Assembly: GCA_036338595.1 (NCBI GenBank)
Contig: JAYZBV010000073.1
Location: 1 to 64,000 of the forward strand
From: Planctomycetota bacterium
GTDB taxonomy: Bacteria; Planctomycetota; UBA8108; UBA1146
Length of the DNA stretch: 64,000 nucleotides
Direction of reading: 5' to 3'
Shown here: positions 1 through 64,000 of the stretch, piece by piece
Position numbering within the stretch: the first letter of the stretch is position 1
Layout of the letters: the number at the start of each line of letters is the position of its first letter
Notes under the pieces: model-generated
Told to the model about the DNA's origin: nothing
Databases searched by the model: none
What the model saw: the letters and a program-made list of their open reading frames with translations, nothing else
Program-made: the position numbers and the translations under genes

Positions 1-1
1 C

Positions 2-2353
2 AACCCGTACCACAAGCCGCAGCCAGATGGTTCGACTCGCCATGTAAGCCAGATTGCCGGTGACCTGGCCATCGAGTTTCTCTCCCAGCAGGTGAAAGAG
101 AAACCGTTTTGCCTGTCTGTCAGTTTTAACGCTCCGCATGCCGAGGATAGTGACAAGCAGAATCACTACCCGTTCCCGAAGGCTGTCGCGCATCTATACG
201 AGGATTCCACGATCGCGCCGCCTCGAATGGCGGCTCCGGAGATCTTTGAGTCGCAGCCAGAGTTTCTCAAGCGAGGTTTGAATCGCCAGCGATACTTCTG
301 GCGATGGGATACGGACGAAAAGTACCAGAAAAATATCCGTGGTTACTACCGCATGATCAGTGGGGTGGATCACGTGGTGGGCCGTGTCGTGAAACAACTC
401 CAGGCGGCGGGGCTTTCAGAGAACACGATCATCGTTTACGCAGGGGATAATGGTTACTACCTGGGACAACGAGGATTTGCCGGCAAGTGGTCCCACTACG
501 AGGAATCGCTGCGCGTTCCCCTGGTGATTCATGATCCGAGGGCGAGCGATGATGCGCGCGGGAAGCGGGTTGACCAGGTCGCGCTGAATATCGATATTGC
601 CGCGACGATCGTGGAACTGGCGGGAGTGGATGTGCCGGAGTCGTACCAGGGCCGCGGACTGGGGCCGTTGCTGGCAGGTGAAAAGCCCGACGGCTGGCGC
701 ACAGATTTTCTCTGTGAACACCTACTGCACATGCCGGGTGGAATCCCCAAGTACGAGGGCGTCCGCGGCGAGCGGTGGGTCTATGCGCGCTACTTCGAGC
801 AGGATCCGCCATTCGAGTTTCTCCATGACCTGGAGAAGGATCCTGACCAGCTGGTCAACCACGCAACCGATTCGAAGTACTCCGGCCAGCTGGCGACGAT
901 GCGATCTCGCTGTGATGAACTCAGGGACAAGCACGGGGGAGAGTACTCACGAGAGAAATTTCCGCTGCGAGGGGATCGACAGCAGTCCCGGGGGGAGGCA
1001 CGTCCACGCCGACTGGCCCGGGCACTGGGAGGCGAGCGCCCCAACGTGATCCTGATCATCTCGGATGATCAGACCTGGACCGATTTCGGCTTCATGGGCC
1101 ACCCTGTCATCCAGACTCCCTCGCTCGACAGGCTGGCCAGGGAAAGTGCCACCTTCGTGCGCGGTTATGTTCCCACGGCCCTCTGTCGGCCATCGCTGGC
1201 AACCATGATCACGGGACTTTACCCGCACCAGCACAGGATTACCGGGAATGACCCGTCTCCCCCGCAGGGTGTCGGAGGCGCAGCACTTCGAAAGGATCCC
1301 GGTTTTCGGCAGCAGCGGGCACAGTTGATCAGCAATATTGATCGGGTTGCCACGATCCCAAAACTGCTTGCCGAGCACGGTTATCTCAGTCACCAGAGTG
1401 GCAAGTGGTGGGAGGGAAATTTCTCTCGCGGTGGTTTTACCCACGGCATGACACATGGTGATCCGGACCGGGGAGGACGGCATGGAGACGAGGGGCTGAA
1501 AATCGGCCGAGAGGGGCTCAAGCCAGTCTTCGATTTTATTGACGACGCAGGGGAGCAGCCTTATTTCCTCTGGTACGCCCCGTTCCTGCCCCATTCTCCC
1601 CACAATCCTCCTCAGCGGCTGCTTGGAAAATACCAGGCACCAGGCCGACCGATCCAGCTGGCTCGCTATTACGCAATGTGTGAGTGGTTTGATGAAACCT
1701 GCGGCCAGCTGCTCGACTACGTCGACAACAAGGACCAGCGCGACAACACGGTAGTCATCTTCGTGATCGATAACGGTTGGATTCAGCGAACGCCGGAGAC
1801 GAAAGTGCCCGAGGGTTGGCGGCACAGTTTTGCACCTCGTTCCAAGCAATCACCCTTTGATGGCGGAACTCGAACACCGGTCATGGTTCGCTGGCCGGGG
1901 AAGGTGCGTCCAGGATTACGCCAGCAACTCGCCAGCAGAATCGACATCGCCCCCACAGTGCTGAGGGCATGTGGCCTGGAACCGCCAGCACAGATGGAAG
2001 GTATCGACCTTGTCGACCAGTCGTCCAACCGGGGACCGCTCCGTACCCACTTGCTGGGGGAAAGTTATGCTCACGACATTGCCGATGTTTCTGACCCGGA
2101 AAAGACGTTGCTGTATCGCTGGTGTATCGAGGAAAACTGGAAGTTCCTGGTGACCTACGATGGGACGATCGGCCGCAACAAATCGGTCCATCCCCAGACC
2201 ACCTCCTCTCACCTGCTGTTTGACCTGGCGGCAGACCCTCATGAGCATGAAGATCTATCTGCTCAGCACCCGGAAGTGGTGAAGCGGCTTCAGCAGCAAC
2301 TGGATACGAGCTGGCAGCTGAAAACAGCTCTCCCGCGGCCAGTGGAAGAGTGA
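2..2353 (+). CDS. Tandem (two-domain) sulfatase-family protein, 5' partial
   Basis: Frame is open from position 2, so the start lies upstream of the window. It carries the C-terminal half of one sulfatase (NAPH, GDNG, GKWSHYEESLRVPL, LHDLEKDPDQLVN) fused to a complete second domain (PNVILIISDDQ, TPSLDRLA, CRPSLATMITG, DNG, FDLAADPHE). Confidence 0.88.
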   Translation, partial: NPYHKPQPDGSTRHVSQIAGDLAIEFLSQQVKEKPFCLSVSFNAPHAEDSDKQNHYPFPKAVAHLYEDSTIAPPRMAAPEIFESQPEFLKRGLNRQRYFWRWDTDEKYQKNIRGYYRMISGVDHVVGRVVKQLQAAGLSENTIIVYAGDNGYYLGQRGFAGKWSHYEESLRVPLVIHDPRASDDARGKRVDQVALNIDIAATIVELAGVDVPESYQGRGLGPLLAGEKPDGWRTDFLCEHLLHMPGGIPKYEGVRGERWVYARYFEQDPPFEFLHDLEKDPDQLVNHATDSKYSGQLATMRSRCDELRDKHGGEYSREKFPLRGDRQQSRGEARPRRLARALGGERPNVILIISDDQTWTDFGFMGHPVIQTPSLDRLARESATFVRGYVPTALCRPSLATMITGLYPHQHRITGNDPSPPQGVGGAALRKDPGFRQQRAQLISNIDRVATIPKLLAEHGYLSHQSGKWWEGNFSRGGFTHGMTHGDPDRGGRHGDEGLKIGREGLKPVFDFIDDAGEQPYFLWYAPFLPHSPHNPPQRLLGKYQAPGRPIQLARYYAMCEWFDETCGQLLDYVDNKDQRDNTVVIFVIDNGWIQRTPETKVPEGWRHSFAPRSKQSPFDGGTRTPVMVRWPGKVRPGLRQQLASRIDIAPTVLRACGLEPPAQMEGIDLVDQSSNRGPLRTHLLGESYAHDIADVSDPEKTLLYRWCIEENWKFLVTYDGTIGRNKSVHPQTTSSHLLFDLAADPHEHEDLSAQHPEVVKRLQQQLDTSWQLKTALPRPVEE

Positions 2354-2430
2354 AAATCGCTGGCTCAGCGGGCGGTGATTCTTCCAGCGTGACTCGATGG
2401 TCAGCAGGGACAGCAACTGAAAGGCCACAG

Positions 2431-3714
2431 ATGAAGCCCGAGGTTTGGCACCGCTCTCCGGGAAACCGTGGTTCCCTGGCACGGTTCCTGGCTCCTTTCC
2501 TGCTGCTCATGATCGGAAGCTCCTGCCACATCCTGGATCCATCGACCAGCAGTGGAGATCCCTACTCGGGAAACGCATATCGTTTTCCATATGGGGTCAT
2601 GCACAGGATCACCGGTGCCGACGGCATCCTCTGGCAACTGGATCCCGCCGGATGTCCGCTCGATTCGGAGTTGGCTGAAGAGGCGATCGAAACGGCGATG
2701 GAGAGCTGGAACCTGGCTGGCACATGCTCCTTTCGTCGCGCCGAGCCGACACAAGAAGCCACTCTCACGATCAGCTGGAAAGACGCTGATCATGGTCGAC
2801 CCTGCGTCAGGTTCGGGATCTCATCGGAACTGGTGGCTCACATCGCCACCGCACCCACCTCCGGAGATCCGACACCCTTCTCGATTCATCTCAACGCCTC
2901 GGTCGATTGGACTCTCGAAAAATCTCCCGTGAAGGTGGCCCCATCCGGGACTGGCTTGAATGTCGGCATGAGGTTCCATCCGAGCCTGCCGGCAGTGATG
3001 GCGCACGAGGCAGGGCATGTGCTGGGCCTCGGCCATGTCCTGGTCGAGGGATCCGTGATGCAGCCAGTTCCTCTCGACGCATTGGGCTCGCCTGGTGAGG
3101 CGGATCTACTGGCAGTTCGCAGCCTCTATGGTGGAGGCGATGCGTCGGGTGCCGATGACCTGGAGATCTGCTGTGTCGACCCGCAGGGGAAGCCCCACCT
3201 CGCCGCTCCCATCATCCGGGGTCTCACTCCCCGCGACCGGGTCCGTATCCATCTCTTCGATATCGATCTGGACGGTAGAGATGAGATCGTGTTGCTGGGA
3301 AGAGGCCGTGCCACCGACGGGTCCGGGCTACTGATTCTCAAGTTCGGGGATGGAGCGCTCCTGGAAAGGACCATCGGCCCATTTCCGGGTGCGCTGTCAG
3401 GAAACCTGCCGCTGGCGGTGGGGAAGATCGGTAACGGCGATACGGTTCTGGCGCAACACCCCGATGATTCGAAGCCGCGCTATCACGCTCTGGTTTTCCC
3501 GATCGGTGGGCCCCCATTGAGGCCGCTCCTTCCCGGGGAGAGGTGGAACTCGGTCTCCGGTGGCGGGGGTGATGAGGATGGAGACGGTACCCTGGATCAG
3601 CCGATCACCGGCATTGCAGAATGCGGCATTGCAGATTACGGCATGGCAGATCTCGATGGTGACGGAGTGATGGAGTGGATCCGACGCGGAGGTGAGAGTT
3701 CATCTGACCCGTAG
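2431..3714 (+). CDS. Matrixin-like (M10, metzincin) metalloprotease, probable lipoprotein, with C-terminal FG-GAP-like Ca-binding motifs
   Basis: HEAGHVLGLGH zinc motif with Met-turn (GSVMQP); hydrophobic stretch ending IGSSC; DIDLDGRDEI, DEDGDGTLD and DLDGDGVME motifs. Start uncertain (2350 GTG or 2431 ATG). Confidence 0.75.
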   Translation: MKPEVWHRSPGNRGSLARFLAPFLLLMIGSSCHILDPSTSSGDPYSGNAYRFPYGVMHRITGADGILWQLDPAGCPLDSELAEEAIETAMESWNLAGTCSFRRAEPTQEATLTISWKDADHGRPCVRFGISSELVAHIATAPTSGDPTPFSIHLNASVDWTLEKSPVKVAPSGTGLNVGMRFHPSLPAVMAHEAGHVLGLGHVLVEGSVMQPVPLDALGSPGEADLLAVRSLYGGGDASGADDLEICCVDPQGKPHLAAPIIRGLTPRDRVRIHLFDIDLDGRDEIVLLGRGRATDGSGLLILKFGDGALLERTIGPFPGALSGNLPLAVGKIGNGDTVLAQHPDDSKPRYHALVFPIGGPPLRPLLPGERWNSVSGGGGDEDGDGTLDQPITGIAECGIADYGMADLDGDGVMEWIRRGGESSSDP

Positions 3715-3732
3715 ACGCACGATCGGGGATCT

Positions 3733-4689
3733 CTATTCGAAGAGAGCGTCGATGAAACTATCGGGGTCGAATGGCTGTAGATCCTCGATCGATTCTCCCA
3801 CTCCGATGTACTTCACAGGCAAGCCGATCTCCTGAAGGATCGGGAAGATCACGCCTCCGCGGGCGGTTCCATCGAGTTTGGTGAGCACCAGCCCCGAGAC
3901 CTCGATCGCCTCGTTGAATGCCTTCGCCTGGAGAATCGCATTCTGACCGGTCGTGGCATCGAGCACCTGGAGGACCTCATGGGGTGCGCCGTCGAGTTGC
4001 TTGGCGATGACACGGCCGATCTTTGAGAGCTGGTCCATCAGGGGCTTCTCGGTGTGGAGGCGACCAGCAGTGTCGATCAGAAGGACATCTGCCTGCTGAT
4101 TGCGTGCGATCTCGACTGCATCGAAGACGACCGAGGCAGGGTCGGCTCCCGACTCGCCACGGACCATCTCGACTCCGAGTCTCTCGCTCCAGATGCCCAG
4201 CTGGTCGATCGCTGCTGCACGAAATGTGTCTCCTGCAGCGAGCACAACGCTGCGGCCTTCCGAACACCATTGATGGGCCAGTTTGGCGATGGATGTGGTC
4301 TTGCCGACACCATTGACTCCAGCGACGACAACAACGGTGGTGCCCTGTTCGGCCCACTCGATCGAATGGCCACATCCAAGTCGTTTTCGTAACCGCTCCT
4401 TGAGAAAGGGGATCGCCTCTTCTGCCGAAAATTCTCGGTCGCTGTATGCTTCTCTCAGGTCGTCGCACAGGTCCATCGCAACCACGGGGCCGAAATCCGC
4501 CTGGATCAGGATCGTCTCGACCTCTTCGAGCAGTTGATCATCGAGTTTGCGTCCGAGTGTGAAGACGGAGGAGAGTGCGCTGCGAGTCTTTCCCAGACCC
4601 CTTCGCAATCGTGCGAAGGCTCCCAGTTTTTCATTCTCGTCAGCAGGGTCATTGGATTCCTTTTTCCCGAAGAGGTTACCGAGGATCAT
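3733..4689 (-). CDS. ftsY: Signal recognition particle receptor FtsY (short NG-type)
   Basis: [29 protein letters not shown] and [10 protein letters not shown] motifs. Confidence 0.97.
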
Positions 4690-5113
4690 CGGCTTGCTCC
4701 GTTTCTCTCAGCAATCGGTCGAGAATTCCGTTGACGAAAGCTGCAGACTTCTCGGTGGAGAATCTTCTGACGATTTCGATCGCCTCATCGATGGCGACTC
4801 TGGGTGGGACATCATCGATCCATCGGAGTTCCGTGGCTGCGATCCTCAGCACATTTCGATCGATCACTGCCATGCGGGTCATGCGCCAGTTCTTGCTGGC
4901 GGAGTCGATCCACTCATCGATCTCGGCGGGGCGCTCCCAGTAGGCCGAGAGGATCGACCGGGCGTGTGGGCGAGAGTCGGCCTCTGCGGCGAGACTGTTC
5001 ATCACCTCTTCGGCGATTTCCATCGAAGCCTCATGGCCTTGCTGGTCCCACTGATGCAGGCACTGAAGAGCGAGCTCCCGTGCTTTTCTGCGCATTCCTG
5101 CAGTGGACATCAC
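4676..5113 (-). CDS. nusB: Transcription antitermination factor NusB
   Basis: RRKARELALQ, IDRNVLR, AIDEAIEI and FVNGILD motifs; lies downstream of ribH. Confidence 0.96.
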   Translation of the reverse strand: MMSTAGMRRKARELALQCLHQWDQQGHEASMEIAEEVMNSLAAEADSRPHARSILSAYWERPAEIDEWIDSASKNWRMTRMAVIDRNVLRIAATELRWIDDVPPRVAIDEAIEIVRRFSTEKSAAFVNGILDRLLRETEQADDPR

Positions 5114-5592
5114 TCACTCACTTCCCGTGGTATCTGCTGATAGAGACGGATCATCTCGATGGCGGCCTGGGCCGAATCGGCTCCCTTGTTACCCCGTTGG
5201 CCTCCACATCGCTCCATCGCCTGGGTGCGGTTGTCGGTGGTGAGGACACCAAAGATCACGGGAATCTTGCCCTTCGAGGAGAGCCTGGAGATGGCATCCG
5301 CACACGGTCCGGCGACATGGTCGAAGTGAGGAGTCTCTCCCCGGATGACGCAGCCGAGAGTGATGATGGCATCATGATTTCTTGCCTTGTGAAAACGAGT
5401 CGCTGCGCCTGCGATCTCGAATGCGCCAGGAACCCACGCAACATCGATATCTGAACCGGACACGCCCAGTTCTTCGAGGCGTCCAAGCGCACCTTCGAGA
5501 AGTTTCTGGCACGGTTCTCCGCTGAAGCGAGAGACGACGATGGCGATCTTCAGGTGGCTGCCATCGTGAGATCCTTCGAGAATGGGAGTCAC
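5110..5592 (-). CDS. ribH: 6,7-dimethyl-8-ribityllumazine synthase
   Basis: IAIVVSRF, WVPGAFEI, LGCVIRGETPHFDHV and FGVLTT motifs. Confidence 0.97.
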   Translation of the reverse strand: MTPILEGSHDGSHLKIAIVVSRFSGEPCQKLLEGALGRLEELGVSGSDIDVAWVPGAFEIAGAATRFHKARNHDAIITLGCVIRGETPHFDHVAGPCADAISRLSSKGKIPVIFGVLTTDNRTQAMERCGGQRGNKGADSAQAAIEMIRLYQQIPREVSE

Positions 5593-5596
5593 AGGG

Positions 5597-5710
5597 TCAA
5601 TCCGTTCCGTCGCGTTTGGATCCGCCAGCGGTCAGGAGGAGGATGATCCCTACCACGATCAACAATCCGATGACTACGACCACAAGGAGGCCTGAGACAC
5701 TGATACTCAT
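5597..5710 (-). CDS. Small single-pass membrane protein (37 aa), not in the ORF track
   Basis: ATG at 5710 preceded by AGGAG that overlaps the guaA stop. Translation MSISVSGLLVVVVIGLLIVVGIILLLTAGGSKRDGTD*. It fills the guaA-ribH gap almost exactly. Confidence 0.65.
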   Translation of the reverse strand: MSISVSGLLVVVVIGLLIVVGIILLLTAGGSKRDGTD

Positions 5711-5720
5711 CTGGTAACTC

Positions 5721-7277
5721 CTATTCCCACTCGATGGTGGATGGCGGTTTGCTGGAGATGTCGAGAACGACTCGATTGATCCCCTGCACCTCGTTACAGA
5801 TCCGATTCGAGATCCTGGCCAGGATCTCCTGCGGAGGCAGCATCCAGTTCGCGGTCATGCCATCCGTGGACTCGACGATTCTCAGAGCGGCAGTGCAGTC
5901 GTAGGTGCGCTGATCGCCCTGGACTCCTACCGACCTGACTGGAAGTAGTACGGCGAATCCCTGCCAGATGTCACGGAACCGGCTCCAGCCAAGCAACTCC
6001 TCCTGGACGATGGCATCGGCAGATCGGAGGATCTGCAGCCTCTCGCGGGTCACCTCGCCGACGATACGGATAGCGAGACCAGGTCCCGGGAACGGTTGGC
6101 GTTGGACGATCTCATCGGGAAGCCCCACCTCCTTGCCGATGACTCGAGCCTCGTCCTTGAACAGGAACCGAAGCGGCTCGATCAGTTCGAAGTCGATATC
6201 CTCAGGCAATCCGCCAACATTGTGATGACTCTTTATGGTAGCGGAAGGGCCTTCGAATGGACTCACGCTCTCGATGACATCGGGGTATAGAGTTCCCTGA
6301 GCGAGAAATCGTGCGTCTTTGAATTGGCGGGCAGCTTCACTGAACTCTTCGATGAACTGGTGCCCGATGGCTTTTCGCTTCGCCTCCGGGTCGGTCACCC
6401 CGGAGAGCCTTTCGAGGAATCGATCGGTCGCATCGATGAATCGAAAATCGAGCCCGAACTGATTGCCGAAAACCTCGCACACCTGTTCCGCTTCGCCCTG
6501 GCGAAGAACTCCATTATCGATGAAGAAGCAGGTCAACTGATCTCCGATGGCCTTGTGGATCAGCATGGCGACCACCGAGGAATCCACGCCGCCCGAAAGT
6601 GCGCACACGACCTTGTCGGTTCCGACCTTTTCTTGAATCTCCGCAACTGCACGGGAAACATAGTCCTGGATCTCCCAGTCTCCGGAGAAGCGGCAGATCC
6701 GGTACAGGAAGTTATTGAGGATCTTTCCATCATCCTGGGTGTGGGTCACCTCAGGATGAAACTGAAGCCCCCAGAACTGATGGGCCGCATCGTATACCGC
6801 TGCCAGGGGTGTATTTTCGGTATGCGCAATCGGGACGATGTCGCTGGAGATCTCGTTGACTCGATCGCCGTGGCTCATCCAGACTTGCATCCGGTCATCA
6901 CAACCGTGAAAGATCGGGTTGTCGGTCTCGTTGAGGAAAATGGTGGTATCACCGTATTCACGCTCTTTCGAAGCGGTGACCCGGCCACCGGTGGCCTGGC
7001 AAGCGACCTGCATGCCATAGCAGATGCCGAGCACCGGAACGCCCATGTCGAGAATATCAGCATCGAATGTCGGCGCATCATCATCGTAGACCCCGCATGG
7101 GCCTCCACTGAGAATCACTCCCTGGACTCCGAGGTCTCGCAATTGCAGTGCCGTGGTCGTGCAGGGAAGGATCTCGCAGTAGACACGATTTTCTCGCACA
7201 CGTCTGGCGATCAACTGGCTGTATTGCGATCCAAAATCGATGATCGCACAGAACTGGTTGTTCGATCCAGAAGCCAA
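5721..7277 (-). CDS. guaA: GMP synthase (glutamine-hydrolysing)
   Basis: DFGSQYSQLIARRVRE, GICYGMQ, QFHPEV, SGGVDSSV and SKPPSTIEWE motifs. Start placed at TTG 7277 behind GAGGAG. Confidence 0.97.
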   Translation of the reverse strand: MASGSNNQFCAIIDFGSQYSQLIARRVRENRVYCEILPCTTTALQLRDLGVQGVILSGGPCGVYDDDAPTFDADILDMGVPVLGICYGMQVACQATGGRVTASKEREYGDTTIFLNETDNPIFHGCDDRMQVWMSHGDRVNEISSDIVPIAHTENTPLAAVYDAAHQFWGLQFHPEVTHTQDDGKILNNFLYRICRFSGDWEIQDYVSRAVAEIQEKVGTDKVVCALSGGVDSSVVAMLIHKAIGDQLTCFFIDNGVLRQGEAEQVCEVFGNQFGLDFRFIDATDRFLERLSGVTDPEAKRKAIGHQFIEEFSEAARQFKDARFLAQGTLYPDVIESVSPFEGPSATIKSHHNVGGLPEDIDFELIEPLRFLFKDEARVIGKEVGLPDEIVQRQPFPGPGLAIRIVGEVTRERLQILRSADAIVQEELLGWSRFRDIWQGFAVLLPVRSVGVQGDQRTYDCTAALRIVESTDGMTANWMLPPQEILARISNRICNEVQGINRVVLDISSKPPSTIEWE

Positions 7278-7302
7278 GCCTGTCTCCTCTCGAAAATGAT
7301 GC

Positions 7303-8811
7303 CTATTCGACCCTTTCGCGGGTCCCCAGTGCCGGCTTCTCGTAGGAGTACATGTCGTGAACTCCTCCCTCACGCTGAGCGGACTGGGTTCGCGTTTCAA
7401 AACAGAGGTCACCACTGTCGAGGATGGAATGCAGCATGCTCATGTCCCGGACACCGATGTCCTGGAAAGCATGCTTCAAGCCCTGGCACAGGTAGGGGAC
7501 AAGATTGCGAATCGGACCCTTGTCCATCACCATCCCGGAGACTCCTTGTGCAACCCGCACGGTCTCATCCTCGGAGAAGTACCGCTTGCCACCTCCGACA
7601 TCCATCGCCTCGATGGATGCCATTCCACGGTAGCGCTTGAGCCGGATCCCATTCTGGTAGAAGTACTCGCCGGGGGTCTCCGATGTTCCCGAGAACATCA
7701 GGCCCATCATCACTGCCGAAGCTCCCATTGCCAAGGCCTTGACGATGTGGCCAATATCTCTGATACCGCCATCCGCGATGACAGGAACTCCCTGCTCCCT
7801 GCAGTGTAATGCGCAATGATAAACTGCCGCAGCCTGACCACGGCCGACTGCCATCGTCTCCTGAGTGGTACAGATGGAACCAGGACCCATGCCGACGCGA
7901 ATTCCGTCGGCGCCTGCCTTGATCAGGGCGGCGCACTGGTCCTGGGTGACGACATTTCCGGCGATCACCTGCAAGTCCGGGTATGTTGAACGAATATGGC
8001 GAAGCATATCGATCTGATAGACAGAGTGTCCCTGCGCACTATCGATGACCACTACATCGACTCCCGATTCGACCAGCGCATCTAGTCGATCGCGATCTTC
8101 TGGCCTGGTCGAGAGAGCCGCTCCCACCATCAGTTGCTTGTCGATGCTCTTGGAAGCATCCGGGAACTCGCGATTCTTCATGATGTCGGTGCGGGAAACG
8201 AGTGCGGTGAGACGACCATTCTCATCGATGATCGGTAATTTTCCTCGCTTCGAATCGCGAAGCATCCTGTTGGCATCTCCGAGTGTCACACCCTTTGGTG
8301 CCGTGATCAGGTCGGTCGTCATCATTTCGCCCAGCAGGGTCGACCGGTCCTGCTCGAAATCGACATCCCGGTTGGTGACGATGCCCACTAACTTCGAGGC
8401 GAGCGTTCCGTCCTCGGTGATGGGAATGCCAGAGAATCCATGTTTGGAGCGAATTTCATCGACGTCCGAGATGCAATTCGTCGGGCTCAGCACAACGGGT
8501 TCGGTGATGAAACCATTTTCGTAGCGCTTGACTCGCCTGACCATGCGAGATTGCTGCTCGATGGTGTTGTTGTAGTGAATGAATCCGATCCCGCCGAGAA
8601 GGGCCAGTTGAACCGCCATCTCGGATTCGGTGACGGTGTCCATCGGAGATGAGCACAGCGGGGCAGAGAGTTCGATATCGCGAGTAATGCGGGTCTGTAG
8701 ACTTACTTCCTGAACCCCGAAGTCGATGTATCCAGGCAGGATGATGAGGTCATCGTAGGTGAGGCTATTGTTGGACTGGAACAGTCCACGGGCATTCATT
8801 CCGTCGGTCAC
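7303..8811 (-). CDS. guaB: IMP dehydrogenase with CBS pair, eukaryote-like sequence type
   Basis: SSPMDTVTE, catalytic [16 protein letters not shown] and YRGMAS motifs; lies upstream of guaA. Confidence 0.97.
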
Positions 8812-9205
8812 AGGACCCCCTTGCTTCGCCTCAAATGAGCCAGCCCCCCTCGAGGCTGCTCATCCGCCGGATACGGGCAAATCGGGAGGTTCCCGATCGG
8901 TTCATCCCGACGGAACCACCCCGCGGCGACAATTCGTTGGAAGGGGCAGTGGACAGAGTTTAGGGGCGGGAGGGTCCAAGTCAACGAGACCCGCCGAGAC
9001 GGTCGATGGTGCTGCTGGGAGCCATTTCCCCTGCCGAGGACGGTTTCCTCGGCAAGGAGCCTCCCTTATCTTTCACGGGCAAGAGGACCAGTCCCGGCCG
9101 GGGTGTCAGAAGATGACCTCCGGTAACATCTTGCAGGTACGGGCCCGGCTCCGTGTACCGGCCCGGAACTCACTGTCCAGCCAGACCCAGGAACGAGGAA
9201 ACCAC

Positions 9206-10288
9206 ATGTTCAGCGAAGAAGACCACCCCGATGACGAGTTCACTTCGGCACAAGATGGCAGCGATGAGAGCCAGTCACCAGCCGAAGACCCCCCCGAGGG
9301 AACTGCGAACACCATCGTTCAGGTTCAGGAGGCAGTCTCCGAGTTACGACGTCAACTCGGTAACATCATCGTAGGTCAGGACGAGGTCATCGATCAACTG
9401 CTGCTGTCACTACTGTCCGGTGGGCACTGTTTGCTGGTGGGAGTGCCGGGTCTTGCAAAGACGCTGCTCATCAGCACGCTGGCGCGGGCACTGTCACTAT
9501 CCTTCAACAGGATTCAGTTCACGCCGGATCTGATGCCCAGCGACATCACCGGCACCGAGGTGATCCAGTCCGATACCGCCAGCGGCGATCGAGTCTTTCG
9601 ATTTGTTCCTGGTCCTATCTTCGCAAATGTTGTGCTGGCCGATGAGATCAACAGGACACCTCCCAAGACTCAGGCAGCTCTCCTGGAAGCGATGCAGGAG
9701 AAACAAGTCACCGTAGGTGGAAACCGCCACCCCCTGGACCCGCCGTTCTTTGTACTGGCAACCCAGAATCCCATCGAGCAGGAGGGAACCTATCCGCTTC
9801 CCGAGGCGCAACTGGACCGATTCATGTTCAACATTCGCGTCGACTATCCCAGCGCAGATGAAGAGCTTGAAATCATGCAGCGCACCACGGGGGGAACAGA
9901 TGCCGAAGTGCTTCAGGTTCTAGACGGTAAGAAGATCCTCGAATTGCAGGCGCTGGTTCGTAGCGTCCCGATAGCAGATGATCTGATCAGGTATGCGCTT
10001 CGGTTGACCCGAGCGACCCGCGTGCGAACCGATGAGGCGCCCGATTTTGTCCGGAGACATGTCCAGTGGGGAGCAGGTCCACGGGCAGGTCAATACCTCG
10101 TGCTCGGAGCGAAGGCGAGCGCGATCCTGGATGGTCGCCCACATGTGACCGGGGATGACATTCGCCGGGTGGCACTTCCTGTGCTTCGACACAGGATAGT
10201 GACCAATTTCGCTGCGGAAGCGGAAGGGGTCACCTCCGACGACATCATCGAGAAGTTGTTGGAAGAAACGGCGGCGCATGTCGTCTGA
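9206..10288 (+). CDS. moxR: MoxR-family AAA+ ATPase
   Basis: [43 protein letters not shown] and [22 protein letters not shown]. Start ATG 9206 behind GAGGA. Confidence 0.95.
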
Positions 10289-11180
10289 AGAGGCGCAGCG
10301 ACTGCTCGACCCTGCATCACTGGCGAAAGTCGCCGGTCTGGTCGTCCGTGCCCGGATGATCGTCGAGGGGTCGATCACGGGTCTCCACCGAAGTCCATTC
10401 CACGGCTCGTCCGTCGAGTTTGCGGAGCACAGAGAGTATGTCGCTGGAGACGATATCCGTCACATCGACTGGAAAGTCTTCGGCCGCTCCGATCGTTTCT
10501 ACATCAAACAGTTCGAGGAGGAGACAAATCTGCGGGTTCAACTGGTGCTCGACGCCAGTGAGTCAATGACCTACGGCTCGGGAGCGATGACCAAGTTGGA
10601 CTACGCCAGAACACTCGCGGCTTCTCTCGCCTACTTGATTCTTGGTCAGCAGGATGCTGTCGGTGCGCTCGTCTTCGATGATGAGATCCGGGCAGAAGCA
10701 CCCATCTCGCAGAGCAGAAGTCACCTTCAGGACCTGGTAACGGTCCTGTCCCAGCAATCAGGACAGGACACCACCGACATCGGTCAGGTTCTTGCAAATG
10801 TTTCTGATCGTTTGAAGCGCCGCTGCCTCATAGTTCTGCTCTCTGATCTGTTCGACGATCAGGATCGCCTGGTGCATGGCCTACGCAGGCTGCGCCATGC
10901 CGGGCACGATGTCCTCGTGCTTCACATCATGGACCCCGATGAGTTGAATTTTCCCTTCACGAGAATGACTCTGTTCGAAGGACTAGAGGATCTGCCTGTT
11001 CAACTGGCAGATCCGGATGCTGTGCGCGAGGCCTATCTGGTCGAAGTGCGTGAGTTCATGCGAAATCTGCGCAGAGATTTTCGCAACAGTGGCATCCAGT
11101 ACCAGTTGGCGGATTGTTCACTCGGGTTTGACCAGGTGCTTCGTGAGGCACTGGTTCGTAGGGTAGGCGGGCGGAAATGA
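10278..11180 (+). CDS. DUF58 family (VWA-like) protein, MoxR partner
   Basis: [30 protein letters not shown] and DASESM motifs; overlaps moxR. Confidence 0.93.
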
Positions 11181-13372
11181 ACTTTGCCAATCCTGCACTG
11201 CTTGGATTCCTTGCTCTGGGACTGATTCCCATCGTGATCTATCTGATCAACCGACAGCGATACCGTCGGCGCCCATGGGCGGCGATGGAGTTCCTGCTGA
11301 GAGCGATGAAGAGACACAGACGACGTCTCAGGCTCGAGAATCTCCTGCTGCTACTGCTAAGAACAGTGGCTTTACTTCTATTCGTGATGGCGATGGCGCG
11401 TCCGACAGTCTCCACGGACGCATTGCCGATCCTGGGTCAGCAGGTTCGCAGAGAGGGTGTGATCATCGATGCATCGGGAAGTTCAGCAGCGAGGATGACC
11501 AGCCGTACCTCGATGGAAACTGCCCGGGATCAAGCTCGTCAGTTGCTACTGGGTCTGGAGAAGGGCGACCAGGCTACATTACTCGTCGGGGGATTACCTC
11601 CTTCGGAAACTCCGATCCCTCGTCCGGAGATGGTGGGAGACGCGGGTCCTCCAGGAATTCTCGGCGATCTGGAACAACTGGCACCCGGCTGGCTCACCCT
11701 CACCCCTGAGGTGCTCATCTCGGATGCTGCATCGATGGTGGTCGAACAGGGAGGTGCCTGGAACTTTCACATCTACTCCGATTTTCAGCGAGGCGATTGG
11801 CTCTCGGAGGACGGAGCGGAACTTCCAGCAGTGAGGGAATCACTGGCGAGACTGGAAGCTACTGGTGCACAGTTGATATTGCATCAGGTCGGACCGGAGC
11901 GGCCGCGCAATGTCACGCTTTCATCACTTCGTCCATCCACAGGTCTGATCAGTTCGGATGTTCCGATTGCGTTCCAGGCGGTGATTGAGAATGCCGGCAT
12001 CGAATTGGTACCGGGAATAGAGGTCGAGTTCCTCGTGGATGGCCAGGTTCAGGGTAGCCGCAGGATAGACATCGATGGAGGTGAGGGCCGAACCATCTCA
12101 TTCCCTTACATCTTTCGGATGCCAGGGGTGGCCCGGGTCGAGGTACGACTTCGAAGTGATGATCTGGATCGAGACGATGTGAGGTACTTCGCCGCCGAAG
12201 TCCTGGAGGCTGTAGATATTCTGGTCGCAGATGGCGGCTGGGATCCGGTAGAGGAGTCTTCCGAGTCCGATTGGTTGGTTGCGGCTCTGGGCGACGACGA
12301 GGTTGGACCCACCGGAGTACGCCTTTCCCCATACAGGGTCGAGGTGGTTCCGGAGGATCGTCTTCTGTCTGCGGATCTCGCCTCTGCACGAGTCCTGGTG
12401 CTGGCGGATGTCGCCAACATGGAAGAGGAGTTCTCGAGTAAGATCGATGAATTCCTGCAGCAAGGTGGTGGCGTACTGGTCTTCACCGGAGCCCGGATGA
12501 AATCAGACAGTTGGACGAGAAATGCCTGGCGAAACGGGGATGGCTGGTTCCCGTACGAGGCGGGGCCCGCCATCGAGGACAAGAGACGGCAGATCTTCTA
12601 TCACTGGCAGATCGATGCGCCCGAGCACCCCGTGCTGGAATACCTGTCCGGTTTCCCCGAGGCAGGGCTAGGGGATGTCGCCATCAATGGACACAGGCCT
12701 CCGTTGACTCCGGTTCCTGAGGCAGATGTCCTGATGTCCCTGGACAATTTCGAGTCGACACCGATCCTGGTCCAGAAGGCCTGGGGCGGCGGAGTCGTAC
12801 TTGTATTCGGGACCGGTGCTGATCGAGACTGGAGTAACTTTCCCATCACGCCGGCCTATGTTTGCTTCCTGCATGAAGCGATGCCTTGGCTCACCTTGCG
12901 CGATGGAGGTGGGCGCAATCTGGCGCTCGGGCAGCCGTGGATCCAGAAGATCTCCTCTGAGGATTATGCGACTCGAGTCACCATGTTGACTCCCGACGGC
13001 GGAGCGGTGCCTCTGGCGCTTCGCGAAACAGATGACCGACGCTCCTTCGATCTCAATGTTGCCGGTCGCTGGGTTCCTGGCGTGTACGAGGTTCGTTTCG
13101 AGAAGGACACGGGCGAGGTGCGCAGCGATTCCTTCGCCGTCAATGCGAAGGCATCGGAGGGTGCTCTGGTTTTTGCAGACCCCGAGGAGATCGCAACGAT
13201 TTATCCTGCAGTTGTCCACGACGACTCTCAGATGAATTTAGAGGATGACAATCAGCGCAGCTCGGTTCTGGGAGATCTCTGGTATCCACTGTTCTGGGTC
13301 GTACTGGCGTTGCTTGTGGCGGAAACCTGTCTCGCCTACTTCTTTGGCCGCGCAAGAAGGAGAGGCGAATGA
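11177..13372 (+). CDS. BatA-like N-terminal double-TM + VWA + Ig-like + GATase-like membrane protein
   Basis: MNFANP..LIPIVIYLINR..PWAAMEFL..LLRT..ARP N-terminus; IDASGS MIDAS-like motif; FLQQGGGVLVF; C-terminal TM helix. Confidence 0.85.
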   Translation: MNFANPALLGFLALGLIPIVIYLINRQRYRRRPWAAMEFLLRAMKRHRRRLRLENLLLLLLRTVALLLFVMAMARPTVSTDALPILGQQVRREGVIIDASGSSAARMTSRTSMETARDQARQLLLGLEKGDQATLLVGGLPPSETPIPRPEMVGDAGPPGILGDLEQLAPGWLTLTPEVLISDAASMVVEQGGAWNFHIYSDFQRGDWLSEDGAELPAVRESLARLEATGAQLILHQVGPERPRNVTLSSLRPSTGLISSDVPIAFQAVIENAGIELVPGIEVEFLVDGQVQGSRRIDIDGGEGRTISFPYIFRMPGVARVEVRLRSDDLDRDDVRYFAAEVLEAVDILVADGGWDPVEESSESDWLVAALGDDEVGPTGVRLSPYRVEVVPEDRLLSADLASARVLVLADVANMEEEFSSKIDEFLQQGGGVLVFTGARMKSDSWTRNAWRNGDGWFPYEAGPAIEDKRRQIFYHWQIDAPEHPVLEYLSGFPEAGLGDVAINGHRPPLTPVPEADVLMSLDNFESTPILVQKAWGGGVVLVFGTGADRDWSNFPITPAYVCFLHEAMPWLTLRDGGGRNLALGQPWIQKISSEDYATRVTMLTPDGGAVPLALRETDDRRSFDLNVAGRWVPGVYEVRFEKDTGEVRSDSFAVNAKASEGALVFADPEEIATIYPAVVHDDSQMNLEDDNQRSSVLGDLWYPLFWVVLALLVAETCLAYFFGRARRRGE

Positions 13373-15804
13373 TGTCCCTTGTTCTGGCGCTTTCAGAGAC
13401 TCGTCTCGAAACCCGGATCGAATGGCTTGCAGCACCAGAGCCATGGATCATCGCCGTGGTCATCCTGCCGCTGCTGATCGGCCTCAGCGCCTGGGGGTAC
13501 AGGGGGGATCAGGGGAGACTCGGAGGCACAACGAGATTCATGCTGGGATCGCTTCGCTTTCTTGCGCTCCTGCTCGTGGTTCTGATCCTGTTTCGCCCGA
13601 CCCTCACGAAGGAGCGAGTTCAGACCGAATCATCGACGGTGTTGATCGTTGTCGACGATTCATTCTCGATGGGGATCCAGGACAGATGGTCCGATCCATC
13701 GATTCCTCCTGCGATCACATCCGTATCGGGCGTTCCCATCGTCGAGCAAACGACCAGGCTGGATATCGCTCGTGGTGTATTGACCGGGGGGACCTCTGAC
13801 CTGGTGGAGCGCCTGCGACAGAATGCAGATGTGCGAATCGTGGCCGGATCCGATGGAGTCCGTGGCATTGCAGATCTTCCGAAGCGCCAGGGTGGTGAAT
13901 CACCGACCACCGACGAGGTTTCCTTCGACGCCAGCAAGATCGAACTGCGGGGGCGCGTGAGCAGGATCGGCGATGCGATGGGGGATACCCTCGATGATGC
14001 GCGAGGGAAGACCGTCGCTGCAATGGTTCTCCTGAGTGACGGAAGAGACAGTGGCGGCGCAGTAACTCCAGAGGAAGTGGCACGTCGGTTTGGTGCGCGG
14101 GAAATCCCCATCCATGTCATCGGGATCGGTAATGCCGAGGAACCCCGTGATATTCGCCTGATAGACATGGATATCGCGGATGTCGTACTGGAGGGAGACA
14201 GGGTTCCGGTCGACTTCCGAATCGCTGCAGAAGGATATGAGGGTGTCGACGTCCGGGCAGAGCTACAACTGTTGCGGGAGGACGGGGGAATCGAACAACG
14301 TGTTCCTTACTACCCTCGAATCGGTAAGGACGGGCAGGTCGTCCCTCACCGTCTTGAGTTCACACCTCGATCTCCTGGCAAGTACCTCTGTCGAGTCGAG
14401 ATTGATCATCAACCTGGAGAATTGTTCAGCGAGAATAACGCACTGGAACGTCCGGTCACCGTTGTCGCAAGGAAGATCAAGGTACTCTACGTGGAAGGGC
14501 CTCCCCGATACGACTACCGGTACCTGAAAAATTCGTTGATCAGAGACCCGACGATGGAAACTCAATGCCTGTTGCTCGAAGCAGACCCGGAGTTTCCCCA
14601 GGAGTCATCGCCAGGGGTTGCTCCACTCAGAGAATTTCCTCGCACTCGAGAAGAGTTGTTTCAATACGATGTCTTGATACTTGGAGATATCCGTCCTGAC
14701 GCTCTGTCGGTGAATCAGAAGGAGTGGATAGTAGAGTTTGTGGATGATCATGGTGGTGGCCTGGTGTTCATCGCCGGCCAGTGGTTCATGCCAAGGAGGT
14801 TCAGAGGCGATCCACTCGAGCGAGTTCTGCCGGTGGAACTCGAAGAAGCAGATGATCGTGGATCGATGTCGAGGGACCTGGTGGAACCATTTCATGTCCA
14901 ACTGACTCCCGAAGGGCTGGAGCATCCCGTGATGCAACTGGTATCGGACGGTGAAAAAAACAAAGAACTCTGGCAGTGGCAGGGCCGCAGCGATCAAACG
15001 ATGCCGGGTTTCTTCTGGTACCAGCGAGTCAAGAAACTCCGAAAGGGTGCCGTGGCGCTTGCGGTTCATGAGTCTGATGAGCACTTCACCTATGGACCGA
15101 GACCGATCTTCGCGTTCCAGTACTTCGGTCGAGGTCGTACCTTCATCTCCCTGACCGATGACACATGGAGGCTGAGGAGGTTGGTCGGGAACCGCTGGTT
15201 CTATCGCTTCTGGGGTCAGGTCACTCGATTCGTCGGAGCTGCCCGGTTGCTGGGTCCCTCGAAGCGGTTTTCGGTGAGTGTAGATCCGAGGGAAGTGGTA
15301 CTCGGAAATGAGGTCAAGATACTGGCCAGGATGCTGGGACCCGATTTCAAGCCGACCTCGGAAGAGGAAGCCCTGCTGAGGATGGAGCGAGTCGAGGATT
15401 CAGATGGCCGGGCGCTGGAAATTCAGGCGGTCCGAAACCCTGCACGGCCGGAGTACTACGAGGCCTCCATCGAGGCGCGAGCTCTGGGTGAGCACAGAAT
15501 CTCCCTCATCGATCGCGAGGAGGAGGTCGCCAGTACCGTGTACAGGGTCGTTGTACCCCAACTGGAGTATGCGGATCCGAGGATGGACAGAACGCGCCTC
15601 CAGCAGATTGCAACCCTCTCCGGTGGCAAATATCATGAGGTGACGGACGCCGCAAATGTTGCCGAGGAGGTGGAAGCGCTGGAGAGAGAAGTGCCGATTT
15701 CCGCCGAGCGAGAGCCTCTCTGGGATCATCGCTGGGTTCTGGCCCTCTTTACGCTGCTGCTGACTGTAGAATGGATACTGCGAAAGGTAGTCCGGCTCCC
15801 TTGA
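13369..15804 (+). CDS. VWA + glutamine-amidotransferase-like domain membrane protein
   Basis: N-terminal TMs; VDDSFSM and LLSDG VWA motifs; VLYVEGPPRYDYRYL, YDVLILGD, GGGLVFIAG; C-terminal LWD..EWILRK. Confidence 0.85.
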   Translation: MMSLVLALSETRLETRIEWLAAPEPWIIAVVILPLLIGLSAWGYRGDQGRLGGTTRFMLGSLRFLALLLVVLILFRPTLTKERVQTESSTVLIVVDDSFSMGIQDRWSDPSIPPAITSVSGVPIVEQTTRLDIARGVLTGGTSDLVERLRQNADVRIVAGSDGVRGIADLPKRQGGESPTTDEVSFDASKIELRGRVSRIGDAMGDTLDDARGKTVAAMVLLSDGRDSGGAVTPEEVARRFGAREIPIHVIGIGNAEEPRDIRLIDMDIADVVLEGDRVPVDFRIAAEGYEGVDVRAELQLLREDGGIEQRVPYYPRIGKDGQVVPHRLEFTPRSPGKYLCRVEIDHQPGELFSENNALERPVTVVARKIKVLYVEGPPRYDYRYLKNSLIRDPTMETQCLLLEADPEFPQESSPGVAPLREFPRTREELFQYDVLILGDIRPDALSVNQKEWIVEFVDDHGGGLVFIAGQWFMPRRFRGDPLERVLPVELEEADDRGSMSRDLVEPFHVQLTPEGLEHPVMQLVSDGEKNKELWQWQGRSDQTMPGFFWYQRVKKLRKGAVALAVHESDEHFTYGPRPIFAFQYFGRGRTFISLTDDTWRLRRLVGNRWFYRFWGQVTRFVGAARLLGPSKRFSVSVDPREVVLGNEVKILARMLGPDFKPTSEEEALLRMERVEDSDGRALEIQAVRNPARPEYYEASIEARALGEHRISLIDREEEVASTVYRVVVPQLEYADPRMDRTRLQQIATLSGGKYHEVTDAANVAEEVEALEREVPISAEREPLWDHRWVLALFTLLLTVEWILRKVVRLP

Positions 15805-17903
15805 AGAAATTCCTCACCTCCACTGACTCCAGCCATTTGAAACAGCGATCAGCGTTTCGTCCTCTACTGCTGACCTCGTTGCTGCTGTTTTCTGTCAATG
15901 GCACTCTCCGAGCGGATATCGGCTCAGCCTTGATCCCCTTGCTGGTCGGGGCCGACGGGGTCATCCAGGAGTATCGGAATGCGGTGTCTCACATCGATTC
16001 AGGGGAAGTCCTCAAGGGAATCCGCAAGATCCAGGTTCTTCATGAAACCGTGTGGGGGAACAACCCCCAGATGGAGGCCGATTCCTCCGATAACTGGCGA
16101 GTCGTCAGGCCACTTTCAACTCGAATCATCGAAAGATTGCGAGCACTGCCTCCTGAGCACCAGCAGATGTATCGCAAGGAGTTCGACATTCAAGCTCGCT
16201 CCGTGCTCGATAGAGCACTGTCCGACATGGACCCGGAAGCGCTCCTGAGAGCGGCAGATATCTACCCTTTGACCGATGCGCGGATCGAAGCGCTGGTCGC
16301 AGCAGGCGACCTTTTCCTCGAGCGAGACCAGCCTCAACTGGCGGTCGGTGCCTGGGATCTAGTACTGCTTGAACTGGCAATTGGCGACCAGAATGCCGCT
16401 CGCAGTGATGAGTTATCCATCTCCTTGAAGCCTCGTCTGTGGCTGGCACTGATGCGGGCAGGGAAATCGCAGCGAGCAGAAAAACTGAGAAGCGAGGCGG
16501 GTGACCAGGGGCAACCCTTCGAAGAGAGTTCCATCACTTCAATGCCTTCCGATCAGGCGCATGTTCCGGAAAATCCCATCGAAGAGGGTGTGATCGCCTG
16601 GAAGACGCACAACTACTCGCAGCATGTTGCCTACGGTACCGGGCGAGGAAGAAGTTACTATCCCGACCTGACGGGTTCGATCCTGACACCCGGGATCGGC
16701 CAGGACTGGGTAGCCATCGCAACTTCGAGGCGCCTCCTTCGTTATGACCTTCGTACCGGAAAACTGGTAGCCAACGATAACCTCCATTCTGGAGCGCCGT
16801 ACTTCGAGGAGCAGGATCCGGATTCTCGCCTGTGGGCGGCGACCGACGGTTCATTACTGATCTCCAGTTACGTCGCCTGGGCCAGTCGCCGTGAAGATTA
16901 CCTGGGATTCGACATCCAGGTCTCTCTCCCGTCGCGTGCCATGAAGTGCTGGGATGTGAACGGTGATGGAAGGCTGCTCTGGGACACATCGGATCGGTCA
17001 AACGGCGATGCGATGCTCAGAAAAAGTTCGTTCAACTCGACCCCGGTGATCAAGGACGGCAAGGTCTGGGCACTCGGTTGGAGGAAGAGCGGCTACATCG
17101 ATGTGACTCTCTGGTGCCTGGATGCGAGAACAGGAAAGAAGATCTGGTCTCGACCGATTGTCGGTAACCAGGTGGAACTGACGATGTTCGGTGAACCGGC
17201 ACGAGAGCCGATTCTGGGGTCGGTACTCCTCGCAGACGGCATGGTTTATTGCTGTTCCAACCTCGGTGTGATTGCCGCGATGCGCGCATGGGATGGGCAG
17301 GTGCAGTGGATAGCCGAATACGATCGTCAATCCAAGCGAAGTTACCGAAGTCGTTACCGTCAGCCTCGAAGGGGCAGAGTCTGGGCGCCGAATCCACTTG
17401 TATTGCATGACGGAAAGTTGTTCGTGACGCCTCTCGATTCGAGTCAACTCCATGCCATCAATGCCGAAACCGGTTCCATCATCTCGCAAGTCGAGGGTAA
17501 GGGACTGGGTCCTCATATGCTCGGTGTGACCGATGGAAGGCTGGTTCTGTTTGGTGATCTTCTCACCTCGATGATGGTGAGCGATATCGGGAGATCCGAA
17601 CAGTGGAATCAGGCTCTCACTCGATCCCCAGCCACCGCCAGGCCAGCCCTGGTAGAAGGTGGAGTGATCTACATCAGCGTCAATGAATCTGCGTTGTATC
17701 AGCAAGCACTGGACCACACTCATGCGACAAGAGTGATCGCATCCCTCTCCGACGGCCCGAAGCAGCGCCCCGGCATCGGCGTCTTCCGCGCGGAAAGTTC
17801 CATCGGTGGGCGAGTGGATGTTGTCGGTGATCGCATCATCCTCACCAATCTCATCCAGGCCACGTGCCTGACCCAGCGACTGGCGATCTGGGAGGATAAG
17901 TGA
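15801..17903 (+). CDS. Exported TPR + PQQ/BamB-like beta-propeller protein
   Basis: Signal-like hydrophobic N-terminus; repeats YDLRTGK, LDARTGKKIW, RAWDGQVQW and INAETG. TTG start overlaps the upstream TGA. Confidence 0.75.
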   Translation: MKKFLTSTDSSHLKQRSAFRPLLLTSLLLFSVNGTLRADIGSALIPLLVGADGVIQEYRNAVSHIDSGEVLKGIRKIQVLHETVWGNNPQMEADSSDNWRVVRPLSTRIIERLRALPPEHQQMYRKEFDIQARSVLDRALSDMDPEALLRAADIYPLTDARIEALVAAGDLFLERDQPQLAVGAWDLVLLELAIGDQNAARSDELSISLKPRLWLALMRAGKSQRAEKLRSEAGDQGQPFEESSITSMPSDQAHVPENPIEEGVIAWKTHNYSQHVAYGTGRGRSYYPDLTGSILTPGIGQDWVAIATSRRLLRYDLRTGKLVANDNLHSGAPYFEEQDPDSRLWAATDGSLLISSYVAWASRREDYLGFDIQVSLPSRAMKCWDVNGDGRLLWDTSDRSNGDAMLRKSSFNSTPVIKDGKVWALGWRKSGYIDVTLWCLDARTGKKIWSRPIVGNQVELTMFGEPAREPILGSVLLADGMVYCCSNLGVIAAMRAWDGQVQWIAEYDRQSKRSYRSRYRQPRRGRVWAPNPLVLHDGKLFVTPLDSSQLHAINAETGSIISQVEGKGLGPHMLGVTDGRLVLFGDLLTSMMVSDIGRSEQWNQALTRSPATARPALVEGGVIYISVNESALYQQALDHTHATRVIASLSDGPKQRPGIGVFRAESSIGGRVDVVGDRIILTNLIQATCLTQRLAIWEDK

Positions 17904-19000
17904 TGAACACCGGAACCAGGTGGCTAATACTGGTGATGTCCGTGTTGCTCGTTTTTCCGGCACCAAGTGCTCTGACCTTTGCCGTAGACGATGATGAGCC
18001 GACTCGAATCATCGATTTGAAGTTGCAAGAGCGAGCACGCCTTGCCGCAGAGAGGGGTCTTGAATTTCTCAAACAGACCCAGAATGCGGATGGGTCCTGG
18101 ACCGACAAGATCGGTCGGAAGGTCCATTACGAGTACCGTGGAAGACTTGGCAAGCACGTCGGGGTGACCTCGCTCGCCTGCCTTGCGTTTCTCGCCCAGG
18201 GGAGTCTCCCGGGTCGAGGAAAGTACGGCGAACAGGTTGAGAAGGGCCTCGACTTCATCCTGAGGACGGTTCAGACCAACGGATTCATCTCCACCGATGA
18301 GTCAAGGATGTACAGCCACGCCTTCGCCACTCTATTCCTTGCCGAGGTCTACGGCATGACCGGAATGGAGAAGGTCAAGGAGAAGCTAAAGAGCGCTGCA
18401 GGGCTGATCATCCAGGCGCAGAATGACACGGGTGGTTGGCGCTACCAGCCGGGAGCGGATGATGCGGACATGAGTATCACCGTCTGTCAGGTGATGGCAT
18501 TGAGAGCTGCCAGAAACGCTGGTATCCACGTGCCGAAGGAGGTGGTAGATGCCGCCATCAAGTACGTGCGAGATTCCTCGAACATAGAAAGTGGCGGGTT
18601 CATGTACCAGCATGAGGTCGGACCCACTGGACGGGTGCAAAGATCGAGGACCACTTTTCCTCTCACCGCTGCGGGGATCACTGCGCTCTACGGTGCTGGG
18701 GTTTATGAGGACCGCATCATCGATCGTGGGTTGATCTATCTGCGCCACCATCGGCCGAGAAGATACGAAGCTCTCAATACCTTCGACTACTACTACGGGA
18801 TGTACTACGCAACCCAGGCCGCTTTCCAGCGTGGCGGCGAGTTCTGGACTTCATGGCACAGGGACACATGGCGCGACATCCTATCTCTGCAGAATCCGGA
18901 TGGGTCGTGGCAAGATCTTGTGGGACCCAATTATGCGACTGCGATGGCGTGTATCATCCTTGAGATTCCGTTCCAGTACCTGCCGATATTCGAGAGGTGA
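17900..19000 (+). CDS. Prenyltransferase/squalene-oxidase-repeat (alpha/alpha toroid) protein 1, signal peptide
   Basis: QW-type repeats QNADGSW, QNDTGGWRY and QNPDGSW; DMSIT..QVMALRAARNAGI. Confidence 0.85.
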   Translation: MMNTGTRWLILVMSVLLVFPAPSALTFAVDDDEPTRIIDLKLQERARLAAERGLEFLKQTQNADGSWTDKIGRKVHYEYRGRLGKHVGVTSLACLAFLAQGSLPGRGKYGEQVEKGLDFILRTVQTNGFISTDESRMYSHAFATLFLAEVYGMTGMEKVKEKLKSAAGLIIQAQNDTGGWRYQPGADDADMSITVCQVMALRAARNAGIHVPKEVVDAAIKYVRDSSNIESGGFMYQHEVGPTGRVQRSRTTFPLTAAGITALYGAGVYEDRIIDRGLIYLRHHRPRRYEALNTFDYYYGMYYATQAAFQRGGEFWTSWHRDTWRDILSLQNPDGSWQDLVGPNYATAMACIILEIPFQYLPIFER

Positions 19001-21183
19001 TCGTGATCGATCCGATGGAAACAGCCTCGATCGAGAGACCTCGCCTGGCACTCCAGAAGATCCGGGAGTTGCGAGGGCGTAGACGGTTGATGCGATCCAT
19101 CACCGGAGGATTCCGCTGGTTGGTGGTGGTGATTGCATGCGTCTGGCTGATGTTCTTGCTCGATTGGTTTGCAGATCTTCCGATGGCACTCAGGGTCGGG
19201 CAGATCGCAGCGACCGTCACGCTGCTACTGATTACCTTTCGTGCCATCTTGTTGGCAGCGAGGACTCCTGCGACAGAGGATCAACTCGCCTCCATGGTAG
19301 AAAAAGCATCCAGTGAACTCGAAGACGCTCTGATCACAGCAGTTCAATTGACAGACCCTGAGAATCCTCGGCGCCATCTCTACAATCCGGAACTCATCGA
19401 AGAGACCGTCAAGATCGCAGAGAGCCGAATGGCCAACATGCGGCCAGGACGATTGCTATCCTGGAGCCGTGCCTTGTCGACGATCGGCCTGCTGTCTCTG
19501 CTGCTCTTTCCTGCCATCATCGGTGGTTGGCTGCGGCCTGATCTTCTTCACACCTTCGTCGAGCGCGATCTATTGCTCGGAAATGACCCCTGGCCCCGTG
19601 CCTATGATCTGGTGGTGACGAGCCCGAAAGATACAGATCTAGTGGTGGCAAAGGGGACATCATTGGTGATCGATGTACTCAAGACTCGTGGAGGAAATGC
19701 CCGTGCATTCCTGGATGTGGTCTTCCCTGCAGTCGAGGGGCGAAGGGAAATGAAAGAGGAACTCGCACTCGACCGCAAGGGAACAGCTGGGTTTCGCCAT
19801 GTCTTTCAAAATCTTCAGAGAGACATCCAGTTCCGGGTGGAATGCGGAGATTTCAGTGGCCAGTGGTATTCCATCCAGGTTCGGGCCAGGCCTCGAATCG
19901 AGGAGATGGCACTTCAGTACGAATTTCCAGAATACACGGGACTCTCTTCAGAAGGCGAAGACTCGCGATCCGGGAGTGGGCACGTCAAGGCCCCGACCGG
20001 CACGCGTGTCAACTTTGTCGCACGCACCAGCATAGATGTGAAGAGTGCGGTTCGAATGGAAGCCCGACCCAGTGGTGATGGTGAAATCGTGACCGAGTCG
20101 ACGATAACGGTCGAGGATGGAAACACACTCCGGGGAGATTTCATTGCAGAAGCGGATGCACGCTGGTGGATTTCCCTCGACTCTGAACAGGGATTCACTA
20201 ACGACAATCCGATCATCTGGCGTATCGCGGTCATCCCCGACAGGGCACCGGAGGTGTCCATCGATGAACCGGGTCAGAACATCGAGATCACCCCCCGGGC
20301 GCTGTTGGATCTTTCGGTGCTCGTTCGAGATGATTACGGAGTCCAGTCCGGAAATCTGATCTTCGAACCGGAACTGGAGGGAGAATGGGAACCGAGGGTG
20401 ATCCCGCTCGATGAGATAGGAACTGCCGAGGGCCTGCACGCAGATGGATCCCAGACGCTTCAGATCGACCTGGCAACATGGCAACTGAGCGCGGGTCAGC
20501 GTGTTCAGTATCGAGCCACTGCCACGGATGCACTCGAACAACTGGGTACCAGCAGGACCTGGATACTGAGCGTTCTCAGCGAGGAAGAGCTGGAACGAGT
20601 GACCCAGGACGAACTGACGCTGCTCAAGGAGAGGCTGGAGGAGACCTTCAGTGTCCAGAGAGAGGTTCGGAGGGAACTCGAAGACGTGCGCGAAGCGTTG
20701 AATTCAGGCGAAGCGGCGATCGATCAGGCTCCGCTGGCCCGCCATGCTCGTGGTGGACAGGATCGGGTTTCAACCCGGGTGGAGGATGCTGCAGAGAGGC
20801 TTGCCACCATCGCAGAGAGATTGCTTCGAAACAGGATGAGTGACGCATCCGAGCTTGCGTGGATTCAAGAGTTGAAGGATCGCATCGATGCACTGGGATC
20901 CGAAACGATCACACCTGCAAGGGAGCAACTGGAGAAGTTGGCTGCTCGCTCGGCAGCAGGAGAAGCGACCGTTGAGGAAACGGATGAGGCGCTCGATGCA
21001 GTTCGTCGCGTCGAACGTGGACTCGCGGATGTGGTTGCTGATCTTCAGGAGTGGGGCGACCTGCGCACGGTGATTCGTAAACTTGAGGAATTGCTTCGGT
21101 CGGAGAAGGACCTTGAACATCGGATCGAAGAGAAGGTCAGAGAGTCTCTCGGAGGAGACAGCACGGAAGGAGAAAATCGATGA
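18997..21183 (+). CDS. Membrane protein with Ig-like domains and C-terminal coiled coil (DUF4175-like)
   Basis: Three TM segments; LEDALITAVQL; PDRAPEV..DDYGV motif; heptad-rich C-terminus. Confidence 0.7.
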   Translation: MIVIDPMETASIERPRLALQKIRELRGRRRLMRSITGGFRWLVVVIACVWLMFLLDWFADLPMALRVGQIAATVTLLLITFRAILLAARTPATEDQLASMVEKASSELEDALITAVQLTDPENPRRHLYNPELIEETVKIAESRMANMRPGRLLSWSRALSTIGLLSLLLFPAIIGGWLRPDLLHTFVERDLLLGNDPWPRAYDLVVTSPKDTDLVVAKGTSLVIDVLKTRGGNARAFLDVVFPAVEGRREMKEELALDRKGTAGFRHVFQNLQRDIQFRVECGDFSGQWYSIQVRARPRIEEMALQYEFPEYTGLSSEGEDSRSGSGHVKAPTGTRVNFVARTSIDVKSAVRMEARPSGDGEIVTESTITVEDGNTLRGDFIAEADARWWISLDSEQGFTNDNPIIWRIAVIPDRAPEVSIDEPGQNIEITPRALLDLSVLVRDDYGVQSGNLIFEPELEGEWEPRVIPLDEIGTAEGLHADGSQTLQIDLATWQLSAGQRVQYRATATDALEQLGTSRTWILSVLSEEELERVTQDELTLLKERLEETFSVQREVRRELEDVREALNSGEAAIDQAPLARHARGGQDRVSTRVEDAAERLATIAERLLRNRMSDASELAWIQELKDRIDALGSETITPAREQLEKLAARSAAGEATVEETDEALDAVRRVERGLADVVADLQEWGDLRTVIRKLEELLRSEKDLEHRIEEKVRESLGGDSTEGENR

Positions 21184-24100
21184 TGATGACCAAGCAGAGG
21201 GGGCCGCTACTCCTGTTGTTGATCCTCCTCCTGGCAGTTGTCCCATCGCTGTTATCCGCACAGACGGGTAATCGCCTCGCTCGGTTGCAGGAAGAGGCCA
21301 GAGAATACCTCAGGTCGTTGCAAGTCCAGATGGAGTCACTCGCGGAGCGGATCGAGAGCGAACAACCAGAGGATTCAACTCGTCTCAGAAATGCAAGGGA
21401 ACGGATTGTCAGGGACCTGCTTGAAGATGATATGCGTTCAATTGCCGTAGCGCTCGAGACTGAGGACTACATCGTTGCCCTCGACACGGTACGCAAGGTT
21501 CGGTCAAACCTGGAACTGGTGCTGGCGATCCTGGAGGATCGCAATATCGATCCGGAACAGGTTGAGAGTCGACTGGAGCAGGTTGCCCAGAGATTGAAGC
21601 AAATCGGTGAGATTGCGGATGCGCAGCGATCCCTTCGAGATCGCACTGCTACTGCAGAATCGGCGCAACAGGATGTGCAAGATCTCAGGGATGTGAGTCA
21701 AGCGATCGATGAGATCGCCGCACAACAGCAAGAACTTCTCGGAAGCGAAAACTCGTCGGAAGACGAAGCAGAGATGGGGCAGGCGCAGGAGATCTCCAAT
21801 GAGGCTCGTCGGGTTGCCGATGACCTGTCCCGGGAAGCGCGCCGTCAGCAAGGAATCGAAGCGCTGGCTCGCAGGGTCGATCAGATCCGCAATGAAGTGC
21901 GACAAGATGCACGCGAAAGCGAAAATCTGGGATCGGAGCAGAACTCGGAGACGAGCGCCGCGATGCAGCGTTTGGCGCGCCGTGCCAGCGAGCAGAGTGC
22001 GAAGATCCGCCAAGCCCAGCAGAGTGTAGATGCGTTGCGCCGCGAAGCGGCTGCAGATGCGGAAGACGGGGACGAAAATGCCTCTGCGTCGCTGGAAGCT
22101 CTCGACAGGGCCGGCGAGGCACTGGAGCGATCGGAGAGCGCAGCCAACGGCATCGCAAGCCCTGATGATGCTCGTCCAGGGGACGCCTCGACTCTTCGCG
22201 ATGAGCAAGGCGAGGCGCTCGACGAGGCGAGCAAGGCGCTGCGCGAGGCTGCCGATTCGAACGGAGAGCGAGCGGGGGCGATACAGCAGCGGCTAGAACA
22301 GTTGCGCGAACGACTCGACCGATGGAGACAGCGGCAGCAAGAAGGCGGTGGGTCAGGTCTTGACAACAAGGCACAATCTGCCGCAGAGGATCTGGAAGCA
22401 GCATCCGGGGCACTGGATCGGGCCCAGCAATCGGGCCAGCAGTCGGGCCAGCAGTCGGGCCAGCAGTCTGGTCAGCAGTCCGGTCAGCAATCAGGCCAGC
22501 AGTCCGGTCAGCAGTCCGGTCAGCAATCCGGTCAGCAGTCAGGCGAGCAATCGGGCGAGCAATCGGGCGAGCAATCTGGCGAGCAATCTGGCGAGCAATC
22601 TGGCGAGCAGTCTGGCGAGCAGTCTGGCGAGCAGTCGGGCGAGCAGTCGGGTGAGCAGTCCGGCCAGCAATCGGGCGAGCAGTCGGGTGAGCAGTCGGGT
22701 GAGCAATCGGGTGAGCAGTCCGGCCAGCAATCGGGTGAGCAGTCGGGTGAGCAGTCCGGCCAGCAGTCGGGCGAGCAGTCGAGTCAACAGGAACGCATCG
22801 AGCAGATGCAGGATGCTGCCGAGAAGGCGCAAGACGCGGCAGAGAAACTATCATCTCTTGCAGAAGACTCGGCGCAGGACCGTCCTTCTTCGCAGCAGCA
22901 ATCGCTTGCGGAACAGACCAGCGAACTGGAAGACAAGCTCGACCGCCTCGAGAAAAAGCTAGCTGCAGATCAGAGCCTCTCCCCCGAGGAAGATGAAAAG
23001 TTGCGCAAGAAGGTTGGCGAGGCTCGCCAGGCACTCAGGAGTGCTCGTTCAGCGATGCAGGGGGCTGCCGAGCGGATGAGTGGCGGTGAGTCTGCAGAAT
23101 CGGCGCAGCAGGCTGCGCAGGATGCCCTGGAGAGAGCGAAGGATGCTCTCGAAGGTTCAGATCAGGATGCACTCGAGCGATTGCGAAGACAGCAGCAAGA
23201 GACACCCGAACTGGCCCCTGAGCAGGACGAACTGGAACGGCTCACTCGCAAGCGAGCCGAGGAATCGGAAGAATCGGACCCCGAGGCTTCCGAGGGGCTC
23301 GAGGGCGCAGCCCAGGCGATGGATGAGGCTTCTGATAGTCTCGAAGGCGGAGATTCCTCACAAGCGCGAGAGAAACAGGACGAGGCGCTCGAGCAATTGC
23401 AGCAGGAAATGGACGCGCTGCAACAAGAGGAGCGAGAACTGGTCGATCTGAAGGTGGAACAGGAACTGATCGACCTGATCGGAACCATCACCGACATGGC
23501 AGAGGAAGTCGATTCGATTCTATCGGAGACAAGGACCATCGCTGAAGCGCTGGGGGATGCTCGTCCAGGCAGGGCTCAGCGAGCGCGAATGAAGCGGCTT
23601 TCAGCTCGTGTCGCAGATGTGGAAGATTCAGGAAATGAAGTGCTCGCAGCTCTTGAACGGGAGGGCGTGAGGGTATTCTCCTACATCGTGAGGGATCTTC
23701 TCTCTGATCTTGCCGAGGCGAGGGAAGGATTGAGCCCTCGAAGCGATGCAGGTTCCGATACCCAGCTTCTACTCGCCGAGGCACTCGACGCTCTGCGCAA
23801 GTTGAGGGATTCGCTCGAAGAGGAACTTCGTCGGCGTAATCAACAGCAGCAACAGCCCCAGCAACAGCAGCCGCCCCAGCAGCAGCCTCAACAGCAACAA
23901 CTGGTACCGCCAGCGGCAGAGTTGTTGGCGCTCAAGCGAATGCAGGAGGAAGTCCTGCGCAGGACACGAAGGCTCGATGGAATGCGGGGTGAGGAAGGCG
24001 AGTTCGATGCTCTCGAGGAGCGAGTTCTGGAGAGGCTGGTGCAGAGACAGGGCAGCATCATAGAACTCACCGAGCAGATCGCCGAGGATCTGCGCAAGCA

Positions 24101-24188
24101 GATGCAGCCTCCGATGGTCCAGGAAGAGGCCCCTGAGACCGATTCTGAGACAAAAGGGGAGCCTGGCGGATCGAAGGGGGACGACTGA
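21180..24188 (+). CDS. Large exported coiled-coil protein with (Q/E)QSG repeat and poly-Q/P tract
   Basis: Signal peptide ([19 protein letters not shown]); E/Q/A/R-rich helical sequence; [15 protein letters not shown] near the C-terminus; overlaps the upstream stop. Confidence 0.8.
22425..22784 (+). repeat. In-frame 12-bp tandem repeat, 30 copies, consensus SAG CAR TCN GGY
   Basis: Counted directly: 10 QQSG, 10 EQSG, then mixed copies; the last copy is EQSS. Variation is otherwise synonymous apart from the Q/E alternation. Confidence 0.95.
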
Positions 24189-24310
24189 TGGCCGATACAT
24201 CCATCGGAGATTCGGGGTATAATGAGGAAGAGCCGCAAGTGTGCTTCCCTGGACGCATCCTGTTCGATGATCGGGAGCGGGGAATGGTTTGCGGTGGAAG
24301 GATTGGATCG

Positions 24311-25075
24311 ATGAAGAAGTTCACCATGCATGTTTCCGTCTTCGGATGCGCCTTCCTGTTGCTGTTGCTGACCGTTCCAGTGATGGCCCAGGAGGATGGA
24401 AAACCCGAGACTGACTCCACCGGGCCTGCCGTTGAAGTGCCGGAGTCCGACCCCGCCGATACACCAGACGATGAGTTTCCTGTCGATATCGACCCGCTCG
24501 ACATCCTCGATTCAGCAGATCCGCTCGGCAAAGTCGGCTCTCTCGTGGATGAGATCTCCCGAAACATGAAGGAGATCGAGAGCCTCCTCGAGGAAGACGA
24601 CACCAGTGAGGGGAACCAGTCGGTTCAGCAGCAAACTCTCAGCAGAATTGATGAACTGATTACAGAGGTGCAGCGTCTCACCGGGACGTGACAGAACGGC
24701 GGCTCCCCGTCGGGGAGCCCCTCAAGGAATGCTGGGTCTTCAAAATCTGAATCCGTTCAGAAGCAGTCAGGTCGTCAAAAGAACGTCGCCTCACAAAAAG
24801 ACGGGGGCGAGCAGAAGCAGTCCTCGAAGGAGCAAAGTGCAGGAGAGCCAAAGGACGGTAGCGAGCAGGTTCGTAATGACCGCACCACAGATGGCGAACT
24901 TCCACCTTCCGAGGTGGGAGAGTTGCGTGATCAGAGGGGTGCTGGCCGTTGGGGTAGGTTGCCGAAAACTGTGATCCAACGGATGTATGACAACGGCAGA
25001 AGGCAGTTGCCCGAGAAATACCGTATCTTGCTTGAGGATTACTTCAGAAAACTGCCGGAGCGTTCCCCGCGTTGA
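24311..25075 (+). CDS. Exported protein (254 aa if read through) with in-frame TGA at codon 127; candidate selenoprotein or read-through product, alternatively a nonsense-disrupted gene
   Basis: Signal peptide MKKFTMHVSVFGCAFLLLLLTVPVMA. After TGA 24689-24691 the same frame continues for 127 sense codons, ending WGRLP..QLPEKYRILLEDYFRKL, and its stop overlaps the next gene's TTG. Confidence 0.7.
24701..24719 (+). promoter_or_regulatory. Candidate bacterial SECIS-like / recoding hairpin
   Basis: GGCTCCCC-GTC-GGGGAGCC forms a perfect 8-bp stem whose loop starts GU, 17 nt 3' of the in-frame UGA. No U-tract follows. Confidence 0.5.
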
Positions 25076-26247
25076 ACGAAGACCCTGCACCTATAGCACC
25101 AGAATGCCACGACGAATCGAATCCAGAGGATCCTCCCTCTATCGGGAGACTCCATCGCTGGCTCGTTCTTGTTCTACTGATGTGGTTTGCAACGATGCAG
25201 ATCGCTGAAGCATCATCACCTGAACCCCATCCAACTGACGATACAAAAAGCGGTTCAAGTTCCAGTGCCGTGACACTAGGGGTTCCCCACGACTCTCGCA
25301 GTGAACTCGCCATCCGTCGCGGCATCTCGCTGCTGGTGAAGCGTCAAAATGGCGTTGGCGCATTCTCCAGTTCCTATCCGTTGGCGGTCACATCGCTAGG
25401 TGGAATGGCTCTGCTCGGCGGTGGAACAGAGTTCGGGGTGGGGAAAGAGGGAGAAGCGCTGGAACGAGCAGTCGATTACCTGACTGCCGCCGTGCGTGCA
25501 GATGAGCGCGGGTATTTGCAGGATCGTGGTGCGACCAGATCGCGGATGCATGGCCATTCCTACGCCATCCTGTTTCTTTCGCAGGTGACAGGGCAACTTC
25601 CAACACCTCAGCGAGAGCGCCGGCTTCGAGGGGTCATCCGTTCAGGAGTGGATCTGATGCTCTCCTGTCAGACCCAGCGAGGCGGATGGGGTTATGAACC
25701 GGACGATCCGCTCGACGAGGCTTCACTGACGGTCTGTTGCCTGCAGGCGTTACGAGCAGCAAAGGAAGCGGGGATTGCCGTTCCAGTCGATCCGATCGCA
25801 CGAGCGATGAAGTATCTCAAGGAGTGTTGTTCAGAGGATGGTTCATTTCGGTACTCGCTTACTCGAGGAACTACCAGGACCTCTTTCGAGATGACTGCCG
25901 CTGCGTTGTCGACGATGGATGCCGCTGGCGAGTTTGAACTGGATGAGAGAAAGCGTGGACTCGCATTTCTTCGGCGATCAATTGAGAGCGCCGGTCGTAG
26001 CAAGAAGGGCGCATTCCAGGCGGCAAGGAATTTTCCCTTCTACGGCAACTTCTACACCGGTCAGGTGCTCCAACAATCTCGTGGAGCGACATGGGATCGT
26101 TGGACCCGATCGGTATGGCCACGGCTGCTCGAACTTCAAAAAGCAGACGGGGCCTGGGAAAGCCGTTTTGGAGATGAGTATGGCACGGCGATGGCGCTGC
26201 TGATCCTGGAACTTCCCCTGGGATACTTGCCGCTTTACGACCGCTGA
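25072..26247 (+). CDS. Prenyltransferase/squalene-oxidase-repeat (alpha/alpha toroid) protein 2
   Basis: QTQRGGWGY, EASLT..LQALRAAKEAGI and QKADGAW; the C-terminus LELPLGYLPLYDR mirrors that of protein 1. Confidence 0.85.
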   Translation: MNEDPAPIAPECHDESNPEDPPSIGRLHRWLVLVLLMWFATMQIAEASSPEPHPTDDTKSGSSSSAVTLGVPHDSRSELAIRRGISLLVKRQNGVGAFSSSYPLAVTSLGGMALLGGGTEFGVGKEGEALERAVDYLTAAVRADERGYLQDRGATRSRMHGHSYAILFLSQVTGQLPTPQRERRLRGVIRSGVDLMLSCQTQRGGWGYEPDDPLDEASLTVCCLQALRAAKEAGIAVPVDPIARAMKYLKECCSEDGSFRYSLTRGTTRTSFEMTAAALSTMDAAGEFELDERKRGLAFLRRSIESAGRSKKGAFQAARNFPFYGNFYTGQVLQQSRGATWDRWTRSVWPRLLELQKADGAWESRFGDEYGTAMALLILELPLGYLPLYDR

Positions 26248-26349
26248 TGGGCAGCAGGATTCAGTTTGATAGCTGTAAGCCGGAAACAATGAAAGCAATG
26301 ATGGAGATGATGAAGAGATGGGATCACGAGTTCGAGCGAGACAGGCATA

Positions 26350-27654
26350 TTGATGTTGCCTGACCCGGAGATACTGATCCCGACCACCTGGATTGCACTC
26401 GCACTGGCGATGTTAGCCTCGCTGGTGAGGCGGTGTTTCCGAACCACATCGACGGGTGAATATCACGAGTTTTTTCAGGATCAGCAGGAATCCGACGAGC
26501 CGGAGCGAATCCATCGCATCGATGTGATGCTGGTGATGGTCTTGCTGCTGTTCCGGGGGACCTGGATCTCAGCTCTGGCGATGACTCGCGCTCAGGGTGT
26601 TGCCTGGTACCTCCCTGGAGATGGTGCCAATTTCTTGCACCAGTGGTGGCCGCTTTGGCTTGCGATTGAGGTCGTATTTTTGGGCCTCGTCGTGCTCGAA
26701 CTGATTCCCGAAGCGATCACCATCTGGATTGGCGATAAGATCGCAGTCGCACTGCTTCCTGTACTCGTTGCCTTCGAAAAGTTGATCTCTCCCCTGACAG
26801 CGACCTTTCGAGGGACTCGCCGTGGTCTGCTCCGTTTGATCGGCGGCAGAGCAGATCGTAGCGATCAGGATCTTGCAGAGGCGGGTATCCGCGCAGCAGT
26901 GGAACTGGGTGAGCGCGAGGGACTGCTCGAAAAGGGCGAAAAGACGATGATCGAGTCAGTTCTGGAGTTTCGCGACTCGGATGTGATCGAGGTGATGACC
27001 CCCCGGACCGACATGGTCTGCCTGGAGGCATCTGACACCATCGAGCAGGCGATTCCGAAGGCGATCGCCTGTGGGCACTCCCGAATACCGATCTACCGCA
27101 AGAATTTTGATGACATCATCGGGGTTCTGTATGTCAAGGACATGCTGCGTCATGCAGCGGATGACGGTCTCAGATCGATGGCGATCGAAAAGGTGGTTCG
27201 AAAGATTCACTTTGTACCTGAAACAAAGAAACTACAGGAGTTGCTAGGAGAGTTCAGGGCAGAGAGATTCCACATAGCAGTGGTGCTGGATGAGTATGGT
27301 GGCACTTCTGGCCTGGTCACGATCGAGGATATCATCGAGGAGATCGTCGGAGAGATCGAAGATGAGTATGATACCGCTGGTCGCGATCAGATCCGACGTG
27401 TCGATGAAGTCACCTGGGACCTTGACGGTCGCACCAGCATTCTTGAGGTCAACAGATCGTTGGACGCCCGGATACCGGAGAGCGATGATTACGAAACAGT
27501 GGCCGGATTCCTCTTTTCTGCCCTGGGACATGTTCCAAGGGAAGGGGAAGAACTGGGAACCCAGAGGGTTCTGTTCAAGGTTACGAGAGCCGACGACAGG
27601 AAGATCAAGCGTGTCCGTGCCCTGGTTCACAAGGTTCACAGGAACGGTTCGTAG
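26350..27654 (+). CDS. Hemolysin/CorC-family protein (TM + CBS pair + CorC_HlyC domain)
   Basis: EVMTPRTDM, HSRIPIY, VLDEYGGTSGLVTIEDIIEEIVGEI and YETVAG motifs. Confidence 0.9.
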   Translation: MMLPDPEILIPTTWIALALAMLASLVRRCFRTTSTGEYHEFFQDQQESDEPERIHRIDVMLVMVLLLFRGTWISALAMTRAQGVAWYLPGDGANFLHQWWPLWLAIEVVFLGLVVLELIPEAITIWIGDKIAVALLPVLVAFEKLISPLTATFRGTRRGLLRLIGGRADRSDQDLAEAGIRAAVELGEREGLLEKGEKTMIESVLEFRDSDVIEVMTPRTDMVCLEASDTIEQAIPKAIACGHSRIPIYRKNFDDIIGVLYVKDMLRHAADDGLRSMAIEKVVRKIHFVPETKKLQELLGEFRAERFHIAVVLDEYGGTSGLVTIEDIIEEIVGEIEDEYDTAGRDQIRRVDEVTWDLDGRTSILEVNRSLDARIPESDDYETVAGFLFSALGHVPREGEELGTQRVLFKVTRADDRKIKRVRALVHKVHRNGS

Positions 27655-28398
27655 ATGAAGGGGGCCTTCCGGACTCGGGGCCTTGTTCTCCACTGCACTG
27701 ATTTTTCCGAGACTTCCCAGATCGTCAGGGTTTTCACCAGGGACCACGGCATCATCGATGTTCTGGCGAAGGGATCCCGGAGGCCGGCTCGAGCTTCGTC
27801 CTCATTCCCGGCCCCCTTCGATCTGGCTGGCTGGTATGACCTCAACTTCCGCATCCGGTCCACCCAGTTGCATCTGGCCACCGAAGCTCGGCTCGTCGAG
27901 GGATTTGATCACCTGCGAGGAAACATCGATGTCTGGCTCGATGCTGTATTTGCCCTCGATCTTCTTCGTACTCTGTTCAGCCCCGGCGATCCTCATCCAG
28001 AACTGTTGAAGGAATCGCTACAGTACCTGAAACTGCTCGGCCATGGCCTCGGCCGCAGACGCCTGAGAAACCACTATCTGCAATCCTTGCTCGGTGCCAG
28101 CGGGGTATTACCGGACTGGAGCCGCTGTATCGAGTGCGAGGCAGTGATCGAGAGCGCTGCGGAGGTCATCATTCCCTCCGGACTGGTCTGCCCTGGCTGC
28201 TCCAGTTCTCCGTCGCTGCATCGAGTCGATGCCACTACCAGGAACTACCTTGCCTGTGATGGGGCGAGAGAATGGGGTCTGGTGCCCTCCTGGGAGGTTC
28301 CACCGGAAGAAGTGCAGGCCGGTTGGGATCTGCTCAGATCGCTTCTCTTGCATCACTTGGAGCGCCCGCCCAGGTCGCTAAGATACCTGCGCGTCTGA
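27655..28398 (+). CDS. recO: DNA repair protein RecO
   Basis: GLVL..DFSETSQIVRVFTRDHG..LAKG OB-fold; CIEC/CPGC zinc finger. Confidence 0.88.
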   Translation: MKGAFRTRGLVLHCTDFSETSQIVRVFTRDHGIIDVLAKGSRRPARASSSFPAPFDLAGWYDLNFRIRSTQLHLATEARLVEGFDHLRGNIDVWLDAVFALDLLRTLFSPGDPHPELLKESLQYLKLLGHGLGRRRLRNHYLQSLLGASGVLPDWSRCIECEAVIESAAEVIIPSGLVCPGCSSSPSLHRVDATTRNYLACDGAREWGLVPSWEVPPEEVQAGWDLLRSLLLHHLERPPRSLRYLRV

Positions 28399-28422
28399 TG
28401 GCTCCCCGGAAGGGGGGTCAGA

Positions 28423-29349
28423 GTGGGAAGGGAGATCGCTGTGAACAGTACTCTGGCTTTGCTGATCCTGGTGACATCGTTCCAGCAGGCAGACCCACTT
28501 CCCGAAATGTTGATCCAGGCCAGCGACTCCCTGGAACAGGGTCTCTATCCGGAAGCGGTGGCTCTGTATGAGGATGCCATCGAGCTGGTGCTCTACGGAG
28601 ATGACCAGGAACGCGCACCGGGTCCACTGCTAGCAAGACTTCGCCTGGGTCTGGCAGAGGGACTTCGAGCGATGAGAAATAACGATGATGCACTGCGAGT
28701 CACTGAAGACATCTTCGATTCGGATCCAGGTCCTGAAACGCTAGATCGTGCGCTGGAGATCCGATACGAGATTGGGCTGTCGTACCTCAGCGGGGCGACA
28801 AGGAGGCTGCTCGGGCTCGAGGTCAATGCTGAAAGAAAGGGTCTTGCAGTACTCAGTGATCTGGTTCAGCGCTATCCATTCCAGCCGTTCAGCGATGACG
28901 CCATCTTTCACTGCGCCAACTGGTACCTGAGAAACAATTTGCCAGAGGATGCGGAAAGATATTTTGAGCGGTTACTCAGGGAGTATCCCGAGAGCAGTTG
29001 GTCCTCTGCGACCCAGATCCTTGCCGGTGATGCTGTGCTTGCGCAACTCAAGGGGGTCGAATACGACATGGGACCGCTGGCAGTTGCTGAGCGACATTAC
29101 CGTCGCTACCTGCGCTTGTTCCCCGACCATGGGGAATCTCAGCGAGCGAGAAATGCTCTCGAGCAGATCGATTTGATGCGTGCACAGCGTCGGCTGCTGA
29201 TCGCTCAGTTCTACATTCGCATCGAGAAGCACAACTCTGCCAGAATCTATCTGGAGAAGGTCATACTTGCTGTTCCAGCGAGTGACACCGCTGCCGAGGC
29301 GGCTCGTCTTCTCGAAAGCCTTCCTCCGGTTCCCGCAGAGGAGAAATGA
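28423..29349 (+). CDS. bamD: BamD-like TPR outer-membrane assembly protein
   Basis: TPR motifs (LVQRYP, LLREYPESSW, YLRLFPD) and IAQFY..SARIY; directly upstream of an lptE-like gene. Start may be 28441. Confidence 0.65.
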   Translation: MGREIAVNSTLALLILVTSFQQADPLPEMLIQASDSLEQGLYPEAVALYEDAIELVLYGDDQERAPGPLLARLRLGLAEGLRAMRNNDDALRVTEDIFDSDPGPETLDRALEIRYEIGLSYLSGATRRLLGLEVNAERKGLAVLSDLVQRYPFQPFSDDAIFHCANWYLRNNLPEDAERYFERLLREYPESSWSSATQILAGDAVLAQLKGVEYDMGPLAVAERHYRRYLRLFPDHGESQRARNALEQIDLMRAQRRLLIAQFYIRIEKHNSARIYLEKVILAVPASDTAAEAARLLESLPPVPAEEK

Positions 29350-29864
29350 TGCGATTCTCCGCCTTCATGCTAGTGCTGGTACTTCTGGTCGGCTGTGGAT
29401 ACACACCCGGGTATCGCCTGCCGAGAGGTGTCCAGAGCATTTCAGTTCCTGTATTTCGCAACGAGACGATCCCCTTCCGGAGGGACATCGAGTTCGAACT
29501 CACGAGAGCGGTCAAGCGAGAATTTCAGCTTCGTACAGAGGTTGATCTGGTCGCGGAAGAGCATGCCGATGCGATCCTGAGGGGTACCGTGATCCAGTTT
29601 CGAGAGGGAGTGCTGGTCGAGAGTGCTGACGGCTCCATCCAGGAGCAGGGAATCGGGGTCAAGGTCGGGATGCGTCTCGAGCGGGTGAGAGATCAGCGCG
29701 TGCTACTGGAGCGAGTGGTCGAGGATCTGGTGTCCTATTCGGTACCGGCAGGAGAGTCGATCGAGACCGCGGTCAGTGAGACGGTCCGAGAGATCGCCCG
29801 CAGGATCATTGCAGAGATGGAACCCTGGTACGACGAGAGCCGCAGTTCGGGCCGGGCCAACTGA
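29346..29864 (+). CDS. lptE: LptE-family lipoprotein
   Basis: Lipobox LVGCGY; SISVPVFRNET..IEFELTRAV..ADAILRGTV. Confidence 0.78.
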   Translation: MMRFSAFMLVLVLLVGCGYTPGYRLPRGVQSISVPVFRNETIPFRRDIEFELTRAVKREFQLRTEVDLVAEEHADAILRGTVIQFREGVLVESADGSIQEQGIGVKVGMRLERVRDQRVLLERVVEDLVSYSVPAGESIETAVSETVREIARRIIAEMEPWYDESRSSGRAN

Positions 29865-29886
29865 TCAGAAGGAGAGGAACAACTCC

Positions 29887-30705
29887 GTGACACCCAAGGT
29901 ACTCGGCATCCTGAATGTCACGCCTGACTCCTTCAGTGATGGGGGGCGATTCAGAAGCGTCGACGATGCGAGGTTGCGGGTGATGGAGATGGTCCGCCAA
30001 GGGGCAGATGCGATCGATGTCGGTGGCGAATCAACAAGGCCCGGATCGTTGGAAATATCGATCGATGAAGAACTTGAGCGAGTCATCCCTGTCCTCGAGG
30101 CGATCAGTGGTGAAATTGAAATACCCATCAGCATCGACACCCGGAGGGCCGAGGTGGTTCGAGAGGCCCTCTCTCATGGGGTCTCGATCGTCAACGACAC
30201 TTCCGCCTTGCAAGACGATGCAGAATTGAGTCGAGTGATCGCCCAGCATCAGTTGACCGTGATTCTGATGCATCGGAAGGGGTCGCCGGATTCGATGCAG
30301 AGCGATCCGGTATATGAAGATGTGCTGGCCGAGATTCACTGCTTTCTCGGGGATCGGATCGAGTTTGCAGTTGCTGCGGGGATTGCCCGCGATCGAATTG
30401 TGGTCGATCCTGGCCTCGGGTTTGGCAAGCGAGTCGCAGACAACTACGAAATTGCCAGGGGTATCGAGTTTTTCCGTTCCCTTTCTGTTCCACTACTGCT
30501 GGGAGCTTCGAGGAAGTCCTTCACGGGAGTGTTTGACGACTCTCCACCAGAACAGCGCTTGCCCGCTTCGCTGGCATTTGTCGCCAGGGCGCGGGAACTC
30601 GCAGTGGAATGGGTGCGCGTACATGATGTTGCGGAAACGGTGACATTCTTGAGAGCGATGGCTGCCATCGATGATCCTCTACTCGTCGGGGAGGGGTCCA
30701 GTTGA
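29887..30705 (+). CDS. folP: Dihydropteroate synthase
   Basis: GILNVTPDSFSDGG, GGESTRPG, DPGLGFGK, SRKSF and RVHDV. GTG start behind GGAGAGG. Confidence 0.97.
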   Translation: MTPKVLGILNVTPDSFSDGGRFRSVDDARLRVMEMVRQGADAIDVGGESTRPGSLEISIDEELERVIPVLEAISGEIEIPISIDTRRAEVVREALSHGVSIVNDTSALQDDAELSRVIAQHQLTVILMHRKGSPDSMQSDPVYEDVLAEIHCFLGDRIEFAVAAGIARDRIVVDPGLGFGKRVADNYEIARGIEFFRSLSVPLLLGASRKSFTGVFDDSPPEQRLPASLAFVARARELAVEWVRVHDVAETVTFLRAMAAIDDPLLVGEGSS

Positions 30706-31553
30706 ACGAATTCGAGGCGATCTGGACCGCCGTCGAGGCGATCGGACCCCTGCGCGTCATCTTCGAGGTGACCGTCATCTACCTTCTGATCTACGGCTTC
30801 ATCATCTTCTGCGAGGGCACCCGGGGTGCGGGTGTGCTGAAGGGTCTGGTATTGACGGTGATCATCACCGTCGCGGCGACAAGGCTGGGCGTTGAAGTCC
30901 TCGATCTGGAACGGATTGGCTTCCTGCTGTCGGTCGTGACTCCTGTGGCATTCTTCGCCATCATAGTGATCCTTCAGCCTGAATTGCGGCGGGGACTGGT
31001 CAGGCTGAGCCAGGCGCCCATCTTCGGAGAACTTATCAGGGATGAGCAGGAACTCGTGGTGGTCGTGGTTCGAGCCTGCGTTTCACTGTCAAAAACGAGG
31101 GTGGGGGCGCTCTTTGCCATCGAGAGGGATCAGTCCCTCAATCCATGGGTCGACCGCGGTACAATTCTTGATGCGGAAGTCTCGTCCGAGATCCTCACGA
31201 CGATCTTTTATCCTGGTACTTCACTTCACGACGGTGCGGTCGTGATCCAGAAGGGCAGGATCGCTGCGGCTGGTTGTCTCCTCCCTCTTTCGGAAAATGA
31301 GCAACTGGGATCCTGGGCGGGCACTCGTCACAGGGCTGCCGTGGGGCTCACCGAGGAATCCGATGCGGTGACGGTTGTGGTCAGTGAGGAAACCGGTTTG
31401 ATTTCGCTGTGTGTACGCGGAGAGGTGTTCAGGGATCTGGATAGAGAAGAACTCGCACACAAGTTACGTAGTTACTACACAAAAACAGATGAAGCCGCCC
31501 AGCAGCAGAAGCCTGACGAAGAAAAGCCGAGCAGCGATGGGGAGGCAGCATGA
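30702..31553 (+). CDS. cdaA: Membrane diadenylate cyclase CdaA/DacA
   Basis: Three TMs, QPELRR, and the catalytic HDGA and GTRHRAA motifs. Confidence 0.95.
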   Translation: MNEFEAIWTAVEAIGPLRVIFEVTVIYLLIYGFIIFCEGTRGAGVLKGLVLTVIITVAATRLGVEVLDLERIGFLLSVVTPVAFFAIIVILQPELRRGLVRLSQAPIFGELIRDEQELVVVVVRACVSLSKTRVGALFAIERDQSLNPWVDRGTILDAEVSSEILTTIFYPGTSLHDGAVVIQKGRIAAAGCLLPLSENEQLGSWAGTRHRAAVGLTEESDAVTVVVSEETGLISLCVRGEVFRDLDREELAHKLRSYYTKTDEAAQQQKPDEEKPSSDGEAA

Positions 31554-32614
31554 AGGCCTCATGGAGGGTCCGGGTCATCGAGATCCTGATCGGGAACACC
31601 CGCAACAAGTTGACCAGCCTTGTTCTGGCAGTGGTCGTGTGGGCGTTTGCCTTCGGAAACACTGGGCACGAGGAGATCTTTGATGCGACCCTGCTCGTCG
31701 AGGCGGCTGCAGAGACTCATGTCGTGGTCTCACAGGATATCCCACAGTCGGGAGTGGGCAGTAAGATCGGGAAAAAATTCGAGGGGGATTGCAAGGTAAC
31801 CCTGACCGGCACTCGAGCTGTTCTGACCCGGTTTCTCGAATCAAATCCAGAGCCCAAAGGGGAGCTGAAGGTCGAAAGATCTGGACGCTTTGATCTGAGG
31901 GAGGATGGGATCTTTACTCTCCCGGCGGGGTTGTCGGTCCAGTCCGTCGAGCCCTCAGTGCTTCAAATTGTCGTGGAGCAGGTGGTGAGAGCGGAGAGAG
32001 ATGTACGTGCGTCGGTCAGCGGAACTCCGGGCCCGGGGTTCGTGAGTTTTCCGGGGGGGATCAAGGCGGATCCTGCAACGGTGACGATCGAAGGCCCAGA
32101 ATCGTTGCTAGGTGACGATACCGTGGGCGTCTTGACCGAGGCGATCGATATCGAAGGAATGGCCACCTCTCAGCGGGAGTTGACAGTCCCACTGGTGATC
32201 ACAGGGGATGATACGGGGCTGGTTACCATTGCCCCTGGTTTCCCAGAGGAAGCAGTGGTTCGGATCGAACTTCAGCAGAATCTGATGCAGGTGCAAGCTG
32301 AAGTGTCCGTCCGCTACATAGTGGACGAGGATGTCGATCTGGATATCCGAGGCGATCGCAGCATCAAGGTCAACGTCTCGGGTGTCGAAGAAGCGGTGAA
32401 GGAGTGGCAGAAAAGTGTCGAGCAGGGCAACTTCTATCTGCTCGTGAAGGTGTCCGATACCGGTGGCGAGAGCCGGAATGTCTCTGAAGAGGATGTTCGC
32501 TGGATCGACGGGAGCCTCCCAGCAGGAATCTCGAGAGATCAGGTGAAACTGGAACGGATCATTCTCTACAGCGCAAAACCTCATGATGCGCCGGGAGAGG
32601 ATCAACAGAAGTGA
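31550..32614 (+). CDS. cdaR: CdaR/YbbR-like protein
   Basis: KLTSLVLAVVVW TM; YbbR-like GTPGPGF..PATVTIEGPES..TEAIDI; located between cdaA and glmM. Confidence 0.75.
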   Translation: MKASWRVRVIEILIGNTRNKLTSLVLAVVVWAFAFGNTGHEEIFDATLLVEAAAETHVVVSQDIPQSGVGSKIGKKFEGDCKVTLTGTRAVLTRFLESNPEPKGELKVERSGRFDLREDGIFTLPAGLSVQSVEPSVLQIVVEQVVRAERDVRASVSGTPGPGFVSFPGGIKADPATVTIEGPESLLGDDTVGVLTEAIDIEGMATSQRELTVPLVITGDDTGLVTIAPGFPEEAVVRIELQQNLMQVQAEVSVRYIVDEDVDLDIRGDRSIKVNVSGVEEAVKEWQKSVEQGNFYLLVKVSDTGGESRNVSEEDVRWIDGSLPAGISRDQVKLERIILYSAKPHDAPGEDQQK

Positions 32615-33963
32615 TCTTTGGAACCGACGGAGTACGGGACATCCCGGGTACGGGGCTGTTGACCCCCGATTCCATCGATCGAATCGGGCAAGCGGTCGTC
32701 GCTCATCTCGCTCGCGAAGGTGCACCTGGTGGAAGTGTTCTGGTTGCCAGAGATACGAGAGTTACCGGTGGCGAGATCGAGAGCCTGCTGGCAGGAGCCC
32801 TCAGACGCTGTGGATGTACGACGATCCATGCGGGAGTGCTGCCCACGCCTGCGGTCTCATTGCTGTTGATGGATGGGGTGGCAGATCTGGGACTCGTGAT
32901 CTCAGCATCTCATAACCCACCCGAATTTAACGGTATCAAGATCCTTGATTCCTCGGGGGCGAAACTGGCGGAGGATCAGGAACAATCCATCTCGGAAAAT
33001 TACGATCACCTCGAAGGGCAGCCCGAATCCGAGCAGCAGATGGAGGTGGTCGAGGACCTGGGCGTTCAATATCTCGACAGGCTGCTCTCATCCTTTCCGA
33101 AGGGCCCCTTCCTCGCTGGCCTGAAGGTGGTGCTCGATTGCGCACGTGGTGCTGCTTGCCACTGGGGCCCTGAAGCATTTCGTCGCGCAGGTGCAGATGT
33201 GACCGTGGTTCACGGCGAGCCTGACGGCGCGAGGATCAATGTGGGGTGCGGGTCGCTGCATCCAGAGTTTCTGGGCGACGAGGTCAAACGAACCAACTCG
33301 GTGCTCGGAATCGCATTCGATGGAGATGCCGATCGCGCTCTCTTCTCGGATGAAACGGGTCAATATGTGGACGGGGATGATGTGATCGTCATCTGGGCAC
33401 GATCTCTCCTGGAACAAGGTCTGCTGGACCCATCACTGGTAGCGTTGACCGTCATGTCAAACGTTGGTGTCGAGGATTGCTTGAGAAGGCACGGGATCGA
33501 GGTGGTGCGTACGGGGGTAGGAGATCGAGCCGTTGCCGATGCACTCAGGGAGTCCGGTGGCGCTCTGGGTGGCGAACCATCCGGGCACATCATCCATCAT
33601 AGTGAGGCGGCTACCGGAGATGGAATCAGGACAGGGTTGGCCATCGCTCGCTGTATCGTCGAATCAGGACAGCCCCTTTCTCGACTGTGTGATGGGATCA
33701 CGCGTTTCCCCCAGGAACAGAAAACGCTTCGAATCCAGGCTCGCCCACCATTCGATGATTTGCAGCACCTGTCCGAAGTGATGACGGCAGCCACAACTGC
33801 GCTCGGAAGTAGCGGCAGGATTCTGGTCAGATACTCCGGTACGGAACCGCTGCTGCGGATCCTCGTCGAGGCGAAGAAGGAACTGGATGCGAAGTGCTGG
33901 ATCGATCGAATCGAGCAGGCAGCGATGCGAGAGGGTTCACTCGGCATCACTGCCAGTGCCTGA
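32611..33963 (+). CDS. glmM: Phosphoglucosamine mutase
   Basis: FGTDGVR, VISASHNP, FDGDADR, GGEPSGH and RYSGTEP motifs. Confidence 0.93.
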   Translation: MIFGTDGVRDIPGTGLLTPDSIDRIGQAVVAHLAREGAPGGSVLVARDTRVTGGEIESLLAGALRRCGCTTIHAGVLPTPAVSLLLMDGVADLGLVISASHNPPEFNGIKILDSSGAKLAEDQEQSISENYDHLEGQPESEQQMEVVEDLGVQYLDRLLSSFPKGPFLAGLKVVLDCARGAACHWGPEAFRRAGADVTVVHGEPDGARINVGCGSLHPEFLGDEVKRTNSVLGIAFDGDADRALFSDETGQYVDGDDVIVIWARSLLEQGLLDPSLVALTVMSNVGVEDCLRRHGIEVVRTGVGDRAVADALRESGGALGGEPSGHIIHHSEAATGDGIRTGLAIARCIVESGQPLSRLCDGITRFPQEQKTLRIQARPPFDDLQHLSEVMTAATTALGSSGRILVRYSGTEPLLRILVEAKKELDAKCWIDRIEQAAMREGSLGITASA

Positions 33964-33985
33964 GGATCGCATCGGGACCTGCTCG

Positions 33986-35068
33986 TCAGAAGGGCAGATC
34001 CCCTTCTCCGGATGCCGCATCCGCTGGACCAGCTGCGTCCCTACCTCCAGATGGTCTCGAAGGCGTACTCGGTGGTGTCGTGAATCCTGCAGTGCCCTGA
34101 TAATCGAGATTGCGAGGAAAGTAGGGCCGAACATCGAGCATGTAGGCGTGAGATCCGAACCTTGAATCTTCAGGACCTGGCTTTGCGTTCCTGAATAGTT
34201 CCATGTAGCCCATCAATTTTGCATCGAGGTTGTCGATGTAGTGCATTGCCAACGCCTCAGCGGTCATCGGCTTCTTGGGTGATCCGAACTCCAATTGCCC
34301 GTGGTGACTGGCGACCACATGCTGGATCTGGAGCAGCAATTCTCTGTCGATATCGCCCACTTCCCGTGAAGCTTCGTCAATCCAGTTGCAGCACAGCACG
34401 ATGTGGCCAAGTAGCTGGCCTTCATCGGTGTAACTGAAACCGTTTTCAATGCCGAGTTCTGTTGTTTTTGCGATGTCGTGAAGGATGACTCCACTGATGA
34501 GGATGTCCCGGTCGAGCCATGGGTAGTGATCACAGACATAATCTGCAAGTTTCAGCAACGAGACGATGTGCTCGAGCAGTCCGCCAATATATGCGTGGTG
34601 CATCGACTTTCCTGCAGGTGAGACTCTCAGCTGATCTCGAAGACCCGGTCGCTCAAGGATGGTCACGACCAGATTGCGAAGACTCTCGTTCTGGATGCTC
34701 ACTATTCGTTGTTCCAGCTCTCTCTCCAGTGTTTCGATGTCACACGGAGTACGAGGCAGAAATTCAGCTGCCTGAAGGCCAGCTTCACTGGCAGAGACTG
34801 GCTCAAGGGTATCGATGATGATCTGCAGGTTTCCCTGGTACTCTTCGACTCGACCATTGATACGCAGAAACGGGTTCCGGTCGATTTCCTTGAACTCTTC
34901 CTGGCTGCTCTCCCAGCGCACTGCCTTCACTCCCGCAGTGTGATCCCTGAGAGTCATCGGGATGAAGAACTTGCCGTTGCGAGCGGTCTTCAGATTGGCT
35001 CCCTCGACGAGAAAGATCCCCTCGAGGCGGTCTCCACTGGTGATCGAGTCGAGGCTGCGCTGGTCCAA
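33986..35068 (-). CDS. yhaM: YhaM/Cbf1-family 3'-5' exoribonuclease (OB + HD domains)
   Basis: N-terminal OB-fold; HHAYIGGLLEH, LHDIAK, SHHGQLEFGSP and DNLDAK. Confidence 0.9.
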   Translation of the reverse strand: MDQRSLDSITSGDRLEGIFLVEGANLKTARNGKFFIPMTLRDHTAGVKAVRWESSQEEFKEIDRNPFLRINGRVEEYQGNLQIIIDTLEPVSASEAGLQAAEFLPRTPCDIETLERELEQRIVSIQNESLRNLVVTILERPGLRDQLRVSPAGKSMHHAYIGGLLEHIVSLLKLADYVCDHYPWLDRDILISGVILHDIAKTTELGIENGFSYTDEGQLLGHIVLCCNWIDEASREVGDIDRELLLQIQHVVASHHGQLEFGSPKKPMTAEALAMHYIDNLDAKLMGYMELFRNAKPGPEDSRFGSHAYMLDVRPYFPRNLDYQGTAGFTTPPSTPSRPSGGRDAAGPADAASGEGDLPF

Positions 35069-35189
35069 AGGGACCCCCCATCGGTTTTCTGGAGCGATTT
35101 TTCAGGTCGAGGATCTGCTTCCCCGGTCGATTCCTGACATTCTGGTGAGTCTCCACGCTTCCAGGTCGCCTCGCAACCCCTGACGGGAC

Positions 35190-37226
35190 TTGCAGCAACT
35201 TGTGGATACGGCAAGATCGAGACTCTGGACTCGATACCGATCACCTCGATGGGAGGCTCCTTTGGCCCTCAGTGGCAACTTCTTGGCGCGACTTCGCCTC
35301 GTCCTGGCTGGCCTGGCCATCTTGATCATGCTCCCCGGTTCAGCCTCAGCGGCGGATGTGAGGCTTCGCATGGTCGGAGGGGGGAAGCTGGAAGGAAGAG
35401 TGTACGACCTCGGAAGTGAATACCTGGAATTGAGCCGAAGGCTCGGATCCACGATCGTGCTCAAGCGAGACGTTGCCAGCTGGAGTTTGCTGGAAAAGCA
35501 GAAAGCCGAGCCCAAGGGTATCTTGCTCGTTCTCGAAGAAGGTCACGAGGTGGGAGGGAATGTTCGCTTCGACACTGACACACTAGAATGGGTAGTTGAT
35601 CTTGAACTGGGAAGCGCCAGATACCCGGATTCAGATGTCAGTCGCACCATCCAACCGAATGGGGTCTGTAGCGATGATCGCTTCACACTTCGGATCGGGT
35701 TCGAGGATCGGATTCATCTAGCGATCAATGGCGTGATCAATGGCGCCCCTTTCGAAAGGGAAGAGGGTGCCCAGTTCATCCGATCTGCTGGTTTCTTCAG
35801 TGTCAGATATCTGGAGGAAGCGCTCCAAAAGTCCCATCATCCGATCCTTCGTCGACTGCAACTGGAAGAGCAACTTCGTACCGCTCTTCCGGCAGGGATC
35901 ACTGAAACCAGGCCTGGTTTCTTGAAACAGATCACCCAGGGGTCCGCATCGGAACAGGTGGAAGTTCTGAGGGAAGCACTCCAGGAGCATGGATCCGATC
36001 TTTACCCCCTGCTCGGATTGTTGTTGCTCGATGATGCGCAGAGCGCTCGGGTTCGCACATTCTCGGTAGATGTGCTGCAGAGAACACACAGTATCCGTGA
36101 GCTGGTCACTGCCTGGGAACGGTCCGAGGGGCAGGCTCAACTGGTACTGGCCATCGCGCTCGGCGAGAACGGAATCCATCTCGGAATCTCTACCCTGATC
36201 GATGCATTGGCACTGGAAGAGAGTGCTGCACGCGCCATTGCAGCAAAAAAACTACTCGAGTACACCGGCGAACTGTTTGGCTACGAAGCCGATGGAGATC
36301 CAGACGGCCGCGCCGAATCGATCCGACAGTGGCGCGCCTGGTGGAAGCAGAATCGCATGCGCGTCGAGTCGATTGCCATTTCCGTTCTCGATGGAAAAGA
36401 TCTCAGCATGGAACGGCGCAAGGCGTCCGATCTCTGGCGACAGGGGATCGAAGCAGAGGCAGAGAAGAGATATGAGGTGGCGGAGCGAATCTACCGTGAG
36501 GCGATCAAGATCGATCCCACCGCCATGGGGCCCTTTGTCAGCCTGGGGATTCTTCAGTACCAGTATAATGCCGACTACGAAGGGGCTCTCGAATCCTTTC
36601 GCCGTGCCATCGGCCGCGAAGCGGGGCTGGGTGACGGAGCAAACGAAAAGATCTGCTACTTCCACATCGGACGAATCTACCAGTTTGGTCTCGACTTTGA
36701 TCGTGCCCGCGGAGCACTGTTGAAGGCTGTCAGCCTCGATAGAAACTATGCCGCTGCCTGGTACGAGCTAGGAAAAATTCAATACGAAGAAGCACTTCTG
36801 GCTCGTGGTGGAATCGACGAGAGAAGGGAACTTCTGGAAATTGCCCGCGACACCTTCCGCAGCGGAATCGAGGCGCTGGCACGATATCGAGAGGGACTGG
36901 TGGTGGTCGACCGAACCAACCTTCCTTTCGATAGTGCGCTGCCTTTCTCGACCAGGGATCACAATCGAACGCTGCGAGAGTTGAGGGCCAGAATCCTGGA
37001 GGAACTGGGACGCTTTCGAGGTCGCATCTCAGCGATATCGCTGGTTCTGGGAGATCCGCGAAGGGTGATCCAGGAGCACCGGGCCGCTCGTTCAGAGGGC
37101 TCGATGAGCGAGGAACTGGAGAAACTGGTCGTCTCTGCACGCAAGATTCTCGAGTCCCAATCTGAACCACCTGTGGAACCCGTCCCCACCGGAGGATCTA
37201 CCGGGGAAGATGATGGCGAACACTGA
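35190..37226 (+). CDS. Exported HEAT/TPR-repeat protein
   Basis: Signal-like segment ending ASA-AD; WRAWW HEAT-end motif; several TPRs. Start uncertain. Confidence 0.7.
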   Translation: MQQLVDTARSRLWTRYRSPRWEAPLALSGNFLARLRLVLAGLAILIMLPGSASAADVRLRMVGGGKLEGRVYDLGSEYLELSRRLGSTIVLKRDVASWSLLEKQKAEPKGILLVLEEGHEVGGNVRFDTDTLEWVVDLELGSARYPDSDVSRTIQPNGVCSDDRFTLRIGFEDRIHLAINGVINGAPFEREEGAQFIRSAGFFSVRYLEEALQKSHHPILRRLQLEEQLRTALPAGITETRPGFLKQITQGSASEQVEVLREALQEHGSDLYPLLGLLLLDDAQSARVRTFSVDVLQRTHSIRELVTAWERSEGQAQLVLAIALGENGIHLGISTLIDALALEESAARAIAAKKLLEYTGELFGYEADGDPDGRAESIRQWRAWWKQNRMRVESIAISVLDGKDLSMERRKASDLWRQGIEAEAEKRYEVAERIYREAIKIDPTAMGPFVSLGILQYQYNADYEGALESFRRAIGREAGLGDGANEKICYFHIGRIYQFGLDFDRARGALLKAVSLDRNYAAAWYELGKIQYEEALLARGGIDERRELLEIARDTFRSGIEALARYREGLVVVDRTNLPFDSALPFSTRDHNRTLRELRARILEELGRFRGRISAISLVLGDPRRVIQEHRAARSEGSMSEELEKLVVSARKILESQSEPPVEPVPTGGSTGEDDGEH

Positions 37227-37392
37227 ACCCAGTTCCACCCCGGGTCTCGTTGCACCGCATCCCCTGGCACGATAATCTGTCCCGTCGACTCCCGGTTCTA
37301 CGGAGCCAGAATCGGGTGATGTCTCCTGATTTCTCTCGCGCGTCCCGGTTTGTTCCGGAGATCAGGTCACTCAACAGGGAAAGGAATCCGGT

Positions 37393-38565
37393 GTGAAGAT
37401 CCATGAGTACCAGGCAAAGCAACTGCTGAAGCAGCATCAGATTCCAGTGCCTCGTGGCGTGATGGCCGTGAATGTCGAGCAAGCGCTCGCTGCTGCTCAG
37501 GAACTGGGGGATGGGCCCTGGGTAGTCAAGGCGCAGATCCATGCTGGCGGTCGCGGTAAGGGTGGTGGGGTCCGCGTCACGCAGACGATGGAGGAGTGCA
37601 GGGAGGCGATCGAAGCGATCCTGGGAATGCAACTGGTGACCCATCAAACCGGAGCAGCAGGACAGCAGGTGAATACCATCCTCATCGAAGAAGGGTGTGA
37701 TATCGCACGAGAGATTTACTGCGGAATGGTGATCGACCGGGCCAGGGAAAAGCCAGTGTTGATGGCCAGCGCCGAGGGTGGCATGGATATCGAGGAGGTC
37801 GCGGCGACGCGTCCAGATGCCATCTTCTTCGAAGAAATCGACCTCGACAACGGTCTCTCCGAGGAGGCTGCTCGTTCGGTGGCTGAAAGGCTAGACCTCG
37901 AGGGAAAGACGATGGATCAGTTTGTCGATGTGGTATGCAAACTGGCCAGAGTATTTGTCGAGCAGGATTGCTCTCTTGCAGAAATTAACCCGATGGTTGT
38001 CACAACTGACGGAGATGTGGTCGCACTCGACGCCAAGATCAATTTCGATGACAACGCCGAGTTCCGTCATCCAGAGCATGCAGAGCTCAGGGACCTGGCA
38101 GAGGAAGATCCGAGGGAAACTCGCGCTTCGGAGTGGGATCTTTCCTATGTGGGGATGGATGGAACCATCGGATGCATGGTCAATGGGGCCGGGCTAGCCA
38201 TGGCAACGATGGACATCATCAAGTTGCACGGCGGAGAGCCCGCAAACTTTCTTGATGTGGGTGGGACAGCGACTGCAGACAGGGTCACTGAGGCATTCAA
38301 GATCATCCTCGAGGATCCCGATGTGGCAGCGATTCTCGTCAACATCTTCGGGGGGATCATCCGGTGCGATCTGATTGCCGAGGGAATCGTTCAGGCTGCA
38401 ACGCAGATCCAGCTTCAGGTTCCTCTGGTGGTTCGGCTTGAGGGAAATTCAGTCGCAGAGGGGCACGCCCTCCTGGAGAGTTCCGGAATAAATGTCATCT
38501 CAGCAGATGACCTGGAAGATGCAGCCCGCAAGGCCGTGGCCGCTGCGGACGGAGGAAGAGGATGA
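37393..38565 (+). CDS. sucC: Succinyl-CoA synthetase beta subunit
   Basis: [33 protein letters not shown] and NIFGGI motifs. Confidence 0.98.
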
Positions 38566-39440
38566 GCATTCTCGTCAACTCCGATACGCGCATGATCGTA
38601 CAGGGTATCACCGGACGTAACGGAACCCTACACAGCGAGCAGATGATCGAATATGGCACCAATGTCGTGGGGGGAGTGACTCCCGGGAAGGGAGGGTCTC
38701 GCCACCTCGATCTCCCCGTCTTCGATGATGTGGTCACTGCCAGGAGTGAGACCGATGCCAATGCCAGCATCATCTATGTGCCGGCACGCTTCGCAGCCGC
38801 GGCAGTGATCGAGGCAGCGGAGGCAGGAATCGCCTTCATCGTCTGTATCACTGAAGGTACTCCGACCCTCGACATGATTCGAGCCAAGGATGCGGTGAGC
38901 GCCAACGGAGCCAGACTGCTCGGTGCGAATTGTCCAGGTATCATCACCCCCGGTGAGTGCAAGGCGGGGATCATGCCTGGGTTCATTCATCGGCCAGGAA
39001 CCGTGGGAGTTGTCAGTCGCAGTGGAACCCTCACATACGAAGCAGTTCACCAGGTCACGCAGATGGGCCTGGGTCAGAGTACCTGCGTGGGAATTGGTGG
39101 AGATCCCATCATCGGGACCACATTCCTGGATGTACTGAAACTCTTCAACGATGACCCGGCAACGGAGTCCATCGTGATGGTCGGGGAAATTGGCGGCACT
39201 GCGGAAGAAGAGGCGGCGGATTTCATCGCTTCGGAGGTCAATAAACCGGTGGTCGGGTTCATCGCTGGCAGAACAGCACCTCCTGGCCGCCGAATGGGTC
39301 ACGCAGGTGCCATCGTCAGTGGAGGCAAAGGGACTGCGGAAGACAAGATCAAGGCACTGGAACGAGCAGGAGCGATGGTCGCTGATTCCCCGGCGGGAAT
39401 TGGTACCACGCTTTCGGAATTACTGGCAGCACAGAACTAG
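38562..39440 (+). CDS. sucD: Succinyl-CoA synthetase alpha subunit
   Basis: [21 protein letters not shown] and RMGHAGA (phospho-His). Confidence 0.98.
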
Positions 39441-39496
39441 GCCCCTGAGGTCGTAAAGTACCAGTGGCTCCCCTGGGGTCACGAGAGGATGCAATC

Positions 39497-40441
39497 ATGG
39501 CGCGACGAAAGATCGGAGTGATCGGCGGGGGATTCGTCGGTTCAACCACAGCTCAACGGTTGGCAGAGAAGGAACTCGGGGATGTGGTTCTGGTCGATAT
39601 CCTGGAGGGAATGCCGCAGGGCAAGGCTCTCGATCTGGCCCAGGCAGCTCCTGTCTGCGGATACGACTCCTGCGTCACCGGGGCGAATGATTACGCAAGC
39701 CTGGATGGTGCGGAACTGGTGATCATCACCGCTGGAATGCCACGTAAGCCAGGCATGGATCGTTCCGACCTGCTTCGGGTCAACGGTGAGATCCAGCAAA
39801 AGGTGGTCACTGGAATCATGGAGGTCGCTCCCGAAGCGACTCTTGTCATCGTCTCCAATCCACTCGATGTGATGTGCTTCGTTGCTCATCAGGTTTCGGG
39901 ACTGCCCAGAAGCAAGGTCGTGGGGATGGCGGGAGTGCTCGATACCGCTCGCTACCGCACCTTCATTGCGATGGAACTCGGTTGTTCCCACAAGGATATT
40001 CAGGCGATGGTGTTGGGGGGGCACGGTGACAGCATGGTACCGCTTACATCCACTGCATCCGTCAGCGGGATTCCCGTCTCGCAATTGATCTCCCAGGAGC
40101 GGCTGGAAGAGTTGGTGAACCGGACGCGTCACGGAGGAGCAGAGATCGTCAATCTGTTGAAGACGGGAAGTGCCTACTACGCACCCAGTGCCGCAGCAGT
40201 GGCGATGGCAGAGTCGATCCTGCTCGACCAGAAACGGGTTCTACCCTGCTGCACACTCCTCGACGGCCAGTATGGAATAGACGACACGTGGGTAGGAGTT
40301 CCCGCAGTACTCGGTGCTGCCGGAGTCGAGAAGGTACTCGAAGTAGATCTGAACGAAACTGAACTGGATGCACTCAGGTCATCGGCGTCCAGTGTGCATG
40401 AGGGACAGGGTGAGGTCGCTCAGATGTTGAGTCTGGCCTGA
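39497..40441 (+). CDS. mdh: Malate dehydrogenase (LDH-like)
   Basis: GGGFVG, TAGMPRKPGMDRSDL, GGHGD and GSAYYAP. ATG 39497 behind GAGG. Confidence 0.96.
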   Translation: MARRKIGVIGGGFVGSTTAQRLAEKELGDVVLVDILEGMPQGKALDLAQAAPVCGYDSCVTGANDYASLDGAELVIITAGMPRKPGMDRSDLLRVNGEIQQKVVTGIMEVAPEATLVIVSNPLDVMCFVAHQVSGLPRSKVVGMAGVLDTARYRTFIAMELGCSHKDIQAMVLGGHGDSMVPLTSTASVSGIPVSQLISQERLEELVNRTRHGGAEIVNLLKTGSAYYAPSAAAVAMAESILLDQKRVLPCCTLLDGQYGIDDTWVGVPAVLGAAGVEKVLEVDLNETELDALRSSASSVHEGQGEVAQMLSLA

Positions 40442-40454
40442 GTCCGGATCCGAC

Positions 40455-40934
40455 TCACAGACGACGGCTGAGCATCTGCTGGAAGAGTTTCTTCTCATCG
40501 GCATCGTGCTGATCGAGCAGGTCGGCACGGCCGAGAGCAAAGAGTGCAAGCCTCAGATCCTGTCCGCTGGCGGTCAGCGTGGCTTCGAGCAGTTTTCGTT
40601 CCTCATCACCGAGGCTACGCATCGCTTCGATCATGCGTTTTTCCTTCAGGCTTACCTTGATGGAGCGGCTTCTGGTTTCACGTCTGGAGACCGATTGCAA
40701 ATTTTCGAGCAAAGCGGATCGTGGTGGAGGATATGGCGCCTCTTCATCGAGGATGTAATCCGAAGTGACTCCCAGTTCCCTGGCGATTCTCAGAGCGACG
40801 GGGCCTCGGGGCTGATGAATCCCTGCCTCGATCCGTGACAGCGCACTCGGGGTGACAGAGGTCATTGCGGCGAGAGAACTCTGGGCAACGCCCAGATCCT
40901 TGCGGAGATTCATGATCTTTCGGCCGATCTGCAT
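40455..40934 (-). CDS. XRE-family HTH transcriptional regulator
   Basis: IGRKIMNLRK..QSSLA..SALSRIEAG..P..IARELGVTSDYIL. Confidence 0.85.
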   Translation of the reverse strand: MQIGRKIMNLRKDLGVAQSSLAAMTSVTPSALSRIEAGIHQPRGPVALRIARELGVTSDYILDEEAPYPPPRSALLENLQSVSRRETRSRSIKVSLKEKRMIEAMRSLGDEERKLLEATLTASGQDLRLALFALGRADLLDQHDADEKKLFQQMLSRRL

Positions 40935-41115
40935 AGTAATTCAGCGCCTCTCTGCGATGAGGAGGCAGGAACGATTCACCATTCAGGTGGTTCCCGCTAC
41001 ATCGTCGATGTAAAAACAGAGTCAAGGCTGCGGAAGCGGTCCGGGGATGCGCCGACCGCGACCCGCAGGCGTTCATGGTATTGCGAAAACGCAATTGCCG
41101 CAAGAGAGGCATTTG

Positions 41116-42153
41116 ATGTCGAGTGGAATCCAACTATGGGAGCCGGGGCCGGTTCCACCTGGGCTGCTGGCAGCGCTTCGCAAGTCGAAGCTGCCGCTGA
41201 TCCTGACCCACATTTACCCCGATGGAGATGCACTGGGATCTGCAGTCTCGATGCACAGGGCGCTGGAACAACTGGGAGCCCGTCCCCGGACGATCTTGAC
41301 TCATCCGGTACCCGAGAAACTGAGTTTCATCGATCATGATTCCGTGGCGGAACTGCTCGACGGGGAACCGAATCCGGAGCAGCTCGATGTAGTGAGGAAA
41401 GCAGATCTGATCCTCGTCGTCGATACCTCGGCGCGAGACCGACTGGGCCACATGAAGGGCGCCATCGAGTCGAGTGATGCTCCCAGGGTCTGCATCGATC
41501 ATCATCTCGATGGCGATACCGATTTCTTTTCCGAGATCTGGTGTGAACCCGGCTCCCCTTCGACGGGCAACCTGGTTCTCGAGGTGATCGAGGCACTCGA
41601 GTGCGAACTGCTCTCCACCACAGCTGAATCGCTCTTTGTCGCCATCGCGACAGATACTGGCTGGTTTCGATATTCAAACTCGGGATCGGTGGCGTACAGA
41701 TACGCTGCCCGGCTGGTTGAACTTGGCGTCGATCCGGAGCCCATATTTCAAAGAATCTTCCAGTCCTTTTCGATGCAAAGAACGCTCCTGCTCGGTGACC
41801 TGCTGGCGGGGCTGGAATCGCAGGAAGGGAACAAGATCGTCTATTCGGTGCTGTCGGAGCCGATGCGCCGCAAGCGAGGAGTGGATCTGGAGGATCTGGA
41901 TGGCTTTGTCGACTCTCTGGGACAGGTCGGAGGCAGTGAGATCGTGATCCTCGTCGTTGAAGTTGGTCGTGGGAGATATAAAGTATCCCTTCGGTCGAGG
42001 GGCGAGTTTTCGGTGCATACCATCGCCTCTCATTTCGACGGTGGAGGTCATGCAAAAGCGGCGGGATGCCGCCTCGAAGGTACCGAGGAGCAGATTCTTT
42101 CAAGATTGCTGGCAGAGTGCCGCAAGACCCTGGGTGTCGGCGGACCGGTCTGA
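41116..42153 (+). CDS. nrnA: DHH-DHHA1 phosphoesterase (NrnA-like oligoribonuclease / pAp phosphatase)
   Basis: HIYPDGDALGS, IDHH, TDTGWF, SLRS and GGGHAKAAG motifs. Confidence 0.88.
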   Translation: MSSGIQLWEPGPVPPGLLAALRKSKLPLILTHIYPDGDALGSAVSMHRALEQLGARPRTILTHPVPEKLSFIDHDSVAELLDGEPNPEQLDVVRKADLILVVDTSARDRLGHMKGAIESSDAPRVCIDHHLDGDTDFFSEIWCEPGSPSTGNLVLEVIEALECELLSTTAESLFVAIATDTGWFRYSNSGSVAYRYAARLVELGVDPEPIFQRIFQSFSMQRTLLLGDLLAGLESQEGNKIVYSVLSEPMRRKRGVDLEDLDGFVDSLGQVGGSEIVILVVEVGRGRYKVSLRSRGEFSVHTIASHFDGGGHAKAAGCRLEGTEEQILSRLLAECRKTLGVGGPV

Positions 42154-42195
42154 GATCTCACTGGAGAACGGACGGAAGAAGGGGTGCGGTAAAGA

Positions 42196-43425
42196 ATGAG
42201 TTCAGATCTGCTGAATCGCACCGCGATCCTGATGCTGTTGCTGAGTAGCCTTCCTGGTTGCACTCCACCCGCAGAACCGGAAGTTGTCGATGTTGCTCCT
42301 CAGAAGTCTCCCGAGCAGATTGCCAGGGAACTGGAACAGATCCGTCAGGCCGGTTACCAGACCCGTTACGATGGAATCTCCAAGGCGATCCGCACCAATC
42401 CAGATCAGTTCGATGATTGGATCGGCCACCTCGAGGACCTGATCTACGCCTCGGAGGGAACCAAGGTCGAGATCAAGGCCAAGAATCTGCTCGATCAGCA
42501 ATTGCAGTATCGCGAGGACGAGGGCAAGAAGAGCCTCGACCTCTTGGCCGCCAGGGTCGAGAGCCTCATCGCAGAAGGGGATCCACTGGCAGCAGAACGG
42601 ATCCTCGAGGAGTTCGATCCAGATGGCACCTATGAGAAGACTGCAGCCCACCAGGGTTGGAAGGATCTCCAGGAGCAAGTGGCCATTCGCCAGCGCGCAG
42701 AGGTCGATTTCGACCGCATCACCCGCAGGGCGCGCGCCTATCGTCGCCAGGAGGAACTGGCTGAAGCGATTGGCCTGCTCGAGTCCTTCTCCGATGAGTA
42801 CAAGGGAACCAAGGAGTATGACGAGGTGGTCGTGACGATAGCAGAGTACCTCGCTGAGTATGAGGTGGCTCGAGCTGCACAGCAGGAGCAACTTTCGATC
42901 GAATGGATCGACCTCCCCATCGACCAGTATCTGTCGTCATTTCGAGCCTCTACATCCGATCCAGATGCCACTGCATGGTCAGCGGAGGGGGGAGAGGCGA
43001 TCGGGAACAACACCAGCACTGGACTGGCTCAACTGGAGATCGGTGAGGACAGCTGGGAGGAATATTCGGTCGAGATGGAGATCCAGCTCATTTCCGGTGA
43101 CTCGATCAATCTCGGGATCACTGCGGGTATGCGTCCTGGTGCTGGGATCAAAAATTACGATGTTCACAGTTTCGATGCCGAGGAGGAAGAGTGGCTGCGG
43201 ATCCGGATCGAACTCAAGGAAGGTCTCATCCGTTTGACTGATCTCGATAGCCTGGAACGCCTCGACGAAGACACGCGTCCATACTTTCCTGCGGGAGGGA
43301 TCGCAGTCCTCTTGAAACCAGATGACTCGGTCCGCCTTCGCAACATCCGTTACAAAGTCTTTCGACCTGTCCCCGGCGAGGAAGAAGCGCCAGAGGATGG
43401 GGCGGAGGACGATACGGAAGGGTAG
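42196..43425 (+). CDS. Hypothetical acidic lipoprotein (helical N-part, beta-rich C-domain)
   Basis: Lipobox-like LLSSLPGC; long ORF co-directional with its neighbours. Confidence 0.7.
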   Translation: MSSDLLNRTAILMLLLSSLPGCTPPAEPEVVDVAPQKSPEQIARELEQIRQAGYQTRYDGISKAIRTNPDQFDDWIGHLEDLIYASEGTKVEIKAKNLLDQQLQYREDEGKKSLDLLAARVESLIAEGDPLAAERILEEFDPDGTYEKTAAHQGWKDLQEQVAIRQRAEVDFDRITRRARAYRRQEELAEAIGLLESFSDEYKGTKEYDEVVVTIAEYLAEYEVARAAQQEQLSIEWIDLPIDQYLSSFRASTSDPDATAWSAEGGEAIGNNTSTGLAQLEIGEDSWEEYSVEMEIQLISGDSINLGITAGMRPGAGIKNYDVHSFDAEEEEWLRIRIELKEGLIRLTDLDSLERLDEDTRPYFPAGGIAVLLKPDDSVRLRNIRYKVFRPVPGEEEAPEDGAEDDTEG

Positions 43426-43435
43426 CCGCACCGCG

Positions 43436-44158
43436 GTGACCGCCTTCGATGCCAGCCAACTAGGTAACTGGGAGCAGGATGTCGCCAGTCTCGCGGGCAT
43501 GCTTGTCCATGAGGTAAAGAATCCACTCTCGACTCTGAATATTTCCTCCCAGTTGCTCCTCGAGGAACTGGGAGATGCGGAGTCTCCACGCCAGCAAAGG
43601 ACTCTTCGCCGCCTCGAGATGATGAAATCGGAGATCCAGCGGATTGAACACATCATCTCCTCGTTTCTCCAGTTGACCCGACCTCAGCAGATGCAGCGTG
43701 ATTCAGTGGACATCTCTCGTCTGGTCGAAAATGTCATTTCACGTAATCGAGAGGCGATCGAACTGGAAGGGGTCAGTATCCTGTTTCAACCGCAGGAGAC
43801 TTCTCGGGTCGCAGGAGACGAGACGTTGCTCCATCAGGCGATCTTGAACCTGATCCTCAACGGGCGTTCTGCGATGCCAGATGGTGGAGAACTGTTCATC
43901 CGTGTGCTCGAATCGAACTACCGCGGTGGGGATGCAGTCGTCGTTGAGGTGACCGATACCGGCGTTGGAATCTCCAAGGATGCGATTCCGAGGATTTTTC
44001 GTCCCTATGTTTCGACCACCGAAGGCGGAACCGGGCTTGGTCTTCCCACTACATTGCGGATCATCCGCCTCCATGGGGGTACGATCCTGGTCGAGAGCGA
44101 AGAGGGACAAGGGAGCCGATTCTCCGTGGTTCTGCCGACGCAGGGTTCAGTCAGTTGA
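43436..44158 (+). CDS. Histidine kinase lacking a sensor domain (HisKA + HATPase only)
   Basis: HEVKNPL H-box, NLILNG, DTGVGI and GTGLGL. GTG 43436 lies just after the upstream stop. Confidence 0.9.
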   Translation: MTAFDASQLGNWEQDVASLAGMLVHEVKNPLSTLNISSQLLLEELGDAESPRQQRTLRRLEMMKSEIQRIEHIISSFLQLTRPQQMQRDSVDISRLVENVISRNREAIELEGVSILFQPQETSRVAGDETLLHQAILNLILNGRSAMPDGGELFIRVLESNYRGGDAVVVEVTDTGVGISKDAIPRIFRPYVSTTEGGTGLGLPTTLRIIRLHGGTILVESEEGQGSRFSVVLPTQGSVS

Positions 44159-45573
44159 AGGGCAACACGATGCAGCGCGAGGGAGCCCCTCGAGATGAGA
44201 CGCCGGCGAAGATCCTCGTCGTCGATGATCAGGCTGCCCATGCCGAGATACTGGCGGAAGCGCTCGTCTCTGTCGGACATCAGTGCATCGTTGCAACCAG
44301 TGCTGATGCGGCGAAGGACCAGCTCCGCAAGGAGACCGTTGATATCGTCATCACTGACCTCGTCCTCGGCGATCGGGATGGGCTCGATCTGATACGAGAG
44401 GCGCAATCGATTGATCCCTTCATCGCCGTAGTTGTGGTCACTGGGCATGGCACGGTCGAAACAGCAGTCGAGGCGATGCAACTGGGAGCCGTTGATTATC
44501 TGCGCAAGCCGGTTGATCTGACCGGACTCAGAATCCGAGTCGAGCGCGCGCTAGAAGGCGCAGCCCTCAGACGTCGAGCGGATGAACTGGAAAGAGCGAT
44601 CGATGATCGGTTTGGTTTTGAAGGAATCATCGGCTCCAGTCACGGCATGCATGCCATCGTCCAGAAGATGCAGCAGGTTGCGCAGACCGACGCATCGATC
44701 CTGATCCTGGGAGAGAGCGGAACAGGCAAGGAACTCTTCGCAAAGGCGATTCACGCCAATAGTCGGCGCAAGGGAAATGTCTTTGTCCCGCTCAACTGCG
44801 CGGCACTTGGTGAAGGTGTTCTGGAAAGCGAACTCTTTGGCCACGAGCGAGGTGCGTTCACTGGCGCCTCGTCTCTTCGAAAAGGGCGATTCGAACATGC
44901 GGATTCTGGCACGCTGTTCCTCGACGAAGTTGGAGATATTCCTCCCTCGGTCCAGGTAAAACTACTTCGGGTACTCGAGGAAGGTGAAGTGGTTCGGATG
45001 GGATCCAATGATCCTGTGCCTACCGATGTGAGACTGATCTGTGCCACTCATCGCAATCTACGCGAGCGGATAACGGAGGAGAAGTTCCGAGAGGATCTGT
45101 TCTATCGTATCAACGTGGTCACGATAGAGATTCCACCTCTGAGGGATCGAACCGTTGATATTCCTCTGCTGGTCAGTCACTTTCTCGAGGATTATTCCCG
45201 TATTCACGACAAATCGATCGATGGCATCTCGCGCGAGGCGCTGCGTGTGCTGACGACATATCAATGGCCAGGAAATGTCCGTGAGTTGAAGAATGCCGTC
45301 GAGAACATGGTGGTCACCTCGCATGGATCGGTGCTCGAGGTGGTCGATTTACCGGGGCATATCTACCCGAGGGAATCGATGGCGACCACTCATGCCGTGG
45401 CGGTAGGGACCACCATCCAGGAGATGGAACGCGATCTGATCTGCTCGACTCTCGAGTTCGTGCAGGGCAATCGGCGCAAGGCGGCGAAATCGCTGGGGAT
45501 CGGTGAGCGAACCCTCTACCGCAAGATTCAGGAATATGGACTCCGCCCCTCGGAGGAGGAGGCTGCCAAATAG
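44155..45573 (+). CDS. Sigma-54-dependent response regulator (NtrC/AtoC family)
   Basis: Receiver domain, GESGTGKE, GAFTGA, WPGNVREL and a Fis-type HTH. Confidence 0.95.
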   Translation: MKGNTMQREGAPRDETPAKILVVDDQAAHAEILAEALVSVGHQCIVATSADAAKDQLRKETVDIVITDLVLGDRDGLDLIREAQSIDPFIAVVVVTGHGTVETAVEAMQLGAVDYLRKPVDLTGLRIRVERALEGAALRRRADELERAIDDRFGFEGIIGSSHGMHAIVQKMQQVAQTDASILILGESGTGKELFAKAIHANSRRKGNVFVPLNCAALGEGVLESELFGHERGAFTGASSLRKGRFEHADSGTLFLDEVGDIPPSVQVKLLRVLEEGEVVRMGSNDPVPTDVRLICATHRNLRERITEEKFREDLFYRINVVTIEIPPLRDRTVDIPLLVSHFLEDYSRIHDKSIDGISREALRVLTTYQWPGNVRELKNAVENMVVTSHGSVLEVVDLPGHIYPRESMATTHAVAVGTTIQEMERDLICSTLEFVQGNRRKAAKSLGIGERTLYRKIQEYGLRPSEEEAAK

Positions 45574-45705
45574 GCAGTTTTTGTCAATTTTCCACAGCCT
45601 GGGTGTCATCCTGGCAGATTGCTCGCCGGTGAGTCGCCACCAAGACCCGGGTAAATCACCAATTCCTGCCATAATTGCGATAAATTGGGGTGTGTCTCAT
45701 ACAAT

Positions 45706-45721
45706 TGGAACAGGGTTTGCG
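45706..45721 (+). promoter_or_regulatory. Putative sigma-54 -24/-12 promoter of dnaK
   Basis: TGGAACAGGGTTTGCG matches TGGCAC-N5-TTGC with the correct GG-N10-GC spacing and ends about 70 nt before the dnaK ATG. Confidence 0.6.
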
Positions 45722-45792
45722 ATTTCTCCAGTGGAGCCAGGCCGGCTTCCTCGGTCCAGAACAGGGCCGGGCTTGCGAAGGGAGAAGAAGAA

Positions 45793-47727
45793 ATGAGCAA
45801 GATCATCGGAATCGACCTCGGGACCACCAACTCGGTGGTGTCGGTGATGGAGGGTGGAGAGCCCACCGTCATCCCGAACCGCGATGGCAATCGAGTGACG
45901 CCATCGGTTGTGGCCTTCACCGAGTCTGGAGACCGTCTCGTGGGGCAGACCGCCAAGCGCCAGGCGGTGACGAATCCTGAAAATACGGTTTTCTCCATCA
46001 AGCGCTTCATGGGCCGTCGTCACGGCGAGCTGGGCAAGAACGAGATGATGATCCCGTACGAGCTCACCGGAGGAGACGAAGACCTTGTCAAGGTCAAATT
46101 GATGGGCAAGGAGTACACGCCACCAGAACTCTCTGCGTTGATCCTCCAGGATCTCAAGAGCACTGCCGAGGACTACCTCGGGGTCGAGGTCACGGAAGCG
46201 GTCATCACGGTACCTGCATACTTCAATGACAGTCAGCGCCAGGCTACCAAGGACGCGGGCCGGATTGCTGGCCTGGATGTGAAACGCATCATCAACGAAC
46301 CAACTGCAGCATCGCTGGGTTACGGTCTCGAAAAGAAGGGGTCCGAGAAGATCGTGATTTACGATCTGGGTGGAGGTACCTTTGATGTGTCGATACTTGA
46401 AGTGGACGATGGGATCTTCAAGGTCCTCTCCACCAATGGAGATACGCTACTCGGCGGTGACGACTTCGACGAGATCCTGATCCATCACATCGCCGATGAG
46501 TTCCAGAAGGAGCAAGGCATCGATCTTCGCAAGGATCTGATGGCGTTGCAGCGCCTGAAGGAGGCGGCGGAGAAGGCGAAGTGCGAACTTTCCAACCGCG
46601 CCGAAACTGAGTTGAATCTGCCCTTCATCACGGCGGATGCCAGCGGTCCCAAGCACCTTCAGATGTCGATCACCCGCGCCACATTCGAGGAAAAGGCGAG
46701 GGAACTGATCGAGCGGACACAGCGCCCCTGTGAACAGGCTCTCTCCGATGCGGGTCTGAGTCCAAGCCAGGTCGATACCGTGATCCTGGTCGGTGGTTCC
46801 ACGAGAATCCCCGCGATCCAGGAGGTCGTGATCTCCATCTTTGGCAAGGAGCCGAACCGCTCGGTGAATCCAGACGAGGTCGTTGCCATGGGAGCTGCGA
46901 TCCAGGGCGGCATTCTCGCTGGCGATGAGAAGTTGAATGACGTGCTGTTGCTCGATGTGACTCCACTGTCGCTGGGAATCGAGACCCTCGGCGGAGTGAC
47001 GACGAAACTGATCGAACGGAACACCACGATCCCTCACCAGAAGAAACAGGTTTTCTCGACGGCAGCGGACAACCAACCTGCAGTCGACATCCATGTTCTT
47101 CAGGGGGAGAGAGAGCTGGCAACCGACAATCGCACACTTGGAAAGTTTCAACTCGATGGGATTCCCGCCTCACCAAGGGGTGTTCCTCAGATCGAGGTTT
47201 CTTTCGATATCGATGCCAACGGAATCCTGGAGGTCTCTGCCAAGGACCTGGGTACCGGCAAGGAGCACAGCATCAAGATCCAGTCCTCTTCTGGCCTCAG
47301 TGAGGAAGAGGTCGAGTCGATGAGGCAGGATGCGGAGCGATTCGCGGACGAGGATAAAACGACCAGAGAACTGGTCGAGATCCGGAATGAGGCGGATCAG
47401 GCGTGTTACGCCACGGAATCGAGCCTCAAGGATCATTCGGACAAGATGGAGAAGGACGAGGTCGAGAAGATCGAGAAGGCGCTCGCTGATCTGAAGGACG
47501 CCAAGGGTGCTCCCGATGCCACGCAAGAGTCGATCCGGACTGCTCTCGACGCCCTCAACGAGGCATCTCATGATCTGGCCCGCCGGATCTACGAACAGGC
47601 CTCGGCGGATGGGGGAGACGCTGCCAGCAGCCAGCCAGCTGAGGGTGCCCCCGAGGCGGCCTCCGGGCCTGCTGCAGATGGCGATGAGCCGGTCGTGGAC
47701 GCCAACTTCACCGTCAAGGAGGACTAG
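45793..47727 (+). CDS. dnaK: Chaperone DnaK (Hsp70)
   Basis: [42 protein letters not shown] and [11 protein letters not shown]. Confidence 0.99.
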
Positions 47728-47758
47728 TTCTTCCACGCTGACGACAGAAACATCCCGG

Positions 47759-47794
47759 GCGGCGCAGGCTATTCGATGGCCTGCGCCGCTTTTT
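47759..47794 (+). terminator. Intrinsic terminator after dnaK
   Basis: GCGGCGCAGGCTAT-TCG-ATGGCCTGCGCCGC followed by TTTTT. Confidence 0.85.
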
Positions 47795-48003
47795 CATCGA
47801 GGAACTGATGAGGGGCGTGATTCGTCGATACTAGAGGGAGCGATCGGTCCCCGCGCCTCATCGGCTCCTTCCGGAAGACCCGCCAGCATCTCAGATGAAG
47901 CCACAGACGGCCGTATCGGCAGGTTCAAGGCCAGATTACCGGCCAGAACTTCTTTCCTAAAGAACCGAGTCCAGGAAGCCGAAGAACAGTGGTGGAGGAC
48001 CAG

Positions 48004-50040
48004 ATGAACCAACACATCAATTTGTTCGAGTTGATCTCGAAGAATCTCGAATCCGATCGTTACCGGGAACTCAACTGGACCGGTAGTTTTCATGACTATC
48101 TCCAGATTGCCTATGAGAACCCGGATGTTCTCCGGAGCTCCTTCCAGCGCGTATTCGACATGATCCGCGCAGCGGGTAGTGAAGCTTCTTCTCAACTCGA
48201 TGTCAGAGACACCGTTCACTGGAAGTTCTTTGACGATCCAGTGGGCGAGGGAAAGAACGCAGTCTTTGGACTCGATCTTCCGCTTCATCAACTCGTCAGT
48301 TTCTTCAAGTCAGCAGCCCAGGGCTATGGCACGGAGAAACGAGTGCTACTGCTCCATGGCCCGGTAGGCTCGGCGAAGAGCACCATCGTTAGCCTGTTGA
48401 AGCGTGGACTCGAGAGGTACTCGCGCACCCCTGAAGGAATCCTGTACACGTTCCAGTGGCAAGATGAGAAGGGCGATTGGGTCGATTCTCCGATGAACGA
48501 GGATCCCATCTACCTGGTTCCTGAAGAAGCGCGCCCAGAATTGATAGAGAGCATCCAGGCCACCGGAAAAGGCAATTACCCCATTCAGTTGCATGGCAGC
48601 CTGTGCCCATTCAGCCGCTGGTACTACAACCACTACATGAAGAAGTACGATGGAGATTGGCACAAGGTGATCAACCATGTGCGGGTTCGTCGTGTTGTCA
48701 TGAGTGAGGAAGACCGTGTCGGGATTGGCACCTTCCAGCCCAAAGATGAGAAGAACCAGGATTCGACCGAACTCACCGGTGATATCAACTACCGAAAAAT
48801 AGCCGAATATGGATCGGAATCAGATCCTCGCGCATTCAACTTCGACGGTGAGTTCAATGTCGCCAACCGTGGCATCATCGAGTTCATCGAGGTCTTGAAA
48901 CTGGACGTTGCCTTCCTGTACGACCTGCTTGGGGCCAGTCAGGAGCAGAGCATCAAGCCGAAGCGCTTTGCGCAAACCTCGATAGACGAGGTGATCATCG
49001 GGCATACCAATGAGCCCGAGTACCGCAAGCTTCAGAGCAACGAATTGATGGAAGCGTTCCGCGATCGAACCGTGAAAATCGACATTCCATACAACACGAC
49101 GCTCCAGGACGAGGTGCGCATATACCGCAAGGATTACTCGCGGGAAAAGATGACAAAGCATATCGCCCCCCACACCCTCGAGGTGTGCGCGATGTGGGCT
49201 GTCCTGACACGCCTCGAAGAGCCGAAGAACGCTCAGATCACACTGGCGCAGAAGATGAGCCTCTACGACGGCAAGAATGTGTCGGGGTTCACGGAAGAAA
49301 ACGTCAAGGAACTGCGCGACGAGTCGGTGCGTGAAGGTCTCGAAGGGATCTCCCCTCGTTACATCCAGGACAAGATCTCCAATGCGCTGGTTTCCGATTA
49401 CAACTATGTAAACCCGTTCATGGTCCTCAATGAGATCGACGAGGGGCTGAAGCACCACAGTCTGATATCGAGTGAAGAGACCAGATCTCGATACAGAGAG
49501 ATTCTTTCGGTGGTCAAGTCAGAGTACGAGGACATCGTGAAAAACGAGGTTCAGAGGGCCATCAGCGCCGACGAAGAAGCGATTCAGAAGCTCTGCTCCA
49601 ACTACATCGATAATGTCAAGGCGTACACACAGCGAGAAAAGGTGCGCAATCCCTACACCGGCCAGTCGGAAGATCCTGATGAGCGATTGTTACGCTCCAT
49701 CGAGGAGAAGATTGAAATCCCGGAGAGCCGCAAGGATGACTTTCGCAGAGAGATCATGAATTACATCGGTGCACTGGCAGTCGACCAGAAACAGTTTGAT
49801 TACACAACCAACGCAAGGTTGCAAAAAGCCCTCGAGATGAAGCTGTTCGAGGACAAGAAAGACACCATCAAGCTGACCTCGGTCATCTCTGACGTGGTGG
49901 ACAAGGACTCCCAGGCGAAGATTGATGTCGTGAAGACACGCCTGATAGAACAATTCGGATACAACGAAGACAGTTCTACAGATGTCCTGAACTATGTGGC
50001 CAGCATCTTTGCCCGCGGTGACACAAAGGGTATCGAATAG
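48004..50040 (+). CDS. prkA: PrkA/YeaG-family AAA+ serine kinase/ATPase
   Basis: [38 protein letters not shown] and GISPRY. ATG behind GGAGG. Confidence 0.93.
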
Positions 50041-50056
50041 GCTGGGGGGATCCATC

Positions 50057-51157
50057 GTGCGAAAGATAGATCCAGATACCAATCGGTTTCGGAACATCGT
50101 TCGCGGCAAGATCAGGGAAAATCTGAAACAGTACATCTCTCAGGGCGAGCTGCTTGCTCGCCAGGGTAAGAGTATTGTGAGCGTTCCCTTGCCGCAAATC
50201 GATATCCCCAACTTCAGGTTCGGCTCAGCCGATCAAGATGGAGTTGGACTTGGAGAGGGCGAGGAGGGGCAGCCGATCGGTGGCGAGCAAGCGCTGCCGG
50301 GCCCGGAGGCGGGAGACCAGCCAGGAGAACACATCCTGGAAGTGGACGTATCTCTCGAGGAACTCGCCGAGATTCTCGGTGAGGAACTGGAACTACCGAG
50401 GATCGAGCCACGCGGTACCGAATCGATCGAGGTCGAGAAGGACCGCTACACCGGAATCAACCGCACGGGACCCGAGTCACTTCGCCACTTCCGCCGCACC
50501 TTCAAGGCAGCATTGAGGCGCCAGATAGCCAGCGGCTCATACGATGTGAAAAACCCAAATGTCGTTCCAATTCGTGAGGATCGAAGATACCGCTCCTGGA
50601 ACACCAAGAAGGTTCCCCAGTCGAATGCCGTGATCATCTACATGATGGATGTGTCCGGTTCGATGGGGAATGAACAGAAGGACATCGTGAGGATCGAATC
50701 ATTCTGGCTCGATACCTGGCTCCGAAGCCAGTACGAGAATCTTGAGACGAGATACATCATCCACGATGCCCAGGCAAAACTTGTTGATTCGCACACGTTT
50801 TTCCATGTCCGTGAGTCTGGTGGAACGAAGATCTCCAGTGCTTACAACCTGGCGAAGGAACTGATCCAGAAGGAGTTCTCTCCTCAGGAATGGAATATTT
50901 ACCCGTTCCACTTCTCCGATGGAGACAACTGGGGAGGCGATGACACAGCTCATTGCCTCAAGCTGCTCGAGGAAGATCTGATCCCTGCAAGTAATGTTTT
51001 CTGTTACGGCCAGGTCAAGAGCGCGTACGGAAGCGGACAGTTCATCAAGGACCTGCGAGAGGGAGTGGGGCAAAACGACAAGATGTTGCTGTCCGAGATC
51101 AACTCTCGTGATGAGATCTTACCTTCGATAAAAACTTTCCTCGGAAAGGGCTGTTGA
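50057..51157 (+). CDS. yeaH: YeaH/YhbH (DUF444) VWA-like protein
   Basis: [18 protein letters not shown] and HFSDGDNW; located between prkA and spoVR. Confidence 0.9.
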
Positions 51158-51158
51158 G

Positions 51159-52655
51159 ATGCTGCAGAATAGTGCTCTCACACCGGAGATCGAGGAATGG
51201 CGCGGTATCATCCGTCAGCATGCGACCGACTGTGGCCTCGATTTTTTCGAGGTTCTCTATGAACTGGTTGATTACGACGAGATGAACATGATTGCAGCTT
51301 ACGGTGGCTTTCCGGTGCGTTACCCGCACTGGCGCTGGGGGATGCAGTTCGAGGAATTGCAGAAACAGTACTCGTATGGTCTGGCGAAGATCTACGAACT
51401 TGTGATCAATAACGACCCCTGCTACGCGTACCTGATGCGCTGCAACCCTCTGGTCGACCAGAAACTGGTGATGGCCCATGTATATGGGCACAGCGACTTC
51501 TTCAAGAATAATTGCTGGTTCACTCATACCAACCGCAAGATGGTGGACACGATCTCCAACCATGCGGTCAGAATCCGCAGGCACATCGACGAACACGGTC
51601 AAGATGCCGTCGAGGAATTCATCGATGTCTGTCTGTCGCTTGAAAACCTGATAGATCCACACCTGCCCTACTTCTCCTCCCCGGATGCCAGTTCCCAAGA
51701 AAATCATGAGGAAGCGAGTAATGGCACATCGCCAGCACGATTCTTGACGATGCCTTACATGGAAGAATTCGTCAATCCACCCGAAGTTCTCGCAAGGGAA
51801 AAAGAGGAAGTCCTCAATCGGATCGATGCCTCACATAAGTTTCCAGAACATGAGGAGCGCGATGTCCTTCGCTTCTTGCTGCATCACGGACAGTTGAGAA
51901 GTTGGCAGCGTGACGTGCTCTCGATTATCAGGGAAGAGGCCTACTACTTCATACCTCAGGGGATGACAAAGATCATGAATGAGGGTTGGGCATCGTTCTG
52001 GCACTCCAGGATGATGACGACAAAGATCCTCGATTCATCGGAAGTGATTGACTATGCGGATCATCACTCAGGTACGCTGTGCTGTAACCCAGGGTCAATA
52101 AATCCATACAAACTGGGTATTGAATTGTTCCGGGATATCGAGCAGCGCTGGGATTCCGGTCGCCATGGCAAGGAATGGGATACATGCGAGGACTTGCATG
52201 GCAAGACCGACTGGGATGATGGAAAGCACAGTGGTCTGGATAAGATCTTCGAGGTGCGACGCAGTCACAACGACATCACGTTCATCGATGAGTTTCTTAC
52301 CGAGGAGTTTTGCGATCAGCACCGGCTGTTCAACTACAAGTTTGATCGCCAGTTGGGACAATATGTTCTAGACGGCAGGGACTTTGCGACCATCAAGAGC
52401 ACGTTCCTCGATCAACTCTCCAATTGTGGTAGGCCCCGGATACATGTCGAGGATGGAAATTACTGCAACAGGGGAGAACTGCTCCTTCAGCATGTCTGGT
52501 CGGGAACCCCGTTGAAACTCGATTATGCGCGCAGAACCCTGGAGAATTTATATCGGATCTGGGGCCGGCCGGTTCACATCGAGACGCAGGTCGACGGAAA
52601 GACCAAGATCCTCGGATACAATGGTTCTCGTCACGATGAGCGAACCAACGTGTAA
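51159..52655 (+). CDS. spoVR: SpoVR/YcgB-family protein
   Basis: RYPHWRWG, IYELVINNDP, HVYGHSDFFKNN, TKIMNEGWASFWH and NPYKLG. Confidence 0.93.
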   Translation: MLQNSALTPEIEEWRGIIRQHATDCGLDFFEVLYELVDYDEMNMIAAYGGFPVRYPHWRWGMQFEELQKQYSYGLAKIYELVINNDPCYAYLMRCNPLVDQKLVMAHVYGHSDFFKNNCWFTHTNRKMVDTISNHAVRIRRHIDEHGQDAVEEFIDVCLSLENLIDPHLPYFSSPDASSQENHEEASNGTSPARFLTMPYMEEFVNPPEVLAREKEEVLNRIDASHKFPEHEERDVLRFLLHHGQLRSWQRDVLSIIREEAYYFIPQGMTKIMNEGWASFWHSRMMTTKILDSSEVIDYADHHSGTLCCNPGSINPYKLGIELFRDIEQRWDSGRHGKEWDTCEDLHGKTDWDDGKHSGLDKIFEVRRSHNDITFIDEFLTEEFCDQHRLFNYKFDRQLGQYVLDGRDFATIKSTFLDQLSNCGRPRIHVEDGNYCNRGELLLQHVWSGTPLKLDYARRTLENLYRIWGRPVHIETQVDGKTKILGYNGSRHDERTNV

Positions 52656-52831
52656 TTGCCCCTGGGAGGCGTCACGGGTGCCCGAGTGGCGGTAATCCAC
52701 CTATAAACCATACCCTTCTGGACGGCTCGACTTGAATCTCGAAGCCATCTCTTCGATGATGCAATGCGTAGGAGGCTGCCAGCGGGGATCGCCTCCTTCC
52801 TGCGTCATTGATCCCCTGGCCAGGAGTTCCG

Positions 52832-55800
52832 ATGCGTCCGGCACGGTTCGTCACCGCAGCTAGTCTTTTCGACGGCCACGATGCATCCATCAACATCATG
52901 CGCAGGGTTCTCCAGGATCAGGGAGCAGAGGTCATCCATCTGGGCCACAACCGAAGCGCAGAGGAAATCGTAGACACGGCAATCCAGGAGGACGCCGATG
53001 CCATCGCCGTCTCTTCCTACCAGGGCGGGCATAACGAGTTCTTTCGTTACATGAGGGATCTACTGGTCGAGAAAGGGTCGCCGTGGATTCGCATCTTTGG
53101 AGGTGGTGGCGGAGTAATCATCGAGGATGAGATCAACGCACTCCACGATTACGGGATCGATCGTATCTACTCCCCCGCAGATGGCCGTGAAATGGGCCTC
53201 GAAGGAATGATTCGCGACATGCTCAAGCGAGTCGGATCGGTCAATGGGATGGCGGAGCGTGGGGATGCGCTACCGCAGAGGATCACGCTTGTTGAGCTGG
53301 GAGAAGTTTTCGAGCCCAATAAAAAGCAGGTGCCCGTTGTTGGATTGACGGGAACTGGAGGTGCAGGTAAGTCTTCGCTCACTGATGAAGTCCTCAGGAG
53401 ATTTCTGCAGGACTTTCCCGAACGAAGATTCGCAGTGATCACTGTTGATCCAACCAAGAGACGCACAGGAGGCGCACTGCTGGGGGATCGGATTCGCATC
53501 AACAGCGCTGACAATCCTCGCGCATATGTTCGATCTCTGGCGACACGTTCGAGTGGAGTAGAAGTTCCCGAGACGATCCGTGGCGCAGTGGAGCAGGTTC
53601 AATCTGAAGGATTTGATCTGGTGCTGCTGGAGACCTCCGGCATCGGTCAGGGCGATAGCCGCATCACCGACCTGGCGGATCTCTCCGTCTATGTCATGAC
53701 TCCTGAGTACGGGGCAGCTTCTCAACTCGAGAAGATCGACATGATTGATTTTGCAGACATCGTCATCCTCAACAAGTTCGATCGACCAGGAGCCCGGGAT
53801 GCGATCAGGGATGTTCGAAAGCAATTTCGCAGGAGCCGTGGGATCTTCGATCCTGAGGTAAAAGATGAAGATCTGGCAGTGTTCGGGACCACCGCAAGTC
53901 ACTTCAATGATGCCGGCGTCGAGAAGTTTTACGGCCATCTGCTCGCCACCTTGAGTGAGGCCGACGGTGAGAACTGGCTGATACAAAACGATAGAGTTTC
54001 AGTCGATGGCGCAGATCGCCCCGCCCCGATTCCTTCCGAGCGAGCGGGATACCTGCTTGAGATCGTCAGTGGAATCGCGGAGTACCACCGAGGTGTCGAG
54101 GACTCTGCCAGGATAGCCTCTGATGCCCAGGCGCTACTGCGCAGCGCAGAGTTGATTGAAGCGCAGAATCCGGAGGCGGGTGAACGTCTCAAGGAGATGG
54201 CGTTCACGATCAAGGGCTCGATCGATCCCAGAGTTCTGAAAATCCTGGAGGCCTGGCCAGAAGTGGCTGCTGCATATCGTGAAGAGGAACTGGTCTTCGG
54301 CGTCAGAGACAAAGAGATCCGAGAACCTCTACACTTCGAATCGCTGTCGGGAAACAAGATCTCAAGGGTGGCGCTTCCTCGGCTGCAGGGTCAGGGAGAT
54401 CTCACCCGCTGGCTGTTGAAGGAAAACCTGCCGGGACATTTCCCCTTCACGGCAGGAGTGTTTCCATTCCGCAGGCGCGATGAACATCCGAAGCGAATGT
54501 TTGCTGGTGAAGGACCGCCAGAGAAGACAAACGAGAGGTTCCATTATCTGTGTGAAGGTGAAGATGTACATCGACTCTCCACCGCTTTCGATTCGGTCAC
54601 TCTGTATGGAGAGGATCCTGATCTTCGCCCTGACATCTATGGCAAGGTCGGAGAAAGTGGCGTCAGCATCTGCAATCTTGACGACATGAAGAAACTCTAT
54701 GATGGATTTGATCTTTGCTCCCCGAGCACTTCGGTCTCGATGACGATCAATGGGCCAGCCCCGATGATTCTCGCGATGTATTTCAATGCCGCCTTCGATC
54801 AGCAGATCGACCAGTTCCGACAGAAAAATGGCACAGAGCCATCTCAGGAGCAGTTGATAGAGATACAGCGCCATGTCCTACGCAGCGTCAGGGGGACAGT
54901 GCAGGCAGATATCCTCAAGGAGGATCAGGCGCAGAACACTTGCATCTTCAGCACCGATTTTGCACTTCGAATGATGGGAGACATCCAGCAGTTCTTCATC
55001 GAGGAGCAGGTCAGGAATTACTATTCCGTTTCCATCAGTGGATATCATATCGCTGAGGCCGGGGCGAACCCCATCTCTCAACTGGCGTTCACCCTCGCCA
55101 ATGGGTTTACCTATGTCGAGTACTACCTCTCCCGTGGCATGGAAATCGATGACTTCGCCAGGAACCTGTCCTTTTTCTTCTCCAACGGACTCGATGCGGA
55201 ATACGCAGTTCTCGGCAGGGTTGCACGCAGAATCTGGGCCATTGCGATGCGAGATGTTTATGGTGCAAATGAACGAAGCCAGAAGTTGAAGTATCACATT
55301 CAAACGTCCGGCCGCTCGCTGCACGCCATGGAGATCGACTTCAACGACATCCGAACGACGTTACAGGCATTGATGGCCTACTACGATCAGTGCAATTCGC
55401 TACACACGAACGCATTTGATGAAGCGATCACGACCCCCACTCAGGATTCAGTCCGAAGGGCGATGGCGATCCAGCTCATCGTGGCCAAGGAACTGGGGCT
55501 GGCTCAGAATGACAATCCTATTCAGGGCGCCTTCATCACCGATGAGTTGACTGAACTCGTCGAGGCAGCGGTGCTCGATGAGTTCCGTCGTTTGCATGAG
55601 AGAGGTGGAGTGCTGGGTGCGATGGAGCGTCAGTACCAGCGATCGAGGATCCAGGAGGAGTCGCTCCTGTATGAGCACCGGAAGCAATCCGGAGACCTGC
55701 CGATCGTCGGCATCAATACATTTCTCAGACCCGAGCAGGAACTGAAGCAGCCGCGCAAGATCGAACTTCGCCGTGCTACTCCCGAGCAGAAGCAGCAGCG

Positions 55801-55993
55801 TCTGGTCGATCTGGAGAACTTCCATGAGGTGCATGCCGATGCAGTGTCTCCAGCGCTGGAGAGATTGAAGGAGGTGGCCCTGACCGGAGGAAACATCTTC
55901 AGGGAACTCATCGCCACGGTTCGCGTGGCAAGCCTCGGTCAGATCACGCGGGCGCTCTATGATGTCGGCGGGCGTTACAGAAGAAATATGTGA
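52832..55993 (+). CDS. icmF: Fused isobutyryl-CoA mutase / MeaI GTPase (B12-dependent)
   Basis: FDGHDASINIMRR B12-binding domain, GTGGAGKSS GTPase, mutase barrel with RMFAGEG, C-terminal GGRYRRNM. ATG behind AGGAG. Confidence 0.92.
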   Translation: MRPARFVTAASLFDGHDASINIMRRVLQDQGAEVIHLGHNRSAEEIVDTAIQEDADAIAVSSYQGGHNEFFRYMRDLLVEKGSPWIRIFGGGGGVIIEDEINALHDYGIDRIYSPADGREMGLEGMIRDMLKRVGSVNGMAERGDALPQRITLVELGEVFEPNKKQVPVVGLTGTGGAGKSSLTDEVLRRFLQDFPERRFAVITVDPTKRRTGGALLGDRIRINSADNPRAYVRSLATRSSGVEVPETIRGAVEQVQSEGFDLVLLETSGIGQGDSRITDLADLSVYVMTPEYGAASQLEKIDMIDFADIVILNKFDRPGARDAIRDVRKQFRRSRGIFDPEVKDEDLAVFGTTASHFNDAGVEKFYGHLLATLSEADGENWLIQNDRVSVDGADRPAPIPSERAGYLLEIVSGIAEYHRGVEDSARIASDAQALLRSAELIEAQNPEAGERLKEMAFTIKGSIDPRVLKILEAWPEVAAAYREEELVFGVRDKEIREPLHFESLSGNKISRVALPRLQGQGDLTRWLLKENLPGHFPFTAGVFPFRRRDEHPKRMFAGEGPPEKTNERFHYLCEGEDVHRLSTAFDSVTLYGEDPDLRPDIYGKVGESGVSICNLDDMKKLYDGFDLCSPSTSVSMTINGPAPMILAMYFNAAFDQQIDQFRQKNGTEPSQEQLIEIQRHVLRSVRGTVQADILKEDQAQNTCIFSTDFALRMMGDIQQFFIEEQVRNYYSVSISGYHIAEAGANPISQLAFTLANGFTYVEYYLSRGMEIDDFARNLSFFFSNGLDAEYAVLGRVARRIWAIAMRDVYGANERSQKLKYHIQTSGRSLHAMEIDFNDIRTTLQALMAYYDQCNSLHTNAFDEAITTPTQDSVRRAMAIQLIVAKELGLAQNDNPIQGAFITDELTELVEAAVLDEFRRLHERGGVLGAMERQYQRSRIQEESLLYEHRKQSGDLPIVGINTFLRPEQELKQPRKIELRRATPEQKQQRLVDLENFHEVHADAVSPALERLKEVALTGGNIFRELIATVRVASLGQITRALYDVGGRYRRNM

Positions 55994-56009
55994 TCCAGAA
56001 CGCTAGCGA

Positions 56010-56372
56010 TCAGCCGGCATTTCTCCTTCTTGCAGCAGACCATCCGAGTAGAACGAAGCCAAGAAACGACAGCCAGCCGTGCCCAGTGATCCAGTTGTGA
56101 GATGTCTCGGCTGAGGTGAGTCCCAGCATCGGAATCAATATGACCCCCATGGCGATCGATAGGCACAGCCATGCGAGTGTCGAGATGACTTCCCCACGGC
56201 CCCTGACGAACCAACTCATGACGACAAGCAAGGCAGCCAGCGGCGAGGCGATGAGTAGATGAAGCAGTAACCAGTTGCCTCGAAGATCTACATCGAGCGG
56301 AAGGCCCGGGATGGCGGTGATGGCTGCCACCACGACCAGTACCAGTGAGAGTCTGGAGATCTTTAATCTCAT
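56010..56372 (-). CDS. Small 4-TM membrane protein, possible heme-b membrane anchor
   Basis: Four hydrophobic segments with His in LLLHLL and TGHGW; its ATG overlaps the cytochrome stop (ATGA). Confidence 0.65.
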   Translation of the reverse strand: MRLKISRLSLVLVVVAAITAIPGLPLDVDLRGNWLLLHLLIASPLAALLVVMSWFVRGRGEVISTLAWLCLSIAMGVILIPMLGLTSAETSHNWITGHGWLSFLGFVLLGWSAARRRNAG

Positions 56373-58057
56373 GACGATTCCCTGTCGATGGATTTCCACA
56401 GTGACAGGAGTCCGCCAAAGATGGCGAGTGATGCGCAGATGGTGAAGTAAATCTTGCCCAGGTCTCTACCGGTGAACAAGAGCGCCCATCGCTGCCATAG
56501 ATTTCGATCCACGATTCCCTGGTCGAGAGGTGAGCGGGCGACCACAACTGAGTCGATGGGCAGCAGTGTCGTGGCGCCGATGGCGCTGTCGATCCAACGA
56601 CTGGCGACCGAATGACAATCGGTACACCCCTGAGCGCCCACGGCAGTGCGGGCCGGGCGGACCGGATGAGAGATGGCCCAGTGAACCGGAGATGCAGCGG
56701 TCGATGAGAAGGACTCCAACTTCCCATCGCCGCTCGATCGATGCGCCAGACCTCCGCTGATGAGGACAGCGGTTTGCCCGTCTGCAAGAGGAGACTGAAG
56801 TTGCTGCAGCGCCCTGTCGAGGTGGGCCGATGCGCTTTCGCCCGACAGTTCTTCAGAGACCTCAGCGACCAGATCTGCGCGCACACGCAGGGCCCTGCGA
56901 AGTGGTCTGCGTAAATCTGCTGGGGAGAGAAATGAGAACTCCCCCGCTGCATCGAGGACGCCCCAGCCGTTGGGCCAACTGGTTCGAACGGGACCGATGA
57001 TGCCCGCCTCATCTCTGAGCAGCCCGTTTGCGATGATCCGTGGAGGTGTGTTGGGGAGCCGTAGTTGGCTCGGTTCACCGAGGCGGTGCGCTCTGGATGT
57101 CCACTGCTGGATGGGGCTCACAGTCGGTGATGGACCCGAGTGGCAAGCGGTGCAGTGAATTTCATCGAGATGGAACGGTGGCAAGCCACGGTGCTGCGGG
57201 ATCGGGGCCCCCAGGCCGCCACCGTCCGGGTCGAGATGGCAGCCGCGACAACTGAGAGCGGAGACATCCCGTCCGGAAGGGTGCACCTCCTCCTCGAAGC
57301 CACGCACCATGTGGTGATCGATACCAGATCGGTGGCAGTCGACACAGGTGAGACCTGCTGCCAGATGCACGTCCTGCTCGTGGAGCCAGCCTCGACCGCC
57401 GTCGCTGTCCAGATCCCTGACGGTATGGCAACGAAAACAGGTTTCATTCCCCGCATCGGAGAGCAGTTTCCATTCGACCTGACCCTTTGAATCGAACTCT
57501 CGTGGGTCGTATTTTCCGTCAGGATCGAGAATCCCGACCGCATGAAATGGTGCGAGATTCACATCACCGGAATCGATCTTTTCTATTCGCTTCGAGAAGC
57601 TGTAGCCCTCTGCGAGATGGCAAACGAGGCAATCAGAAGCGGAGCCGAGGGTTGTGTCATGGCGTCCGAAGGTGCGACTCCAACTGGTAGCGTCCATCCC
57701 GAGAGCATCCGGATGCTGATATCCTGGCCAGGAGCGCTGATGAACGGGCAGTCTGGTGGCGCTGCGGGGGTCGACGAGGAACCACGGTTCACCCGCCCTG
57801 CCATCGGGACCCTCCTTGCCATGCAGCCCTCCAGAAGCGGCCTCGACATCGTGACAGGGGGCGCAACTTCTGGCGAGATCGGGGGTGGTTGCATCGGGAT
57901 CGAAGGGATCGATCTCACGTCCGGTAGCGTCTCGAAGAGTGATCCGATGCAGGTATGGATCATCGGAATCGGTGCGTTTCCATGTCGCTTCCTGAGCATC
58001 GATGCTGCAGCACAACAGCGACATCAACAGCAGCAGTGAAAACGCTGACCTAATCAT
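56369..58057 (-). CDS. Multiheme cytochrome c (7 CxxCH), signal peptide and C-terminal TM
   Basis: CAPCH, CLVCH, CFRCH, CVDCH, CRGCH, CTACH and CTDCH. Confidence 0.9.
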   Translation of the reverse strand: MIRSAFSLLLLMSLLCCSIDAQEATWKRTDSDDPYLHRITLRDATGREIDPFDPDATTPDLARSCAPCHDVEAASGGLHGKEGPDGRAGEPWFLVDPRSATRLPVHQRSWPGYQHPDALGMDATSWSRTFGRHDTTLGSASDCLVCHLAEGYSFSKRIEKIDSGDVNLAPFHAVGILDPDGKYDPREFDSKGQVEWKLLSDAGNETCFRCHTVRDLDSDGGRGWLHEQDVHLAAGLTCVDCHRSGIDHHMVRGFEEEVHPSGRDVSALSCRGCHLDPDGGGLGAPIPQHRGLPPFHLDEIHCTACHSGPSPTVSPIQQWTSRAHRLGEPSQLRLPNTPPRIIANGLLRDEAGIIGPVRTSWPNGWGVLDAAGEFSFLSPADLRRPLRRALRVRADLVAEVSEELSGESASAHLDRALQQLQSPLADGQTAVLISGGLAHRSSGDGKLESFSSTAASPVHWAISHPVRPARTAVGAQGCTDCHSVASRWIDSAIGATTLLPIDSVVVARSPLDQGIVDRNLWQRWALLFTGRDLGKIYFTICASLAIFGGLLSLWKSIDRESS

Positions 58058-59219
58058 CCTGGTCGGGCTCTTGCTTTTCGATGGGGGCTCTCAGTTCCTT
58101 GTATCCCTCTTTCAACTGGCGCTGAATCGACTCGACCCCTGGATCCCACCAGCGAGCTTGCTCCGATGCGGCAGGTGGTTTTTCCGGACGAACGAGGCGA
58201 AAGCCGACATGGAAGGCATCGGTGCACCACCAGAGACTCTTCGGGATCTGTGGATCTCGCTTCTGCCACTTCCGAGTCGACGATGCTCTGGACGCTGAGC
58301 GACATCGTTCGGGGTCGTCCTGCCAGGAGCCTCCCCTGACCACAGCAGGCCAGATTTTTATCGGCCAGTTCACCGCATCCGAGTAGAGCAACTTCTGACC
58401 GCTCAGTTCGCTGTAGCCTTCTTCAGAATAGGCATCGAGGGTCCATTCGGACACATTGCCGTAGAGATCGTGGACACCCCATCGATTGGGAGCCAGGGTG
58501 CCGACCCTCCGGTATCCCGCTCCCAGACCCGGGTATCCCGAATCGGGATCCTCGTACTCACTGTTGTCGAAGTACCAGGCGTATCTGTCCAGTTGACTGG
58601 CATCATCGCCGAAGGAGTAGGCGCTCTGCTGACCGCAGCGAGCCGCATACTCCCACTCCGCTTCCGTCGGCAGCCGAATGAACTGTCCCGTCTTCTTTGA
58701 CAGCCACTTGGAAAATTGCATGGCGGCGAACTGAGTCACATCTGCGACCGGGTAACCGCCCGAGGTACCCAGGCCATCGAGGATGGGCCGCGAGTCCTGT
58801 TCCCAGAGAGGGGTCGGGATACTGACGGCATCGGCCCACACCGATTCACTGGATCGATCACCTGGGATTCGACCATCCTGGAGAATCCCGTACTGCTGCC
58901 GGAACAGGTCGAAGGCATCCCAGGTCACCTCGCACTTCATGATCGAGAAGGGTTCCACCGTGACGGTCCAGGTCGGTCCCTCATCTTTCGTGCGTCCCTT
59001 TTCACTCGCCGGTGAACCGATCTGGATCGTTGTGGGATAGCCATCCTTGCCGACCGGAATCGATACCCAGGTGATCTCGACCTTCGAGCCGGGAATCTGC
59101 TGTGTCTGCGTTTTCACGAGCGTCTCGTCGGCAACTTCCAGAACCGGATGGGCCTCGGCAGGGGCTGAAGGCAGCGTCTGAAGTGCAGTGGATAACAGGG
59201 TCGAGAAGAGCAGGTTCAA
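58050..59219 (-). CDS. FGE-sulfatase (SUMF1-like) domain protein, exported
   Basis: RLPTEAEWEYAAR, PNRWGVHDLYGNVSEW, RGGSW and VGFRLV. TTG 59219 behind AAGGA (start uncertain). Confidence 0.85.
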   Translation of the reverse strand: MNLLFSTLLSTALQTLPSAPAEAHPVLEVADETLVKTQTQQIPGSKVEITWVSIPVGKDGYPTTIQIGSPASEKGRTKDEGPTWTVTVEPFSIMKCEVTWDAFDLFRQQYGILQDGRIPGDRSSESVWADAVSIPTPLWEQDSRPILDGLGTSGGYPVADVTQFAAMQFSKWLSKKTGQFIRLPTEAEWEYAARCGQQSAYSFGDDASQLDRYAWYFDNSEYEDPDSGYPGLGAGYRRVGTLAPNRWGVHDLYGNVSEWTLDAYSEEGYSELSGQKLLYSDAVNWPIKIWPAVVRGGSWQDDPERCRSASRASSTRKWQKRDPQIPKSLWWCTDAFHVGFRLVRPEKPPAASEQARWWDPGVESIQRQLKEGYKELRAPIEKQEPDQDD

Positions 59220-59340
59220 GGGTGTCCTTCCGGTGATCGATCGCTCTACCTGCCCGGCAGATGCCAGTTGGTAGGTGCCCACGGACTCCGCAGGCGGGTA
59301 CAAGGCACGCATGATGTCTCACTACCTCGCTCCCGTCCAG

Positions 59341-60432
59341 ATGTCACGACCTGGCGCAGCAGAACTCATTTCGCTGATCAGGAGGAATCGTCATCCCCTG
59401 CTGTTGTGGCTCCTGATCCTCTGCTGTGGCTGTCAGGCTCCCCTGCACAGGGTGCAGATCGATCACGGTGCCATGGGTACCCGCTTCCGGATCACGGCAT
59501 TTCATCGAGATCGTGACACCGTCGAAGAGGTGTCCCGATTGGCGGTGGCCAGGATCGACCAGATCGAGAAGTCCTGCTCGGACTGGGATTCCAGCAGCGA
59601 ATTGAGAAGGCTGTGTCGATCTGCCCCTCACGGAGAACCGGTGGCTGTCAGTGATGATTTGCTCGAGGTTCTGGCGCGGTCGGTGGCGATCTCGAAGGCG
59701 AGCAACGGCGCATTTGACCCGACCGTTGGTTCTCTCGTCAGGTTATGGCGCAGGTGCCACCAGGCGGGGCGGCTCCCGCGCGAACATGAACTGGAGCGAG
59801 CAAGGGAGGGAATGGGTATCGATGGCATCGTGATCGATAGGGCTGGTGGAACCGTACAACTGTTACGCAAGGGAATCGCCATCGACCTCGGCGGGATTGC
59901 CAAGGGATTTGCGGTGGCTGAAGCGTTCGATGAGATGGAGAGGGCAGGCATCTGTCATCTGATCATCGATGGTGGCGGAGACCTGGTACTCGGAGATCCT
60001 CCGCCTGGGCGGGATGGTTGGCGGATCGAGATCGCAGCGTCTGCAGATCAGGAATCGGAAACGGCTCGACCACTTCGGCTACTTGTCCACGGTCGCGGCG
60101 CCATCGCGACCAGTGGAGATGCGAGTCGATTCATCCATATCGGAGATCGGCGATACAGCCATATCCTTGATCCGGTTACCGGAGTTGGCATCGAGGGACC
60201 CCACGCTGCCACGGTTTTTTCCGAGGATGGTGCCACCGCAGACGCTCTTGCCACTGCGATCTCCGTACTCGAGCCCGCTGCCGCTGAAAAACTGATCCGT
60301 GACTTTCCCGGTTCTTCAGCGCTGCTGGTGAATCCCCTGGATGGGACTCTTCAGGTGCTGGGAGAGATCCCGGCGACCTTCATTCACAGCAGAACCACCT
60401 CTGGAGAAGCGTCCTTCTGGTCAGTACCATGA
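59341..60432 (+). CDS. apbE: FAD:protein FMN transferase ApbE, probable lipoprotein
   Basis: AMGT, AFDPTVG, DLGGIAKG, ATSGD, SHILDPVTG and ADALATA; LCCGC lipobox. Start uncertain. Confidence 0.92.
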   Translation: MSRPGAAELISLIRRNRHPLLLWLLILCCGCQAPLHRVQIDHGAMGTRFRITAFHRDRDTVEEVSRLAVARIDQIEKSCSDWDSSSELRRLCRSAPHGEPVAVSDDLLEVLARSVAISKASNGAFDPTVGSLVRLWRRCHQAGRLPREHELERAREGMGIDGIVIDRAGGTVQLLRKGIAIDLGGIAKGFAVAEAFDEMERAGICHLIIDGGGDLVLGDPPPGRDGWRIEIAASADQESETARPLRLLVHGRGAIATSGDASRFIHIGDRRYSHILDPVTGVGIEGPHAATVFSEDGATADALATAISVLEPAAAEKLIRDFPGSSALLVNPLDGTLQVLGEIPATFIHSRTTSGEASFWSVP

Positions 60433-60480
60433 AGGCTGTCTCCCAGGCTCAGGAGATCAGCTCAATGAAATGGGGTATTC

Positions 60481-61797
60481 GTGGACCCAGGATCACAGGA
60501 TACATCTGCTCAACCTCCGTCGAGTATTGACCGGAGGACCTTCCTCAGTGCTTCAGGCGGCGCGCTGGCTGCGGCGGCGATCGGAACTACGGCACTCGAT
60601 GCATTCCCCTCGATGGTACACAACTCGTCCGATGAGACGATTCGCGTCGGTCTGGTCGGATGCGGGGGTCGAGGAACGGGTGCCGCTGTCAATGCCCTGA
60701 ATGTGGAACCGAGAGTGAAAATTGTTGCTCTGGGAGACATCTTTGCCGATCGGCTCGAGAGTTCTCACAAGAATCTTCTCGATGGCGATCACGCTGATCG
60801 TGTCGATGTTCCCGAGGAGATGCGGTTCTCTGGCTGGGACAATTTCGAGAAGGTGATCGACAATTGTGATGTCGTGATCCTGGCTACCACACCGCACTTC
60901 CGTCCAGAGCAGATCGAAAAGGCGGTGGCTGCGGGGAAGCACATTTTCGCAGAGAAGCCGATCGCAACCGATGCCCCAGGAGTGGCCAGGGTTCGTGAGG
61001 CTGCCCGCATCGCCGACCAGAAAGGGCTCACCCTCGTCAGTGGACTCTGCTATCGCTACCAGGATTCGAAGCGGGAGACGATTGATCGTATTCATGATGG
61101 ATCCATCGGTGACATCGTCACTCTGCAGTGTACATACAACACTGGTGGCCTGTGGCATCGAGGCCGCAAGGATGAGTGGAGTGAGATGGAGTACCAGATC
61201 AGAAACTGGTACTACTTCAACTGGCTCAGTGGCGATCACATCACAGAACAAAGCATTCACAGCATCGACAAGATGATGTGGGCGATGAAGGATGCGCCTC
61301 CCGCCAAGTGTACAGCGAGTGGTGGTCGGGCCTGTCGAACAGATGAGAAGTGGGGCGACATCTACGATCACTTCAACTGTGTGTTCGAGTGGGATAACGG
61401 TACAAAGTTGTTCCACTCCTGCCGTCAATGGAGTGGTGCCGACGGCGATGTCAGTGACTATGTATTCGGTACCAGGGGGACGGCCGCAATCCAGCGCCAC
61501 CGAGTCGATGGTGAGGTCAACTGGCGATTCGATGGATCTCCCAATGACATGTACGATGCCGAATGGGTTGAACTGTTTCGTTCGGTCAAGGGTGAACGGG
61601 ATCGGATCAACAACGGCGAGTACATGTGTAACAGCACGCTCGCCTCGATTCTGGGCCGCACGGCGGCGTACACAGGAAAGACCATCACCTGGGATGAGAT
61701 GGTCAAAAGCGAACTGGACCTGAGTCCGCCCGCATACGAGTTCGGGCCGGCACCTGTGGTGGAAATCGCTCGTCCGGGCACCACCAAGTTCAGTTAG
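60481..61797 (+). CDS. Gfo/Idh/MocA oxidoreductase with Tat signal
   Basis: DRRTFL twin-arginine motif, VGCGGRGTGA, EKP and SGDHITEQSIH. Confidence 0.9.
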   Translation: MDPGSQDTSAQPPSSIDRRTFLSASGGALAAAAIGTTALDAFPSMVHNSSDETIRVGLVGCGGRGTGAAVNALNVEPRVKIVALGDIFADRLESSHKNLLDGDHADRVDVPEEMRFSGWDNFEKVIDNCDVVILATTPHFRPEQIEKAVAAGKHIFAEKPIATDAPGVARVREAARIADQKGLTLVSGLCYRYQDSKRETIDRIHDGSIGDIVTLQCTYNTGGLWHRGRKDEWSEMEYQIRNWYYFNWLSGDHITEQSIHSIDKMMWAMKDAPPAKCTASGGRACRTDEKWGDIYDHFNCVFEWDNGTKLFHSCRQWSGADGDVSDYVFGTRGTAAIQRHRVDGEVNWRFDGSPNDMYDAEWVELFRSVKGERDRINNGEYMCNSTLASILGRTAAYTGKTITWDEMVKSELDLSPPAYEFGPAPVVEIARPGTTKFS

Positions 61798-61849
61798 CGA
61801 TTCAACAGGCATCAGGCGGTGCCCCAGCTGGGGTACCGGCGATCCGCGG

Positions 61850-61883
61850 GGCCCTCGTGACAGCAGTTACGAGGGCCTTTTTT
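61850..61883 (+). terminator. Intrinsic terminator
   Basis: GGCCCTCGTGAC-AGCA-GTTACGAGGGCC followed by TTTTTT. Confidence 0.8.
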
Positions 61884-61939
61884 CATCGATCGATCCTGCG
61901 TTATCCTGATCTGCGGAGCGACCCGAAAGGAGACTCTCG

Positions 61940-62641
61940 ATGCGAGTGATGCTGTGCTCGATTCTGATACTGGTCGGTACCATGACGCCTGCGATGACAT
62001 GCCAGCAGCCTCCCGGCAATCAGCATGAAGAGACAAGACTGCCAAGGGTGTTGATCATCGGGGATTCCATCTCCATCGGCTACACACCGTTCGTGAAGGA
62101 GGAACTCAAGGGCCGCGTGACTGTGAGCCATAATCCTGGAAATGCCCAGCACACCGGCACCGGGTTGAAAAAAATAGATGAGTGGCTCGGGAATGAAAGC
62201 TGGGATGTGATCCACTTCAACTGGGGGCTGTGGGATCTGTGCTACCGCGATCCTCCAGGATCACTCAAGCGCGGGAAAAAGAATGGTCGAGTCTCGATCG
62301 AGTTGGATCAGTACCAGAAGAACCTTGAAAAATTGATCATCCGGCTCAAGAAGACCGGTGCCAAATTGATCTGGGCCAGCACCACCTTCGTCCCGGAAGG
62401 TGAAACAGGTCGAAAGATGGGCGATGATCTACGCTACAACGAGGTCGCCAGGAAGTTGATGAAGAAACATCGGATCGTCATCAACGATCTTCATGCAGCC
62501 AGTGCTGGTTTCCCCGGGGAGTTGTTCAGGGCTCCGGGAGATGTCCACTTCAAACCGGAAGGCCGGAAAAAACTGGCAGCGCTCGTCAATGCCAAGATCG
62601 TCGAAGCCCTGTCGTTAGCAGAGCAGCGCAGCGTCCACTAG
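61940..62641 (+). CDS. SGNH/GDSL hydrolase, exported
   Basis: IGDSIS, HFNWGLWD and DVHF catalytic blocks. Confidence 0.88.
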   Translation: MRVMLCSILILVGTMTPAMTCQQPPGNQHEETRLPRVLIIGDSISIGYTPFVKEELKGRVTVSHNPGNAQHTGTGLKKIDEWLGNESWDVIHFNWGLWDLCYRDPPGSLKRGKKNGRVSIELDQYQKNLEKLIIRLKKTGAKLIWASTTFVPEGETGRKMGDDLRYNEVARKLMKKHRIVINDLHAASAGFPGELFRAPGDVHFKPEGRKKLAALVNAKIVEALSLAEQRSVH

Positions 62642-63426
62642 GATGAGGCGCTGGAGTAGTGTCGAAGCGCAAAATTCCAGAAGGAGCGCATGCCCAGGAA
62701 TGCGACGGCAGTGACACCCAGAATCTGGCCTATGATGAGCGGGTCGGGCCCATCGAACAGGACATGAGCGGGAAGTGCGATCACCAGCAAGGCTGGAAAG
62801 ATCGTCATGAGGAATCGTCTTGTCCAGTCAGAATAGATCCTATCTGGTCGCTCCATCAGTTTCGTGGCCGAAAAGAAAGCGTTTACCAGGCCACGGTTGG
62901 TGTGAATCCAGAACACCGGGATCTGGAAATACATCTGCATGATGTAGTGAAGAAGACTGCCGTTGAGGAGCAGGAACAGGAACCATATCAGGTTGTCGAG
63001 TCCCAGTTCACCGGGATACCTCATCAACGACCATGCAAGGATGCCACCTGCGATGATCAGGTTCAGAAATGAATTTGCAGCGAAATCTCTCAGGCTCAGG
63101 AAAAACAAAGATGAGACCGGGCGAACGATGTAGTAATCGAGATCGCCCTTGTTCACATAGATCGGCATCCACCACATGTTGTTACTGAAGACGGTCATGT
63201 GGATGGCATCGATCACCAGATATCCGGAGACAAAGATCAGGATCTGGTCATAGTTCCAGCCCCCCAGCAGATCCGTGTGCTGGTAGAGGATGGTGAAGAA
63301 GGCAAGTTCGACGGCATAGAAGACACAGTCCATGACGATTCGGAACCAGAAGTCCATCCGGTACTCCAGAGATCTGCTGAAGGAGAACTTCAGGAACTGG
63401 AGATAGAGCTTCAGGTATCGGGCCAT
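62638..63426 (-). CDS. ABC-2 family permease (DUF990-type)
   Basis: EYRMDF, GGWNYDQ and GDLDYYIVRP; multiple TMs. ATG overlaps the upstream stop. Confidence 0.85.
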   Translation of the reverse strand: MARYLKLYLQFLKFSFSRSLEYRMDFWFRIVMDCVFYAVELAFFTILYQHTDLLGGWNYDQILIFVSGYLVIDAIHMTVFSNNMWWMPIYVNKGDLDYYIVRPVSSLFFLSLRDFAANSFLNLIIAGGILAWSLMRYPGELGLDNLIWFLFLLLNGSLLHYIMQMYFQIPVFWIHTNRGLVNAFFSATKLMERPDRIYSDWTRRFLMTIFPALLVIALPAHVLFDGPDPLIIGQILGVTAVAFLGMRSFWNFALRHYSSASS

Positions 63427-64000
63427 CAGATGCCTACTCCGGTGTACCGCAAGCCACCACGCTTCCAGAAGGGAACGGCCAAAAATCCCATGACGATGCA
63501 CCAGATGAGGCAACTACCGATTCCGGTTGCCCACTCGGCCACTCCCACCTTCCCGAGTAGTACCAGCGTCGGGAACTGGTACAGGTAAACAAAGGGGAGC
63601 CACGAGAGAAGCTGCTGCATCGGTTCGGGAAACAGTGACAGTGGCAGCAATGCCCCGCCCAGCAGCATGCTGACAAAGCGAAGCAGCACCGAAAGACTCC
63701 AGACATTGTCAGCCCAGAAGGCGACGAATTGCGGAGGAAGGCTCATCAAGAAGAAGAGCAGGTGAGCGACCATGATCGATGGCACTGCCATCGCCACCGA
63801 TGCCGGAGAAACGATCGCAGTGGTAGAGAGACCCAGTGCTGGAATGGCCACCATCGCCATCAGCAATGATTGAACCAGGTCCGGAGCCACATTCCCCAGC
63901 TGCTGGGCGTATTTGGTGAGGACGTAGTTGCGAGGGTAGACCAGGAACCGGCTCAGTGTTCCATCGTAGATCTCTGTTGCGATGGTCATCTGTAGATCAC
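63426..64000 (-). CDS. ABC-2 family permease, 5' partial
   Basis: IYDGTLSRFLVYP, GGALLPLSLFP, LPF and a GLRYTGVG end; runs off the window edge. Confidence 0.85.
   Translation of the reverse strand, partial: DLQMTIATEIYDGTLSRFLVYPRNYVLTKYAQQLGNVAPDLVQSLLMAMVAIPALGLSTTAIVSPASVAMAVPSIMVAHLLFFLMSLPPQFVAFWADNVWSLSVLLRFVSMLLGGALLPLSLFPEPMQQLLSWLPFVYLYQFPTLVLLGKVGVAEWATGIGSCLIWCIVMGFLAVPFWKRGGLRYTGVGI

Follow-up and report, generated by a model that had tools for sequence, protein, structure and literature searches.

A probable selenocysteine codon in a predicted exported, scaffold-like protein of Planctomycetota

Does the UGA codon in the middle of a predicted exported-protein gene of a Planctomycetota bacterium end translation, or is it decoded, and if so, as what? 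The question arises at positions 24311..25075 (+) of a 64,000-nucleotide stretch of contig JAYZBV010000073.1 (hereafter the window), where public databases carry the two halves of the gene as separate hypothetical proteins. From the comparative evidence set out below, the mid-gene UGA very probably codes for selenocysteine (Sec). The overall best explanation, to which we assign a probability of about 0.88, is that the gene encodes a selenoprotein with Sec at the UGA, which may provide an accessory redox site in an exported subunit of an envelope complex.

The interrupted reading frame

The first point to note is that the reading frame is as the first-pass annotation had described it. The TGA at 24689..24691 (+) is in frame with ATG 24311 and ends that ORF; the same frame then stays open for 127 codons and closes at TGA 25073-25075, a stop that shares bases with the TTG start of the next gene at 25072. 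Overlaps of this kind, 4 nt long, occur at most other junctions of the operon. The full product would be 254 amino acids long with Sec at residue 127. The start at 24311 is preferred to a longer one at ATG 24188, which was ruled out because in-frame stops interrupt the region upstream of the signal peptide in some orthologues. An ATG in the leader (24186-24310) overlaps the stop of the upstream gene and may open a short coupling ORF; this leader recurs in genomes G005 and G018, but in a different frame relative to the gene. No sigma-70 promoter or plus-strand terminator was found within 24100-25300, and Rfam gave no match at the locus.

The downstream half indeed lacks an early start codon of its own: the next in-frame start lies 75 codons 3' of the UGA, and no start position for the second half is common to the 22 closest orthologues. 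None of these orthologues contains a further in-frame stop. Median dN/dS is 0.11 before the UGA (47 unsaturated pairs of 231) and 0.12 after it; taken separately, the linker gives 0.24 (42 such pairs) and the C-terminal block 0.09 (25 pairs). These values indicate that purifying selection acts on both halves. The UGA codon is identical in contigs from three separate studies (X2 record 11, X4 record 22 and X11 record 1), a comparison covering 4 of the 24 listed runs; the runs containing the locus are mostly marine metagenomes. Reads of metatranscriptome X18 cover small pieces of the locus, and the UGA lies outside the covered parts.

The way in which databases divide the gene would fit a nonsense mutation, an assembly error or two separate genes. 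Against this stand the agreement of the three studies, the persistence of the UGA in orthologues down to about 37% identity, the continuity and strong constraint of the second half, its want of a shared start, and the existence of uninterrupted Cys homologues. Thus the plain nonsense mutation that had been offered as an alternative is excluded by the conservation of the UGA and of both halves, and we give this group of readings practically no weight. UGA is also the commonest stop in the source genome (1166 of 1791 long ORFs), and a global reassignment of UGA is therefore excluded.

The hairpin, the aligned site and the selenocysteine machinery

A perfect 8-bp stem with a GUC loop 17 nt past the UGA had been reported, and is confirmed at 24701..24719 (+): GGCTCCCC (24701-24708) pairs with GGGGAGCC (24712-24719) around the loop GTC (24709-24711). 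According to the portion of a 2026 review that we consulted (PMC13188914), the bacterial SECIS (bSECIS) consensus has a loop of 3-9 nt with a G among its first two bases, a stem of 4-16 bp, a spacing of 16-37 nt and an MFE of -7.5 or lower. The present hairpin, with its GUC loop, 8 bp, 17 nt and -21.5 kcal/mol (over the 49 nt after the UGA), lies within each of these bounds. By folding energy alone it is unremarkable (z -1.2 to -2.1). In the genome background, the GU-loop and position rule picks out an 8-bp stem behind 1 of 1165 TGAs that end an ORF and behind 11 of 12613 Cys codons (~0.1%); for a GU-loop stem of 5 bp at the same spacing the figure is about 1%. When 97,139 TGAs were screened genome-wide, the site ranked second by flanking open-frame length among those with GU-loop hairpins.

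Amongst homologues, the hairpin accompanies the UGA. A GU-loop hairpin with a stem of at least 5 bp, 16-28 nt past the UGA, is found at 30 of 31 UGA loci, as against 1 of 19 non-UGA loci (1/11 Cys, 0/8 other). Pairing was counted over 25 of the 31 loci (14 distinct), leaving out those misaligned by MAFFT or not entered: 90% of the stem cells are paired and 8 are compensatory. None of 500 shuffles was as high, in a test that is lenient for related sequences, and slid controls reach at most 68%. Four distant hairpins misaligned by MAFFT were scored instead with a loop-anchored script. Synonymous stem positions are fixed (TCC 22/22, GGG 22/22); most four-fold sites elsewhere are variable, with a few outside the stem likewise fixed. 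Of 11 distant UGAs that were folded, two (G307 and G159) have no more than weak hairpins. The conserved hairpin with compensatory changes that the first-pass annotation had named as a mark of Sec is therefore present.

The same holds for its expectation of UGA or Cys at the aligned codon. The gene has 63 matches in 56 of 61 genomes, the source genome included; 50 were aligned, 4 of the other 13 were inspected, and the remainder are listed without an internal TGA. Across the 50 loci the site is UGA in 31, Cys in 11 and neither in 8, and all 22 matched genomes of three genera have UGA. With the helix motif IDxLI as the origin of the count, most Cys homologues carry CxxC at +11/+14. The UGA falls at +14 in 24 loci (TxxU 14, SxxU 5, GxxU 5), at +11 in six (one of them a natural UxxC) and at +13 in one. 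We read the Sec site as a degenerate CxxC, which would take the form TxxU here and UxxC, CU or two-UGA forms elsewhere. On a tree of the 50 rows, built without the Sec site and having several long branches, there are at least 5 changes between U and non-U, and U/C sister pairs occur (G030/G028 and G055/G042).

Taking the homologous unit (hereafter the module) more widely, a profile search finds it in 208 of 301 Planctomycetota genomes of a phylum sample. Amongst the 150 listed of 244 representative matches, 13 end directly after the helix and 120 are full-length. A Cys lies within the 15 residues after the helix in 50 of these 120 (CxxC in 23), compared with 0.1% elsewhere; the other 70, among the matches listed, have none, so the site must be optional or dispensable in many lineages. 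Titles of 15 matched loci name Planctomycetota in 13 cases (including UBA1146 and TMED53), Bacillota in one and an uncultured bacterium in one. The closest match (L069, 89% identical) is the one titled 'Bacillota bacterium', probably a mislabelled assembly.

Some paralogues have two in-frame UGAs six codons apart (U-x5-U): L049 (G016), L050 (G009), L065 (G060) and L067 (G055). In G055 the second UGA sits in the loop of the hairpin following the first, and in G009 and G016 the operon copy is Cys-free and the double-Sec copy lies elsewhere. In four distant genomes selA and a module-barrel block share a contig and lie ~4-6 kb apart (L154 in G149, L155 in G125, L156 in G099 and L157 in G060); the copies inspected (G149, G099 and G060) have no UGA, and the proximity may reflect ancestral gene order or chance.

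A genome-wide search for the Sec machinery, as the first-pass annotation had advised, returned selA, selB, selC (tRNA-Sec) and a UGA-containing selD in the source genome. The 30 UGA-bearing genomes all have selA and 29 have a selB match; the remaining one, G002 (90% complete), has the UGA without a selB match at E<=1e-60. Since selA is present in 58 of 61 relatives, its occurrence in every UGA genome discriminates little. The idea that Cys versus Sec mirrors machinery loss within the class was rejected on the same figures (selB being present in 55/61), and many selA-positive genomes have Cys or neither at the site. In the phylum sample, 221 of 301 Planctomycetota genomes have selA. Outside the class, an internal UGA was seen in 12 genomes, all selA-positive, and in 0 of 30 selA-negative ones, for the 116 genomes among the 150 listed of 334 matches; the association is weak (one-sided p 0.022, with kin not independent).

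The TGA screen also located selenoprotein sites of known type, at G000:C33:5111 (-), C93:3131 (+) and C77:15103 (+); these genes comprise two UshA-like proteins with PCGU and one ResA/TlpA-like protein with UxxC. The Sec-containing SelD (C72 selD) is a further selenoprotein of known type in this genome. The UshA-like and ResA-like genes carry the same GUC loop as the present hairpin. Two further genes came to light. An exported protein at G000:C54:28428-29714 (+) (L172), with repeats that we take to be FG-GAP-like, has TGA 28815 in the context TTUCICFC and a GUU-loop hairpin. It has no NCBIfam match; 16 of 31 genomes yield 17 matches, every one with a TGA somewhere inside. It is likely to be another selenoprotein that catalogues cover poorly, and candidates with FG-GAP are listed in Table S9 of PMC4807772. 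The other, at G000:C57:42867 (-) (L171), is a selenoprotein candidate, again without an NCBIfam match; it has a signal peptide, the sequence CHGVPGIWUP and a GUC-loop hairpin of 9 bp.

These observations bear on the other alternative raised earlier, namely programmed or leaky read-through independent of Sec, which would yield a short isoform (the helical hairpin only) and a long one. A 3' hairpin can stimulate read-through, and one is present. A truncated product would in any case arise under limiting Se, and the UGA-C context that had been cited as a weak stop is found both here and in 19 of 31 UGA loci, source genome included. This context is, however, not conserved: across the 22 closest orthologues the +4 base is C in 13, A in 8 and T in 1, which counts against a leaky stop, and UGA-C as an explanation was rejected. 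Furthermore, it is Cys in particular that aligns with the UGA, neither UAG nor UAA occurred there among the translated loci, the hairpin conforms to the bSECIS consensus and resembles those of the genome's known selenoproteins, and the genomes seen to have an internal UGA are all selA-positive. We consider read-through of this kind very unlikely. SECIS-directed insertion of Sec, by contrast, has our high confidence: SelB with Sec-tRNA(Sec) would bind the GUC-loop hairpin 17 nt downstream and place Sec at the UGA.

Architecture, operon and possible role of the Sec site

The protein begins with a predicted cleavable signal peptide (24311..24388, +), recognised by hydropathy from its hydrophobic core and ..VMA/Q site; a hydrophobic N-terminal segment is present in 22/22 closest orthologues. 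An acidic, Pro-rich region of variable length follows (24389..24520, +), likely to be disordered, and then a helical hairpin of two long helices (24521..24685, +) with the conserved pattern I-x3-M-x6-L-x4-TG-x2-TQ-x2-Q-x6-[LI]DxLI. In an AF2 model of a 188-aa construct the helices span residues 5-28 and 34-59, with a pLDDT of about 89-98. The T-G-T-U motif (24680..24691, +), equivalent to the CxxC of Cys homologues, puts Sec at the end of helix 2, where it would be the sole Cys/Sec of the mature chain in 22/22 orthologues. Beyond it lies a Gly/Ser/Gln-rich low-complexity linker (24692..24949, +), modelled with low confidence, whose length changes preserve the frame. The conserved C-terminal WGxLP...Y...Y domain (24950..25072, +) has two short helices; its W, G, L and Y are invariant in 109 sequences, and 33 of 39 columns are invariant in the 22 orthologues. 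Neither His nor other ligands are conserved in the module. The comparative evidence thus supports the earlier proposal, which placed Sec where a helix gives way to a linker in a protein with a signal peptide.

Pfam, NCBIfam (20.0) and PDB sequence searches returned no family, the PDB matches being poly-Q or designed coiled coils, and Foldseek of the module model against the PDB gave no match at E<=0.001. In thioredoxin-fold oxidoreductases the fold is beta-alpha-beta and CxxC sits at the N-terminus of a helix; the model here is all-helical without strands, and that fold is absent. For CsoR/FrmR/CstR, helical Cys sensors of the cytoplasm whose three-helix fold binds DNA and carries Cys/His ligands, there were only hairpin matches at E>=2, and the present protein has a signal peptide and no conserved His. 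For DUF4175 (PF13779), the selenoprotein has no Pfam match above the gathering score, one of 109 members matching at E 0.0096. Its Atlas neighbours are unnamed Planctomycetota clusters with a low recognition score, the nearest named one being DUF4175 (0.75). The module hairpin shows weak similarity to the upstream DUF4175-like protein (20-38 bits), and an hhalign comparison of the module with the C-terminus of that protein is not significant (E 0.067). The module does form the end of a 1438-aa DUF4175-like fusion (P0133), and is fused in the larger proteins P0141 and P0079. The first-pass annotation had seen no recognisable redox fold. That is correct as regards known folds, but the site itself is a degenerate CxxC and is therefore redox-motif-like after all.

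The operon opens with an ORF that we take, from its motifs, to be a MoxR-like AAA+ ATPase (8759..10288, +; the true start is probably further downstream), and with a presumably DUF58-like protein (10278..11180, +; from motifs in the translation). A BatA N-terminal double-TM protein (11177..13372, +; PF07584 E 1e-16, TIGR02226 E 7e-19) and a vWA/GATase1-like membrane protein (13369..15804, +; both matches below the curated cut-off, vWA E 4e-4) come next. Domain searches assign the following genes to a PQQ-like beta-propeller protein (15771..17903, +), an alpha6/alpha6 barrel protein, the second of the operon (17900..19000, +), a DUF4175 protein (18997..21183, +; E 7e-14) and, with the help of neighbourhood comparison, a DUF4175-like long helical protein (21180..24188, +), which contains a long tandem array of SGQQ/SGEQ units. 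The selenoprotein gene then precedes an alpha6/alpha6 barrel of squalene-cyclase/prenyltransferase fold (25072..26247, +), whose start overlaps the selenoprotein stop. Operon copies throughout the order keep the upstream DUF4175-like and downstream barrel neighbours; paralogues and several class-level copies are without DUF4175 and barrel neighbours.

We infer that the signal peptide would export the 254-aa selenoprotein. Synteny, translational overlap and fusions make it likely that, once exported, the protein joins the operon's DUF4175-like helical proteins and alpha6/alpha6 barrels in an envelope complex, as a small subunit; its conserved parts would be the helical hairpin and the WGxLP domain, with a flexible linker between them. 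Within such a complex, the most likely role for Sec, at a little under even odds, is that of an accessory exposed selenol, which would bond reversibly, as Se-S or Se-Se, to partners or other copies, or sense periplasmic oxidation. It would tune the complex rather than carry its core function, an accessory role suggested by the 70 of 120 full-length homologues without Cys at the site. No redox precedent was found for a coiled scaffold in which a helix ends, at its C-terminus, in CxxC.

Two other roles have to be weighed. Sec could be a metal ligand (of Zn, Cu or Hg type) on oligomerised hairpins in a MoxR/vWA metal-handling assembly. The occurrence of CxxC, CC, CU and two-UGA forms at a single site would suit this, MoxR/vWA pairs are reported to serve as machines for remodelling and for inserting metals (PMC13036017 and PMC9976466), and the non-significant Foldseek rows include the CsoR, FrmR and CstR hairpins. 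On the other hand, one Sec is enough in most UGA genes, other ligands are not conserved, and the many Cys-free homologues tell against it; metal binding is accordingly a distinctly less probable role. More doubtful still is that Sec or Cys accepts a covalent modification (alkylation or a thioether cross-link) made by the neighbouring barrel, for which Zn-dependent protein prenyltransferases and LanC cyclases are the models. In every order-level orthologue the barrel gene either overlaps the module gene or lies close behind it, the site is in an accessible, flexible segment of the model, and the downstream barrel has invariant MHGH and ExSxTxC motifs, that is, an invariant His-x-His, Glu and Cys. 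However, the nearest structures to a barrel model (G011 orthologue, pLDDT 92) are those of squalene-hopene cyclase, AprG and GH76 rather than of protein prenyltransferases or LanC, and the motif is retained next to module copies without Cys. The redox role would thus rank ahead of both, an ordering that we hold less firmly than the decoding itself.

As a wider and more tentative suggestion, the module may be a Planctomycetota-wide envelope element, occurring as standalone, paralogous and fused copies, with an optional Cys/Sec switch that has repeatedly been turned to Sec, sometimes to two. It could act as a redox- or metal-gated part of a MoxR-vWA-Bat-DUF4175 machine, possibly cross-linked or modified by barrel enzymes, with Sec in a scaffold and not in an enzyme active site.

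Comparison with known systems

The protein appears to represent an uncatalogued exported selenoprotein family, in line with the first-pass view that it is unlike known ones. It has no Pfam or NCBIfam (20.0) match, and no counterpart was seen in the 119 families of Table 1 of the 2026 review (PMC13188914) as consulted, where listed families without a Pfam/NCBIfam model were compared by description. Nor was one found, by description, in the consulted parts of deep-Sep (PMC12013277), SelCysML (PMC13745706) and BSepDB (PMC13326102). Table S9 of PMC4807772, in the part seen, holds one 'hypothetical' planctomycete candidate with a Cys homologue, which could be a member. The word Planctomycetes has 0 occurrences in that review's main text (PMC13188914), despite the presence of selA in 221/301 genomes. 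The locus would add, from widespread marine Planctomycetota, a family of selenoproteins whose genes annotation pipelines break into two hypothetical proteins.

In its decoding, the gene resembles the selenoproteins that depend on SelB and a bSECIS, with E. coli fdhF as prototype: an in-frame UGA with a hairpin having G first in its loop 16-37 nt on (PMC13188914, part consulted), Sec/Cys pairs among homologues, and selABCD in the genome. The decoding mechanism is thus ordinary. The protein differs in having no oxidoreductase, thioredoxin or metalloenzyme domain, and in that the Sec site is wholly missing in over half of its homologues; its architecture departs from the oxidoreductases that dominate the catalogue.

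The site itself recalls the CxxC-derived Sec motifs, such as TxxU in peroxiredoxin and, in thioredoxin-like and AhpD-like families, CxxU and UxxC (Table 1 of PMC13188914). In both, either Cys is replaced by Sec, often with Thr or Ser in place of the first. Here, however, a long helix has the motif at its C-terminal end and a disordered linker sets out from it, with no thioredoxin fold and no match to the models of those families. The relation to DUF4175 (PF13779) is one of neighbourhood and fusion, the selenoprotein itself having no Pfam match.

The scaffold-like architecture and operon setting are unusual for a selenoprotein. The operon resembles the Bat (Bacteroides aerotolerance)/MoxR-vWA clusters, with a BatA N-terminal domain, a vWA protein (below cut-off), and MoxR-like and DUF58-like proteins together. 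Bat proteins have been proposed to act in periplasmic redox balance, and deletion of Bat genes in Leptospira biflexa gave no oxidative-stress phenotype (PMC3557215, part consulted). No report of a selenoprotein from such clusters was found in the sources searched. Selenium, as a labelable atom at a single mutable residue, would offer a handle on the long-standing and contested idea of a periplasmic redox or metal function for these clusters, which in Planctomycetota also contain a propeller, two barrels, DUF4175 proteins and the module.
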